Shown: in pieces, positions 1 through 32,086 of the stretch | How the letters are laid out: the number at the start of each line of letters is the position of its first letter | Position numbering within the stretch: the stretch's first letter is position 1 | IMG/VR virus record: IMGVR_UViG_3300045988_121667 | Span: 1-32,086 of that record | Direction: 5' to 3' (one strand) | Source: a virus | DNA: 32,086 nucleotides | Notes under the pieces: model-generated | Database searches by the model: none | Told to the model about the DNA's origin: nothing | The model's input: the letters and a program-made list of their open reading frames with translations, nothing else | Translations under genes and position numbers: made by a program

Positions 1-99
1 ACCTTTGAAGGGTTCATCCTGCCTTACTACGTCTCCACGATGGAGGGCGCCAGATACCCGGTAGACGTTGAACACATGTACATCTACTGCGACGAGTAC
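1..99. repeat. Terminal direct repeat, left copy (identical to 31988-32086): circular-contig overlap or short terminal redundancy
   Basis: Read directly: bases 1-99 (acctttgaagggttcatcc...ctgcgacgagtac) are identical to 31988-32086. The repeat lies inside an ORF that stays in frame across the junction. Unit genome length is 31,987 bp. Confidence 0.95.
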
Positions 100-183
100 G
101 ACGAGTTCTATAACCTGATGGTGGTACAGGTTGCCGAACGCATATTGCAGGGCGAAAAGTATAAAGACACACAAATTAATTAG
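1..183 (+). CDS. Hypothetical protein, 3' part of a gene that wraps the circular junction (5' part at 31868-32086)
   Basis: Frame 1 is open from base 1 to TAG 181-183. Position 31988 (equivalent to base 1) is in frame with ATG 31868. After collapsing the 99-bp overlap the protein is about 100 aa (MKGKGKEKEKEFIIAEV...KYKDTQIN). No recognisable domain. Confidence 0.7.
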   Translation, partial: TFEGFILPYYVSTMEGARYPVDVEHMYIYCDEYDEFYNLMVVQVAERILQGEKYKDTQIN

Positions 184-206
184 AAACCATATAAAAAAAA
201 GAAATC

Positions 207-764
207 ATGAAAGTTACAGCATTGACATTTGAATTTGACGGGAGAAATGAACAAGAAGTTATTAACGTTACTAAGATGCTGAAAGAGCTACTTTCGGGCG
301 CCCCTGACGGGGTTTCAGCAGAAACGCATGCAGTTACACCTAAAGAGGAAGAAAAGCCCGTAGCGGTCAGCGAAACAACGTCTACAGCCGTGCCGACATT
401 CAACGAGCCAGCGCAACCCGTAGCACCTACGTTTAGCGAGCCGACGAAGACTGCCACCCCGAAAAGGGTTAAGACCGGGCCAGCCAAGGTAGAAGAACCT
501 GCAAAGGTAGAAGAACCTGCAAAGGTAGAAGAACCTGCAAAGGTAGAAGAACCTGCAAAGGTAGAAGGGGGAACGAAGAGGGAAGCACCTACTTTGAAGG
601 AGATGCAAACACTCGTTATATCAAGCGTTAGAACCGGGCACGTTACGCGAGATGAAATGTCGTCTATCCTATTAGAGTTCGGTGGTATGTCGCTTTCGTC
701 CATTAACCCTTCCAAGTATGCCTTACTTAAACAACGTATTGAAAATTATCCTTTGACAAGATGA
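207..764 (+). CDS. Hypothetical early protein with a Pro/Glu/Lys-rich linker containing (PAKVEE)n repeats
   Basis: 185-aa ORF in the track. It ends in an ATGA overlap with the next gene. The central low-complexity linker is encoded by an 18-bp tandem repeat. The C-terminal ~60 aa look globular (APTLKEMQTLVISSVRTGHVTRDEMSSILLEFGG...). Confidence 0.7.
   Translation: MKVTALTFEFDGRNEQEVINVTKMLKELLSGAPDGVSAETHAVTPKEEEKPVAVSETTSTAVPTFNEPAQPVAPTFSEPTKTATPKRVKTGPAKVEEPAKVEEPAKVEEPAKVEEPAKVEGGTKREAPTLKEMQTLVISSVRTGHVTRDEMSSILLEFGGMSLSSINPSKYALLKQRIENYPLTR
483..567 (+). repeat. 18-bp in-frame tandem repeat, about 4.7 copies (unit gcaaaggtagaagaacct)
   Basis: Copies at 483-500 (1 mismatch), 501-518, 519-536 and 537-554, plus a partial copy at 555-567. 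Encodes PAKVEE repeats inside CDS 207-764. Confidence 0.95.
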
Positions 765-1939
765 AGGAACAGATAAACCATAGCGAGCGCGAACACGCGC
801 TCCTATCTCCCAGCAGCTCGCACCGCTGGATGAACTGCACACCGTCTGCACGGTTGGAAGAAAACATACCGAGCACGGGAAGCGCGGCATCAGAGGAAGG
901 GACAGTAGCGCACGAGTTGGCAGAGCACGCAATAAGAAAGTATTTGGCCGGGGAGTACACCCCACTACTTGATGAATTGCCCGTACCAAAAGAGATTGCC
1001 GGTAATAAGTATTACGGCCACGAGATGGATAAGTACGTAACGGATTACGTATGTTACGTGTGCGACGTTTACGAGGTCATGGAGGGCGCGGAAATGAGCG
1101 TAGAACGAAAGTTCGACCTAACAATGTACGTCCCCGAATGTTTCGGTAGCTGTGACTGTGATATAGTAGGCGAAAAGGTCCTAAACATCATAGACCTTAA
1201 GTATGGGAAGGGCGTGCAGGTGGAAGCCGAGAACAACACGCAATTAATGCTCTATGCACTTGGCGTTCTTCGCTCCCTACCACCCGAAAGGCAGGCTAAG
1301 ATAGAAACGGTACGTATGCACATCGCCCAGGTACGTTTGGGACATTACCCGATATTCGAGATGTCTGCACGAGACCTGACCCACTGGGCGATACACGTAT
1401 TAAGGCCGACGGCTGAAAAGGCTTTTGCCGGGCAAGGAGAAACGAAGGTAGGTTCTCATTGTAAGTTCTGCAAGTTCAAGGCCCAATGCCGGGCGCAACG
1501 TGATGCACTTGTCAATGAGTTCGAGACCCACGGAGAAACCAAAGCCCTATCCTTAGAGGAAATTGGGGAGATACTCAATAAGGCGGATATGTTTACCGAC
1601 TGGTTGGCGTCGGTCAAGCAGTTTGCAATGTCAGAAGCCTTAAGCGGTAAGCACGTGAACGGGTGGAAGCTGGTGGAAGGCAGGTCGGCACGGGTCATTA
1701 AGGACGAAGCAGAGGCCTTAAAACGACTAACGGAGGCAGGTTTTGACCGGGAAACCCTTATCAATACGAAGATAAAAGGCATCGGAGACCTGGAACGAAC
1801 CGTGGGAAAGAAGCCGTTAGCGGTTCTACTGGACGGTGTGATAATTAAGCCCCAGGGCGCGCCAACGCTCGCACCGGAAAGCGATAAGAGAGAACCGATA
1901 CAACCTACTTTGGATATGTTTGAGGAATTAAATTCATAA
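761..1939 (+). CDS. PD-(D/E)XK Cas4-like exonuclease, DUF2800 family
   Basis: The N-terminal signature HALLSPSSSHRWMNCTPSARLEE is typical of DUF2800. Nuclease core DIVGEKVLNIIDLKYGKG. C-terminal cysteine cluster CKFCKFKAQC (Cas4-like Fe-S ligands). It sits in the classic DUF2800/DUF2815/PolA/VirE cassette. Confidence 0.85.
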   Translation: MKEQINHSEREHALLSPSSSHRWMNCTPSARLEENIPSTGSAASEEGTVAHELAEHAIRKYLAGEYTPLLDELPVPKEIAGNKYYGHEMDKYVTDYVCYVCDVYEVMEGAEMSVERKFDLTMYVPECFGSCDCDIVGEKVLNIIDLKYGKGVQVEAENNTQLMLYALGVLRSLPPERQAKIETVRMHIAQVRLGHYPIFEMSARDLTHWAIHVLRPTAEKAFAGQGETKVGSHCKFCKFKAQCRAQRDALVNEFETHGETKALSLEEIGEILNKADMFTDWLASVKQFAMSEALSGKHVNGWKLVEGRSARVIKDEAEALKRLTEAGFDRETLINTKIKGIGDLERTVGKKPLAVLLDGVIIKPQGAPTLAPESDKREPIQPTLDMFEELNS

Positions 1940-1978
1940 AAGAGGTTAACGAAAGAACCAACCTATCAGATAAGGCGT

Positions 1979-1986
1979 TATATTTG
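1979..1986 (+). promoter_or_regulatory. Bacteroidota-type -7 promoter box TAtaTTTG
   Basis: Exact match to TAnnTTTG in the 73-bp gap, 27 nt upstream of ATG 2013. Confidence 0.5.
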
Positions 1987-2012
1987 CATTATCGATTTGA
2001 AAACAAAACGAT

Positions 2013-2321
2013 ATGAAAAGTAACAACGGTATTCTAACGGAGAAAGAGATTCAAGCAAGAACAAGGTTTTGGAACAAAAAGCAATTCCGCACATGGACTA
2101 ACAGGGAACTTGAAAGGCCCTCTACAAATATGCAAAAACTTTTGGTGGCCCTAAAGGAATTCAGTATGGACGAGATTGAAGCTATTAGAAATCTAGACAG
2201 ACATGGCCTTGGGGTGCATGGGAAAAATGACCCGAAGCATATCGTATGGTCGGCACACCAAAGGGATTTAGATTACGCTATTTCGATAGCACCGAAACCT
2301 TTTAAAGTTAAACAGGGTTAA
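2013..2321 (+). CDS. Hypothetical protein (102 aa)
   Basis: ORF in the track, same strand as its neighbours, preceded by a promoter-like box. No recognisable motif. Confidence 0.6.
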   Translation: MKSNNGILTEKEIQARTRFWNKKQFRTWTNRELERPSTNMQKLLVALKEFSMDEIEAIRNLDRHGLGVHGKNDPKHIVWSAHQRDLDYAISIAPKPFKVKQG

Positions 2322-2422
2322 CAGAGTAAACAACTTATGGATTTATTTGCCATCCCTGCAACATCAGATTAAAAACGGAACGTCCGAACCGATTAGAGGA
2401 CAAAAAGAAAAACAGTATTACA

Positions 2423-2968
2423 ATGAAAGCAATGATTAGGAACGCAAGATTGAGTTATGTACGTGTATTCGAAGCATCACAGGTTAACGGACAAGGAGAC
2501 GCAACGTATAGTGTCTGCCTACTGATTGACAAGAACAGCCCGGAGGTTCCAAAGATTAAGGCGGCAATCGAGGCCGAGCGCGCAACGTTCAAGACTAGAT
2601 ATCCTAAACTCGCAGGCAAAGACCCCAAGACGTGGAACAACCCGTTAAGAGATGGCGACGAAGAAAAAGACGGTGCGGAATACAAGGGGTGCTACTTCAT
2701 CAACGCGAAGCGTAAAGAGGCGCAGGGCGCACCTATCGTTATCGACGGCCGTAAACAGTACATCACAGACAAGAACGAGGTGTACAGCGGTTGTTACGGT
2801 AATGTAGCCGTGTCCTTCTACCCATATGAGTTTACCGGGAAATACGGTGTAGGTGTAGGTCTGAACGGAATACAAAAAACAGCGGATGGTGAACGTTTGG
2901 ACGGTGGAACAAGCCTTGATGATTTCGATGTGGTGGATATCGACGAAGATGACGACCTGTTTAAATAA
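2423..2968 (+). CDS. ssDNA-binding-like protein, DUF2815 family
   Basis: The N-terminus ARLSYVRVFEA...ATYSVCLLIDKNS matches the DUF2815 pattern. The acidic C-terminal tail DDFDVVDIDEDDDLFK is typical of SSB partner-recruitment tails. Position between DUF2800 and PolA is as expected. Confidence 0.8.
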   Translation: MKAMIRNARLSYVRVFEASQVNGQGDATYSVCLLIDKNSPEVPKIKAAIEAERATFKTRYPKLAGKDPKTWNNPLRDGDEEKDGAEYKGCYFINAKRKEAQGAPIVIDGRKQYITDKNEVYSGCYGNVAVSFYPYEFTGKYGVGVGLNGIQKTADGERLDGGTSLDDFDVVDIDEDDDLFK

Positions 2969-2997
2969 CCCTTTCAGAGTAAAAGACATTGGTAAAA

Positions 2998-3023
2998 ATC
3001 GGGGGCGTAAAGGCCCCCACGAT
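2998..3023 (+). terminator. GC-rich hairpin after the SSB-like gene (weak terminator or RNA stability element)
   Basis: GGGGGC (3001-3006) pairs with GCCCCC (3013-3018), extended by ATC/GAT with a bulge. There is no clear T-tract downstream. Confidence 0.3.
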
Positions 3024-3036
3024 TTGAAAGGCAAAA

Positions 3037-4140
3037 ATGGGAAAAGGTGATTCATATATAAACGCACAGGGGGTTAGAATTTCAAAAGCAACGGGCAAGC
3101 CCGTGAAGAAATATACGAAGAGAGATACCGCGTACTGGGACGCACGTATGAACGGCCCTACCGTATCTGGAAGAGAACCTATCGAAGTAGTGGTAGACCC
3201 GGTAATAGCAGAGCTTCAAACACTGTACACAGAAGAAGAGATACAAGGTATCATAGACCTAAGGAAAGACAGCGCGCCTATCGAACTGGTGGAGATTCAC
3301 ACAAAGGCTAAATCAATGCTCGACGAAAGTAACACGGGCTTTTTGATAGTCAGTGACTGGCACGCGGATGAGGTTGTCAAGGCCTCCACCGTCTTAGGCA
3401 AGAACGAGTATAACCGGGACATAGCGGAAAAGAGAATAAAGAACTTTTTCTCAAACGCCATCTACATGGTGAGGAAGAAGCCCGTAGATAACCTGGTGGT
3501 AGGTCTTATCGGAGATATGATAGGCGGATATATTCACGACGAACTTGCGCAAACAAACAGCATGACTCCTATGCAGGGAGTTCAGTTCGTAAAAACGCTC
3601 ATCATATCGGGGCTTATGGCTATCCACGACGAACTACCCGAACTACAAAAGATTGTGGTGGTGGGAATATGCGGAAATCATTCAAGAACGACGAAGAAAA
3701 TGCAATTCTCGAACGGATTCGCTATGAACCACGAATACTTCATGTACAAGGATGTCGAGCAAACGTTAACACTCATGGGTTTAACAAGGTTCGAGTTCAT
3801 CATACCCGAAAGTGAATTCGCATACCTCGACATCTACGGGAAAAAGATTCTTTTCTGCCACGGACACCAGTTTAGAAGTGCAGGCGGTATCGGGGGTATC
3901 TATCCGAGTATGTTTAAATGGTATGCAAAGTTAAATCAGACCATTAAGATTGATAAGGCCTTCATAGGACATTATCACCAAATGATATACACGAAAGAGG
4001 TTTGTGTTAACGGTTCTCTGAAAGGTTTCGACGCGTTTGCGATGGGCCACGGGCTGGCATACGAAGAGCCCCAGCAAACATATGTTATTCTGAACGAGAG
4101 GCGAGGATTCATTTTCTACTCACCCATCTTTGCCGATTAA
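3037..4140 (+). CDS. Calcineurin-like metallophosphoesterase (Mre11/SbcD-like fold class)
   Basis: The ordered phosphoesterase motifs are all present: SDWHAD (DxH), GLIGDMIGG (GD), GICGNHSR (GNH), FCHGHQ (H), FIGHYHQ (GHxH). Confidence 0.75.
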   Translation: MGKGDSYINAQGVRISKATGKPVKKYTKRDTAYWDARMNGPTVSGREPIEVVVDPVIAELQTLYTEEEIQGIIDLRKDSAPIELVEIHTKAKSMLDESNTGFLIVSDWHADEVVKASTVLGKNEYNRDIAEKRIKNFFSNAIYMVRKKPVDNLVVGLIGDMIGGYIHDELAQTNSMTPMQGVQFVKTLIISGLMAIHDELPELQKIVVVGICGNHSRTTKKMQFSNGFAMNHEYFMYKDVEQTLTLMGLTRFEFIIPESEFAYLDIYGKKILFCHGHQFRSAGGIGGIYPSMFKWYAKLNQTIKIDKAFIGHYHQMIYTKEVCVNGSLKGFDAFAMGHGLAYEEPQQTYVILNERRGFIFYSPIFAD

Positions 4141-4147
4141 GTGATAA

Positions 4148-4189
4148 GGGCTATCGATTGTTAAATAATTGCAACTGATAGCCCTTTTT
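4148..4189 (+). terminator. Rho-independent terminator
   Basis: GGGCTATC (4148-4155) pairs perfectly with GATAGCCC (4177-4184), with further partial inner pairing. It is followed directly by TTTTT (4185-4189). Confidence 0.65.
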
Positions 4190-4212
4190 CTTGTCTATCC
4201 AGAACATTTACC

Positions 4213-4220
4213 TACCTTTG
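4213..4220 (+). promoter_or_regulatory. Bacteroidota-type -7 promoter box TAccTTTG
   Basis: Exact TAnnTTTG match, 40 nt upstream of ATG 4260 and just downstream of the terminator. Confidence 0.5.
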
Positions 4221-4259
4221 CCATTGTATCAGTATAAGCAATTAAAGACCAAAGAGATT

Positions 4260-6278
4260 ATGAGACATCTTTTTATAGACTTTGAAACATACTCCGAAAC
4301 AGACATTAAAAGCGCTGGCAATTACAAGTATTGCGAAGACCCGGCCTTTGAGATATTGCTGTGCGGTTATATGTGGGACACGGACACGGAGGTATCGATA
4401 ATAGACCTAAAGACCCCTAATGGGCGTACCGAGTTTAACGAGCTGTTCACATCGGTAGCCAATGACCCGGACGTAGTCATAGTGGCCCACAACGCGACGT
4501 TTGAGCGCATCTGTTTGAAGGAATACGGGTTCGATATAAGTCCTATGCGCTTTTTCTGTACGGCTAATATGGCGCTCTATTGCGGTCTGCCCCCTTCACT
4601 TGACGCTGTTTCACAGATTCTCGATTTGCAGGATAAGAAGCTGGGAACGGGCAAGAACCTCATCCGTTATTTCTCCGTACCCTGTAAACCTACCAAGGCA
4701 AACGGAGGGCGCACCCGTAACCTACCCGAACATGACCCGGAGGCCTGGGAAGAATTTAAGGAATATCTACGCTATGACGTGCTATCGGAAAAGGAAATAT
4801 TCGGCAAATTATCACGGTTTGAGTTTCCCGAACTGGAGCAACGCATATATGCAGCAGACCAGCGGATAAACGACTACGGAATACGAGCCGATTTACAGTT
4901 GGCCACGGCCGCCCGTGATATGGACGAAGAGTATAAACAGAAGTTAGCCGGGATAGCGGAAAGCAAATACGGTATAGGTTCGCTAAAGTCCATGCCGCAG
5001 CTAAAGGAGTTCATCAAGGAACGTACCGGTGTGGTTGTCTCGTCGTTGACCAAAGGAGTGATAGAGGATGTCATAAAAGAGATTGCAAGCCTTAAGAACG
5101 TCACAGAAGCAAATAAGCAAGCAGTGTTAGACGTCATAGACCTACGTCGGGAAATCGGTAAGACATCGAACGCAAAGTACACCGCCATCCTTGCAAGTGC
5201 AGGACGAGGAGACCGTATCAGAGGCTTGTTTAGGTATTACGGTGCGAACCGTACCGGGCGGTGGGCCGGGCGCCTGGTACAGTTGCAGAACCTACCGCAA
5301 AACCATATCGAAGAACTGGACGAGGCGCGAGACCTGGCGAAGCTGCACGACCTGTCGCTGATGGAATTAATGTACACTAAACCTACGCACATCCTATCGC
5401 AGCTCATACGTACCGCGTTCATAGCCCCAGAAGGTTACACGTTCTCCGTGGCTGACTTCTCGGCGATTGAGGCCCGTGTAATCGCGTGGGTAGCCAATGA
5501 ACAATGGCGGTTAGAATTGTTCAAGGACCCTAAAGCCGATATATATTGTGCTTCCGCTTCTAAGATGTTCGGTGTGCCCGTCCATAAGGGGGACGAGCTA
5601 AGACAGCGCGGAAAGGTTGCCGAACTTGCATTAGGTTACGGCGGTGGGGTTAACGCCCTTACTACGATGGACACCAAGAAAGCGCTAACGGAAGAAGAAA
5701 AGCCTCAAATACTGTTAAAATGGAGAGAAGCTAACAAAAAAGTGGTATCTTTGTGGAAATCCTTAGAAAATGCCGCAAAAACGTGCATAGGCACACGCAG
5801 ACCGCAAACGTATGTTATTGATGAACATTCCTCAATAATATTCAGATACGAAGGCGGTGCAATGACCATAGAATTACCGTCGGGGCGAAAACTTTTTTAC
5901 CCTTCCGCACGTTTAAGTGGTAGGACAATATCGGGCCCGAATGGAGAGTTTGACGTGCAGGATATTTCCTACATGGGCCAAGAACAAACCACGGGCAAGT
6001 GGGCGAAGTTACATACCTACGGAGGTAAGCTAACGGAGAACGTTGTGCAGGCCATAAGCAGAGACCTGTTGGCAAACGCCATTTTCAAGGTTTTCGATAT
6101 GGGTTATGACATTGTTCTACACGTTCATGATGAGATAGCCGCGGAAATACCTAAAGACGGGAACGAAGAATTAACGCTTAACGCGATGATAGATGCGATG
6201 TGTGACGCGCCAAGTTGGGCGGCTAACATCCCATTGCGCGCGGCTGGTTACATAACAGAATATTATAAAAAAGATTAG
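4260..6278 (+). CDS. Family A DNA polymerase with N-terminal 3'-5' exonuclease domain
   Basis: Exo motifs LFIDFETYS and VIVAHNATFE. Pol motif A SVADFSAIEARVIAW, motif B RQRGKVAELALGYGGG, motif C LHVHDEIAAE. The start is set at the first ATG (4260). The track ORF begins at TTG 4191, which lies upstream of the promoter box. Confidence 0.92.
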   Translation: MRHLFIDFETYSETDIKSAGNYKYCEDPAFEILLCGYMWDTDTEVSIIDLKTPNGRTEFNELFTSVANDPDVVIVAHNATFERICLKEYGFDISPMRFFCTANMALYCGLPPSLDAVSQILDLQDKKLGTGKNLIRYFSVPCKPTKANGGRTRNLPEHDPEAWEEFKEYLRYDVLSEKEIFGKLSRFEFPELEQRIYAADQRINDYGIRADLQLATAARDMDEEYKQKLAGIAESKYGIGSLKSMPQLKEFIKERTGVVVSSLTKGVIEDVIKEIASLKNVTEANKQAVLDVIDLRREIGKTSNAKYTAILASAGRGDRIRGLFRYYGANRTGRWAGRLVQLQNLPQNHIEELDEARDLAKLHDLSLMELMYTKPTHILSQLIRTAFIAPEGYTFSVADFSAIEARVIAWVANEQWRLELFKDPKADIYCASASKMFGVPVHKGDELRQRGKVAELALGYGGGVNALTTMDTKKALTEEEKPQILLKWREANKKVVSLWKSLENAAKTCIGTRRPQTYVIDEHSSIIFRYEGGAMTIELPSGRKLFYPSARLSGRTISGPNGEFDVQDISYMGQEQTTGKWAKLHTYGGKLTENVVQAISRDLLANAIFKVFDMGYDIVLHVHDEIAAEIPKDGNEELTLNAMIDAMCDAPSWAANIPLRAAGYITEYYKKD

Positions 6279-6281
6279 GGG

Positions 6282-8732
6282 ATGGAATTAAGGAAAATGA
6301 CCTTTAAGGTTGCGACCGCTACTAGTGCAAAGTCGGTAAGTTGGAAGAACCGTACCTACACATGGGACGACCTTGTTAAGAGGTTCACAAGTGCAAAGGT
6401 GACGGAGGAAACCTACCGCGAGTTCATGGCAGCGAGCAAAGCCGAACAAGGAGCAATCAAGGACGTAGGAGCATTCATGGGAGGAGAGCTGCTTGGAAGC
6501 AGACGAAGCAAGAACAACGTAGGCGAGCGTTCATTATTGGCGCTTGATATCGACTACGGAGAAGCCGATTTCCCGGAACGTTTTTTCGCTGCCATCAATT
6601 GCGCGTGTATCATTCACGGAACACATAAACATAACCCGAAAGCAGGTACGCTACGTTATCGCGTTATCATTCCCTTGTCTGAACCCGTGGATGGTGAACA
6701 ATACGAAGCTATCGCACGAAAGGTTGCCGAGATTACCGGGATAGACCTGTACGACCGCACGACGTTTCAGCCGGAACGCTGCATGTTCTTCCCGTCGGTG
6801 TCCCGCGATGTCGATTATTTTTACACCGACTATTCACAGTTATGTGAAACCCCTCTGGACGTGAACGAATACCTTAACATGTACGAGGATTGGCACGACA
6901 CGACCGAATGGGCCTACCATAAGGACGAGAAGGGCGAAGTACGTACCTTTGTTAAGGAGCAGCAGGACCCTACCTTAAAGGAAGGTACGGTGGGCGACTT
7001 TTGCCGGGCGTACACCATTTCAGAAGTCATCGCGAAATACCTGCCGGACGTTTACGAGCCGACAGACCGACCCGATAGATGGACGTATAGCGGTGGCTCC
7101 ACCTCGGGGGGCATGATTACCTTTGATGATATGTTCGCCTATTCGTTCCATAACAACGACCCTATCCAGGGAAACCACGTGTTTAATGCCTATGACCTGG
7201 TACGTGTACACAAGTTCGGTAAGATGGATAAGGGGCAAGACCGTACGAAGTCGACCGACGCGATGAACGAACTTGTAAACAAGGACGCGAAAGTAGCGGA
7301 GATGCGTGCATCCCGTTTGCTGGCAAAGACTACCGAGGTAATGAACGACTTCGAGGAAACGATAGAACCCGAAGAGGTTCACAATAATCTGCCCGAAGTA
7401 TCATTTGAAAAGGTCATGGCCGAACTCGAGGTTGATAAGAAAGGTAGCTACTTGCCGAGCGCAAAGAACCTGGGTCTCATACTTAAGTATGACCCGAATT
7501 TAAAAGGCCTGATTGCCCGTGACCTATTCAAAGAGCGCCGGGTTGTCACCCGTACCCCGATATGGAGACCGAAAGACAGTAGTACGGACTTTCAAGACGT
7601 AGACTTTGCGGGGGTTAGAAAGCATATCGAGGACGTCTACGGCATCAGTAGTTCGTTTAAGGTGGACGATGCCATATCGTTGGTTGCCGAGATTAATTCT
7701 TTCCACCCGGTGCAGAACTATCTGACTAACTTGGAATGGGACGGTACGGAACGTGTGGATACCGCGTTAATAGATATACTCGGTGCAGAGGATAACATAT
7801 ACACCCGTGAGGCATTTCGTATCATGATGGTAGGAGCTGTCAAGCGTATTTTCCAGAAAGGGTGTAAATTCGATAGTATGCTGGTGCTTCAGTCGGACCA
7901 AGGGGCAGGAAAAAGTACATTCCTTAAGATGCTGGGCAAACAGTGGTTCTCAGATAGCCTTTCAACCATGGACGGCAAGACAGCGTTTGAACAACTGCAA
8001 GGTAACTGGATATTGGAGATTGCCGAGTTATCAGCGATGAGACGTTCAGAGGTCGAGATGGTGAAAAACTTCATCACGAAGACAGAGGACAGCTTCCGAC
8101 CAGCGTACGGGCGTGTCACAAAGAACTTTCCGAGACAGTGCGTTTTCTTCGGTACGACTAACAAGGACGAGTTTTTGAAGGATGCAACCGGAGGGCGTAG
8201 ATTCCTACCCGTACATGTACGTGCCAACGAAAACACCCATCTTATCTTCGAGGCCGATTTCCCGGCATACGTAGACCAGTTATGGGCCGAGGCCGTCAAC
8301 ATGTATTTCCGCGGTGTGCCTACGTTGTTATCAGCCGAAGCTGAGGTGATAGCCGAACAAGGAAGAGAGGAACACTTCGAGACCGACCCACGTACCGAAG
8401 CGGTTGCAAGGTATTGCAATATGTACGTGCCTACCAACTGGGAGAAGATGTTCCCCCTGGAACGTCGTATGTATTACGAGAATTATGATGAAGGCGAGAT
8501 AAAGAAGGAGGAATGCGTGCGGATGGACTTCGTTAGCGCTACGGGCGTGCTGGTTGAGGCCTTAGGTTTCGAGGTAGGGAAAATCAAGGCAAAGGACGCT
8601 TCCGAGATTAGTGATATACTGAACAAGTTACCCGGATGGGAGCGTAGCAGGCAGAGGGTGAAGTCATACGGACAACAAAGGGGATTCAAAAGAATTGTTA
8701 ACGCAGGCGTCGATACCAAGTCTGAAAATTAA
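6282..8732 (+). CDS. Bifunctional primase-polymerase / VirE (D5-like, SF3) helicase
   Basis: 816 aa. The N-terminal AEP-type primase region has LLALDIDYG and RYRVIIPL. The C-terminal VirE/D5-type NTPase has P-loop SDQGAGKSTFLKML and Walker B-like WILEIAEL. Confidence 0.88.
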   Translation: MELRKMTFKVATATSAKSVSWKNRTYTWDDLVKRFTSAKVTEETYREFMAASKAEQGAIKDVGAFMGGELLGSRRSKNNVGERSLLALDIDYGEADFPERFFAAINCACIIHGTHKHNPKAGTLRYRVIIPLSEPVDGEQYEAIARKVAEITGIDLYDRTTFQPERCMFFPSVSRDVDYFYTDYSQLCETPLDVNEYLNMYEDWHDTTEWAYHKDEKGEVRTFVKEQQDPTLKEGTVGDFCRAYTISEVIAKYLPDVYEPTDRPDRWTYSGGSTSGGMITFDDMFAYSFHNNDPIQGNHVFNAYDLVRVHKFGKMDKGQDRTKSTDAMNELVNKDAKVAEMRASRLLAKTTEVMNDFEETIEPEEVHNNLPEVSFEKVMAELEVDKKGSYLPSAKNLGLILKYDPNLKGLIARDLFKERRVVTRTPIWRPKDSSTDFQDVDFAGVRKHIEDVYGISSSFKVDDAISLVAEINSFHPVQNYLTNLEWDGTERVDTALIDILGAEDNIYTREAFRIMMVGAVKRIFQKGCKFDSMLVLQSDQGAGKSTFLKMLGKQWFSDSLSTMDGKTAFEQLQGNWILEIAELSAMRRSEVEMVKNFITKTEDSFRPAYGRVTKNFPRQCVFFGTTNKDEFLKDATGGRRFLPVHVRANENTHLIFEADFPAYVDQLWAEAVNMYFRGVPTLLSAEAEVIAEQGREEHFETDPRTEAVARYCNMYVPTNWEKMFPLERRMYYENYDEGEIKKEECVRMDFVSATGVLVEALGFEVGKIKAKDASEISDILNKLPGWERSRQRVKSYGQQRGFKRIVNAGVDTKSEN

Positions 8733-8757
8733 CGACTTGTTAACAGATTGACTAAAA

Positions 8758-8816
8758 ATAGGGTTTATTCTTAAACGGTGTTAATGAAATATACAACGTA
8801 TCGGAATAAACCCTAT
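8758..8816. promoter_or_regulatory. 13-bp perfect inverted repeat whose right arm overlaps a promoter box
   Basis: ATAGGGTTTATTC (8758-8770) and GAATAAACCCTAT (8804-8816) are exact reverse complements with a 33-nt spacer. The right arm overlaps TAtaTTTG at 8814-8821. Confidence 0.6.
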
Positions 8817-8821
8817 ATTTG
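8814..8821 (+). promoter_or_regulatory. Bacteroidota-type -7 promoter box TAtaTTTG
   Basis: Exact TAnnTTTG match in the 130-bp gap after the primase-helicase gene. ATG 8824 is too close to be downstream of the start site, which favours ATG 8863. Confidence 0.5.
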
Positions 8822-8862
8822 TAATGCCAAAAGGAAATAATAATAATTTAAAGATTAAGATT

Positions 8863-9138
8863 ATGGAACAGAAAGAATTAGTAGGAAAGAGAGTATTGGT
8901 TAGCCTTGGTGCCTTGCCGGGAGAAATGCAAGAACAACGCGTAACCGAACCGGTATTCGATAGGTTTTCAATTGCGGAAGTCGTGGGGTATGTCTCGAGT
9001 AACACACACCAGGTTATCATAGACGCCAAGTGCGCAGGGTGGAAGAACTCCTCTTTAAGAGATACGGACATAATAACGAAGAAGGCAGAAACGTACTGGC
9101 TTGTGAATTTAGATAATATTGTAGAAATTTTAAAATAA
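8863..9138 (+). CDS. Hypothetical protein (about 91 aa; track ORF starts at 8824)
   Basis: ORF in the track. The start was moved to ATG 8863 (MEQKELVGKRV...) because of the promoter box position. No recognisable domain. Confidence 0.55.
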   Translation: MEQKELVGKRVLVSLGALPGEMQEQRVTEPVFDRFSIAEVVGYVSSNTHQVIIDAKCAGWKNSSLRDTDIITKKAETYWLVNLDNIVEILK

Positions 9139-9145
9139 TAAGATT

Positions 9146-9559
9146 ATGAAAAAAGTATTAGTAGTTTTAGCAGTGTTGGCAATCGCAGTAGTAAACGTAT
9201 CCGCCCAGGTTACGAGTCAAGGTAAGCCCAATGTATTGAAGTCCTTCCGCATGGGAGTATGCAAGCTAATCGATACGAACGGTAGTATAACAATCGAGGC
9301 GCAAACGAGGGAAAGCGCTGACTATAATCTAATCATCCATCTTGGTACACCGGAAGAAGCCGAGGCTACATTGGCATCGCTTGCCGAGTATAAGCCGGCA
9401 AAGGGCGAAACGGTGAACCTTAACAACCCGGGCGATAATACCGCGTACTTCCAAAAACTTAACGGTACGTGGGTCATCGAAGAGAGAATAGGAAAGTATT
9501 TCAGCATAGCCGTTTCCCGTGGTGAATTACGAAAGATGGCGGAAGCGTTGGCAGAATAA
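9146..9559 (+). CDS. Secreted/periplasmic protein with cleavable signal peptide, function unknown
   Basis: The N-terminus MKKVLVVLAVLAIAVVNVSAQ-VTSQ has a positive n-region, a hydrophobic core and a VSA-Q cleavage-type site. There is no lipobox Cys. Confidence 0.65.
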   Translation: MKKVLVVLAVLAIAVVNVSAQVTSQGKPNVLKSFRMGVCKLIDTNGSITIEAQTRESADYNLIIHLGTPEEAEATLASLAEYKPAKGETVNLNNPGDNTAYFQKLNGTWVIEERIGKYFSIAVSRGELRKMAEALAE

Positions 9560-9587
9560 TGGGTATATAGCAATTTAAAAGATAATC

Positions 9588-10050
9588 ATGGAATTTAAGT
9601 TCATAGATTTATTCGCAGGCGTAGGCGGTTTTCATATCGCAATGAAAAGTGTTGGCGGAAGATGTGTTTTTGCCAGCGAGATAGACAAGTACGCGAGATT
9701 AACGTATGAAGCCAATTATAAAGACGAAGAGCCCTCCCTATTTTTGAAAGGCCGTAACGGAGAATACCCATACTTCAACGACGACATAACGAAGGTTGCC
9801 GCAGAAGACGTTCCAGCGTTCGATGTGTGCTGCGGTGGGTTTCCGTGTCAGCCGTTCTCAGTTGCGGGGCTTAAAAGGGGATTCGAGGACACGAGAGGCA
9901 CATTGTTTCTTAGCATAGCGAATCTAATAAAGGGAAAAAGTAGAAGCAGGCACGCCCCCCAAAGTCTTATTTCTCGAGAATGTTAAGGGTTTGAGGGGGC
10001 ACGACGGAGGAAATAGTAAAACAGCTATTAAGCAAAAAATAATCAGGTAG
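9588..10050 (+). pseudogene. Frameshifted and C-terminally truncated DNA (cytosine-5) methyltransferase remnant
   Basis: Frame A (9588-9986) encodes motif I FIDLFAGVGGF, motif IV GGFPCQPFS and TRGTLF. The +1 frame then continues VEAGTPPKVLFLENVKGLRGHDGG (motif VI ENV) and stops at TAG 10048-10050. The frames join at the A5 run 9935-9939. Motif VIII, the target-recognition domain and motifs IX-X are absent. Confidence 0.8.
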
Positions 10051-10113
10051 TCGGAGAACCTTTTTCAACCTCCGTTGTCTATTAAGCATATCAATTTTAA
10101 AGAAGAAAGGATT

Positions 10114-10314
10114 ATGAAAGGTGGAAATTTTGTAGAATTAACATTCGTGGTTAGAGGCGAATTGCAAGTAGAGTCTATTAACGTGGACCACATCAGCCGT
10201 ATCATGTACGTGGACGACAAGCCGTTTATCGGGCTGATAGGGCACACCTACACGCGCCAACTTACAGAAACAAGCTACGAGGACCTAATGAACGCTATTA
10301 ACCTGGAGGACTAA
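10114..10314 (+). CDS. Hypothetical protein (66 aa; track ORF starts at TTG 10075)
   Basis: First ATG of the ORF (MKGGNFVELTFVVRGELQVE...). No recognisable domain. Confidence 0.5.
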   Translation: MKGGNFVELTFVVRGELQVESINVDHISRIMYVDDKPFIGLIGHTYTRQLTETSYEDLMNAINLED

Positions 10315-10320
10315 AAGACA

Positions 10321-10479
10321 ATGGTACATATATTAAAAGTAAGGATAGTGATAGATAACGAGCCGCCAAGAACGGTGCACCCTACGGAGCAGGTTTTCGC
10401 TACCGTAGAGGACGCAAGAGAGTTTTTTAAATCAGAGTATAAGACAGAAAAAGTGATAATGTATTATGAGCAACGTTAG
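10321..10479 (+). CDS. Small hypothetical protein (52 aa, below the track cutoff)
   Basis: Read by hand: ATG 10321 ... TAG 10477-10479 (MVHILKVRIVIDNEPPRTVHPTEQVFATVEDAREFFKSEYKTEKVIMYYEQR). It exactly fills the gap between neighbours and overlaps the next start by 14 nt. Confidence 0.4.
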   Translation: MVHILKVRIVIDNEPPRTVHPTEQVFATVEDAREFFKSEYKTEKVIMYYEQR

Positions 10480-11182
10480 AGATTACAATGTAGGAAAGTC
10501 CGATTATAGCAGGCACGTAATACAACCCTGGGATATATGGCGTGAATATGACTTGAACCCCTGGGATGCGGACATAGTCAAGCGCGTATTGCGTACCAAA
10601 GAGGGTGAAGATAGAAAGCTGGACTACGAGAAGATTATCCATGTATGCCAGGAGCGTATCAGACAGTTAGCGGTCGAACGGGCTGATGCCATGGAGGAGA
10701 GCGACGAGCCCGATTATAAGACAGTTATCTGCCCTTCCGAAAAGGACAAGCCCGAATTTCGGTACGGCTGTGGCACAGAGTTTGACGGAGTCTATAGGGT
10801 GTATAGCGTTTTTCAGTCCGAGGGCAGTCCATATGCGTACCTTGGGCATGACGGCCTATGCCACGTGTATTTGGACCTCGGTTCGTCTCGAAAGTGGGAC
10901 TATTTTGAATATGATTGGATGCCGGGAAGAACCTTTGGTCTACATGGCATACCATTAGACAAGGAAGACCACGCATCGTCAATGGAAATCGGTAAGCACG
11001 GCTTAACGTACGGGAGGCACGCCTATATAATGACTCATGGCAGCCTATACCGTTACATGGACGTCACACCGAAAGGACACGTGTATGCGAGGTTTGAGGA
11101 CAACGGGAAATTCACCAAGGTAGTGACAGAGCATAAACTATTTAACGAAGCAATTCAATATGTCAAGGGAAATAATAAGTGA
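10466..11182 (+). CDS. DUF3310-domain protein with a long uncharacterised C-terminal extension
   Basis: The N-terminal ~65 aa (NVGKSDYSRHVIQPWDIWREYDLNPWDADIVKRVLRTKEG...DYEKIIHVCQERI) follow the DUF3310 pattern. The remaining ~170 aa are unrecognised. Confidence 0.65.
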   Translation: MSNVRDYNVGKSDYSRHVIQPWDIWREYDLNPWDADIVKRVLRTKEGEDRKLDYEKIIHVCQERIRQLAVERADAMEESDEPDYKTVICPSEKDKPEFRYGCGTEFDGVYRVYSVFQSEGSPYAYLGHDGLCHVYLDLGSSRKWDYFEYDWMPGRTFGLHGIPLDKEDHASSMEIGKHGLTYGRHAYIMTHGSLYRYMDVTPKGHVYARFEDNGKFTKVVTEHKLFNEAIQYVKGNNK

Positions 11183-11501
11183 AAAGGACTTGGAGCGCAC
11201 ATTCAGTGAGCAACTGAACAGGACAAAAAAAGTGTGGGTGATAAAGCTATTATCCACCTTTGTAAAGGGTTTGCCCGATAGAATGATTCTTTGCCAGGGT
11301 GGCTACGTAGGTTTTGCCGAGATAAAGACCACCGGGAAGAAGCCTACAAAGATACAAACGTATATCCACGGGAAGCTAAGGGCGCTCGGCTTCACAGTAT
11401 TCGTCATAGACGATTTGGAAAGCCGGGACATCGCGATAACCTTCTTCCTAAATAAGGTTAAGGAAATAACCAGGGTATCGCAAAGACCATTATCTTTGTG
11501 A
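11160..11501 (+). CDS. VRR-NUC domain nuclease
   Basis: Core GLPDRMILCQGGYVGFAEIKTTGKKPTKIQ...LGFTVFVID matches the VRR-NUC PD...(D/E)xK layout. Size (113 aa) and position next to the SNF2 helicase are typical. Confidence 0.8.
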   Translation: MSREIISEKDLERTFSEQLNRTKKVWVIKLLSTFVKGLPDRMILCQGGYVGFAEIKTTGKKPTKIQTYIHGKLRALGFTVFVIDDLESRDIAITFFLNKVKEITRVSQRPLSL

Positions 11502-11524
11502 TATCGGATTAAAAACAGGAAATC

Positions 11525-11761
11525 ATGAAAAAAGGAATCAAGAATGAGATTGAATATCGCTTGGGTCTGTACTTTAGCTTGAAAAGCGGAGCGATGTATG
11601 TACGCGATAAGAAGTACGGAGACAAGGAACACGTCATGAAACAACTCGAGGAGGATATAACCAGGTACGTTATCTTCCTTTCCCGTAAACGACTCGGAGA
11701 AATTCCCGAGGAAAGGGATTTCAAGGGCATCTGCGCGTGGTATCGAACCAAATTAATGTAA
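11525..11761 (+). CDS. Hypothetical protein (78 aa)
   Basis: ORF in the track, co-oriented, fills the gap. No motif recognised. Confidence 0.5.
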   Translation: MKKGIKNEIEYRLGLYFSLKSGAMYVRDKKYGDKEHVMKQLEEDITRYVIFLSRKRLGEIPEERDFKGICAWYRTKLM

Positions 11762-11765
11762 GGCG

Positions 11766-11966
11766 ATGGCAAAGTGTAATTATATAAAAGTGGAGGTGGC
11801 CTCACAGGGCTGCCATCTACAGACTAAGACAAACGGTATCACCGACAGGGATTTAAACGTAATGAGAAGCGCCCCGATACTGGACGTCATGCGTATAAGG
11901 TTAGAGCTGATGAGGTTAACAGGCCTATGCGAAAAGGTAATGAAGGAGGCAGGAGATGTTGGATAG
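11766..11966 (+). CDS. Hypothetical protein (66 aa)
   Basis: ORF in the track. Overlaps the SNF2 start by 11 nt (translational coupling). Confidence 0.5.
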   Translation: MAKCNYIKVEVASQGCHLQTKTNGITDRDLNVMRSAPILDVMRIRLELMRLTGLCEKVMKEAGDVG

Positions 11967-13353
11967 GTGCGATTTACACGAATACCAGGAGCGAGGTGTG
12001 AACCATATAATAGACAACGAGTATTGCGCCCTGTTCCTGGATATGGGTCTAGGAAAGACCGTCACCACATTGACCGCCATAAAGGAGCTTCTGGATAACT
12101 GCATCATAAGTAACGCCCTGGTTATCGCCCCGAAGAAAGTGACACAGGTGACATGGAGCGACGAGATAAGGAACTGGAAGCACTTGCAGGGTCTCACCAT
12201 CTCCGTGATTGACGGGACCGCCAAGCAGAGGCGCGAAGCGATGGCAGCCAAAGCCGATATATACGCGGTGAGCCGTGATAACATCGTTTGGCTCGTGCTG
12301 GAATGCGGAGGCGTCAGACTCCCCTACGATATGGTGGTCATCGACGAATTGAGCAGTTTCAAGAACCACGCCTCCAAACGTTTCCGGGCCATGCGTAAGG
12401 TACGTAAATTCATCCCTCGCGTTGTCGGTCTCACCGGGACACCGGCCCCCAACGGTCTGATAGACCTTTTCGCCCAGATGTACCTGATTGACGAGGGTCA
12501 AAGGTTGGGCAAGACAGTGACAGCGTACCGGGATAGGTTCTTCAGACCCGGGAAACGCAACGGTGACATAGTCTACACCTACGAGCTGAAGGCGCCCCAG
12601 GACGAAACGGAGCAGCAGATTAGCGACCTCATCAGTGACATAACGATATCGATGACGGCCGAGGACTATCTAAGGATGCCCGACAGGATTATGCTGTACG
12701 ATTATGTAGACCTCCCCCCTAAGGTATTGGCGCTGTATCGTGACTTCGAGAAGGAACAGGTATTGGAGCTTGTAAACTCGGACGAACCGATAAGCGCGGC
12801 CAGTGCGGCGGCCCTATCGAATAAGCTACAGCAATTCGCGAACGGTGCGATATACGATGCGGAACGAAACGTCAAGGACCTTCACGACGAGAAACTGGAT
12901 AAGCTCGAGGAACTCGTAGAAGCCGCCAACGGTGAACCCGTTCTCATCGCCTATTCCTATAGGCATGACCTGGAACGCATCATGCAGAAGTTGAAGGCGT
13001 ACAGGCCCGTGAAGCTGGAGAGGCCCGAGCACATGACCGATTGGAATGCCGGGAAGATTCCCGTACTGGTCACACACCCGGCATCAGCCGGGCACGGTCT
13101 CAATCTACAGAAAGGCGGGCATAACATAATCTGGTTCGGTAATACGTGGTCCCTCGAACTGTATCAGCAGTTCAACGCCCGGTTGTGCCGCCAGGGACAG
13201 GGCAAGCCCGTCACCATCCACCATATAGTGACGCGTGGCACCATCGACGAGAAGATAATGAAATCACTCGACGGTAAGCGCGAGACACAGGACGGGTTGA
13301 TGGAGAGTATCAAGGAACTTATGGAATTCTATTCAAGGAAAGAGGAATCATGA
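11956..13353 (+). CDS. SNF2-family (SF2) DNA helicase/translocase
   Basis: Motif I DMGLGKT, motif II VVIDELSSF, motif III GLTGTPAPN, motif V HPASAGHGLNLQ, motif VI QQFNARLCRQGQ. Confidence 0.9.
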   Translation: MLDRCDLHEYQERGVNHIIDNEYCALFLDMGLGKTVTTLTAIKELLDNCIISNALVIAPKKVTQVTWSDEIRNWKHLQGLTISVIDGTAKQRREAMAAKADIYAVSRDNIVWLVLECGGVRLPYDMVVIDELSSFKNHASKRFRAMRKVRKFIPRVVGLTGTPAPNGLIDLFAQMYLIDEGQRLGKTVTAYRDRFFRPGKRNGDIVYTYELKAPQDETEQQISDLISDITISMTAEDYLRMPDRIMLYDYVDLPPKVLALYRDFEKEQVLELVNSDEPISAASAAALSNKLQQFANGAIYDAERNVKDLHDEKLDKLEELVEAANGEPVLIAYSYRHDLERIMQKLKAYRPVKLERPEHMTDWNAGKIPVLVTHPASAGHGLNLQKGGHNIIWFGNTWSLELYQQFNARLCRQGQGKPVTIHHIVTRGTIDEKIMKSLDGKRETQDGLMESIKELMEFYSRKEES

Positions 13354-13532
13354 CAGATAAGGAAGTCAGGCATATGACTCCGGGCGAGCGTATCGCCCAT
13401 CATGAAGGCCGGCAGGGCATGAACCATTCCGTGATTGACGGTTCCGTGTCCGCGGTGTATGAAAGGCAGGGGAGCGCCTTAAGACTTGTCTCCCGAGGTG
13501 ATAGTATTAACAATGTAACTGAAAGGATATGA
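13350..13532 (+). CDS. Hypothetical protein (60 aa)
   Basis: ORF in the track. ATGA overlap with the SNF2 stop. Confidence 0.5.
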   Translation: MTDKEVRHMTPGERIAHHEGRQGMNHSVIDGSVSAVYERQGSALRLVSRGDSINNVTERI

Positions 13533-13648
13533 TGGAAAAAGCAACAATGGTATTGATGTTCGTAATGCCGGTAGGCATTTACTTTCTAGGGTGTGTGGCA
13601 ACGGAGTCGTATATGGCAAAAAATATGATGGGATGGCTGAAACATTGA
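13529..13648 (+). CDS. Small hydrophobic (single-pass membrane) protein, 39 aa
   Basis: Read by hand: ATG 13529 overlaps the upstream TGA (ATGA). MMEKATMVLMFVMPVGIYFLGCVATESYMAKNMMGWLKH, stop TGA 13646-13648. Confidence 0.4.
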   Translation: MMEKATMVLMFVMPVGIYFLGCVATESYMAKNMMGWLKH

Positions 13649-13770
13649 TTAAGATAATAGCAGGGTTCACGGTGGTGTTTTTCATCATGGGTATCGTCGC
13701 GGTCCTTTGGCAGGTGGCGAAGTATATGGCAACCCGAGGAATGGGGGAGGACGAAGAATATGAGGATTAG
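13645..13770 (+). CDS. Small hydrophobic (single-pass membrane) protein, about 41 aa, TTG start
   Basis: Read by hand: TTG 13645 overlaps the upstream stop. (M)IKIIAGFTVVFFIMGIVAVLWQVAKYMATRGMGEDEEYED, stop TAG 13768-13770, overlapping ATG 13760. The non-ATG start makes this tentative. Confidence 0.3.
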   Translation: MIKIIAGFTVVFFIMGIVAVLWQVAKYMATRGMGEDEEYED

Positions 13771-14173
13771 ATTCATGGACCTGGCGGTGTGCCTCAACGT
13801 ACACACGTTCATCATATGGGAGTTCATAAGGCGGCACGGTCTCGAGAAGGGCGTCAAGAAGGATAGATGGGGGCGCGGCAGCGTGCCACCCCGGGAATGT
13901 CGCAAATGGATTGACAAGCTGGCGACCTATATAAGCGGGCATGACTTCACATATAAGCAGGAAGTGAACAAGAGGCAATACCTGTTCCGGGATGAAGCCA
14001 GGCGCAACGAGGAGATGCGGAACGAACAGGACGCTCCAAGGCGATACACCATAGACAAGGAAGGGAGGATAAGTCGGGCAACCCTTTTCTCCGACGGGTC
14101 CATGATGATTTGGCATTGGAGCGCTGACGGTTGGCAATTTGATAGGTGGGAAGGCGATAAGGTTACTAAATGA
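13760..14173 (+). CDS. Hypothetical protein (137 aa), last gene of the early module
   Basis: ORF in the track. Trp-rich C-terminus (MMIWHWSADGWQFDRWEGD). Followed by a terminator. Confidence 0.6.
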   Translation: MRIRFMDLAVCLNVHTFIIWEFIRRHGLEKGVKKDRWGRGSVPPRECRKWIDKLATYISGHDFTYKQEVNKRQYLFRDEARRNEEMRNEQDAPRRYTIDKEGRISRATLFSDGSMMIWHWSADGWQFDRWEGDKVTK

Positions 14174-14217
14174 TAGTACCCCTTACGAATAGCATATACC
14201 TTTAAAAAATGATAGCA

Positions 14218-14272
14218 AAAGGGCGGTTTCGGCTTACAAATAGTCAGAAATCGCCCTTTGTCATTATTTTTT
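14218..14272 (+). terminator. Rho-independent terminator closing the early module
   Basis: AAAGGGCGGTTTC (14218-14230) pairs with GAAATCGCCCTTT (14247-14259), giving 13 bp with one G-U pair and a 16-nt loop. T6 run at 14267-14272. Confidence 0.6.
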
Positions 14273-14360
14273 ATGAAAGCCTAAATCTTAAAAAGTGTTT
14301 AGATTGTTAACTGAAAAATGCTTACCAAAATGCGCACCGTGCTAACGTGTTGATAATCAA

Positions 14361-14740
14361 ATGTGGCAAGTAAAAAATATAGGCGTGGCACAGTCCTTGT
14401 CTCAATTAACTTGCTGATTCACAATATCGTTAACAGTCACTGTGCCAGGAAAAATATAGGGTGGCACAGCAAGTGGCACAGATAACTCACTGACCTATAT
14501 ATAGTTATCTATACTGTGCCACTAAATAGTATAAAATAGGTATAACACTTTATTTGGAAAAATATATGGTAATTGCAATGTAGAGATAGCAGTAATATGT
14601 ACTATTTATAAAACAAGTGTTAGAAAAATGCGTTTTGGCCGGCACAGTGGCACAATCGCTCTAACGGTCTGATACATAGCGCGTTATCTGTGCCACTTGG
14701 ACTGTGCCACCAGAAGCGTGTCTGGCACAGTAGGCAAAAA
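14361..14740. repeat. NCR-A iteron array: 8 exact TGGCACAG sites plus variants around an AT-rich palindromic core
   Basis: Exact sites at 14385-93(+), 14440-48(-), 14461-69(+), 14473-81(+), 14514-22(-), 14688-96(-), 14702-10(-) and 14722-30(+). Variants at 14639-47 and 14647-55. Inner inverted repeat TAACACTT (14543-50) / AAGTGTTA (14615-22). No ORF of 60 aa or more on either strand. Confidence 0.9.
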
Positions 14741-14849
14741 CGCTTGTAACTCCCTGGAGGACAGTGCGTTATCCGTGACAACCCCTACTTTGTAAAAGAT
14801 TTTTGATTTTCACGACTGATTGCGGGTTGGTTTGTGGCAGGAAGTTATG

Positions 14850-14857
14850 TACTTTTG
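14850..14857 (+). promoter_or_regulatory. Bacteroidota-type -7 promoter box TActTTTG (late/packaging operon)
   Basis: Exact TAnnTTTG match at the 3' edge of NCR-A, 22 nt upstream of ATG 14879. It lies inside the GTG-started track ORF (14834), which argues against that start. Confidence 0.5.
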
Positions 14858-14878
14858 CCCCACACCCTTAAGGGAATA

Positions 14879-15562
14879 ATGGACCGCGCGCATGGACAAT
14901 ATCCATTGGCCACGCACGCATTAAACCGAATAACAATCATGGCAGGAAGAACAAAGAAAGAAGCCGTCCCCGATACGAAAAAGGAAATCAAGAAGGGCCA
15001 GGCGACCGGGAAGCCCCCGAAGGCAAAGGATGAAATCAAGGCCTGCACACAACTTTATGAGGTTGTGCAGACACGAGGCGTGAACGGTGCGACGCTTAAC
15101 AGCATCGACGAGTGTATTAACTATGTGGCCGAGTACATGGACTTCTGTGAGAAGAACCCGTTCATCTCATACGAGATACTGAAAGGTGGCGCATCAGCCG
15201 GGCAGAAAGTCCCGGTAGAGAAGAAACGCGCGCCCTCCGTCGGCGGTTTCTGCCTTTTCATAGGCTGGTCCATAAAGGACTTCAATAAGAACATGGGGAA
15301 GCTGGAGAAGGCCTCCGAGACGAACCCCGATGCCGGGAACCTTCTACTCGGTTACACCCTGATAAAGGAGCTCATAACGACCGAGATGGACGAAGCGGCT
15401 CTTGCCGGGGTGGTGGATGCCAACTACATGGCGAAACTACGAGGGTTGCGAGACCTTAAGGACATTACGAGCAATGGCAAGGAGGCAGGCACGAAGGCCA
15501 TGCAGGTCAATGTGCTTTCCGAGGACGCCGTCAAGAACCTACAGAAGTTAGGGGGTATCTGA
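14879..15562 (+). CDS. terS: Terminase small subunit
   Basis: Sits immediately upstream of TerL and overlaps it (TGATG). Basic N-terminus, then FCEKNPF...PSVGGFCLFIGWSIKDFNKN, which resembles the TerS HTH region. The start is uncertain (ATG 14879 or ATG 14939, MAGRTKKE...). Confidence 0.7.
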   Translation: MDRAHGQYPLATHALNRITIMAGRTKKEAVPDTKKEIKKGQATGKPPKAKDEIKACTQLYEVVQTRGVNGATLNSIDECINYVAEYMDFCEKNPFISYEILKGGASAGQKVPVEKKRAPSVGGFCLFIGWSIKDFNKNMGKLEKASETNPDAGNLLLGYTLIKELITTEMDEAALAGVVDANYMAKLRGLRDLKDITSNGKEAGTKAMQVNVLSEDAVKNLQKLGGI

Positions 15563-16707
15563 TGAATGTGACATATACATTTGAAAAGCTATTGGCGGCT
15601 TTCGTCGACCCCCGGATACGCGGTGTCGCATCAAAGGGCGGCACGCGTTCCGGCAAGACATGGGCGACGCTCCAGATGCTTCATCTGCTTTGCTCCACTG
15701 CGGAAAAGCCCCTTATCGTTTCGTGCGTCGCCGCTACGCTTCCCATGGTGAAACGGGGCATGCAGCGGGACTTCAGACAGATGCTGGCAGCCGAGGGCGT
15801 ATGGGATGAGAATTCGTTCAACAAGACCGAGGGGTGTTACACATACCCCAACGGCTGCATGATAGAGTTCTTTGGCGTCGATAACGCCTCGAAGGTGCAC
15901 GGCCCCGCACGTGATATCCTGTTCGTCAATGAGGCACAGAGCATACCGCGTGAAATCTTCAGGCAGCTCGACATCCGTACACGTAAGAAGGTCATTATCG
16001 ACTTCAACCCGGTACGTAAGTTCTGGGGTGAGACCGAGTTCGTAGGGGACCGATACGTAACCATCCATTCAACCTACAAGGATAACCCGTACCTAACCAA
16101 GGAGCAGGTGGGCGCCATCGAGAATAACAGGAACGACGCCAACTGGTGGCGTGTCTACGGTGAGGGCGAGACGGGCGGCGTAGAGGGCAACGTATATCCC
16201 AGCTACGAAGTCATCGACGAACTGCCCGAAACGTTCACCGGGCGATGTATCGGGCTTGACTTCGGTTTCGTTAAGGACCCGACGGCCATTGTCGATATAC
16301 GCTTCGAGGGCCGGGACCTGTACGTCGACCTGCTTTGCTACGAGACGGGTCTGCTTAACAGCGCCATCGCGGACTACCTGACGGACCAGGGGCTCAACCG
16401 CGTCGTCACCGTGTGCGATAGTGCAGAGCAGAAGAGTATCGTGGAGCTACAGCAAAGACATATCAAGGCGATACCGTGTGTCAAGGGGCGCGGCTCGATA
16501 TCGGCCGGTATCGCCCAGGTATCACAGTTCAAACTGCACGTAACGAAACGCAGCGCCAAGATGCTGGACGAGTTGGACAATTACAAGTTCATCAAGGACG
16601 AAGCGACGGACACGTACACCAATGAACCCATAGACGCCTGGAACCACTCTCTCGACGCCTTGCGTTATGGCGTGGATTACCTCATACGTAAATACCGCCC
16701 CAAATAG
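15562..16707 (+). CDS. terL: Terminase large subunit (PBSX/XtmB-like)
   Basis: Walker A KGGTRSGKTWA, Walker B ILFVNEAQS, and a C-terminal RNase H-like nuclease region IGLDFGFVKDPTAIV ... DALRYG. Confidence 0.88.
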   Translation: MNVTYTFEKLLAAFVDPRIRGVASKGGTRSGKTWATLQMLHLLCSTAEKPLIVSCVAATLPMVKRGMQRDFRQMLAAEGVWDENSFNKTEGCYTYPNGCMIEFFGVDNASKVHGPARDILFVNEAQSIPREIFRQLDIRTRKKVIIDFNPVRKFWGETEFVGDRYVTIHSTYKDNPYLTKEQVGAIENNRNDANWWRVYGEGETGGVEGNVYPSYEVIDELPETFTGRCIGLDFGFVKDPTAIVDIRFEGRDLYVDLLCYETGLLNSAIADYLTDQGLNRVVTVCDSAEQKSIVELQQRHIKAIPCVKGRGSISAGIAQVSQFKLHVTKRSAKMLDELDNYKFIKDEATDTYTNEPIDAWNHSLDALRYGVDYLIRKYRPK

Positions 16708-16796
16708 CATCTGCCTGCCCGCTACGGGCTTTTCTCCCCCTCCGATAGTGGGTAACTACTAACCGCGACAAGGAAGGTCGCTTAAAACGCTTTAAA

Positions 16797-17411
16797 ATGA
16801 AGAATTTACTTTTCAGACTATCTTTCAAGATTGCCAATATCCGTAATCGCTCCGCCATGCTGCGTATCGCGAACATGCCAGCGGACGGCACGGTGCGAAT
16901 GACACGGGACGAGGAACGTTTGCTCAAGGACCTAATCAGATACCTTAGGCCTTCCCAGGTTGCAACCCGTAACGGCAAGGCAGTGTACCGCCTTAAGGAC
17001 ATCGAGGAAATCGGTCTATGGGCTGTCCTTGAAACACGAAGGGCCGAGGACGCGTTAGAACGTATCAAGGCATGGACCGATGATAACTACGAACCCGTTA
17101 CCGTCGTGGACGCTGTGAAACTCGACAAATTCATAGTAAGGCAGTTGGAAATCGCAGACGGACTGGAGCAGGTCATATTCCAAAACATGCACGGCAAAGG
17201 CGGTGAAAGCGCACTGACCGGGGACGAGAATATCAGGCAGGCAAAGAACCTTCTCGGACTTGTGCAGGTGACAGCCGAGCTTTTCCACTGTAGCTTTGAC
17301 GAAGCGAAGCAAATCAACTACTCGGATGCCATGCTGGCAATCGCCAAACGTAACGACGAGATAGAGAAAGAGAAACGTGAATTAAAGAAACAACAATCTA
17401 AAAACCGTTAG
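16797..17411 (+). CDS. Hypothetical protein (204 aa)
   Basis: ORF in the track, in the morphogenesis module. Coiled-coil-like basic C-terminus. No motif recognised. Confidence 0.6.
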   Translation: MKNLLFRLSFKIANIRNRSAMLRIANMPADGTVRMTRDEERLLKDLIRYLRPSQVATRNGKAVYRLKDIEEIGLWAVLETRRAEDALERIKAWTDDNYEPVTVVDAVKLDKFIVRQLEIADGLEQVIFQNMHGKGGESALTGDENIRQAKNLLGLVQVTAELFHCSFDEAKQINYSDAMLAIAKRNDEIEKEKRELKKQQSKNR

Positions 17412-17414
17412 CAT

Positions 17415-17816
17415 ATGACCTTTGAAACAATCTACAATACAGCGAATACACGTGCGGCAGCCTTAGGGCATCCGCTGGTGTTCGGAGATACCGCAGTACA
17501 GAACGTAGCGGCTAACAGTCTATCGGTGGACTTCTTCACCCTGGACATAACCACGGGCTTCTATAACGACGTGAACGTACCGAGAAGCAACGGCTATACT
17601 ATCGTAATACGCTGTATGGGCGTATCGCAGTACATGCGCGATGATGCCGTAGAGATTGAGACGCTGATACGCACAGACCGCCTGATACATGAGATGTTGG
17701 CACCGTTCGTGTGCGGTTACGAGATTGGCTCCATTCGCTTGTCGAAAGTGCAGAATCAGTATGATAGCATAAAATCGGGATGGGAGGCCGTTCTGGATGT
17801 CTACAAATTCGGTTAA
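17415..17816 (+). CDS. Hypothetical virion-module protein (133 aa)
   Basis: ORF in the track, 3 nt after the previous stop. No motif recognised. Confidence 0.6.
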   Translation: MTFETIYNTANTRAAALGHPLVFGDTAVQNVAANSLSVDFFTLDITTGFYNDVNVPRSNGYTIVIRCMGVSQYMRDDAVEIETLIRTDRLIHEMLAPFVCGYEIGSIRLSKVQNQYDSIKSGWEAVLDVYKFG

Positions 17817-17854
17817 CAGACTTAACGCAGCTTGTTTCGTAGCCATATACTACG

Positions 17855-17862
17855 TACTTTTG
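17855..17862 (+). promoter_or_regulatory. Bacteroidota-type -7 promoter box TActTTTG
   Basis: Exact TAnnTTTG match in the 79-bp gap, 34 nt upstream of ATG 17896. Confidence 0.45.
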
Positions 17863-17895
17863 TGCGTCGTTAACTAATGAGCGGCGCATGAAATT

Positions 17896-18240
17896 ATGAA
17901 GATTATCAGAAACAAGTTTATCCCCTTCAAGGGTTTCAAGGCCATTAACCTCTTTGGCGTGCTGTTCGTCCGCGGTAACGCCTATATCAGTGAAAAGACC
18001 ATAAGGCACGAAAGCATCCACACCAAACAGATGCGCGAAATGCTTTATGTGCCTTTCTATCTTTGGTACGGCATTGAGTGGGTGATACGTTACTTTGCAT
18101 GGAGCTTTGAAAAGAAGCCGTGCGACCCGAACGACAAGCCATATGATAGAATGGGCTTCGAGAAGGAGGCGTACGCCAACGACCACGATACCGAATACCT
18201 AAAGAACCGTAAACCGTACGCGTGGTTTAAATACCTGTAA
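17896..18240 (+). CDS. Small HExxH-motif protein (putative zinc metallopeptidase-like)
   Basis: 114 aa. It has a single HESIH (HExxH) motif followed by an aromatic hydrophobic stretch LYVPFYLWYGIEWVIRYFAW. It has its own promoter-like box. Confidence 0.55.
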   Translation: MKIIRNKFIPFKGFKAINLFGVLFVRGNAYISEKTIRHESIHTKQMREMLYVPFYLWYGIEWVIRYFAWSFEKKPCDPNDKPYDRMGFEKEAYANDHDTEYLKNRKPYAWFKYL

Positions 18241-18243
18241 ATC

Positions 18244-18678
18244 ATGAACAGCGAAGTAGTACAAGCGGTTAAGAAGATTCGTGATGAGATTGTAGCCAAC
18301 TACTACGCTATGAAGCTGAATGCCTCGGGTAACTTCGATAAGCAAACACAGGTCGAGGAATATCCCGGTGGCGTTCGTATTGTAGCCCCAGCGTACATCT
18401 ATCAGATGGAGGACGGACGCAGACCCGGCACAATGCCGCCCATATCCGCTATCAGGCGATGGATTAAGGACAAGAACGCGAACGCCGGCACGGACATACC
18501 CGAAGAAGCCGCCTACGCGATTGCCTATGTGATTAAAAGGGACGGTATCAAGGTACCTAACGAATACAACGCGGGGGGCGTAGCAAGTAAGATATTAACC
18601 CCCGAACTTATCAAGCGCGTAACGGTGGAAGTTAACCGTATTATCAGCGCGGAGATATTAACAATTTTAAAGAAATAG
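18244..18678 (+). CDS. Hypothetical virion-module protein (144 aa)
   Basis: ORF in the track, tightly spaced. No motif recognised. Confidence 0.6.
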   Translation: MNSEVVQAVKKIRDEIVANYYAMKLNASGNFDKQTQVEEYPGGVRIVAPAYIYQMEDGRRPGTMPPISAIRRWIKDKNANAGTDIPEEAAYAIAYVIKRDGIKVPNEYNAGGVASKILTPELIKRVTVEVNRIISAEILTILKK

Positions 18679-18682
18679 CACA

Positions 18683-19690
18683 ATGATAGTACGAGATTTA
18701 ATAGCGAATGCGACGGTAACGGCTGCCGGGACGCTTAATGTAGGCAGCATATCACCGGGCATATACCGCCCCATACGCTTCGAGCAAACGGGTACGGTCA
18801 CTTCCATCTTCTTACGGTATTCCCGTAATGGTGCGGGTATGGCAGACGCTAAGATAGTACCTTACGAAAACTCCATAGTTGACCTCAGTTCATTGGCGGT
18901 TCTCTATCCATCCGTAGCGGAAGCCACTATGAACACGAGTGGGGGTGGGGGCTTCGCCGATATGGTGGCGGTTAACTACGTGGAGGGCGGGGTGAGTAAA
19001 TCCTTAAGCCTGCGCGTTATTAACGTAGCTTCAAAGAACTCCCGGTTCGCCAAGGCAGCATATTCAGGCGGGCTATCCGATTATGCAAACGGGAAGTTCA
19101 ACGCGCTGGACTTTGCGCTGACTAAAAAGTCTCCCTTGACGGGTGAGCCTTTCCTCTATAAAGTCATATACGGGCAAACGAGCGTTGACGATAAAATAAG
19201 ATTCGGCCCGGTGGGCGGGTCCCCGACTGGATATTGGGCGAACGGACTCTCACAGGTGAACCCCACAGCAGACCGCCAGTTTTTTCTTCCCTCGTCTACG
19301 GATAGCTGGGGTTACGTGCGATTTGAAAAGAAATACCCATATTGCCCCAACTCAAAGAAGCGCGTTACGCTTCGTTGGCTTAACTCATACGGCCTTTTCG
19401 ATTCAATGTATTTCGACCAATACCGTATAATGCCGAACTACCTCATTAACTATTCGGGCGGTAATCGCATACTATCGTACGAGGTCACAGTAGGCACGGC
19501 GGTAACAGCCGATAACGAAAAGGCATTGCTACAGTTATCACGCACAACGGACGTTGCGGGGGTATTCCCCATCGATACCACACAGTGGGCACGTGTTACG
19601 ATTATGAACCCGACCGCGTTCAACGCACAAGGCGGCGCACTTGGCAGGGCGGTTAACTTTAAATGCAAGTTTGAAATAGTAGAACCCTAG
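18683..19690 (+). CDS. Hypothetical structural protein (335 aa), possibly tail/baseplate
   Basis: ORF in the track. Ser/Thr/Gly/Asn-rich composition suggests a beta-rich structural protein. Adjacent to the tape-measure-like gene cluster. Confidence 0.55.
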   Translation: MIVRDLIANATVTAAGTLNVGSISPGIYRPIRFEQTGTVTSIFLRYSRNGAGMADAKIVPYENSIVDLSSLAVLYPSVAEATMNTSGGGGFADMVAVNYVEGGVSKSLSLRVINVASKNSRFAKAAYSGGLSDYANGKFNALDFALTKKSPLTGEPFLYKVIYGQTSVDDKIRFGPVGGSPTGYWANGLSQVNPTADRQFFLPSSTDSWGYVRFEKKYPYCPNSKKRVTLRWLNSYGLFDSMYFDQYRIMPNYLINYSGGNRILSYEVTVGTAVTADNEKALLQLSRTTDVAGVFPIDTTQWARVTIMNPTAFNAQGGALGRAVNFKCKFEIVEP

Positions 19691-19694
19691 GATA

Positions 19695-21302
19695 ATGGAA
19701 GTACAGATAAGAATAAACGGTGTGTTGTTGGAGGGCGTAGCGCCCGGTGCGGTTAAGCTTACCATCAACAACCCCGACCCTATTAAGTTTTCCGAGCGCA
19801 CTGTAAGCTATTCGGGAAGCATCACTGTACCCAGGTCACAAGTAAATGACCGGGTGCTAAAGTCCGAGCGCTTCCCGGGTTATTACACACGTACGGCGCC
19901 CTACGTTGCCGAGATTAGTTTTTCGGGGCTTGACGTTCCGTTCGGTGGCGGCCTGTTCCGTGCCCGCGTATCGGCAGACCCGGATAGCTATACGATTGAA
20001 CTGATAGAAACGGTATCGAAGTTATCCACCCTCCGCGCCCCGGTAGTTAATATACCCACCTTTGAAACGCCGGCGTACCAATTTTCGACGTATAGGGATA
20101 GTCTTAATTACGCGTACCCTACCCCGGTAGTCATGCCGAACCTTTATGCGGCTAACGGGACGACGCCCGTACAACTCGCATACGTGGAAAACCGGGTAAC
20201 GAAAACGGCAGGAGATTACAAGGACGCGGAAAGTCAGTTGGTGTTTAAGGGCGCGCATGACGGGCTCAAGGGTTCGGTGTATGCCGCCAATTACATGATA
20301 GCCGAGAATAACGACGTGGCTACGTGCTTCACGTATATGGTAGGCTCTACGTTCGACCTTGAATTCACCCCCGATTCGTTCGTTATCCTACCGTCTTACG
20401 CCCCCGCGACCGTTTACCTACGTAGTAATGGGGGTACGTTTGCCTTGCCTTTCGCGCGCGGAACGGTACGCCCGGATGGTAATTACCCGTACTACCCGGT
20501 AAACCCTGGCCGTACGTCGTGTATAATAACACCGAGACCGGCGCGAGACTTGAACTTCGGCTTTACGACCTCCGCGGCTTCCATGGTTTACTCTGGTACG
20601 CCTATCACTTCCGTACCTACTACCGAAGCGTATTATATTTCGTTCCACATCAGGGCGGTCGGGTCTCCAGCATATGCCTGGGACTTAGTGCCGACGATGG
20701 GGCTGAATACTCCGTTCGATATCGTGCAGGCGTTTTGCAAAGCGTTTTGCTGGACCTATGAATTTCAGTCCGAACCGTTTTCGTTGACCCTTAAGCCGTT
20801 CATAAACCCGTCTACCTCGTCGACGTATAGGATTAACTGGACCGGGAAGATAGACACAAGTACGGTTAAGGTGTCCGAAGCGGAAGGGGCGGCACGAACA
20901 TACGCGGTTAAGGTAGGCGAATTAACGCAAACCGTGGGCGGCTATGGCGGTGCGATAGCCACACAGGAGACAGCAGGAGAGAGTAATTTCCCGGTCAACC
21001 CTGGGGGGCCTAAACCATACGCCTCCATGATACGGGCAAGCGGTTCGAGCTGGATTCCTGATAACTACTTCAACCGTGCCGGTGGTTACCGCGCTACGAT
21101 AGACGGGCATTACGAAAGGTTTTCCCCAGGCTGGCAAGTAACGGCAAAGATGCGATTAACGTATTTTGACATTAAGAACATGAAGTCTGACGCGCTGTAT
21201 TACGTCGACGAGTTGGGCGCTTGGTTCTATCTTAGGACTATTAGCAGTTGGGACGCGTCAACGGGCACGGCTAACGTTACATTAATAGCCGTTAACAATT
21301 AA
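19695..21302 (+). CDS. Hypothetical structural protein (535 aa), possibly tail tip/receptor-binding
   Basis: ORF in the track. Large, beta-rich, Pro/Thr/Tyr-rich composition. Immediately upstream of the tape-measure-like gene. Confidence 0.55.
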   Translation: MEVQIRINGVLLEGVAPGAVKLTINNPDPIKFSERTVSYSGSITVPRSQVNDRVLKSERFPGYYTRTAPYVAEISFSGLDVPFGGGLFRARVSADPDSYTIELIETVSKLSTLRAPVVNIPTFETPAYQFSTYRDSLNYAYPTPVVMPNLYAANGTTPVQLAYVENRVTKTAGDYKDAESQLVFKGAHDGLKGSVYAANYMIAENNDVATCFTYMVGSTFDLEFTPDSFVILPSYAPATVYLRSNGGTFALPFARGTVRPDGNYPYYPVNPGRTSCIITPRPARDLNFGFTTSAASMVYSGTPITSVPTTEAYYISFHIRAVGSPAYAWDLVPTMGLNTPFDIVQAFCKAFCWTYEFQSEPFSLTLKPFINPSTSSTYRINWTGKIDTSTVKVSEAEGAARTYAVKVGELTQTVGGYGGAIATQETAGESNFPVNPGGPKPYASMIRASGSSWIPDNYFNRAGGYRATIDGHYERFSPGWQVTAKMRLTYFDIKNMKSDALYYVDELGAWFYLRTISSWDASTGTANVTLIAVNN

Positions 21303-21314
21303 AAAACAAAAATT

Positions 21315-23816
21315 ATGGCCGAACAAGTTACATTATTAGACCTTTCTTTCGATACCTCCGAAGCGCTTGACGGGCTGGATGCGTTAATCGCTAAGTCGCT
21401 TGAACTGGCAGAGACAAAGAAGTCTTTGCAAAGCGCGTTGAAGGACGAGAAAAAGCAGTTGGACGAGGCAGGAAAGGCGTTCAAATCGGGTAGCATATCG
21501 CAGGACGAATATAGGAAGGCCGTTTCCGATTCGACTAAGACCCAGGTAGAGTTAACAAAACAGTTAACAGATACCAATAAGTCTATATCGGACAATAACG
21601 CGGCTATCAAGGTAAACACTACGCTGTTATCCAGTCAAGAGGACAGCGTAGACGCCTTACGCGCACAATTGGCAAAGAACACCAAGGAGTTAAACGCCAT
21701 GAGTGCGGCAACCCGTAACAATACGGACGAGGGAAAAGCGCTTGTTACCGAGACGAAAGAGATATCCGACCGTCTTAAGGAGATGGAAACGGCGGTGGGA
21801 GATAACCGACGGAACGTGGGTAACTATGCAGAGAGCGTACAAGAAGCGTTAAGCAGCACGCAGGGGCTTTCGGGGGCTACCGGTTCGCTTGTTTCCTCCC
21901 TGAATATCGGTACACAGGGTTTCAAGGCGTTCACGGCCGTAGTGAAGGCAAACCCGTTGTCGGCTATCATCTCGCTTGTTCTTCTTCTCGCTTCCACCAT
22001 CGAAAAGCTGGTGAAACGTAACAGTGAGGCGGCCGCGGCCCTTAAGGCGGCATTCGCGCCCTTTGAAGTTATATTCTCGCGAATACTTGACGGTGTTACC
22101 AATATGTTAACGGGCATTGCAGAGGCGTTCACGTGGATAAGTGACAAGGTTGTAGCGCTTCTTTCGTCTATCGGTGCAATCTCCGAGGAAACGACGAAGG
22201 CAGCGAAGGCGGCTAAAGAGCTGTCTCAACAAGAATTGGCGATATACGAGGCAGAAACAGATAACCTTGTTACCGTTTCCGCGATGCGTAGAGAGTTGGA
22301 GGCGCAAAAGACACTTGTAGGAGACCAGCTAAAGAGCATGAAAGACCGAAACGCAGCAGCGCAAAGGGGCCTTGCCATCCTTAAGCAGATGGAAGCCGCG
22401 GAAGTCGGTGTGCTGAAACAAAAGTATGAGCAAATCAAGGCGCAAAACGAGTTAAGTTATACGTCCAAAGAGGACAGACGCGCGGAAATGCAAGCCCTTG
22501 CAGACCTTCAAAGCAAGCAAGCCGAATATATCTCACAGCGTAAGGAGCTGGAAAACCAGGCAAGCGGATTGGTAGCCCAGCAGAACGCAAAGAACGCAGC
22601 GGACTTTAAAGCCAGCGAGGAGAAGAAAGCGGCCGCGGCTATAAAGGCAGCGCAGGATGCGGAAAAAGCGAAGCGGGAATTGCAAGAACAGACCATCAAA
22701 CAGTTCGAGGAAGCGCGTACCAAGTTAGAACTATCTTTGCAGGAGAAGGAAATAGGGAATGACAGCATAAAACTTAAGCTTGAAAACGAAAAGGCATACG
22801 TGGAGGAGAGTCTAAAGCTTGAGCGTTACAGACTGGAGCAGGGTTTAATATCGCAGCAGGAGTTTGCGAACCGGGAACAGGCGTTCCAGTTAGGTGTGCT
22901 CCAGTTGGAACAACAGATGCGCGAAGAACAGGACCGTACCGAAAAGGAAAGGAAAGCGCTTGACGCGGCGAACCTACGCGAATTGCAGATGGCTAACATA
23001 ACGAACGAATACGAGTTAAGGCAAGCCACATTGGATGCCCAATACGCCCAGGAGATAGCAGCGGCCGAGAAGATAGGAGCGGATACGGCCCTCATCCAAT
23101 CGAAGTACGAGAAGGCTAAGGAGGACAACACGAAGGCACGCGTTAATGCCGAGTTGACTATGACGGCAGGTCTCGCAGGACAGATGTCTAGTTTGCTGGG
23201 CGAGGAGAGTGCTGTCGGTAAGGCGTTCGGTGTGGTTCAAGCAACCATTAACACTTATATCGGTGCTACTAAGGCGCTGGCACAAGGCGGTATTCTTGGT
23301 ATCGCACAAGCCGCTATTGTCATTGCTTTCGGTATGAAACAGGTTGCAAGCATCGCCAAACAGAAAGAACCCGATACAAAGGTAAGCAGCGTTAAGAAGT
23401 ACGCAAAGGGCGGTCAGATATTCGGTAAGTCTCACGCACAGGGCGGTGTGACATTCCGGGGCGATAACGGGCAGGTGTTCGAGGCCGAAGGAGGCGAGAA
23501 CGTTTACATCATGAAGAAGTCCGCCAGTGCAGAGATTAACGCCCTATCAGCCATTAACGAAGCGCACGGAGGTAACTCTTTCGGTACATCCGGGCTTTAC
23601 AAGTTTGCTGATGGCGGTATGGCCGCAAGCATCTCCGAAGCAAACCGAATGGTTAGACAGTCCGATAACGTGCGCCTATCGAGCGAAAGCATTAACCAAC
23701 TGGCGGGAGTCGTTATCGACGCGGTTATGAGCATGCCTAACCCGGTTGTATCGGTGCAGGACATCAACGCAGGACAAAATGACGTGGCGGTAGTCAGGGA
23801 ATTTGCGACTTTCTAA
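21315..23816 (+). CDS. Tape-measure-like protein (or large internal virion protein)
   Basis: 833 aa. Long Ala/Lys/Glu/Gln coiled-coil segments. Two hydrophobic segments (LSAIISLVLLLASTI, GGILGIAQAAIVIAFGM). Gly-rich C-terminal region KGGQIFGKSHAQGGVTFRGDNGQVFEAEGGENVY. Confidence 0.6.
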   Translation: MAEQVTLLDLSFDTSEALDGLDALIAKSLELAETKKSLQSALKDEKKQLDEAGKAFKSGSISQDEYRKAVSDSTKTQVELTKQLTDTNKSISDNNAAIKVNTTLLSSQEDSVDALRAQLAKNTKELNAMSAATRNNTDEGKALVTETKEISDRLKEMETAVGDNRRNVGNYAESVQEALSSTQGLSGATGSLVSSLNIGTQGFKAFTAVVKANPLSAIISLVLLLASTIEKLVKRNSEAAAALKAAFAPFEVIFSRILDGVTNMLTGIAEAFTWISDKVVALLSSIGAISEETTKAAKAAKELSQQELAIYEAETDNLVTVSAMRRELEAQKTLVGDQLKSMKDRNAAAQRGLAILKQMEAAEVGVLKQKYEQIKAQNELSYTSKEDRRAEMQALADLQSKQAEYISQRKELENQASGLVAQQNAKNAADFKASEEKKAAAAIKAAQDAEKAKRELQEQTIKQFEEARTKLELSLQEKEIGNDSIKLKLENEKAYVEESLKLERYRLEQGLISQQEFANREQAFQLGVLQLEQQMREEQDRTEKERKALDAANLRELQMANITNEYELRQATLDAQYAQEIAAAEKIGADTALIQSKYEKAKEDNTKARVNAELTMTAGLAGQMSSLLGEESAVGKAFGVVQATINTYIGATKALAQGGILGIAQAAIVIAFGMKQVASIAKQKEPDTKVSSVKKYAKGGQIFGKSHAQGGVTFRGDNGQVFEAEGGENVYIMKKSASAEINALSAINEAHGGNSFGTSGLYKFADGGMAASISEANRMVRQSDNVRLSSESINQLAGVVIDAVMSMPNPVVSVQDINAGQNDVAVVREFATF

Positions 23817-23860
23817 TATTAATCAACTCGTGCAGAGATGGTGCATGCGACAAGAGGCGC

Positions 23861-23868
23861 TATATTTG
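23861..23868 (+). promoter_or_regulatory. Bacteroidota-type -7 promoter box TAtaTTTG
   Basis: Exact TAnnTTTG match 27 nt upstream of ATG 23895 and inside the N-terminal extension of the track ORF (ATG 23838). Confidence 0.4.
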
Positions 23869-23894
23869 CACGGGTTACAACAAAAACAATTCTT

Positions 23895-24866
23895 ATGAAA
23901 TTTAAAAGGCTTAGAATTATTCAAGCCGGGTTAACGACCAACTTTGGGATGTACGAGGGTGGGGAATACCCCCTTTCTATTACGGACACGGCAGTTAAAA
24001 GCGTTGTAGCGCTCGGAAACCTTAAACCGGTCCATTGCAGGCGTACCCACAACGGTAGCGATATGCTGGACGGCTATTTAGGCAAATTTACCAATTTCGT
24101 TTATGAGAACGGTGCGGCTTTTGCAGACCTCGAGATGTCCGAAGCACTCGAAACGGCCTACCCGAACGAAGCGAAGTTTATCGCAACCATGATTGAAAAA
24201 GAACCCGATATGTTGGGTGTTTCAGTAGTTGGTTGCAATTCGGTAGAATTGAATGACGGTATTCTTGACGTTACCGAATTTGTAGAACTGTATTCATGTG
24301 ATTTAGTGGGGCTTCCAGCCGCCACGGAAAGTCTTTTTAATAACAATAAAACAGAGAAAAAAATGAACAAATTTTTCAGCTCGTTTGCAAACCTGTTTCA
24401 GAAGACGCAGTTTGCAACGGAAACAGTAGAAACCGTGGATGGTAATAGCATTACTATCGAGGCGGCTGGTGATGTGATGGCTATTGGTGATAAGGTCTTT
24501 GACAGCGAAGGCAACGTCCACCCGGATGGAGAAGTACAGATTCAAGTTGAGGAGGGTATTTTGGTCATCACGATTGAAAACGGAGTGATTACCGAGGTTA
24601 AGCCCTACGAGGCAGAAGACCCCGAGAAAGTGGCAGTAGAACCCGAAACCGCAGTGGTACCCGAAGAATTCGTAAACCGCATCGCAGCGCTTGAAACATC
24701 TATCGCAACGTTGACCGCCTCGGTGGCCGCAATGACCGCACAGTTTAGCCGTGCAACAGCGAAACCCGGTGTTCCCCAGGTAAATATTCCGAAGGACAAG
24801 AAGAAAGGAACAGCCCTTAGCCGAGACGCGGTGGCCGAAGCGGCAAAGAGATTCTACAAAAAATAA
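23895..24866 (+). CDS. Scaffolding-like protein (possibly protease-scaffold fusion)
   Basis: Directly upstream of the capsid-like gene. Acidic middle region (EAEDPEKVAVEPETAVVPEE) and a C-terminal coiled coil IAALETSIATLTASVAAMTAQF. Alternative start at ATG 23838. Confidence 0.45.
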   Translation: MKFKRLRIIQAGLTTNFGMYEGGEYPLSITDTAVKSVVALGNLKPVHCRRTHNGSDMLDGYLGKFTNFVYENGAAFADLEMSEALETAYPNEAKFIATMIEKEPDMLGVSVVGCNSVELNDGILDVTEFVELYSCDLVGLPAATESLFNNNKTEKKMNKFFSSFANLFQKTQFATETVETVDGNSITIEAAGDVMAIGDKVFDSEGNVHPDGEVQIQVEEGILVITIENGVITEVKPYEAEDPEKVAVEPETAVVPEEFVNRIAALETSIATLTASVAAMTAQFSRATAKPGVPQVNIPKDKKKGTALSRDAVAEAAKRFYKK

Positions 24867-24888
24867 CAAACAAAAAAATTAAGAAATT

Positions 24889-25833
24889 ATGGCATTTACA
24901 TTTACAGACCTTAACAAACTGAACATTAACAGTTTGAACGAAGTTATCTCTTTGACCGTCGGTTTGGCCGGTGAGATTTCAAACGGCATCACCGTTCTTA
25001 ACGGTATCGCTAACAACACGCCCGTTGTTTCCCTTACAGCAGCCGACAAGGCATTGCGCAAATCAGCAGGATGCGGAGGCGAATACTTCTACGATAAAGT
25101 AACCGACAAGGTTAAGTATTACACACACGCACCTATCGAACTTCCTATCGAAATCTGTTTGCAGTCCTTGTGGGGTAAAATGGTGGCACGCGGTATTAAC
25201 CTCGAGGACGATTTTTCCGCAACCGATTTGGCTGGTTTCATCCAGTCAGAAATATTGAAGGTGTTAGAGGCTGACTTATTGCGTCTCGCCTGGTTGGATG
25301 GGGACGTTAAGGCAGCGGCTACGGGCTACGGTATCTTTACGCGCGGTGGTATCATCAAGCAGTTTAAGGATAGCGGAGGGACCGAAAACATTTTGACGCT
25401 CGACACAGCAGGCGTTCTTGCTGCACTTCGTGGGGCTATCGACGCACAGCGCCCTGATACACTCGATACATCGGAGTTCTTCGTAACGTCTAACGTTATG
25501 CGTCTTTATAAGAACCTTTTGCAGGATAGAAATAACAGTGCTGCACAGTCCGACATCGTTGACGGCCGCCCGGTTTACTTCTTCGAGGGGTACAAGATTA
25601 ACGAACTTCGCCACGTGTCTAACGCTGCCTTGGTTGACGGTGGTACAGATGCTTTCGTAGTATTCACACCGAAGGACAACATTCAGATTGCCTTGGAAGG
25701 TAGTTCTACTAACATTGCTCCTTTCATCCAGGACGCAAAGACCCGTAACTACTACTCACAGACTTTGTTCGCGGCCGATGCCATGCTGGTAGCGCCCGAG
25801 AAGATGCAGATGTGGTTACATGCGTCCGAGTAA
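24889..25833 (+). CDS. Major capsid protein (putative)
   Basis: 314 aa. Follows the scaffold-like gene and is followed by the strongest terminator in the genome, the usual layout for the most highly expressed virion gene. No sequence motif confirmed. Confidence 0.5.
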   Translation: MAFTFTDLNKLNINSLNEVISLTVGLAGEISNGITVLNGIANNTPVVSLTAADKALRKSAGCGGEYFYDKVTDKVKYYTHAPIELPIEICLQSLWGKMVARGINLEDDFSATDLAGFIQSEILKVLEADLLRLAWLDGDVKAAATGYGIFTRGGIIKQFKDSGGTENILTLDTAGVLAALRGAIDAQRPDTLDTSEFFVTSNVMRLYKNLLQDRNNSAAQSDIVDGRPVYFFEGYKINELRHVSNAALVDGGTDAFVVFTPKDNIQIALEGSSTNIAPFIQDAKTRNYYSQTLFAADAMLVAPEKMQMWLHASE

Positions 25834-25853
25834 TGAAAATTAGTACTAACAAT

Positions 25854-25887
25854 AAAAGGGGTTGGGATATTGACCCAGCCCCTTTTT
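25854..25887 (+). terminator. Strong rho-independent terminator after the capsid-like gene
   Basis: GGGGTTGGG (25858-25866) pairs with CCCAGCCCC (25874-25882), with a 7-nt loop and A-run/T-run extension. T5 at 25883-25887. Confidence 0.8.
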
Positions 25888-25900
25888 CATTTTATATGAT

Positions 25901-26434
25901 ATGGGAAAAAGTTGTTTAAATAAACTCAGAGGTAATATCACTGTAGCGTGTACGATTCCGCTCGTGGGCGTGAAGAACATCTATCTGATGCACACAGAGG
26001 ACGTTACGCTGACGGCGGACGCTGATTCTACGGTTATTAAGTCCGTTGCGTTTGCTTCGGATAACCGTGCTATACTTGTAGAGGGGTATAAGCAAAACAT
26101 ACAGATTACATCGGCTATCCGAACGATGGACGCTTCGGCAAGATTGGATTTCAGCGTTATGTTTAAAATGGTAGGTAGAGACGCCTCCACTATTTTGCGT
26201 GTACGCTCGCTTTTGAGCGGTAAATTCTATGTTCTTGCCGAATACCAAGACAGTTCATATTCATTCATCGGTTATACATCTCCTTTGGAATGTTCCGGGA
26301 TGGATACGGACAGCAACGCCAATGCCGGGTTTACTACGGTAACGCTGGCAGCCCCGGAGGGTTCGGCAGGAAATTATTTAATGGGTGCCTCTGTGGACAC
26401 GGTTGCTACAATCAAATCAAGAGTAGGAGTTTAA
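25901..26434 (+). CDS. Virion protein, paralog 1 of 3 (177 aa)
   Basis: First of three tandem, similar-sized ORFs. It shares the N-terminal Cys-containing segment and overall pattern with 26439-26969 and 27003-27557. Confidence 0.6.
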   Translation: MGKSCLNKLRGNITVACTIPLVGVKNIYLMHTEDVTLTADADSTVIKSVAFASDNRAILVEGYKQNIQITSAIRTMDASARLDFSVMFKMVGRDASTILRVRSLLSGKFYVLAEYQDSSYSFIGYTSPLECSGMDTDSNANAGFTTVTLAAPEGSAGNYLMGASVDTVATIKSRVGV

Positions 26435-26438
26435 AGAT

Positions 26439-26969
26439 ATGGCATGTATATCAAAATTAGCAAGCGCAATTGCTTATGATTGCAACAGTGGCGCGACTGG
26501 TTTAGTTAGCGCGTTGATTATTAATAAGGCGGATATTGTGAGTTACACGGCAGATTCTTCGGGTCTTGTGTCGGCAATTAAACTATCGTCGGGGGCAAAA
26601 GCGTGTAAGATTGATACCGTAAAGAGAACCTTGGTTATGACAACGACGTTAAAGATTAATGAGGGTGCACCCAATGCTTTCTCCCACTCCGCGAGTATAA
26701 TTCTTACAGGCGCAACGGGGGTGTACGGTGCTATCACTTCGTTTTCTAACGGTTCGTTCGTTATTTTGGCAAAAATTAATGGTTCAAACGTAATCAATGC
26801 CTACGGTATGTATTACGGACTGTCCGCAAAGGCGCTTGAGCGTAGCACGCATGACAACGCGGGTTGGGCTTCTGCGACGCTTGAAACACCGGAAAATGTT
26901 ATCGGAGAAGATAACTTGTTTGTAGCTGGCGACGTGTACAACACCCTCTATGCGGCAGCAGTAGGATAG
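26439..26969 (+). CDS. Virion protein, paralog 2 of 3 (176 aa)
   Basis: MACISKLASAIAYDCNSG...ADIVSYT aligns with MACIGNIAASLEIGCGAH...ADIASFT of paralog 3. Confidence 0.6.
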   Translation: MACISKLASAIAYDCNSGATGLVSALIINKADIVSYTADSSGLVSAIKLSSGAKACKIDTVKRTLVMTTTLKINEGAPNAFSHSASIILTGATGVYGAITSFSNGSFVILAKINGSNVINAYGMYYGLSAKALERSTHDNAGWASATLETPENVIGEDNLFVAGDVYNTLYAAAVG

Positions 26970-27002
26970 TAATTAACTAAAAAAAGAAAGGAGAAAAATA
27001 AT

Positions 27003-27557
27003 ATGGCATGTATCGGAAACATAGCGGCAAGTCTTGAAATAGGGTGCGGCGCGCACAGCCCGGGCTTTGGCCGCATACAAGGGGCGAAGCTTCTCAACGC
27101 GGCTGATATAGCGAGCTTTACGGTAGGCAGTGGGAGCGTGGCCATAATTACAAGGGTGGCAACCAAAGTAGGATACGGGATAACCACCATTAATGACGCC
27201 CTCACATTGTCGGTGGGGGTGAAGTCGCAGGACATTATACCGGGGGCATATGACGTAACAATAACGTTCAAACATTTCGGTACGGGGCATTCGTCGGGGG
27301 TAGCCTCTGACAGTTCGCCCTTGGGTAGTATAAACCTCTTGGCGCGCGCCGAATTGGTATTCGCTGTAGACCACGGAAATGGTGTCTACCGGGTTTACGG
27401 TCTTGGTGCACCTCTTGTTTGTCTGGAGTATAACCTCGATTCTACGGCGGACGGGTATTCTACGTTCACCTATGGCGTGGAAGACTGGCAGGTAGGCACG
27501 ACCATCCACGCATTGACCAAAGCAGATTATGACGCGTTGAGTACACCAGCAGAATAA
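27003..27557 (+). CDS. Virion protein, paralog 3 of 3 (184 aa)
   Basis: See paralog 2. Preceded by an AAAGGAG-like purine tract. Confidence 0.6.
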   Translation: MACIGNIAASLEIGCGAHSPGFGRIQGAKLLNAADIASFTVGSGSVAIITRVATKVGYGITTINDALTLSVGVKSQDIIPGAYDVTITFKHFGTGHSSGVASDSSPLGSINLLARAELVFAVDHGNGVYRVYGLGAPLVCLEYNLDSTADGYSTFTYGVEDWQVGTTIHALTKADYDALSTPAE

Positions 27558-27572
27558 TAAATCAAGAAGAAA

Positions 27573-27923
27573 ATGGCAGAAGAAAAAACAAATACTACGG
27601 GGCGGGGCGAAAGCTCGGCACCCGTTGTTGCTGAACCAAAGGTTGCAACATTACAGGAAAAGTTGGATGCGTATTACGCAATGACAGGTCTAAAACTTGA
27701 TACCAATTGCCGTATGGATATGGAATATCTATCTTTGTGGTACGAAACGAAGTATCTCACTAAAATCGTCTATAAGTGGGCGATGAAACCGGGTGCGCGT
27801 ATCGTGCATTACGTAGATGGTATCGTTTACAAGTCCGCAAATATGACGGACGAGATAGCCGAACGACTTATGAAGGAGAACCCGGCATACGCAGAATGTT
27901 TTGTAGAAATTAATAAGGAATAG
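27573..27923 (+). CDS. Hypothetical protein (116 aa)
   Basis: ORF in the track, between the paralog trio and the portal-like gene. No motif recognised. Confidence 0.55.
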   Translation: MAEEKTNTTGRGESSAPVVAEPKVATLQEKLDAYYAMTGLKLDTNCRMDMEYLSLWYETKYLTKIVYKWAMKPGARIVHYVDGIVYKSANMTDEIAERLMKENPAYAECFVEINKE

Positions 27924-27927
27924 CATC

Positions 27928-29088
27928 ATGATTGGTTACAGCCGAATAGCATTATTAGTAGAAAAAGCGCTTAAGCTTTCCGCGAATACCGGGGACAGGG
28001 TTATTAACTACGGAGAGGGAAACCTTTATCCGCAGGAAATTGCCGAACTCATATACGCCTCAAAGACAGCGAGCGCGGCCGTTGAAAAGATGACGGAAAA
28101 TATAATCTGTGAAGGGTTCAAGAACAAGGACTTCGCGGAAATGACGAACGGCAACGGCTGTAATATGAACGATGTGTTAGAAGCTACGGCAAACGACGTT
28201 GCACGTTTTAAGGGCTGGGCTTGGATAGTGCAGTATGGTTTAACGCCAGCAGGCTACCGGCCTAAAAACGTGTACAACGTTCCGTTTGAATACGTTCGTG
28301 CCGAGATGAATGACAACTATAAGAATGACCCTACGGTAAGGAGCTGGCGCGTTTTTAATAACTGGGAGAAACAGAGCGTAAAGTCAACAAGTGTTAAAGG
28401 TAGCTCCGTTGTTTACCCTACGTTCAACCCCGAAAGTTTTGCAGCCGAGGTTGAAGAATGCGGAGGTATCGAAAACCACAAGGGGCAACTCTTGTACGTG
28501 AACCTTAGCACTACCCGGCCTTATCCTATCAGCACGTTTCACGCGGTACGTAACGAGATGGGCGCGGAGGACAAGAACGGGCGCTACGTTAACCGTACCT
28601 TGGGGCGCGGCTTCCACATGTGCAGCATTGTTTCACACGGTGATTTTGAAACCGAGCAGGCGCAACAGGAGTTCCGCGATACGCTTTCTGAAATGATGGG
28701 TAGCGAGAACGCGGGTTCAGTGCTTACCGTTCGCGATGAGAACGTAGCCACTGACAAACCATTTATCAAGGTAGACCAATTAGGCAGCCCGATAGATAGG
28801 GAGCTGTACAAGGCGTATGTGGAACCGCTACGAAAGGATATCGCGATAGCCGCCTATAACATCCCACTGCCTCTTATCGATAGCTCGCTGTTAACGTTCT
28901 CGAACGCTTCGGGTGAGGTTATTAAAGAACTGCAAAAGGTGTACAGAAACAGCCTTGCAAAGGTACGGCAACGCATTTCTCGTGAATTGTTCCAAGTATT
29001 CGGGGTAGACCCGTCGGTTACTGAAATTGAAAATAAATTTGATAACGAAAATGGCATACCCGATTCAGAAGTTCCGAACGCTGTTTGA
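27928..29088 (+). CDS. Portal-like protein (tentative)
   Basis: 386 aa. It is the only remaining ORF of portal size in the morphogenesis module. Called by elimination and general composition, not by a confirmed motif. Confidence 0.4.
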   Translation: MIGYSRIALLVEKALKLSANTGDRVINYGEGNLYPQEIAELIYASKTASAAVEKMTENIICEGFKNKDFAEMTNGNGCNMNDVLEATANDVARFKGWAWIVQYGLTPAGYRPKNVYNVPFEYVRAEMNDNYKNDPTVRSWRVFNNWEKQSVKSTSVKGSSVVYPTFNPESFAAEVEECGGIENHKGQLLYVNLSTTRPYPISTFHAVRNEMGAEDKNGRYVNRTLGRGFHMCSIVSHGDFETEQAQQEFRDTLSEMMGSENAGSVLTVRDENVATDKPFIKVDQLGSPIDRELYKAYVEPLRKDIAIAAYNIPLPLIDSSLLTFSNASGEVIKELQKVYRNSLAKVRQRISRELFQVFGVDPSVTEIENKFDNENGIPDSEVPNAV

Positions 29089-29482
29089 GATAGCTACGGA
29101 CGTTAAAGACAATAAGATAGAGAAGGCCTTCTTTGAGGCTGACCTATTGGACATATTGCCCCAAGTGGGGGTGATGTACGAGGCTATCCCGGTAGAGTAC
29201 ATTGCGGACGGTGCAGACTTCGCAGGTGCGGAAAAGGTCATATGCTATTATGCCTTTGCCCGTTACCTGCAGATTGCAGACCAGAACAGTACGACCACCG
29301 GGATGAAGATTCAGACGTATGGAGGCTCAATAGTCGTTCCCGATACAAGTAAGGTTAAACGGTTCGAGGCCGAACGGGGCAAAGCCGATTTGCTTTTAGA
29401 ACCTTTGGTTTGCCGTATGAAAAAAGACGGCTTTATAAAGGTATGCATAGTTCAGAACTCGCGAATAGGGCTTATCAAGTGA
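29051..29482 (+). CDS. Hypothetical protein (143 aa; track ORF starts at TTG 29027)
   Basis: First ATG (MAYPIQKFRTLFEIATDVKDNK...). Overlaps the portal-like gene by 38 nt. Confidence 0.5.
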   Translation: MAYPIQKFRTLFEIATDVKDNKIEKAFFEADLLDILPQVGVMYEAIPVEYIADGADFAGAEKVICYYAFARYLQIADQNSTTTGMKIQTYGGSIVVPDTSKVKRFEAERGKADLLLEPLVCRMKKDGFIKVCIVQNSRIGLIK

Positions 29483-29508
29483 TAGAAAGCTTAGAATCTT
29501 ACTTCCGA

Positions 29509-29955
29509 ATGTTTTTCACTGTTACCGTTCTGACAGTTGTTTCGGATGTGAAGGACCTTATATTCATTGTTGTGATAGTGACCGCCCTAAACTGGTTAGC
29601 CGGGTATCTCGCAGACCGCCGAAAGGGCAAACCGTATCAGCACAAAAAGACAATGCAGGCCGTTAAGGAGCTATTTTTGACGAGCGCTATCTTGTTTTTT
29701 GTCGCTCTTACTTGTAATATGCTTGAACCGGGCATTGATTATAGGCTATTGATTAGGGGCCTCACGGGCATATTCCTTATTATATACGCGCGTAACATAA
29801 CAAGAAACCTACGGGTTGTTCAGCCGTCTAATGAATTTATAAAGGTGTTGAATAGTATTGCCAATAGCAAGTATTTCAGCCTCAAAAAGGAGATTAAGGA
29901 CGGTGAATGTGATTTGCCCATAGAAGAAAGGAAAGAAGATGGCGAACAGCAGTAA
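29509..29955 (+). CDS. Holin-like membrane protein (about 4 TM segments)
   Basis: Hydrophobic segments FFTVTVLTVV, LIFIVVIVTALNWLAGYL, LFLTSAILFFVALTCNML and LLIRGLTGIFLIIYA, plus a charged C-terminal tail. Immediately upstream of the lysin and overlapping it. Alternative starts at ATG 29443 and TTG 29410. Confidence 0.6.
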   Translation: MFFTVTVLTVVSDVKDLIFIVVIVTALNWLAGYLADRRKGKPYQHKKTMQAVKELFLTSAILFFVALTCNMLEPGIDYRLLIRGLTGIFLIIYARNITRNLRVVQPSNEFIKVLNSIANSKYFSLKKEIKDGECDLPIEERKEDGEQQ

Positions 29956-30454
29956 ACTTGTGCCGTTTATCCTCCAGTGGGAAGGCGGTTTTGTTAATGA
30001 CCCCGACGACTTAGGAGGGGCGACCAACAAAGGTATTACAATAGGCACGTTTACCGAGTACAGACGGAAGAAGGGGTTAAAGGCCCCTACCGTCGAGGAC
30101 TTGAAAGACATATCCGATGCCGAATGGCACGACGTTTTCAAGTCCTTGTACTGGGACAGGTGGAAAGCTGATGAGATTAAGAACCAATCAGTAGCCAATA
30201 TCCTAGTTGATTGGGTTTGGGCTTCCGGTGTGCACGGAATTAAAAGACCCCAAAAGTTGTTGGGTGTGGCAGCCGATGGGCTGGTAGGCCCAAAGACTAT
30301 CGCGGCGATTAACGCAGCAGACCAGAGAAAGCTGTTTGACGCTATCAAGGCGGACCGCGCAAAGTTTATCGACGAGATTTGCAAGGCACGTCCCAAGAAT
30401 GAGAAGTATAGAAAGGGTTGGATGAACCGTATTAATGCCATTAAGTATGAGTAG
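29939..30454 (+). CDS. Endolysin: GH108 N-acetylmuramidase with PG_binding_3 domain
   Basis: LVPFILQWEGGFVNDPDDLGGATNKGITIGTF is the GH108 signature (catalytic Glu in EGG). The C-terminal ADGLVGPKTIAAIN is the PG_binding_3 signature. Confidence 0.88.
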   Translation: MANSSKLVPFILQWEGGFVNDPDDLGGATNKGITIGTFTEYRRKKGLKAPTVEDLKDISDAEWHDVFKSLYWDRWKADEIKNQSVANILVDWVWASGVHGIKRPQKLLGVAADGLVGPKTIAAINAADQRKLFDAIKADRAKFIDEICKARPKNEKYRKGWMNRINAIKYE

Positions 30455-31025
30455 GTTCAAGCGTATCATGGTAATCGCTTTTGCTACCGTGATTGTCGGC
30501 GGTATCATATCTAGGTTGGTAGATACCGTTAAAAAGCAAAGGGCCGAAATACAGCGCCTCGATAGGAATATAGACGCGATGAACGAAGCCGAAGTACAAT
30601 ACATATCAAAGTTGGGCGATGCCGCTGTGAAGTGTAAAGCCTTGGAGCTATCCGCGAAGGAGCTAAAGAAACAGAACGCGGACCTATATGAAGAGGTGAA
30701 GGCGCTCGACGTTCGTTTGAAAGACGCGCTATCAGTTAGCAAGGTAGTGACAAGGACAGTGATTAAGGAGGTTGTGAGAACCGACACGATTGATGGGGCG
30801 GCAATAGCCGAATACCGCGACCCGTGGAACACGATTAGGTCAGAGCGAAGAGGAGACAGCACGGAGTTATCATACCAGGGTAATGACACGATAGTGGGGG
30901 TAATCTCTATTAGAAAGAAACGATTCCTCTTTTTTAGGTGGGGTGTCAAGTCGGTGGACTATGACGTTTCTAACAAAAACCCCAAATCTAGAATGAAAAT
31001 AGACCTGGCGGTGAAGTTTAAGTAA
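30435..31025 (+). CDS. Spanin-like lysis accessory protein (N-terminal TM anchor plus coiled coil)
   Basis: FKRIMVIAFATVIVGGIISRL is the TM segment, followed by the coiled coil KKQRAEIQRLDRNIDAMNEAE...KELKKQNADLYEEVKAL. Overlaps the lysin stop. Alternative start at ATG 30447. Confidence 0.55.
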   Translation: MPLSMSRFKRIMVIAFATVIVGGIISRLVDTVKKQRAEIQRLDRNIDAMNEAEVQYISKLGDAAVKCKALELSAKELKKQNADLYEEVKALDVRLKDALSVSKVVTRTVIKEVVRTDTIDGAAIAEYRDPWNTIRSERRGDSTELSYQGNDTIVGVISIRKKRFLFFRWGVKSVDYDVSNKNPKSRMKIDLAVKFK

Positions 31026-31037
31026 GACACGATTTAA

Positions 31038-31066
31038 GGGTGCATTCTTCGGAATGTGCCCTTTTT
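31038..31066 (+). terminator. Rho-independent terminator closing the late module
   Basis: GGGTGCATTC (31038-47) pairs with GAATGTGCCC (31052-61), giving 10 bp including two G-U pairs. TTCG tetraloop. T5 at 31062-66. Confidence 0.75.
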
Positions 31067-31076
31067 GCGTCTCAAA

Positions 31077-31431
31077 CTGTGCCACTGTGCCAGGCACGGT
31101 TTTTAGGTGGCACAGTCTTTGTCTCACTTAACTTGCTGTATTATAGTTACTTATAGAGGTGTGCCAGGTGAGACAGTGAAAATGGCATAACACTTTATTT
31201 TGGCGATTATTGAAATTTACCCCCTCTACTAAATATTCGTAGTATAGTAGTATTTTATATATTCCAAATAAAGTTATAAGAAAACCTCAGCCTCACCTGG
31301 CACAGTTGGCCTTTTTCCGTTGTAACGGCTTGATTTGTAGCGCATTAAGTGAGACAACGCATTTTCGAGAGGTGGCACAGTCCGAAATCGCATTTTTTAA
31401 ACGGTTGGTTTTCAACGTTTTAAGTGAGACA
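31077..31431. repeat. NCR-B iteron array: 5 exact TGGCACAG sites plus a variant, 3 TTAAGTGAGACA sites, and nested inverted repeats around an AT-rich core
   Basis: TGGCACAG sites at 31077-85(-), 31085-93(-), 31107-15(+), 31297-305(+) and 31372-80(+). Variant at 31159-67. TTAAGTGAGACA at 31120-31(-), 31345-56(+) and 31420-31(+). Inverted repeat GTGCCAGGTGAG (31161-72) / CTCACCTGGCAC (31292-303). Inner inverted repeat ACTTTATTTTGG (31192-203) / CCAAATAAAGT (31264-74). Confidence 0.9.
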
Positions 31432-31488
31432 GAGCACTTTTATTCTTAAATGATGTTAACAGAATATACGGTCTATCGATAAAAGCCG

Positions 31489-31496
31489 TATATTTG
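31489..31496 (+). promoter_or_regulatory. Bacteroidota-type -7 promoter box TAtaTTTG (early operon)
   Basis: Exact TAnnTTTG match at the 3' edge of NCR-B, about 90 nt upstream of the first early ORF. Confidence 0.5.
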
Positions 31497-31586
31497 TAAC
31501 GTTGAAAGGGAGAAACCGAGGTTTACTCACCTAACGGAAGGTCACCGAGACATTAAAACGGAAATAAACGATTAAAAGATAGAATT

Positions 31587-31805
31587 GTGAAAGCGATTAA
31601 CCGTATTCTTAGAGAAACCATTAAAGAAGGTAAGTTCGAGATGAAAAGCCATATCCTTGTATTCTTGGACGATAACGGTACGGAGCAGAGTGCGCCCTTT
31701 ACAGAGGTACGTTTCGATGGGCATCTTGACAGCTACCAGTTCGAAGGAGTAGCCTATATATTCATGCAGCCAATGTTAGAAGCGATATATAATAAAAAAC
31801 GTTAA
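31587..31805 (+). CDS. Hypothetical protein, first early gene (72 aa from GTG 31587; 54 aa from ATG 31641)
   Basis: ORF in the track. It is the first ORF after NCR-B. No motif recognised and the start is uncertain. Confidence 0.45.
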   Translation: MKAINRILRETIKEGKFEMKSHILVFLDDNGTEQSAPFTEVRFDGHLDSYQFEGVAYIFMQPMLEAIYNKKR

Positions 31806-31867
31806 CGAATGAACCAACGTATTAGTAAAAGCGTTATATTCGCATCAACAAATTAAAAGGTGGAATC

Positions 31868-32086
31868 ATGAAAGGGAAAGGGAAAGAGAAAGAGAAAGAG
31901 TTCATCATTGCGGAGGTGAAAAAGCATTTATCCGCATCAGTTAAAAGGAGTAAGTACGAAGTTATCGAGGCATCAAAGAACATGCCTACCTTTGAAGGGT
32001 TCATCCTGCCTTACTACGTCTCCACGATGGAGGGCGCCAGATACCCGGTAGACGTTGAACACATGTACATCTACTGCGACGAGTAC
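31868..32086 (+). CDS. Hypothetical protein, 5' part of the junction-spanning gene (continues at 100-183 after collapsing the overlap)
   Basis: ATG 31868 is open to the window end with exactly 73 codons. The sequence from 31988 onward duplicates bases 1-99. The N-terminus KGKGKEKEKE is encoded by a 30-nt polypurine microsatellite. Confidence 0.7.
   Translation, partial: MKGKGKEKEKEFIIAEVKKHLSASVKRSKYEVIEASKNMPTFEGFILPYYVSTMEGARYPVDVEHMYIYCDEY
31988..32086. repeat. Terminal direct repeat, right copy (identical to 1-99)
   Basis: Read directly; see the left copy. Confidence 0.95.

Follow-up and report, generated by a model that had tools for sequence, protein, structure and literature searches.

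The Bacillus phage SPP1 possesses two origins, oriL and oriR, each of which combines initiator-binding repeats with an adjacent AT-rich stretch, and it initiates with G38P, a separate protein that binds the origin and brings in a loader and a DnaB-type helicase. For phage P4, Ziegelin and Lanka reportedly described in 1995 two clusters of an octamer (TGTTCACC), ori and crr, which lie kilobases apart and are both said to be bound by the alpha protein. The alpha protein itself comprises a primase, an SF3 helicase and a C-terminal winged helix (PMC2777425). The Rep proteins of the Staphylococcus aureus pathogenicity islands (SaPIs) are self-loading initiator-helicases whose C-terminal winged helix binds iterons of 5-6 nt, and these iterons flank an AT-rich region in opposite directions (PMC9371898). 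In the literature searched, no replication origin has been described for the common human-gut Bacteroides phages with which this report is concerned, and the two non-coding regions discussed below are unannotated in the records of the cultured relatives EMB1, BX788P2 and BV57P2.

The window, i.e. the whole stretch of 32,086 nucleotides analysed here, is a complete, circularly closed phage genome of approximately 31,987 bp, with bases 1-99 recurring at 31988-32086. All genes are carried on the + strand. The early/replication module, running from 31587 round the circle to 14173, encodes a DUF2800 exonuclease, a gp2.5-like single-strand binding protein, a second exonuclease, a family-A DNA polymerase, a VapE-type primase-helicase, a methylase fragment and an SNF2 helicase, while the late module begins with terS, the right neighbour of the non-coding region NCR-A. 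Promoters conform to the Bacteroidota type and have TAnnTTTG as their -7 box. The nearest cultured relatives are siphophages of Bacteroides uniformis and B. xylanisolvens (EMB1/EMB2, BU241P1 and BX788P2), whose primase-helicases are ~75% identical to that of the window; the corresponding proteins of Phocaeicola phages are ~60% identical. GC skew rises monotonically, without an origin signal, and is uninformative in this genome because one strand holds all genes. A search of 50,697 phage records with NCR-A as a DNA query returned no match, and relatives were therefore reached through their proteins.

On computational grounds, we propose that NCR-A (14273-14830) is an iteron-type origin of replication, that a second non-coding region, NCR-B (31070-31400), is a paralogous copy of it, and that the primase-helicase is the initiator, a reading to which we would assign a probability of roughly 0.7. 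The analysis itself shows the enrichment of the repeat, the architecture of the two regions, their conservation and duplication, the swapping of the repeat among relatives, its co-variation with the wing of the primase-helicase, and the homology and predicted fold of that protein. The features concerned are collected in Table 1.

Table 1. Features of the two proposed origin modules, the proposed initiator and the adjoining elements (positions are those of the window)
Feature	Coordinates	Strand	Remarks
Primase-helicase, proposed initiator	6282..8732	+	Pfam VapE-like 3.7e-80; PHROG 256
Wing of the primase-helicase, predicted beta-hairpin, residues 786-804	8637..8693	+	Hypervariable; GWERSRQRVKSYGQQRGFKR in the window
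Terminator-like hairpin and T-run, ending the early/replication operon; left boundary of NCR-A	14218..14272	+	Basis: sequence
NCR-A left iteron array	14385..14522	both	Exact (G/C)TGGCACAG at 14385-93 (+), 14440-48 (-), 14461-69 (+), 14473-81 (+), 14514-22 (-); positions kept in L001-L011
AT-rich core of NCR-A, proposed unwinding region	14523..14638	.	77% A+T
NCR-A right iteron array	14639..14780	both	Exact (G/C)TGGCACAG at 14688-96 (-), 14702-10 (-), 14722-30 (+); 1 mismatch at 14639-47 (+), 14647-55 (+); degenerate at 14773-80 (-), intact in several close relatives; basis: sequence and close relatives
Late (terS operon) promoter, Bacteroidota type	14831..14857	+	TTTG at -33, TACTTTTG at -7
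terS, small terminase subunit	14939..15562	+	PHROG 606 at 5.8e-10; weak Pfam GP3_package match
Terminator-like hairpin and T-run, ending the late operon	about 31030-31067		Directly before the NCR-B left array
NCR-B left iteron array	31077..31166	both	31077-84 (-), 31085-92 (-), 31108-15 (+), 31159-66 (-, 1 mismatch)
AT-rich core of NCR-B	31170..31295	.	70% A+T; contains ATAACACTTTATTTTGG, as does NCR-A
NCR-B right iterons	31298..31380	+	31298-305 (+), 31373-80 (+)

A preliminary description of this DNA, prepared from the letters alone, had listed eight exact (G/C)TGGCACAG sites upstream of terS and had favoured an origin in which such iterons surround an easily melted core. All coordinates that it gave for sites, variants and inverted repeats agree with the sequence, and the eight sites are present at these positions and in these orientations. 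The motif TGGCACAG occurs 14 times in the window, where dinucleotide-preserving shuffles yield 0.55 ± 0.77 occurrences with a maximum of three; 13 of the 14 exact copies fall within the two large non-coding regions, eight of them at 14386-14730. Five sites are positioned to the left of the core and five to six to its right, the core-nearest left site being on the (-) strand and the core-nearest right sites on the (+) strand. The two one-off variants at the start of the right array were likewise confirmed, and in most close relatives they are exact sites. The inverted pair at 14473-87 / 14503-22 and the bracket TAACACTT / AAGTGTTA around the core were also recovered in the sequence. The core, previously put at about 75% A+T, measures 77% over 14523-14635, compared to 52% for the genome. 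It contains ATAACACTTTATTTGG and the near-palindrome TTGCAATGTAGAGATAGCAG, a palindrome-like element that is also found in three further genomes (L077, L052 and L068), and neither of its strands bears a TAnnTTTG box.

The absence of open reading frames of 60 aa or more holds for 14273-14833, the longest frame wholly inside being 53 aa, and the 40-aa frame is interrupted among close relatives by an indel of 1 nt located within its extent. On the left, the stretch 14199-14258, next to and within the terminator-like hairpin, is 99% identical in pairwise comparisons of close relatives. On the right, the late promoter supplies the only TAnnTTTG box of NCR-A, which does not vary among close relatives and can still be recognised in distant ones; this promoter is located outside the iteron array. 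A further variant, GTGGCAGG, does occur at 14834-41 as previously reported; it lies between the -33 and -7 boxes, its sequence is free to vary among relatives, and it is probably not a site.

Eleven close relatives (L001-L011), defined by a TerS at least 92% identical, were compared across this region, and most site positions proved to be kept in them. Pairwise identity among close relatives is 95-98% over 14439-14678, as against 80-93% for the flanking genes, which means that this region is more tightly constrained than the coding sequence. The AT-rich core is nearly invariant in all eleven. Such extreme conservation exceeds the need of a mere unwinding element, and it is likely that a further factor or function resides there. 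The window's exact site at 14385-93 reads GTGTCACAG in most other close relatives.

A resemblance to sigma-54 promoters (TGGCAC-N5-TTGC) was also considered and rejected. TGGCAC corresponds to the -24 element of such promoters, but the similar string TGGCAC-N5-TTGT is present at only two sites (14386 and 31108) and most sites are without a -12 element. Relatives both close and distant have lost the GG, the close ones having GTGTCACAG at 14386. The resemblance is coincidental.

The preliminary description did not record a second cluster, which consists of five exact sites and one site with a single mismatch at 31077-31380. It occupies NCR-B, the only other large non-coding region of the genome, which separates the late operon's end from the first of the early promoters. 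The stretch upstream of terS is therefore not alone in having this feature. This changes the picture from a single origin to a duplicated origin module. Beyond the right iterons of NCR-B come GTGAGACA repeats and the early promoter cassette (31439-31509). The two regions share a common plan, composed of a terminator, repeats, an AT-rich core with ATAACACTTTATTT(T)GG, repeats again, and the promoter of the next operon. The polarity of NCR-B is that of NCR-A, with the core-nearest site on the (-) strand to the left and on the (+) strand to the right. Furthermore, the regions are partly paralogous in sequence: 14385-14416 and 31107-31138 are 94% identical, and a further 124 bp align at 69%. In two other genomes (L092 and L111) the paralogous block extends over 214-229 bp at 75-80% identity. 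The clusters lie 16.6 kb apart on the 32-kb circle. Relative to the primase-helicase gene, sites are found 5.5 kb downstream and also ~7.2 kb upstream round the circle; directly downstream of this gene, which ends at 8732, there are no repeats, and 8733-8823 is taken up by a promoter cassette.

Each cluster has a terminator on one side and the next operon's promoter on the other, and the late promoter is ~120 bp downstream of the last exact site, a location that would also suit a transcriptional control array that times the early-to-late switch and is bound by a phage or host regulator, perhaps by the primase-helicase as a second job. We consider this unlikely. The exact sites are distributed ~120-460 bp upstream of the late -7 box and ~110-410 bp upstream of the early one, overlapping neither a -33 nor a -7 box, and opposed sites that flank an AT-rich core have the geometry of an origin rather than that of an operator. 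Moreover, among the early ORFs no helix-turn-helix or other regulator family was found, and no protein column outside the primase-helicase tracks the repeat type in the screen described below. With the exact sites clear of the late promoter boxes and no regulator gene co-varying, the late-operon operator array that had been suggested alongside the origin is not supported.

Comparison with more distant relatives, whose TerS is ~75% identical, revealed that the layout upstream of terS is kept and that the repeat itself differs by genome. The retained elements are a site pair, an inverted pair, an AT-rich stretch (tattataatatattatat), a tandem pair with taaaaag after it, the conserved core, and more sites thereafter; the positions of the left array are filled by the genome-specific variant. 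The variants encountered are TGCACAG, TTACACAG, (G/A)ACACAG, TGACCAG, GGAACAC, TGTAACA and TGTCACA. When loci were anchored on the primase-helicase, both non-coding regions of each genome were found to carry the same variant, and at least three sites were present in each region in ten of the 13 loci that span both. In the more distant Phocaeicola phage BV57P2 the two-region plan is likewise present, the repeats that surround an AT-rich core being GGAACAG / GTCGGAACA. Some genomes (L094, L113, L123 and BX788P2) exhibit mixed sites, while nine (L058-L061 and L063-L067) lack NCR-A altogether and have terS directly after a gene. These motifs were called successfully by anchoring on the conserved TAATATATTAT core; de novo calling of 6-mers and 7-mers was noisy, with a GTTAACA promoter cluster, tandem arrays and AAGCCC terminators drawing it off target. 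Since the repeat is swapped and the layout kept, a trans-acting specificity factor encoded by each genome is called for.

Inverted repeats that change in concert raise the question as to whether NCR-A instead encodes a structured non-coding RNA, in which case the repeats would be helices and the swaps compensatory changes. Indeed, the predicted fold is far more stable than that of shuffled sequences (z = -7.3), and the paired arms change together among relatives. However, the opposite strand is equally strong (z = -7.4), which is expected of inverted DNA repeats and not of a strand-specific RNA, and tandem direct copies, which are unable to pair with each other, are swapped likewise. NCR-A yielded no tRNA genes and no Rfam family at the gathering score (two chance-level hits at E <= 1), and neither strand has a Bacteroidota -7 box inside the region, the terminator being located immediately upstream. 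A conserved structured RNA, which the preliminary description had named as a competing explanation, is not supported by these results, and we regard it as highly improbable.

A candidate for the specificity factor called for by the swapped repeats is the primase-helicase, which is composed of an N-terminal primase part, a VapE/SF3 ATPase and a predicted C-terminal winged-helix domain. Residues 394-736 match SaPI1 Rep (PDB 7pds) with an E-value of 9.2e-76 in phmmer. An AlphaFold2 model built with 119 homologues has a mean pLDDT of 89.4, and its C-terminal end presents strands (745-752), two helices (753-760 and 770-782) and a beta-hairpin (786-793 / 797-804), residues 753-804 thus forming a helix-turn-helix and then the hairpin, from which this end is predicted to adopt a winged-helix fold with the hypervariable residues in the wing. 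Foldseek aligned 443-456 columns of the model to Rep1 chains of 448-457 residues at a target-normalised TM of 0.83-0.87 and 33% identity; the alignment spans the whole Rep1 chain and therefore includes the Rep1 C-terminal domain. The helicase and the C-terminal part together (about residues 360-816) can be superposed on SaPI1 Rep over its entire length. When only the last 149 aa were used as query, neither Pfam nor PDB sequences gave a match, and a single-sequence prediction of the C-terminal 189 aa alone reached a pLDDT of 36, a homologue search with this part returning only seven fragments. The full-length alignment was thus needed for a confident model of this end.

In order to relate the repeat type to protein sequence, a set of 41 closely related genomes with differing repeats was compared. 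Adjusted mutual information was scored for 4726 variable columns from ORF families with at least 20 sequences, a screen that takes in only a minority of the structural genes (~16.7-28.3 kb). The best four of these 4726 columns all lie at alignment columns 800-808 of the primase-helicase (0.83, 0.80, 0.72 and 0.44), values that rest on five type labels, one of which was refined after sequences had been seen, and on events that are not fully independent because the genomes are related. The best column outside the primase-helicase scored 0.41 and belongs to a 52-aa ORF. With type labels taken from the DNA only, column 805 alone, across all families, has three type-specific residues. The families compared include none that is restricted to a repeat type, and whole-protein identity does not separate the types either, within-type and between-type values being similar for every family; the types were told apart only column by column.

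The type-associated columns fall in a hypervariable stretch between conserved GW and G.GR.RG(F/Y)ERIVNE motifs and in the predicted wing. Here, the peptide ANGKT accompanies the repeat TGCACAG, ADAKS accompanies TTACACAG, AGR(R/K)A goes with TGACCAG and ANA(K/R)P with (G/A)ACACAG, while SRQRVKS, the peptide of the window's own group, is paired with TGGCACAG. The isolated phage EMB1, with AANGKTVAG in the wing and repeats of the TGCACAG type, obeys this peptide-to-repeat rule, and BX788P2 possesses a further wing variant, ARQIA, together with mixed T(G/A)CACAG sites. The co-variation is what would be expected of an initiator whose specificity is matched to its own iterons.

The same screen bears on the terminase recognition region that had been put forward as an alternative, in which NCR-A would be the packaging recognition region (pac) and the repeats would be TerS binding sites, similar to cosB beside Nu1 in phage lambda. 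NCR-A adjoins terS, and the relative EMB2 is reported to package by the headful (pac) mode and to have a genome that is circularly permuted (PMC9584325); a pac site must therefore exist somewhere, and may still lie near NCR-A. As an account of the repeats, however, packaging recognition appears distinctly improbable. No TerS column tracks the repeat type, and none is among the 25 best type-associated columns, the co-varying residues being in the primase-helicase; TerS identity is 95-96% both within and between repeat types. In addition, the same repeats cluster again 16.6 kb away, far from terS, and in the nine genomes without NCR-A a gene directly precedes terS, with no such region between them.

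The origin reading of the preliminary description is therefore supported, in that the repeat swaps as a unit while the architecture stays, and changes of repeat go along with a small number of residues in the wing of the winged helix predicted for a Rep-like primase-helicase. According to the mechanism that we propose, the primase-helicase would bind the 8-9-bp (G/C)TGGCACAG repeats through its C-terminal winged-helix domain (about residues 740-816), and hexamers of it would assemble on the opposed repeats at either side of the AT-rich core. These hexamers may then open the core and load onto it by themselves, after which they would prime DNA synthesis by the family-A polymerase of the phage. 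On this view, binding, melting and initiation would take place at NCR-A and NCR-B; both copies may fire, or one of them may act as an enhancer in the manner of P4 crr. A more elaborate scenario, for this family of gut Bacteroides and Phocaeicola siphophages, is that two full origin modules, situated at the early/late operon boundaries roughly opposite each other on the circle, are kept matched by concerted evolution and are retargeted together with the wing residues, which would create replication-specificity groups among co-circulating phages, and that the copy beside terS also ties the start of replication to packaging or to transcription of the late genes. We offer this scenario tentatively and consider it rather doubtful as a whole.

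The analysis provides a precise pair of origin and initiator that is open to experiment. The natural series of repeats and wings resembles a recognition code for a Rep-type winged helix and is of use for studies of initiator specificity. It may also help in building replicons derived from Bacteroides phages, and in learning how the replication machinery of one phage is evaded, or made use of, by its relatives. A note of caution that emerges is that swapped inverted repeats can mimic RNA covariation.

A close parallel is found among the SaPIs. The phage encodes a homologous Rep initiator, including the predicted C-terminal winged helix, and the primase and helicase are fused, as in PriRep5 of SaPI5. 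SaPI origins also have the same layout of short opposed repeats on both sides of an AT-rich region (PMC9371898). The phage differs in that its repeats measure 8-9 nt rather than 5-6, in that its proposed origin does not immediately follow the rep gene, and in that each genome has two paralogous copies at the early/late operon boundaries; furthermore, it is a complete Bacteroides siphophage and not a satellite island. The alpha protein of satellite phage P4 has the same domain organisation as the phage primase-helicase, and two separated clusters of one repeat, as in ori and crr, are also found in this phage and its relatives. In contrast, alpha has a DnaG-type primase, no sequence match to alpha was seen, and crr, at a distance of 4.5 kb from ori, serves as a helper element, whereas NCR-B is a full origin-like module with its own AT-rich core. 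The two proposed origins in one phage genome have a counterpart in SPP1, although G38P is unrelated to the phage primase-helicase. What is described here is most probably an iteron origin that belongs to a known kind and had not been recognised before in gut Bacteroides phages, and its notable aspects are the duplication and the matched series of repeats and wings.

Besides the iterons, the short repeats proposed to be bound by the phage primase-helicase, the second non-coding region (NCR-B) contains a further repeated motif, GTGAGACA, all four occurrences of which in the window lie within this region, against an expected 0.74. Compared with the iteron GTGGCACA, the motif has two mismatches; its sites are partly contained in a 46-nt direct repeat, and a related sequence, TTGAGACA, is present in NCR-A, the non-coding region upstream of the small terminase subunit gene terS. 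Sites of this type could be weak iterons or could be recognised by another factor. Only one exact iteron of the window falls outside the two non-coding regions: a single TGGCACAG, which lies within an ORF and forms part of the near-palindrome CTGTGGCACAG.

A second near-palindrome, ATTGCAATGTAGAGATAGCAAT, was located inside the AT-rich core of NCR-A. It also occurs upstream of terS in the related loci L077, L052 and L068 (in L052 its stem measures 8 bp and its loop 6 nt) and is kept across groups with different iterons; it may represent a host-factor site.

A cassette of approximately 70 nt is present in five copies in the window, each immediately 5' of a gene, and consists of GTTAAC..AACC.. 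followed by the Bacteroidota-type -7 box TAnnTTTG or a near match. These copies probably form one early/middle promoter family, whose members share an upstream element. In relatives, a cluster of GTTAACA is found directly 3' of the primase-helicase gene.

Features of the window and of related loci
Feature	Position	Strand, copies or remarks
GTGAGACA	31120-31127	-
GTGAGACA	31168-31175, 31349-31356, 31424-31431	+
46-nt direct repeat	31320-31365 / 31395-31440	
TTGAGACA	14398-14405	-
TGGCACAG	10768-10778	within CTGTGGCACAG, in ORF 10466-11182
ATTGCAATGTAGAGATAGCAAT	14573-14595	
~70-nt cassette	1929-2002, 8764-8837, 11441-11514, 31439-31509, 31792-31858	
Identical termini	1-99 and 31988-32086	99 bases
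18-nt tandem repeat	462-587	about five copies, within ORF 207-764
C-5 cytosine DNA methylase match	ORF 9588-9986	profile positions 1-101 of 324
17-nt tandem array, L041, L125	between late promoter and terS	17 copies
17-nt tandem array, L031, L051, L132	between late promoter and terS	about 6 copies

Because its termini are identical, the window is a complete genome, circular or circularly permuted, of about 31,987 bp. Among its other ORFs, one encodes PAKVEE repeats through its 18-nt tandem repeat, and its protein returned no family match; in another, the match covers no more than the first third of a C-5 cytosine DNA methylase, and the gene is truncated or split.

In several relatives the terS leader contains arrays of a 17-nt unit repeated in tandem (AATACCGGGATAG.. 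or TAGTCC(G/A)AC(TAC)..), which the window lacks; such arrays are candidate pac/TerS elements or leader RNA features. In L058-L061 and L063-L067, whose TerS is about 72% identical, NCR-A is absent, and only about 100 nt of promoter sequence separates terS from the preceding gene. The primase-helicase query did not retrieve these loci, which may use a different replication module.

Follow-up and report, generated by a model that had tools for sequence, protein, structure and literature searches.

The window analysed here, a stretch of viral DNA of 32,086 nucleotides, represents a circle of 31,987 bp with a 99-bp overlap, and all genes of the phage lie on one strand. The phage is a lytic-type siphovirus akin to Bacteroides uniformis phages such as EMB1, a close relative in which tail tape-measure, portal and lysis genes are annotated; cultured lytic Bacteroides siphoviruses are its relatives. 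According to domain searches the circle codes for its own PolA, SSB and terminase, and thus it does not qualify as a satellite or a phage-inducible chromosomal island. Recombination-type functions were also recognized by Pfam and PHROG scans (a DUF2800 PD-(D/E)XK nuclease, an exonuclease, an SNF2 helicase and a resolvase-like endonuclease). By analogy with its relative EMB2, for which headful packaging is described (PMC9584325), the phage is probably a headful packager requiring concatemers. The hosts of these phages and their relatives, some of which have been cultured, are Bacteroides, Phocaeicola and Parabacteroides, major genera of the human gut; in the literature searched no description of their replication mode was found.

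The list of open reading frames leaves only two long gene-free stretches in the genome, NCR-A and NCR-B (Table 1), in line with the preliminary description of this DNA. The end given there for NCR-A (14878) had to be corrected, because the conserved start of TerS (MAGRTKKE...) is the ATG at 14939. The two regions follow a common layout: a terminator, iterons in two orientations, an AT-rich core of approximately 115 bp, further iterons and a promoter box of Bacteroides type, so that each array separates two operons, with the terminator of the first before it and the promoter of the second behind it. They can be aligned with 73% identity in the aligned columns, and their 32-bp blocks (14385-14416 and 31107-31138) are identical at 30 of 32 positions. 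Since the genome is a circle of 31,987 bp, these blocks are separated by 16,722 and 15,265 bp, nearly diametrically opposite to each other. The ATAACACTTTATTT(T)GG boxes were likewise found where they had been placed, and the occurrence of the conserved box ATAACACTTTATTTGG is limited to the two NCRs; all coordinates, matches and distances reported earlier for the shared blocks and layout could be reproduced.

The innermost iterons of both arrays are arranged minus-core-plus. In NCR-A the right set is inverted relative to the left one, as reflected by a 22-nt inverted repeat (14470-14491 / 14678-14699), and no other 100-nt window of the genome is as AT-rich as one lying in the core (78%); the core of NCR-B is flanked by a perfect 13-nt inverted repeat (31160-31172 / 31292-31304). 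Bacteroides promoters carry a -7 box with the consensus TAnnTTTG, and on the basis of such matches TACTTTTG and TATATTTG are presumed to be the promoters of the late and the early operon, respectively. Scanning for sigma-70 promoters and terminators gave no useful information for a Bacteroides phage, and the consensus terminator scan gave no score to the hairpin at 14205-14272. Rfam, tRNA and tandem-repeat scans of the NCRs found nothing, and no match to NCR-A was obtained by blastn against cultured phages.

The exhaustive count of TGGCACAG on both strands of the genome yielded 14 exact copies against an expectation of 0.55 (sd 0.77, maximum 3 in 100 shuffles). Thirteen of these fall into the NCRs, which make up 4% of the genome (8 in NCR-A, 5 in NCR-B), and three more copies with one mismatch are found there. 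Thus the earlier count of 13 copies inside the two regions and one outside was confirmed, and the motif is far from similarly dense in coding DNA, where the single copy at 10771 is probably a chance occurrence outside the system, because about 0.5 copies are expected genome-wide. The repeat had been described as a 9-mer; its core is rather an 8-mer, often lengthened to [G/C]TGGCACAG[T/A].

Table 1. Features of the two non-coding regions and of the primase-helicase, in positions of the window
Feature	Position	Strand	Details
PriRep, 816 aa	6282..8732	+	fusion of primase (N-terminal part), VapE-SF3 helicase and C-terminal winged helix
PriRep C-terminal domain	8202..8729	+	residues 641-816; AlphaFold2 model
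Specificity hotspot	8640..8657	+	residues 787-792 (ERSRQR), first wing strand; varies with iteron class
Sole TGGCACAG copy in coding DNA	10771..10778	+	inside ORF 10466-11182
NCR-A, first origin-like array	14174..14938	.	between last early gene (13760-14173) and terS; 8 exact and 2 one-mismatch iterons
Terminator-like hairpin, early-operon end	14205..14272	+	inverted repeat GGGCGGTTTC ... GAAATCGCCC, then T run
Left iterons of NCR-A	14386..14521	.	14386+, 14440-, 14462+, 14474+, 14514-; first within shared 32-bp block
AT-rich core of NCR-A, candidate DNA-unwinding element	14522..14639	.	72-82% A+T in 40-nt windows
Box ATAACACTTTATTTGG	14542-14557		left edge of NCR-A core
Right iterons of NCR-A	14640..14730	.	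one-mismatch 14640+, 14648+; exact 14688-, 14702-, 14723+
Presumed promoter box TACTTTTG	14850..14857	+	match to TAnnTTTG; ~120 bp past last NCR-A iteron
NCR-B, second origin-like array	31026..31586	.	between last late gene (30435-31025) and first early gene (31587-31805); 5 exact and 1 one-mismatch iterons
Terminator-like hairpin, late-operon end	31038..31066	+	GGGTGCATTC-TTCG-GAATGTGCCC, then TTTTT; by eye
Left iterons of NCR-B	31077..31166	.	31077-, 31085-, 31108+, one-mismatch 31159-; 31108 within block 31107-31138
AT-rich core of NCR-B	31176..31295	.	70-82% A+T; fourth most AT-rich 100-nt window genome-wide
Box ATAACACTTTATTTTGG	31187-31203		left edge of NCR-B core
Right iterons of NCR-B	31298..31380	+	31298+, 31373+; 75 bp apart
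Presumed promoter box TATATTTG	31489..31496	+	match to Bacteroides -7 box; ~109 bp past last NCR-B iteron; by eye

The helicase part of PriRep carries the Pfam VapE-like domain (E = 3.7e-80), residues 1-400 belong to PHROG DNA primase and helicase families, and residues 394-736 match SaPI1 Rep1, a self-loading initiator known from experiments to bind iterons (7PDS_A, E = 9.2e-76; phmmer against the PDB). The C-terminal domain (residues 641-816) was modelled by AlphaFold2 with a 119-sequence alignment, which gave a mean pLDDT of 89.6, while a single-sequence model reached only 38. At its end the model displays a winged helix with a helix at 770-782 and a beta-hairpin wing formed by residues 786-793 and 797-804. 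Foldseek aligned this domain to six 7PDS chains of SaPI1 Rep1 (E 4e-7 to 2e-5, probability 1.0) with TM scores of 0.64-0.67 across 162-179 columns, covering its whole length, and none of the other matches listed was significant; a protein search with the C-terminal 136 amino acids alone returned only 2 matches. Judged from sequence and from the modelled fold, PriRep is homologous to the SaPI Rep initiators, which bind iterons, and we propose that PriRep acts as an iteron-binding, self-loading initiator. The intergenic region following its gene (8733-8823) was rejected as an origin: it is AT-rich, yet has no iterons. A TGTTAACA palindrome and a promoter-like box were observed in this interval.

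Approximately 130 related loci were compared, and the repeat was found to vary by genome (TGCACAG, TACACAG, GACACAG, TGACCAG, TGTAACA, TGTCACA, TGGAACA and others), giving at least 9 classes. Among the 42 loci capturing both NCRs, 38 have the same 7-mer in at least three copies in each; the paired, syntenic regions with the same or a co-varying motif, which had been predicted for relatives, are therefore present, and a general lack of paired regions or arrays was not seen. In the cultured phage EMB1 all 7 copies of CTGCACAG, and in BV57P2 all 9 copies of TGTCGGAAC, are located within the two NCRs, and in every clade examined both arrays had the complete origin layout with iterons on either side of an AT-rich core. 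Near-identity of the two arrays extends across about 250 bp in some genomes, and in some relatives additional tandem repeats are present, confined to NCR-A. In one relative (L165) the arrays differ, NCR-A carrying ATGTACAG and NCR-B (A)TGCACAG: either its protein accepts both bases, or an array need not be cognate, and the latter case would speak against a strict need for both arrays. In a distant homologue with 39% identity (L226), six copies of GGAAACG surround an AT core immediately behind rep, so that one array is in the canonical position, whereas the present clade has two distal paralogous copies.

The variation of the repeat was compared with that of the encoded proteins in 25 early-region and 25 late-region gene-family analyses, comprising 47 distinct families. 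The best-tracking windows, both by AUC (0.92) and by the gap between within-class and between-class identity (0.93 versus 0.61), were those of PriRep residues 755-811. Residue 791 was the single most class-informative of 4,538 early-region columns (U = 0.82), residue 787 ranked second (0.65), and in the late region, where 5,849 columns were scanned separately, the highest value was 0.70. In the alignment one motif belongs to each hotspot variant: wing SRQR is accompanied by the iteron TGGCACA, SRRR by TGGAACA, [AS]TRR by TGTAACA, [SG]VRR by TGTCACA, ANGKT by CTGCACAG, SADAKS by TTACACAG, AANAKP by TGACACAG and AAGRRA by TGACCAG. Even PriRep pairs which are 98% identical across residues 1-700 can be unlike in both hotspot and motif. 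Distances of 5.4 kb and 7.2 kb separate the 3' end of the PriRep gene from the arrays, and the intervening genes track the motif less well, hence simple physical linkage is not the explanation; the co-variation is nevertheless correlative, and some association is expected because the sequences share ancestry.

Other candidate readers of the repeat were rejected. No class-specific accessory gene family was found, which removes a class-specific accessory DNA-binding gene from consideration. A sigma-54 promoter is contradicted by the restriction of TGGCAC-N5-TTGT to the two 32-bp blocks, the second element being absent from the other copies, and also by the change of the motif together with the PriRep wing.

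Since the repeat varies in step with residues of the PriRep tail, the NCR arrays are most likely loading sites of PriRep. NCR-A and NCR-B are best read as duplicated replication origins of the SaPI iteron type, read by the phage's own PriRep, and we assign this reading a probability of roughly 70%. The earlier preference for an iteron system with two loci, whose reader would be the primase/SF3-helicase, is thereby supported, by the co-varying motif, by the winged helix that tracks it best and by the homology to SaPI Reps. In the proposed mechanism the beta-hairpin wing of the C-terminal winged helix would recognise TGGCACAG, and the inverted iterons flanking the core of about 115 bp would place PriRep hexamers on both of its sides; the core would then melt, the primase domain would prime, and the phage PolA with the Enc34-type SSB would extend. 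We infer from these features binding, melting and initiation at the NCRs, and also the firing of both copies rather than that of one copy with an auxiliary site. Several observations, the differing variants in L165 among them, were counted against the twin-origin reading. The arrays are located away from the canonical SaPI position directly after rep, and each lies just upstream of an operon promoter, so that a regulatory role is conceivable. Nucleotide skews, by whole genome or as GC3/AT3 by half, mark no origin: cumulative GC skew rises monotonically round the genome, GC3 skew is equal in both halves, and the slight difference in AT3 skew (0.116 versus -0.027) is not interpretable. Finally, Parabacteroides relatives retain the two paralogous NCRs with no obvious short iteron.

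It is possible that only one array fires, and that the other, also bound by PriRep, is an auxiliary site, either a cis enhancer looping to the origin like crr of P4 or a fork barrier. As a barrier, situated about 180 degrees from the origin, it would stall the theta fork and trigger the switch to concatemer synthesis, as has been proposed for oriR of SPP1. One initiator with two distant iteron loci is indeed known from P4 (annotation) and SPP1 (PMC6316719, PMC3485210), and the nearly diametrical placement of the arrays, the differing variants in the L165 arrays, the recombination-type functions of the phage and its need for concatemers, as judged by analogy with EMB2 (PMC9584325), would suit such a division of labour. 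However, an ori plus a crr-type enhancer, as considered in the preliminary description, is disfavoured by the appearance of each NCR as a complete origin in every clade examined, and the stretch of about 250 bp that is nearly identical in some genomes leaves no sequence mark of a lesser copy. An unlikely explanation is that the repeats serve mainly transcription, as operators or activator sites common to the early and late operons and coordinating the two, with PriRep (coupling late transcription to replication) or another regulator as the binder. An array stands at the head of each of the only two large operons, following a terminator and preceding a TAnnTTTG box by 109-120 bp, but there is no overlap of the sites with the promoter boxes. 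Moreover, among early and late proteins PriRep tracks the motif class best, with no class-specific accessory family beside it, the small early proteins have no regulator-like domain in Pfam and PHROG scans, and the inverted iterons round an AT-rich core together with the homology of the binder indicate an origin.

That the repeats are pac packaging signals recognised by TerS is very improbable, even though NCR-A is directly upstream of terS, headful packaging occurs in relatives (PMC9584325) and the additional tandem repeats of some relatives are confined to NCR-A. Identical true TerS N-termini occur with three motif classes (TACACAG, TGCACAG and GACACAG), on which ground TerS was rejected as the binder and the earlier suggestion of terminase recognition sites was disfavoured; the TerS N-terminal signal of the scan was an artefact of a spurious upstream ORF extension, and packaging offers no place for a second full array 16 kb off, before the early genes. 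We regard it as similarly remote that the repeats are recombination substrates, or a passively duplicated repeat with no site-specific binder. The NCRs are direct repeats, and the stretch in which they hardly differ measures about 250 bp in some genomes and about 330 bp in a Parabacteroides phage, but exchange between direct repeats would split the genome, a cost and not a function. Passive duplication leaves unexplained the short two-orientation repeats within each copy, their confinement to the NCRs and their co-variation with the protein wing.

Building on the twin-origin reading, we tentatively suggest, as a possibility rather than an expectation, that the phage is a replicon with two origins, each array being active, and that wing and iteron form a fast-evolving recognition code, by which co-circulating gut Bacteroides phages with initiators otherwise 98% identical would be split into at least 9 mutually orthogonal specificity types. 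For a switch of specificity a few wing residues would have to change in concert with about 10-18 sites distributed over two loci, and gene conversion between the origin copies would enable it; this last suggestion is based on the nearly identical stretches of about 250 bp in some genomes and on the one genome with two variants. With two precise candidate origins and a named initiator, replication of these gut phages becomes directly testable. The wing/iteron variants on near-identical protein backgrounds constitute a data set on DNA reading by the wing of winged helices, a source of orthogonal initiator/origin pairs for Bacteroides replicons and phage engineering, and a case study of a protein and many dispersed sites changing specificity together. 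A duplicated origin may also bear on the shift of headful phages from circle to concatemer replication.

Among known systems, P4 likewise has one octamer at two distant cis loci (type-1 repeats in ori and crr, X51522 annotation), thought to be read by a single fusion of primase, helicase and DNA-binding domain. From the P4-like ori/crr system invoked previously, the repeats at two loci hold and a primase-helicase reader is likely, but P4 is an analogy only: PriRep has no similarity to alpha by BLASTP (X51522, best E = 0.27), so that membership in the alpha family was rejected, and no P4 origin-binding domain was among the 50 Foldseek matches listed. Furthermore crr consists of two 120-bp direct repeats beside the alpha gene, whereas here each locus has the order iteron, AT core, iteron. 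SPP1 is also a lytic pac-type siphovirus, with oriL and oriR similarly organised from direct repeats together with an AT-rich unwinding element and with an intergenic oriR bracketed by transcription signals; its two regions, approximately 13 kb apart on the circle, are both bound by gp38 (PMC6316719), while in the present phage the DNA is organised in a comparable way and binding by one protein is suggested by co-variation. In SPP1, however, oriL is inside the initiator gene, and the replisome organiser gp38 recruits a separate DnaB-type helicase through a loader, whereas here the initiator is itself the helicase-primase; Pfam and PHROG scans of the early genes revealed no gp38-type organiser, DnaB-type helicase or loader, and no co-varying specificity series was found described for SPP1 in the literature searched.

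The SaPI system is the one with which the initiator shares homology. The C-terminal winged helix of SaPI Reps binds iterons of 5-6 nt, and SaPI origins have 6-12 iterons placed around an AT-rich region, with two or more on each side and in opposite orientation (PMC9371898). The helicase core (E = 9e-76) and the C-terminal winged-helix domain of PriRep are homologous to those of SaPI Rep, a primase is fused in front as in PriRep5 of SaPI5, short iterons in opposite orientations stand on both sides of an AT-rich region (5 exact left, 3 exact and 2 degenerate right in NCR-A; 3 exact and 1 degenerate left, 2 right in NCR-B), and initiator-iteron specificity varies between close relatives. In contrast to SaPIs, the carrier is a complete lytic-type Bacteroides siphovirus and no satellite, the iterons are of 7-8 nt, the variable residues lie in the wing hairpin, and no TGGCACAG occurs immediately downstream of rep (8733-8823); instead, two paralogous arrays occupy the operon junctions 5.4 kb downstream and 7.2 kb upstream of rep. 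A SaPI-type origin duplicated at opposite poles of the genome would thus depart from the usual single origin beside rep.

The octamer TGGCACAG, the core of the iteron (the short repeat of both long non-coding regions), occurs 14 times on the two strands of the whole window, and dinucleotide-preserving shuffles of the window gave an expectation of 0.55 (sd 0.77, maximum 3). Eight copies lie within 14386-14730 in NCR-A, the non-coding region before terS and the late operon, five within 31077-31380 in NCR-B, the region before the early operon, and a single one in coding DNA (10771). The arrays also hold three one-mismatch copies (14640, 14648 and 31159), and with its flanks the core reads approximately [G/C]TGGCACAG[T/A]. 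The preliminary description had reported 32-bp blocks common to both regions, ATAACACTTTATTT(T)GG boxes in both, and block spacings of 16,722 and 15,265 bp on a 31,987-bp circle; these were recovered when the sequence was rechecked, and a 99-bp terminal overlap was found. The extent that it had given for NCR-A was corrected to 14174-14938, because the conserved TerS start, present in all relatives, is the ATG at 14939 (MAGRTKKE...).

The order of elements is identical in the two regions: hairpin, left iterons, AT-rich core, right iterons and a match to TAnnTTTG, the consensus of the Bacteroides -7 promoter box. The left set contains both orientations in each region, left and right sets are mutually inverted, and the innermost iterons are arranged minus-core-plus in both; several copies are spaced by about 75 bp, and the -7 box follows the right set after about 110-120 bp. 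The AT-richest 100-nt window of the genome falls in the NCR-A core, and the NCR-B core ranks fourth. An alignment running the length of the two regions gave 73% identity over its aligned columns, and by their sequence the regions are paralogues.

Positions of the elements and short motifs in the two non-coding regions
Feature	NCR-A	NCR-B
Hairpin with T run, ending the upstream operon	14205-14272	31038-31066
AT-rich core (about 115 bp, 70-82% A+T)	14522-14639	31176-31295
Match to Bacteroides -7 box TAnnTTTG	14850-14857	31489-31496
22-nt inverted repeat	14470-14491 / 14678-14699	
Perfect 13-nt inverted repeat		31160-31172 / 31292-31304
Box AACAC?TTT?ATTTT?GG	14544-14557	31189-31203
GTGAGACA (4 copies)		31120-31127, 31168-31175, 31349-31356, 31424-31431

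The box AACAC?TTT?ATTTT?GG on the left border of the core, which may act in unwinding or bind a host factor, is confined to the NCRs and, though not universal among relatives, occurs in the clade of the window and in part of the next clade (e.g. at 3342 and 19888 of the related locus L194, and near 13307 of phage EMB1, L147). GTGAGACA, whose four copies are all in NCR-B and mostly occur as TTAAGTGAGACA, also has a one-mismatch copy in NCR-A, within the 32-bp block; it may represent a weak iteron variant (TGAGACAG versus TGGCACAG) or the site of another factor. The palindrome TGTTAACA (TGTTAACAGA) stands upstream of TAnnTTTG boxes at 8738-8745, after the primase-helicase gene, and at 31454-31461 in NCR-B. 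With 17 copies in the window versus 5.25 expected, GTTAACA is in excess, and relatives (e.g. L098, 12440-12916) have a 380-800-bp non-coding region directly after the primase-helicase gene with GTTAACA four to five times; TGTTAACA/GTTAACA may act in regulation as a second site, one that does not vary.

Every gene of the window is on the + strand. After NCR-B come a DUF2800 PD-(D/E)XK nuclease, an Enc34-type SSB, an exonuclease, PolA, an endonuclease, a SNF2 helicase and PriRep, a VapE-type helicase of 816 aa whose N-terminal part is a primase; after NCR-A come TerS, TerL, virion and lysis genes, identified partly via the annotation of the relative EMB1. The early gene 207-764 carries a perfect 18-bp tandem repeat (486-567, 4.6 copies, encoding PAKVEE repeats), and a run of five GAAAGA (31870-31900) opens the gene spanning the window junction (31868-183). 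ORF 9588-9986, present in few relatives, covers positions 1-101 of the 324 in the Pfam model for C5 cytosine methylases, which is only the N-terminal third. The ORFs that follow it had no Pfam match, and the methylase gene may be truncated or split. Among cultured phages the closest relatives infect Bacteroides uniformis and B. xylanisolvens; they are siphoviruses (BU241P1, BU1-1, EMB1, EMB2 and others) whose primase-helicases are 75% identical to that of the window. EMB1 and EMB2 form clear plaques and are circularly permuted, and headful packaging was reported for EMB2 (PMC9584325).

Scanning viral contigs with TerS, the primase-helicase and the tape-measure protein as anchors yielded about 200 loci in a large family of 30-36-kb contigs. 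Upstream of terS, TGGCACAG was retained in close relatives and was not found in the more distant relatives scanned, where it is replaced by (C)TGCACAG, TTACACAG, TGACACAG, TGACCAG, TGTAACA, TGTCACA, TGGAACA or CCCCTAAA. Of the 42 loci in which a pair of long NCRs separated by over 12 kb was captured (some contigs counted twice), 38 had the same 7-mer at least three times in each NCR, and in three of the four exceptions a contig end truncates an NCR or a tandem array fills it. The remaining exception, L165 (1-637, 16682-17162; wing hotspot SAKAKS), has five uniform ATGTACAG sites in NCR-A and five uniform (A)TGCACAG sites in NCR-B with the same spacing, and may be a recombinant or a genome caught between two specificities. 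All copies of the iteron lie inside the two NCRs in EMB1 (7/7, CTGCACAG) and in Phocaeicola phage BV57P2 (9/9, TGTCGGAAC; initiator 60% identical). The NCRs of L194 are close to identical over about 250 bp, and those of Parabacteroides phage PM116P6 (initiator 46% identical) share about 330 bp that include an AT-rich core, with no short iteron standing out. By this comparison, the paired paralogous NCRs are therefore old and evolve in concert within a genome.

L150 (contig 3300045988_010984) is a mosaic, with a tape-measure protein 94% identical to the window's, iterons of the TGCACAG class and a TerS of only 75% identity; late genes and replication specificity therefore seem to reassort. Some relatives carry extra arrays in NCR-A only (L168 3242-3706; L174 2995-3632; L164 2963-3703), with 17 copies of a AATACCGGGATAG-containing unit or with TAGTCCAAC / TAGTCCGA six times, which may be related to packaging. 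The metagenomic contigs of the family often end inside NCR-A or NCR-B (L013, L029, L039, L042, L051, L095, L096, L133 and others); these ends are likely assembler breaks at the repeat common to both regions, and may otherwise reflect a real packaging end near NCR-A.

PriRep belongs to the SaPI Rep (VapE) family: its residues 394-736 match SaPI1 Rep1 (PDB 7PDS) with E = 9e-76, and PHROG matches to residues 1-400 are named DNA primase and helicase-primase. Sequence comparison with P4 alpha placed it outside that family. The model of residues 641-816 from a 119-sequence alignment (mean pLDDT 89.6) ends with a helix (770-782) and a beta-hairpin (786-793 / 797-804), which as modelled constitute a winged helix, and its significant PDB structural matches were six Rep1 chains only, aligned over the whole model. 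In the 118 homologues conserved GW and YGxQ[RK]x[YF] frame the wing, and between them sequence and length are hypervariable. The hotspot, residues 787-792, is located in the first wing strand of the model.

Genomes were sorted by motif class (53 that include the early region, 60 that include the late region), and for each gene family protein identity was compared within and between classes. When 40-residue stretches were scanned with the window's own clade left out, the best were at the extreme C-terminus of the primase-helicase, both by AUC and by the within/between gap (residues 755-792: 0.93 within, 0.61 between, AUC 0.92), and no late protein came close. Residue 791 was the most class-informative of 4,538 early-region columns (U = 0.82), followed by 787 (0.65); the top value among 5,849 late-region columns was 0.70. 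Each hotspot variant went with one motif when the wing alignment was set against class, and among the short-loop wings position 790 is arginine where the third base is G, and threonine or valine where it is T.

Wing sequences and the iterons found with them
Wing	Iteron
GWERSRQR	TGGCACA
GWVRSRRR	TGGAACA
GWER[AS]TRR	TGTAACA
GWER[SG]VRR	TGTCACA
GWQRAANGKT	CTGCACAG
GWKRSADAKS	TTACACAG
GWQRAANAKP	TGACACAG
GWQRAAGRRA	TGACCAG

As a control for ancestry, proteins 98% identical over residues 1-700 were found that nevertheless differ in class and hotspot, and in pairs with 92-97% body identity hotspot identity was 0.82 for the same class versus 0.63 for different classes. As a control for linkage, 5.4 kb and 7.2 kb separate the 3' end of the PriRep gene from the arrays, and the intervening genes track class less well. 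TerS could be excluded as class determinant, since an identical N-terminus occurs with TACACAG, TGCACAG and GACACAG, and no class-specific accessory family was found among the gene families compared.

We propose that PriRep, made from the early operon, would bind the iterons via its wing, assemble on either flank of the AT-rich core, melt this core and then prime synthesis, which the phage PolA and SSB would extend. The probability that the repeats are PriRep sites is estimated at about 0.75, and they quite likely form at least one origin. That NCR-A and NCR-B are both active origins is rather doubtful, and the sequence gives no ground for ranking either copy below the other. Alternatively, by analogy with SPP1, the second locus could be a fork-stalling site that triggers the switch to concatemers; in that phage one protein binds both repeat/AT-rich loci, and the second of these was proposed to stall the fork in this way (PMC6316719, PMC3485210). 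It could also be a required cis element like the second iteron locus of P4 (P4 annotation). Besides PriRep binding for replication, the arrays may have a secondary function in regulating the adjacent promoters.

The SaPI Reps are self-loading helicases doubling as initiators, whose C-terminal winged helix reads 5-6-nt iterons; six to twelve of these form an origin directly downstream of rep, with an AT-rich middle and at least two iterons in opposite directions on each side, and in SaPI5 primase and Rep are fused (PMC9371898). The anatomy of the window's DNA fits these origins except in position and copy number. In L226, a phage of another type that has a cI-like HTH gene and a distant PriRep homologue (39% identical), a single 300-bp region directly after rep (11229-11528) has six GGAAACG in inverted sets around an AT-rich core, by its sequence the canonical, origin-like arrangement. 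The window's short spacer after rep (8733-8823) contains no iteron; in contrast to the single post-rep array of SaPI and L226, the Bacteroidales siphovirus clade has two distal copies, one per operon junction. Iteron origins read by the winged helix of Rep/PriRep, as well as two-locus iteron systems in P4 and SPP1, are already known. As far as the searchable literature shows, the following are new: a Rep-type iteron system in phages of gut Bacteroidales, its presence there as two distal duplicates that evolve in concert, and the natural series of wing/iteron pairs.

What the first reader, a model, noticed from the sequence alone, without database searches (positions are those of the whole stretch)
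31067..31500. NCR-B: second iteron region upstream of the early operon, built as a nested imperfect palindrome about 145 bp long
No ORF of 60 aa or more lies on either strand between 31128 and 31586.
- TGGCACAG sites: 31077-85(-) and 31085-93(-) (overlapping by one base), 31107-15(+), 31297-305(+), 31372-80(+). Variant GTGTGCCAG at 31159-67.
- The central part is a nested inverted repeat. The outer arms are GTGCCAGGTGAG (31161-72) and CTCACCTGGCAC (31292-303), a perfect 12-bp pair.
- The inner arms are ATAAC-ac-TTTATTTTGG (31187-203) and CCAAATAAA-GTTAT (31264-77).
- These enclose about 60 bp of roughly 73% A+T DNA that contains a GTAGTAT direct duplication (31239-53).

Such a symmetric arrangement could extrude a cruciform. 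It could also position two oppositely oriented binding-protein assemblies around a melting region. It has the same design as NCR-A but different spacing.
Basis: partly seen in the sequence, partly recalled or inferred. Interest (0 to 1): 0.8.

Follow-up and report, generated by a model that had tools for sequence, protein, structure and literature searches.

The report
Phage replication-origin module with initiator-matched iterons
This non-coding stretch of a small Bacteroides-type phage genome is most likely one of two near-identical replication-origin modules: short repeats that converge on an AT-rich core and that appear to be read by the winged-helix tail of the phage's own primase-helicase, a design already known from staphylococcal pathogenicity islands.

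Summary
TGGCACAG occurs 14 times in the window against 0.55 expected, and 13 copies lie in two non-coding regions. NCR-B has 10 sites in the frame TGT-(GC/CT)-CA. They converge on a 116-bp stretch that is 72% A+T.

NCR-A and NCR-B are paralogous modules. Both are present in 4 cultured Bacteroides phages and about 55 IMG/VR relatives, with the same backbone. The repeat itself changes in concert at every site and in both modules: TGGCACA, TGGAACA, TGCACAG, TACACAG, GACACAG, TGACCAG or TGTNACA, depending on lineage.

I screened 2,956 variable protein columns against repeat type. The six best columns are all in the VapE-type primase-helicase, and the top three are adjacent residues in the wing of a predicted C-terminal winged-helix domain. 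That protein is homologous to SaPI1 Rep (PDB 7PDS). SaPI origins have the same design: iterons in opposite orientation on each side of an AT-rich centre.

The cruciform reading is not. The kind is known (SaPI Rep/ori, P4 ori/crr, SPP1 oriL/oriR). What is new is the host group and a duplicated module at each operon boundary. No binding or initiation experiment exists.

The parts
31038..31066 (+). Intrinsic terminator of the late (structural/lysis) operon: GGGTGCATTC-TTCG-GAATGTGCCC followed by T5. It marks the 5' edge of NCR-B.
   Evidence: Read directly from the sequence. It follows the stop codon of ORF 30435-31025.
31077..31115 (.). Distal left iteron set: two tandem sites CTGTGCCA-CTGTGCCA (31077-92) and one inverted site TGGCACAG (31108-15).
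   Evidence: Invariant in 6 close relatives.
31117..31131 (+). Variant iteron TGT-CT-CAC inside CTTTGTCTCACTTAA. It occupies the same alignment position as an iteron in NCR-A and in other lineages.
   Evidence: (I1, I6).
31159..31175 (.). Proximal left iteron pair GTGTGCCAG / GTGAGACAG, next to the AT-rich core.
   Evidence: (I4). In the EMB-type relatives this position holds a tandem iteron pair.
31176..31291 (.). A+T-rich core (71.6% A+T, 116 bp), the proposed DNA-unwinding region. It contains the inner inverted repeat 31187-203 / 31264-77 and the GTAGTAT duplication.
   Evidence: (I22). An iteron-free gap of 105-140 bp is present in every module of every lineage.
31292..31305 (+). First right-hand iteron (CTCACC-TGGCACAG), oriented opposite to the left proximal site.
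   Evidence: (I4).
31320..31440 (+). A 75-bp tandem duplication (31320-65 / 31395-440; 72% identical). Together with the stretch between the two copies, this span holds three more right-hand sites, all in the same orientation: 31349-56 (variant), 31373-80 (canonical), 31424-31 (variant).
   Evidence: (D1, D2).
31443..31500 (+). Conserved early-promoter block. It contains the only Bacteroides-type -7 box (TAnnTTTG = TATATTTG, 31489-96) in NCR-B and lies downstream of the iteron module. The first early ORF starts at 31587.
   Evidence: The consensus TAnnTTTG is from my own knowledge of Bacteroides sigma-AB promoters.
14386..14730 (.). NCR-A, the paralogous module upstream of the terminase genes. 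It has 8 exact and 2 one-mismatch TGGCACAG-type sites plus one TGTCTCA variant (14398-404), around an AT-rich core 14523-14639 (75% A+T).
6282..8732 (+). Primase-helicase gene (816 aa): VapE-like/DUF5906 SF3-type helicase core at aa 481-698. This is the proposed initiator that reads the iterons.
   Evidence: 7pds_A, E = 9e-76.
8514..8693 (+). Region encoding the predicted C-terminal winged-helix domain (aa 745-804). Recognition helix AKDASEISDILNK; wing WERSRQRV-KSY-GQQRGFKR (nt 8637-8693).
   Evidence: AlphaFold2 model with pLDDT 86.8. Foldseek top hits are the 7PDS chains, TM 0.70. Sequence. Wing residues covary with iteron type.

Best explanation
NCR-B is one of two copies (with NCR-A) of an iteron-type replication-origin module. 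It belongs to a phage whose initiator is its own self-loading primase-helicase.

Proposed mechanism:
- The C-terminal winged-helix domain of the 816-aa VapE-type primase-helicase recognises 7-8-bp sites of the form TGT-(GC/CT)-CA (= TGGCACA on the other strand).
- In NCR-B, six sites lie to the left and four to the right of a 116-bp A+T-rich core, and the two sets point towards it.
- Helicase rings assembled on the two flanks melt the core, load themselves, prime and start replication. This is the model proposed for SaPI Rep proteins.
- The early promoter lies downstream of the module and is a separate element.

What is shown:
- The repeats and their architecture.
- The duplication of the module.
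- Conservation across about 60 genomes.
- Concerted change of the sites.
- Specific covariation of site type with the wing of the helicase's winged-helix domain.
- Homology of that protein to SaPI1 Rep.

What is inferred: physical binding, melting, and initiation at either or both modules.
For: 1. Enrichment and clustering. TGGCACAG occurs 14 times against 0.55 expected, and 13 copies are in the two NCRs. The wider frame TGTSYCA occurs 29 times against 11.5 expected.

2. Shared module. NCR-A and NCR-B align over about 300 bp. The same two modules occur in Bacteroides phages EMB1, EMB2, BX788P2 and C2_18_80S2P, and in IMG/VR relatives.

3. Concerted change of the repeat. The module backbone is collinear, but the repeat differs by lineage at every site: TGGCACA, TGGAACA, TGCACAG, TACACAG, GACACAG, TGACCAG or TGT[ACT]ACA. 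In 25 of 26 genomes that hold both modules, A and B carry the same type. This points to a trans-acting reader.

4. Covariation screen. Among 2,956 variable columns of all ORF families in the EMB-clade loci, the six best adjusted-mutual-information scores against iteron type are all in the primase-helicase. The top three (0.67-0.76) are adjacent residues: 'N-GKT' goes with TGCACAG, 'D-AKS' with TACACAG and 'G-RRA' with TGACCAG. The best column of any other family scores 0.41, including the genes that flank the modules. The ACC-type and A-type wings each occur on different sequence backgrounds.

5. Structure. Those residues lie in strand 1 of the beta-hairpin wing of a confidently modelled helix-turn-helix plus wing domain (pLDDT 86.8). 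Its only significant structural matches are the chains of SaPI1 PriRep1-dsDNA, 7PDS (TM 0.70, E = 1e-5). The helicase core matches 7pds_A by sequence at E = 9e-76 and matches Pfam VapE-like/DUF5906.

6. Literature (PMC9371898). SaPI Reps are initiator-helicases whose C-terminal winged-helix domain recognises iterons. SaPI origins have 6-12 iterons, an AT-rich centre, and at least two iterons on each side pointing in opposite directions. Two hexamers are thought to load, one on each side.

7. Every module in every lineage has an iteron-free gap of 105-140 bp flanked by oppositely oriented sites. In this window's two modules that gap is 72-75% A+T.
Against: - There is no experimental binding, melting or initiation data for this phage group. 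The EMB1/EMB2 genome announcement mentions no origin.
- In SaPIs the origin lies immediately downstream of rep. Here the modules are about 5.7 kb downstream and about 7 kb upstream of the helicase gene.
- Two full modules per genome are more than one origin needs.
- Both modules sit just upstream of the only two recognisable promoters. A transcriptional role is therefore not excluded and could coexist with origin function.
- The covariation is not phylogeny-corrected, and the number of independent switches is small: 3 ACC-type, 6 A-type and 1 GAC-type locus against 29 G-type.
- Genes more than 10 kb from the helicase gene (most structural genes) were not screened.
- Cumulative GC skew rises monotonically because all genes are on one strand, so it gives no origin signal.
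Confidence: 0.7

Rival explanations
1. The repeats are operator or enhancer sites for a phage transcription regulator that controls the early and late promoters. The regulator could be the primase-helicase acting as a repressor or activator, or another protein. On this reading the two modules are regulatory regions, not origins.
For: Each module lies 100-400 bp upstream of the single Bacteroides-type -7 box of its NCR (31489 and 14850). These are the starts of the genome's only two transcription units. Iteron-binding initiators of plasmids commonly autoregulate (my own knowledge).
Against: - None of the other early ORF families screened (50 aa or more, held by at least 15 typed loci) covaries with site type. 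The best score outside the helicase is 0.41, against 0.76.
- None of the small early ORFs has a Pfam DNA-binding domain.
- The design of 10 sites converging on a conserved AT-rich gap of about 120 bp is typical of origins and unusual for operators.
- The sites are far from the -33/-7 region.
Confidence: 0.13
2. The module is a packaging recognition region (pac or cos-like), bound by the small terminase subunit.
For: NCR-A lies directly upstream of terS/terL. EMB2 is reported as a headful (pac) packager with circularly permuted ends. Arrays of short repeats in both orientations are typical of terminase binding sites (my own knowledge).
Against: - NCR-B carries the same module about 16.6 kb from the terminase genes.
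- terS columns show little covariation with site type (at most 0.32).
- The wing of the helicase's winged-helix domain covaries instead.
Confidence: 0.04
3. The 145-bp nested palindrome is itself the functional element. It would act as a cruciform or hairpin in DNA, or as a structured non-coding RNA.
For: - The outer arms are a perfect 13-bp pair and the inner core a perfect 9-bp pair.
- The whole unit folds better than shuffles (z = -3.1).
- Short inverted boxes flanking the core recur in other lineages, with apparently compensatory differences: AACACTT/AAGTGTT, ATACTT/AAGTAT and AGACTT/AAGTCT. I read these by eye.
Against: - The outer arms are 119 bp apart and consist of iterons. The inner region alone is no better than shuffles (z = -0.56), and the NCR-A equivalent gives z = -0.33.
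- In EMB-type modules the inner pairing is reduced to about 5 bp.
- There is no Rfam match.
- Cruciform extrusion favours short spacers (my own knowledge).
Confidence: 0.05
4. TGGCAC-N5-TTGT copies are sigma-54-type promoters.
For: Two copies read TGGCACAGTCyTTGTC (14386 and 31108). This resembles TGGCAC-N5-TTGC (consensus from my own knowledge).
Against: - Most copies lack the -12 element, and many are on the non-coding strand.
- In sister lineages the same positions read TGCACAG, TGACCAG or TGTNACA, without the GG.
Confidence: 0.01

Closest known systems
SaPI (Staphylococcus aureus pathogenicity island) Rep / PriRep initiator-helicases and their ori
   Same: - The initiator is homologous: VapE-like SF3-type helicase core, 7pds_A at E = 9e-76, and a C-terminal domain fold match with TM 0.70.
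- As in PriRep5, it is fused to an N-terminal region. Here that region is called a primase only by PHROG family names.
- The origin design is the same: 6-12 short iterons, an AT-rich centre, and iterons on both sides in opposite orientation (PMC9371898).
- Initiator and iterons show lineage-specific specificities.
   Different: - The host is a Bacteroides-type siphophage, not a Gram-positive satellite.
- The iterons are 7-8 bp, against 5-6 bp in SaPIs.
- The module is not immediately downstream of the helicase gene.
- There are two complete modules per genome, each at an operon boundary.
- The phage also encodes its own family-A DNA polymerase, SSB and nucleases.
Satellite phage P4 alpha protein with ori and crr
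   Same: One polypeptide combines primase, SF3 helicase and a C-terminal winged-helix origin-binding domain. An octameric iteron (TGTTCACC) occurs in two separate regions of the genome, ori and crr (my own knowledge: Ziegelin et al. 1993; Yeo et al. 2002).
   Different: - No sequence or fold match to P4 alpha was found or specifically tested. It was not among the top 50 Foldseek hits.
- P4 crr is a repeat region with no ori-like architecture of its own. Here the two modules are full paralogues.
- Whether both modules are required in cis is unknown.
Bacillus phage SPP1 oriL / oriR bound by gp38
   Same: SPP1 is also a pac-type siphophage. It has two origin-like regions of similar organisation (direct repeats plus an AT-rich unwinding element), about 13 kb apart and bound by one initiator. 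The second region lies in a long intergenic region of the late genes and is proposed to stall forks and trigger the theta-to-sigma switch (PMC6316719, PMC3485210). The window phage likewise encodes exonucleases, an annealing-type SSB and a VRR-NUC nuclease.
   Different: The initiator family is different: gp38 with the loader gp39 and the DnaB-type helicase gp40, against a self-loading VapE-type primase-helicase here. oriL lies inside gene 38, whereas both modules here are intergenic.
Lambda-type and plasmid iteron origins (O protein/ori-lambda; RepA/TrfA-type Rep proteins)
   Same: Iterons lie next to an AT-rich unwinding region, and initiator and iterons co-diversify.
   Different: Those initiators are not helicases and recruit host DnaB. 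[quoted passage not shown]

Membership tests
SaPI Rep-type origin (self-loading initiator-helicase plus iterons) | The initiator is a VapE/D5-like SF3-clade helicase | tested here: met
   Pfam VapE-like_dom at 3.7e-80 and DUF5906. Sequence match to SaPI1 Rep, 7pds_A, at E = 9e-76 over aa 394-736.
SaPI Rep-type origin (self-loading initiator-helicase plus iterons) | The C-terminal domain contains a winged-helix DNA-binding domain | tested here: met
   AlphaFold2 model of aa 680-816 with pLDDT 86.8, showing helix-turn-helix plus a beta-hairpin wing. The only significant Foldseek hits are the 7PDS chains, TM 0.70. This rests on a predicted model, not a solved structure.
SaPI Rep-type origin (self-loading initiator-helicase plus iterons) | Six to twelve short iterons with an AT-rich centre, and at least two on each side pointing in opposite directions | tested here: met
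   NCR-B has 6 sites to the left (4 forward, 2 reverse) and 4 to the right (all reverse) of the 116-bp core, which is 72% A+T. The same holds in NCR-A and in all lineages.
SaPI Rep-type origin (self-loading initiator-helicase plus iterons) | [quoted passage not shown] | tested here: not met
   The helicase gene ends at 8732. The modules are at 14386-14730 and 31077-31431. This is a typical feature of SaPIs but probably not a mechanistic requirement.
SaPI Rep-type origin (self-loading initiator-helicase plus iterons) | The initiator binds its cognate iterons specifically | tested here: inconclusive
   Indirect evidence only. The wing residues are the top covarying columns among 2,956.
SaPI Rep-type origin (self-loading initiator-helicase plus iterons) | The region supports initiation of replication | not testable with these tools
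   This needs marker-frequency analysis, 2D gels or a plasmid ori assay.
P4 ori/crr system | The same iteron occurs in two separate cis regions bound by one primase-helicase | tested here: met
   Two modules carry the same iteron type in 25 of 26 genomes.
P4 ori/crr system | Homology of the initiator to P4 alpha, and a requirement for both regions in cis | not tested
   No P4 alpha comparison was run, and the cis requirement is an experimental question.
Cruciform-forming palindrome | A long, near-perfect inverted repeat with a short spacer, conserved as a pairing | tested here: not met
   The 13-bp arms are 119 bp apart. The inner part gives z = -0.56 and NCR-A gives z = -0.33. The arms are iterons.
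Sigma-54 promoter | GG-N10-GC (-24/-12) on the coding strand upstream of a gene | tested here: not met
   Most copies lack the -12 element or lie on the other strand. Sister lineages lack the GG.

The most novel reading that the evidence does not exclude
Both modules may be functional, and their placement may be the point. Each sits immediately upstream of one of the genome's only two promoters, and the two are almost antipodal on the 31,987-bp circle (16.65 kb apart).

On this reading the initiator-helicase would do more than start replication. One module (probably NCR-B, ahead of the replication genes) would fire first. The initiator bound at the other would then act either as a programmed fork barrier that triggers the theta-to-concatemer switch, as proposed for SPP1 oriR, or as a replication-coupled switch for late transcription and packaging next to terS.

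The seven or more natural pairings of wing and iteron would also give a readable recognition code for this winged-helix family.
Probability: 0.2. Interest if true: 0.7.

Novelty: new member of a known kind. Interest (0 to 1): 0.5.

Why it matters
- Replication origins are essentially unmapped in gut Bacteroides phages. This result gives precise, testable coordinates for two candidate origins and names the likely initiator.
- It extends the SaPI-type mechanism, in which a self-loading helicase reads iterons with a winged helix, from Gram-positive satellites to a widespread group of Bacteroidota siphophages.
- The natural series of at least seven iteron variants, matched to changes in three or four wing residues, is a ready-made data set. 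It can be used to work out, and to re-engineer, the DNA-recognition code of this domain.
- It also bears on incompatibility and cross-replication between co-infecting relatives.
- The duplicated module at both operon boundaries may bear on how small pac phages coordinate replication, late expression and concatemer formation.

Tried and rejected
1. Sigma-54 promoter reading of TGGCAC-N5-TTGT. Rejected because of copy orientation and because the GG is absent in sister lineages.

2. 'Each site is flipped in place between clades.' I first read the maps this way. The multi-lineage alignment shows a simpler answer. With the frame TG(T)-NN-CA(G), and the window motif read on the other strand (TGTGCCA), orthologous sites share one orientation in all lineages.

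3. GTGAGACA as the site of a second protein. It fits the same frame (TGT-CT-CAC) and occupies iteron positions. I therefore treat it as a variant iteron, though a distinct reader is not excluded.

4. Other candidate readers.
- ORF 207-764 is the most divergent core early protein (32-42% identity between clades), and ORF 13760-14173 is also divergent. Neither has a Pfam domain or type-discriminating columns.
- Family f41 scored high on raw mutual information only because its columns are hypervariable. The signal disappears with adjusted mutual information.

5. Mean within-type against between-type identity was uninformative because of mosaicism. The first attempt at that analysis timed out.

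6. A word-indexed protein search with the C-terminal domain alone returned only 2 hits. A longer query was needed.

7. No PDB sequence homologue was found for the N-terminal 393 aa.

8. The window-type module has no blastn match in GenBank phages.

9. Rfam returned nothing for NCR-B.

10. The sigma-70-style promoter and terminator scan is not informative for Bacteroides.

11. Cumulative GC skew is uninformative.

Full report
**What the window is.** All genes are on the + strand. The first 99 bases repeat the last 99, so this is a circular assembly of 31,987 bp. The nearest cultured relatives are Bacteroides siphophages EMB1, EMB2, C2_18_80S2P and BX788P2, at 72-74% nucleotide identity in the lysis region. 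EMB1 and EMB2 are reported as circularly permuted, and EMB2 as a headful packager.

The genome has two transcription blocks.
- NCR-B (31026-31586) precedes small early ORFs and a replication module. That module holds a DUF2800-type exonuclease, a gp2.5-like SSB, a second exonuclease, a family-A DNA polymerase, an 816-aa primase-helicase, a methyltransferase fragment, a nuclease and an SNF2 helicase.
- NCR-A (14174-14833) precedes terS, terL, and the structural and lysis genes.

**Checking the observation.**
- TGGCACAG occurs 14 times against 0.55 expected, with 0 of 100 shuffles reaching 14. Eight copies are in NCR-A, five in NCR-B and one at 10771.
- The outer arms are a perfect 13-bp pair, 31160-72 / 31292-304. 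The inner arms have a perfect 9-bp core.
- The core 31176-31291 is 71.6% A+T, against 51.9% for the window.
- A second repeat, GTGAGACA, occurs four times, all in NCR-B. On the other strand it reads TGT-CT-CAC, the same frame as TGT-GC-CA (the complement of TGGCACA). Counted this way NCR-B has ten sites: six to the left of the core (four forward, two reverse) and four to the right (all reverse). The frame is itself enriched, at 29 against 11.5 expected.

**NCR-A and NCR-B are copies of one module.** They align over about 300 bp, well beyond the repeats. Shared blocks include GGTGGCACAGTCyTTGTCTCAmTTAACTTGCTG, GGyATAACACTTTATTTGG and TAACGG..TGAT..TAGCGC.TTA. Each NCR has exactly one Bacteroides-type -7 box (TAnnTTTG; consensus from my own knowledge), at its 3' end and downstream of the module: 31489-96 and 14850-57. 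The NCR-B box lies in a block that is conserved in all relatives.

**Relatives.** The four cultured phages have no TGGCACAG, but they have the same two modules in the same places, built on TGCACAG. I fetched sixty IMG/VR loci around primase-helicase homologues.
- Close relatives of the window have NCR-B 31020-31300 about 99% identical. That leaves no variation to test.
- More distant lineages carry other variants: TGGAACA, TACACAG, GACACAG, TGACCAG or TGT[A/C/T]ACA.
- In alignments the backbone is collinear and the repeat changes at every site position together.
- In 25 of 26 genomes that hold both modules, A and B carry the same variant. The exception has a truncated module.
- Every module has an iteron-free gap of 105-140 bp flanked by oppositely oriented sites.
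- I at first thought the sites were individually flipped between clades. Reading all variants in the frame TG(T)-NN-CA(G) removes this, and the sites then converge on the core in all lineages.

Concerted change in two unlinked modules calls for a trans-acting reader that co-evolves with them.

**Which protein reads the sites.** The genomes are strongly mosaic. For the TGACCAG lineage almost no ORF family has a single discriminating column, but the primase-helicase has two to three.

An adjusted-mutual-information screen of 2,956 variable columns in all ORF families against iteron type puts the six best columns in the primase-helicase.
- The top three (0.67-0.76) are neighbouring residues.
- The best column of any other family reaches 0.41, including genes next to the modules.
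- The pairing reads: AAN-GKT with TGCACAG; AD-AKS with TACACAG; AN-AK/ARP with GACACAG; AG-RR/RK-A with TGACCAG.
- In deeper clades: SRQ-RVKSY with TGGCACA (this window); SRR-RCKAH with TGGAACA; S/A/G-T/V-R-R(S/C/N)KA(Y/H) with TGTNACA.
- The putative recognition helix is invariant within the EMB clade, so the switches there map to the wing.

**What that protein is.**
- Pfam finds a VapE-like domain (aa 481-698) and DUF5906.
- The only PDB sequence match is 7pds_A (E = 9e-76, aa 394-736). This is SaPI1 Rep bound to DNA (PMC9371898).
- An AlphaFold2 model of aa 680-816, built on 66 homologues, has pLDDT 86.8. It ends in helix (ATGVLVEA), helix (AKDASEISDILNK), strand (WERSRQRV), turn and strand (GQQRGFKR), which is a winged helix.
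- Its only significant Foldseek matches are the six 7PDS chains (TM 0.70, E about 1e-5). Weaker hits are forkhead, IRF and MarR-type winged helices.
- The covarying residues fall in wing strand 1, near the tip.

**Comparison with what is known.** Qiao et al. (PMC9371898) summarise SaPI replication as follows. Rep proteins are initiator-helicases whose C-terminal winged helix recognises iterons. The ori holds 6-12 iterons with an AT-rich centre and at least two iterons on each side pointing in opposite directions. No loader is needed, and two hexamers are thought to load on the two sides. NCR-B and NCR-A meet each architectural point.

The differences from SaPIs are these:
- The host group is different.
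- The iterons are 7-8 bp.
- The modules are not adjacent to the helicase gene.
- There are two complete modules, 16.65 kb apart on a 31,987-bp circle (52% of the circle).

Two origin-like regions read by one initiator have precedents.
- SPP1 oriL and oriR have similar repeats plus an AT-rich unwinding element. gp38 bound at oriR is proposed to stall forks and trigger the switch to concatemer synthesis (PMC6316719; PMC3485210).
- P4 has ori and crr (my own knowledge).

**The palindrome and cruciform idea.** The 145-nt unit folds better than shuffles (z = -3.1), but only through the outer arms. Those arms are iterons plus GGTGAG, 119 nt apart. The inner part gives z = -0.56 and the NCR-A counterpart gives z = -0.33.

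Short inverted boxes at the edges of the core do recur in several lineages, with differing sequence. I read these by eye, and they are weak in the EMB clade. I regard them as a possible minor feature of the unwinding region, not as a cruciform. Rfam finds nothing.

Origin activity, binding and the role of the second module remain inferences. A transcriptional role for the same sites is the main rival and could coexist. This is a new member of a known kind. It has two useful extras: the duplicated module at both operon boundaries, and a natural series of wing-iteron pairs.

Noticed in passing
window 1-99 and 31988-32086: The first 99 bases are identical to the last 99. The window is therefore a circular assembly with a true length of 31,987 bp. 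The ORF starting at 31869 continues across the junction.
   Followed up: partly
window 14834-14881: The listed GTG start of terS (14834) lies upstream of the only -7-type box of NCR-A (TACTTTTG, 14850-57). An in-frame ATG at 14879 is the more likely start.
   Followed up: partly
L001 (EMB2) record 29309-29831; L003 (EMB1) record 19864-20384; L002 23064-23227; L004 6541-6704: The EMB-type relatives have a third non-coding region just downstream of the primase-helicase gene. It holds one or two extra copies of the conserved early-promoter block (TTCTTAAATGrTGTTAAyrGAATATAC...GCCGTATATTTG) but no iterons. The window has only a 90-bp gap at that position.
   Followed up: partly
L001 NCR-C (record 29309-29831, reverse strand); L002 about 13360-13450; L004 NCR-B (record 15799-16407, reverse strand): A conserved element of about 80 nt lies downstream of the early-promoter copies in some relatives: GGTTGyTCTTTACyrAAACTAAGArCACGATACCC...GGAAAGTTTGAAAAGTGAATGGGATTCAAACACCG. 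It is absent from the window. It could be a leader or a small RNA.
   Followed up: no
L052 12630-12974; also the 3' part of NCR-A in L001-L004, L038 and L059: A variable tandem array lies between module A and terS, with up to about 17-18 copies in L052 of a unit containing AATACCGGG and GGGATAG/GGACTAT-type 6-7-mers (as counted on either strand). Shorter GTCCGAATACT- and CTACTACT-type repeats occur at the same place in other relatives. It may be related to packaging (pac).
   Followed up: no
window 10768-10778: A single TGGCACAG lies inside ORF 10466-11182, within the near-palindrome CTGTGGCACAG. It is the only exact copy outside the two NCRs and may be a chance match.
   Followed up: no
window 207-764: This 185-aa early protein, which has no family match, is the most divergent core gene between clades (32-42% identity where its neighbours are 70-85%). 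It does not track iteron type.
   Followed up: partly
window about 14217-14259: NCR-A also opens with a terminator-like hairpin, AAAGGGCGGTTTC ... GAAATCGCCCTTT, followed by a T-rich run. It mirrors the UUCG-loop terminator at 31038-31066 that opens NCR-B.
   Followed up: no
L049 2200-2660 and 18720-19200: One lineage mixes TGTCACA and TGTTACA/TGTAACA sites within both modules. Its reader therefore seems to tolerate any base at the centre of a palindromic TGT-N-ACA site.
   Followed up: partly
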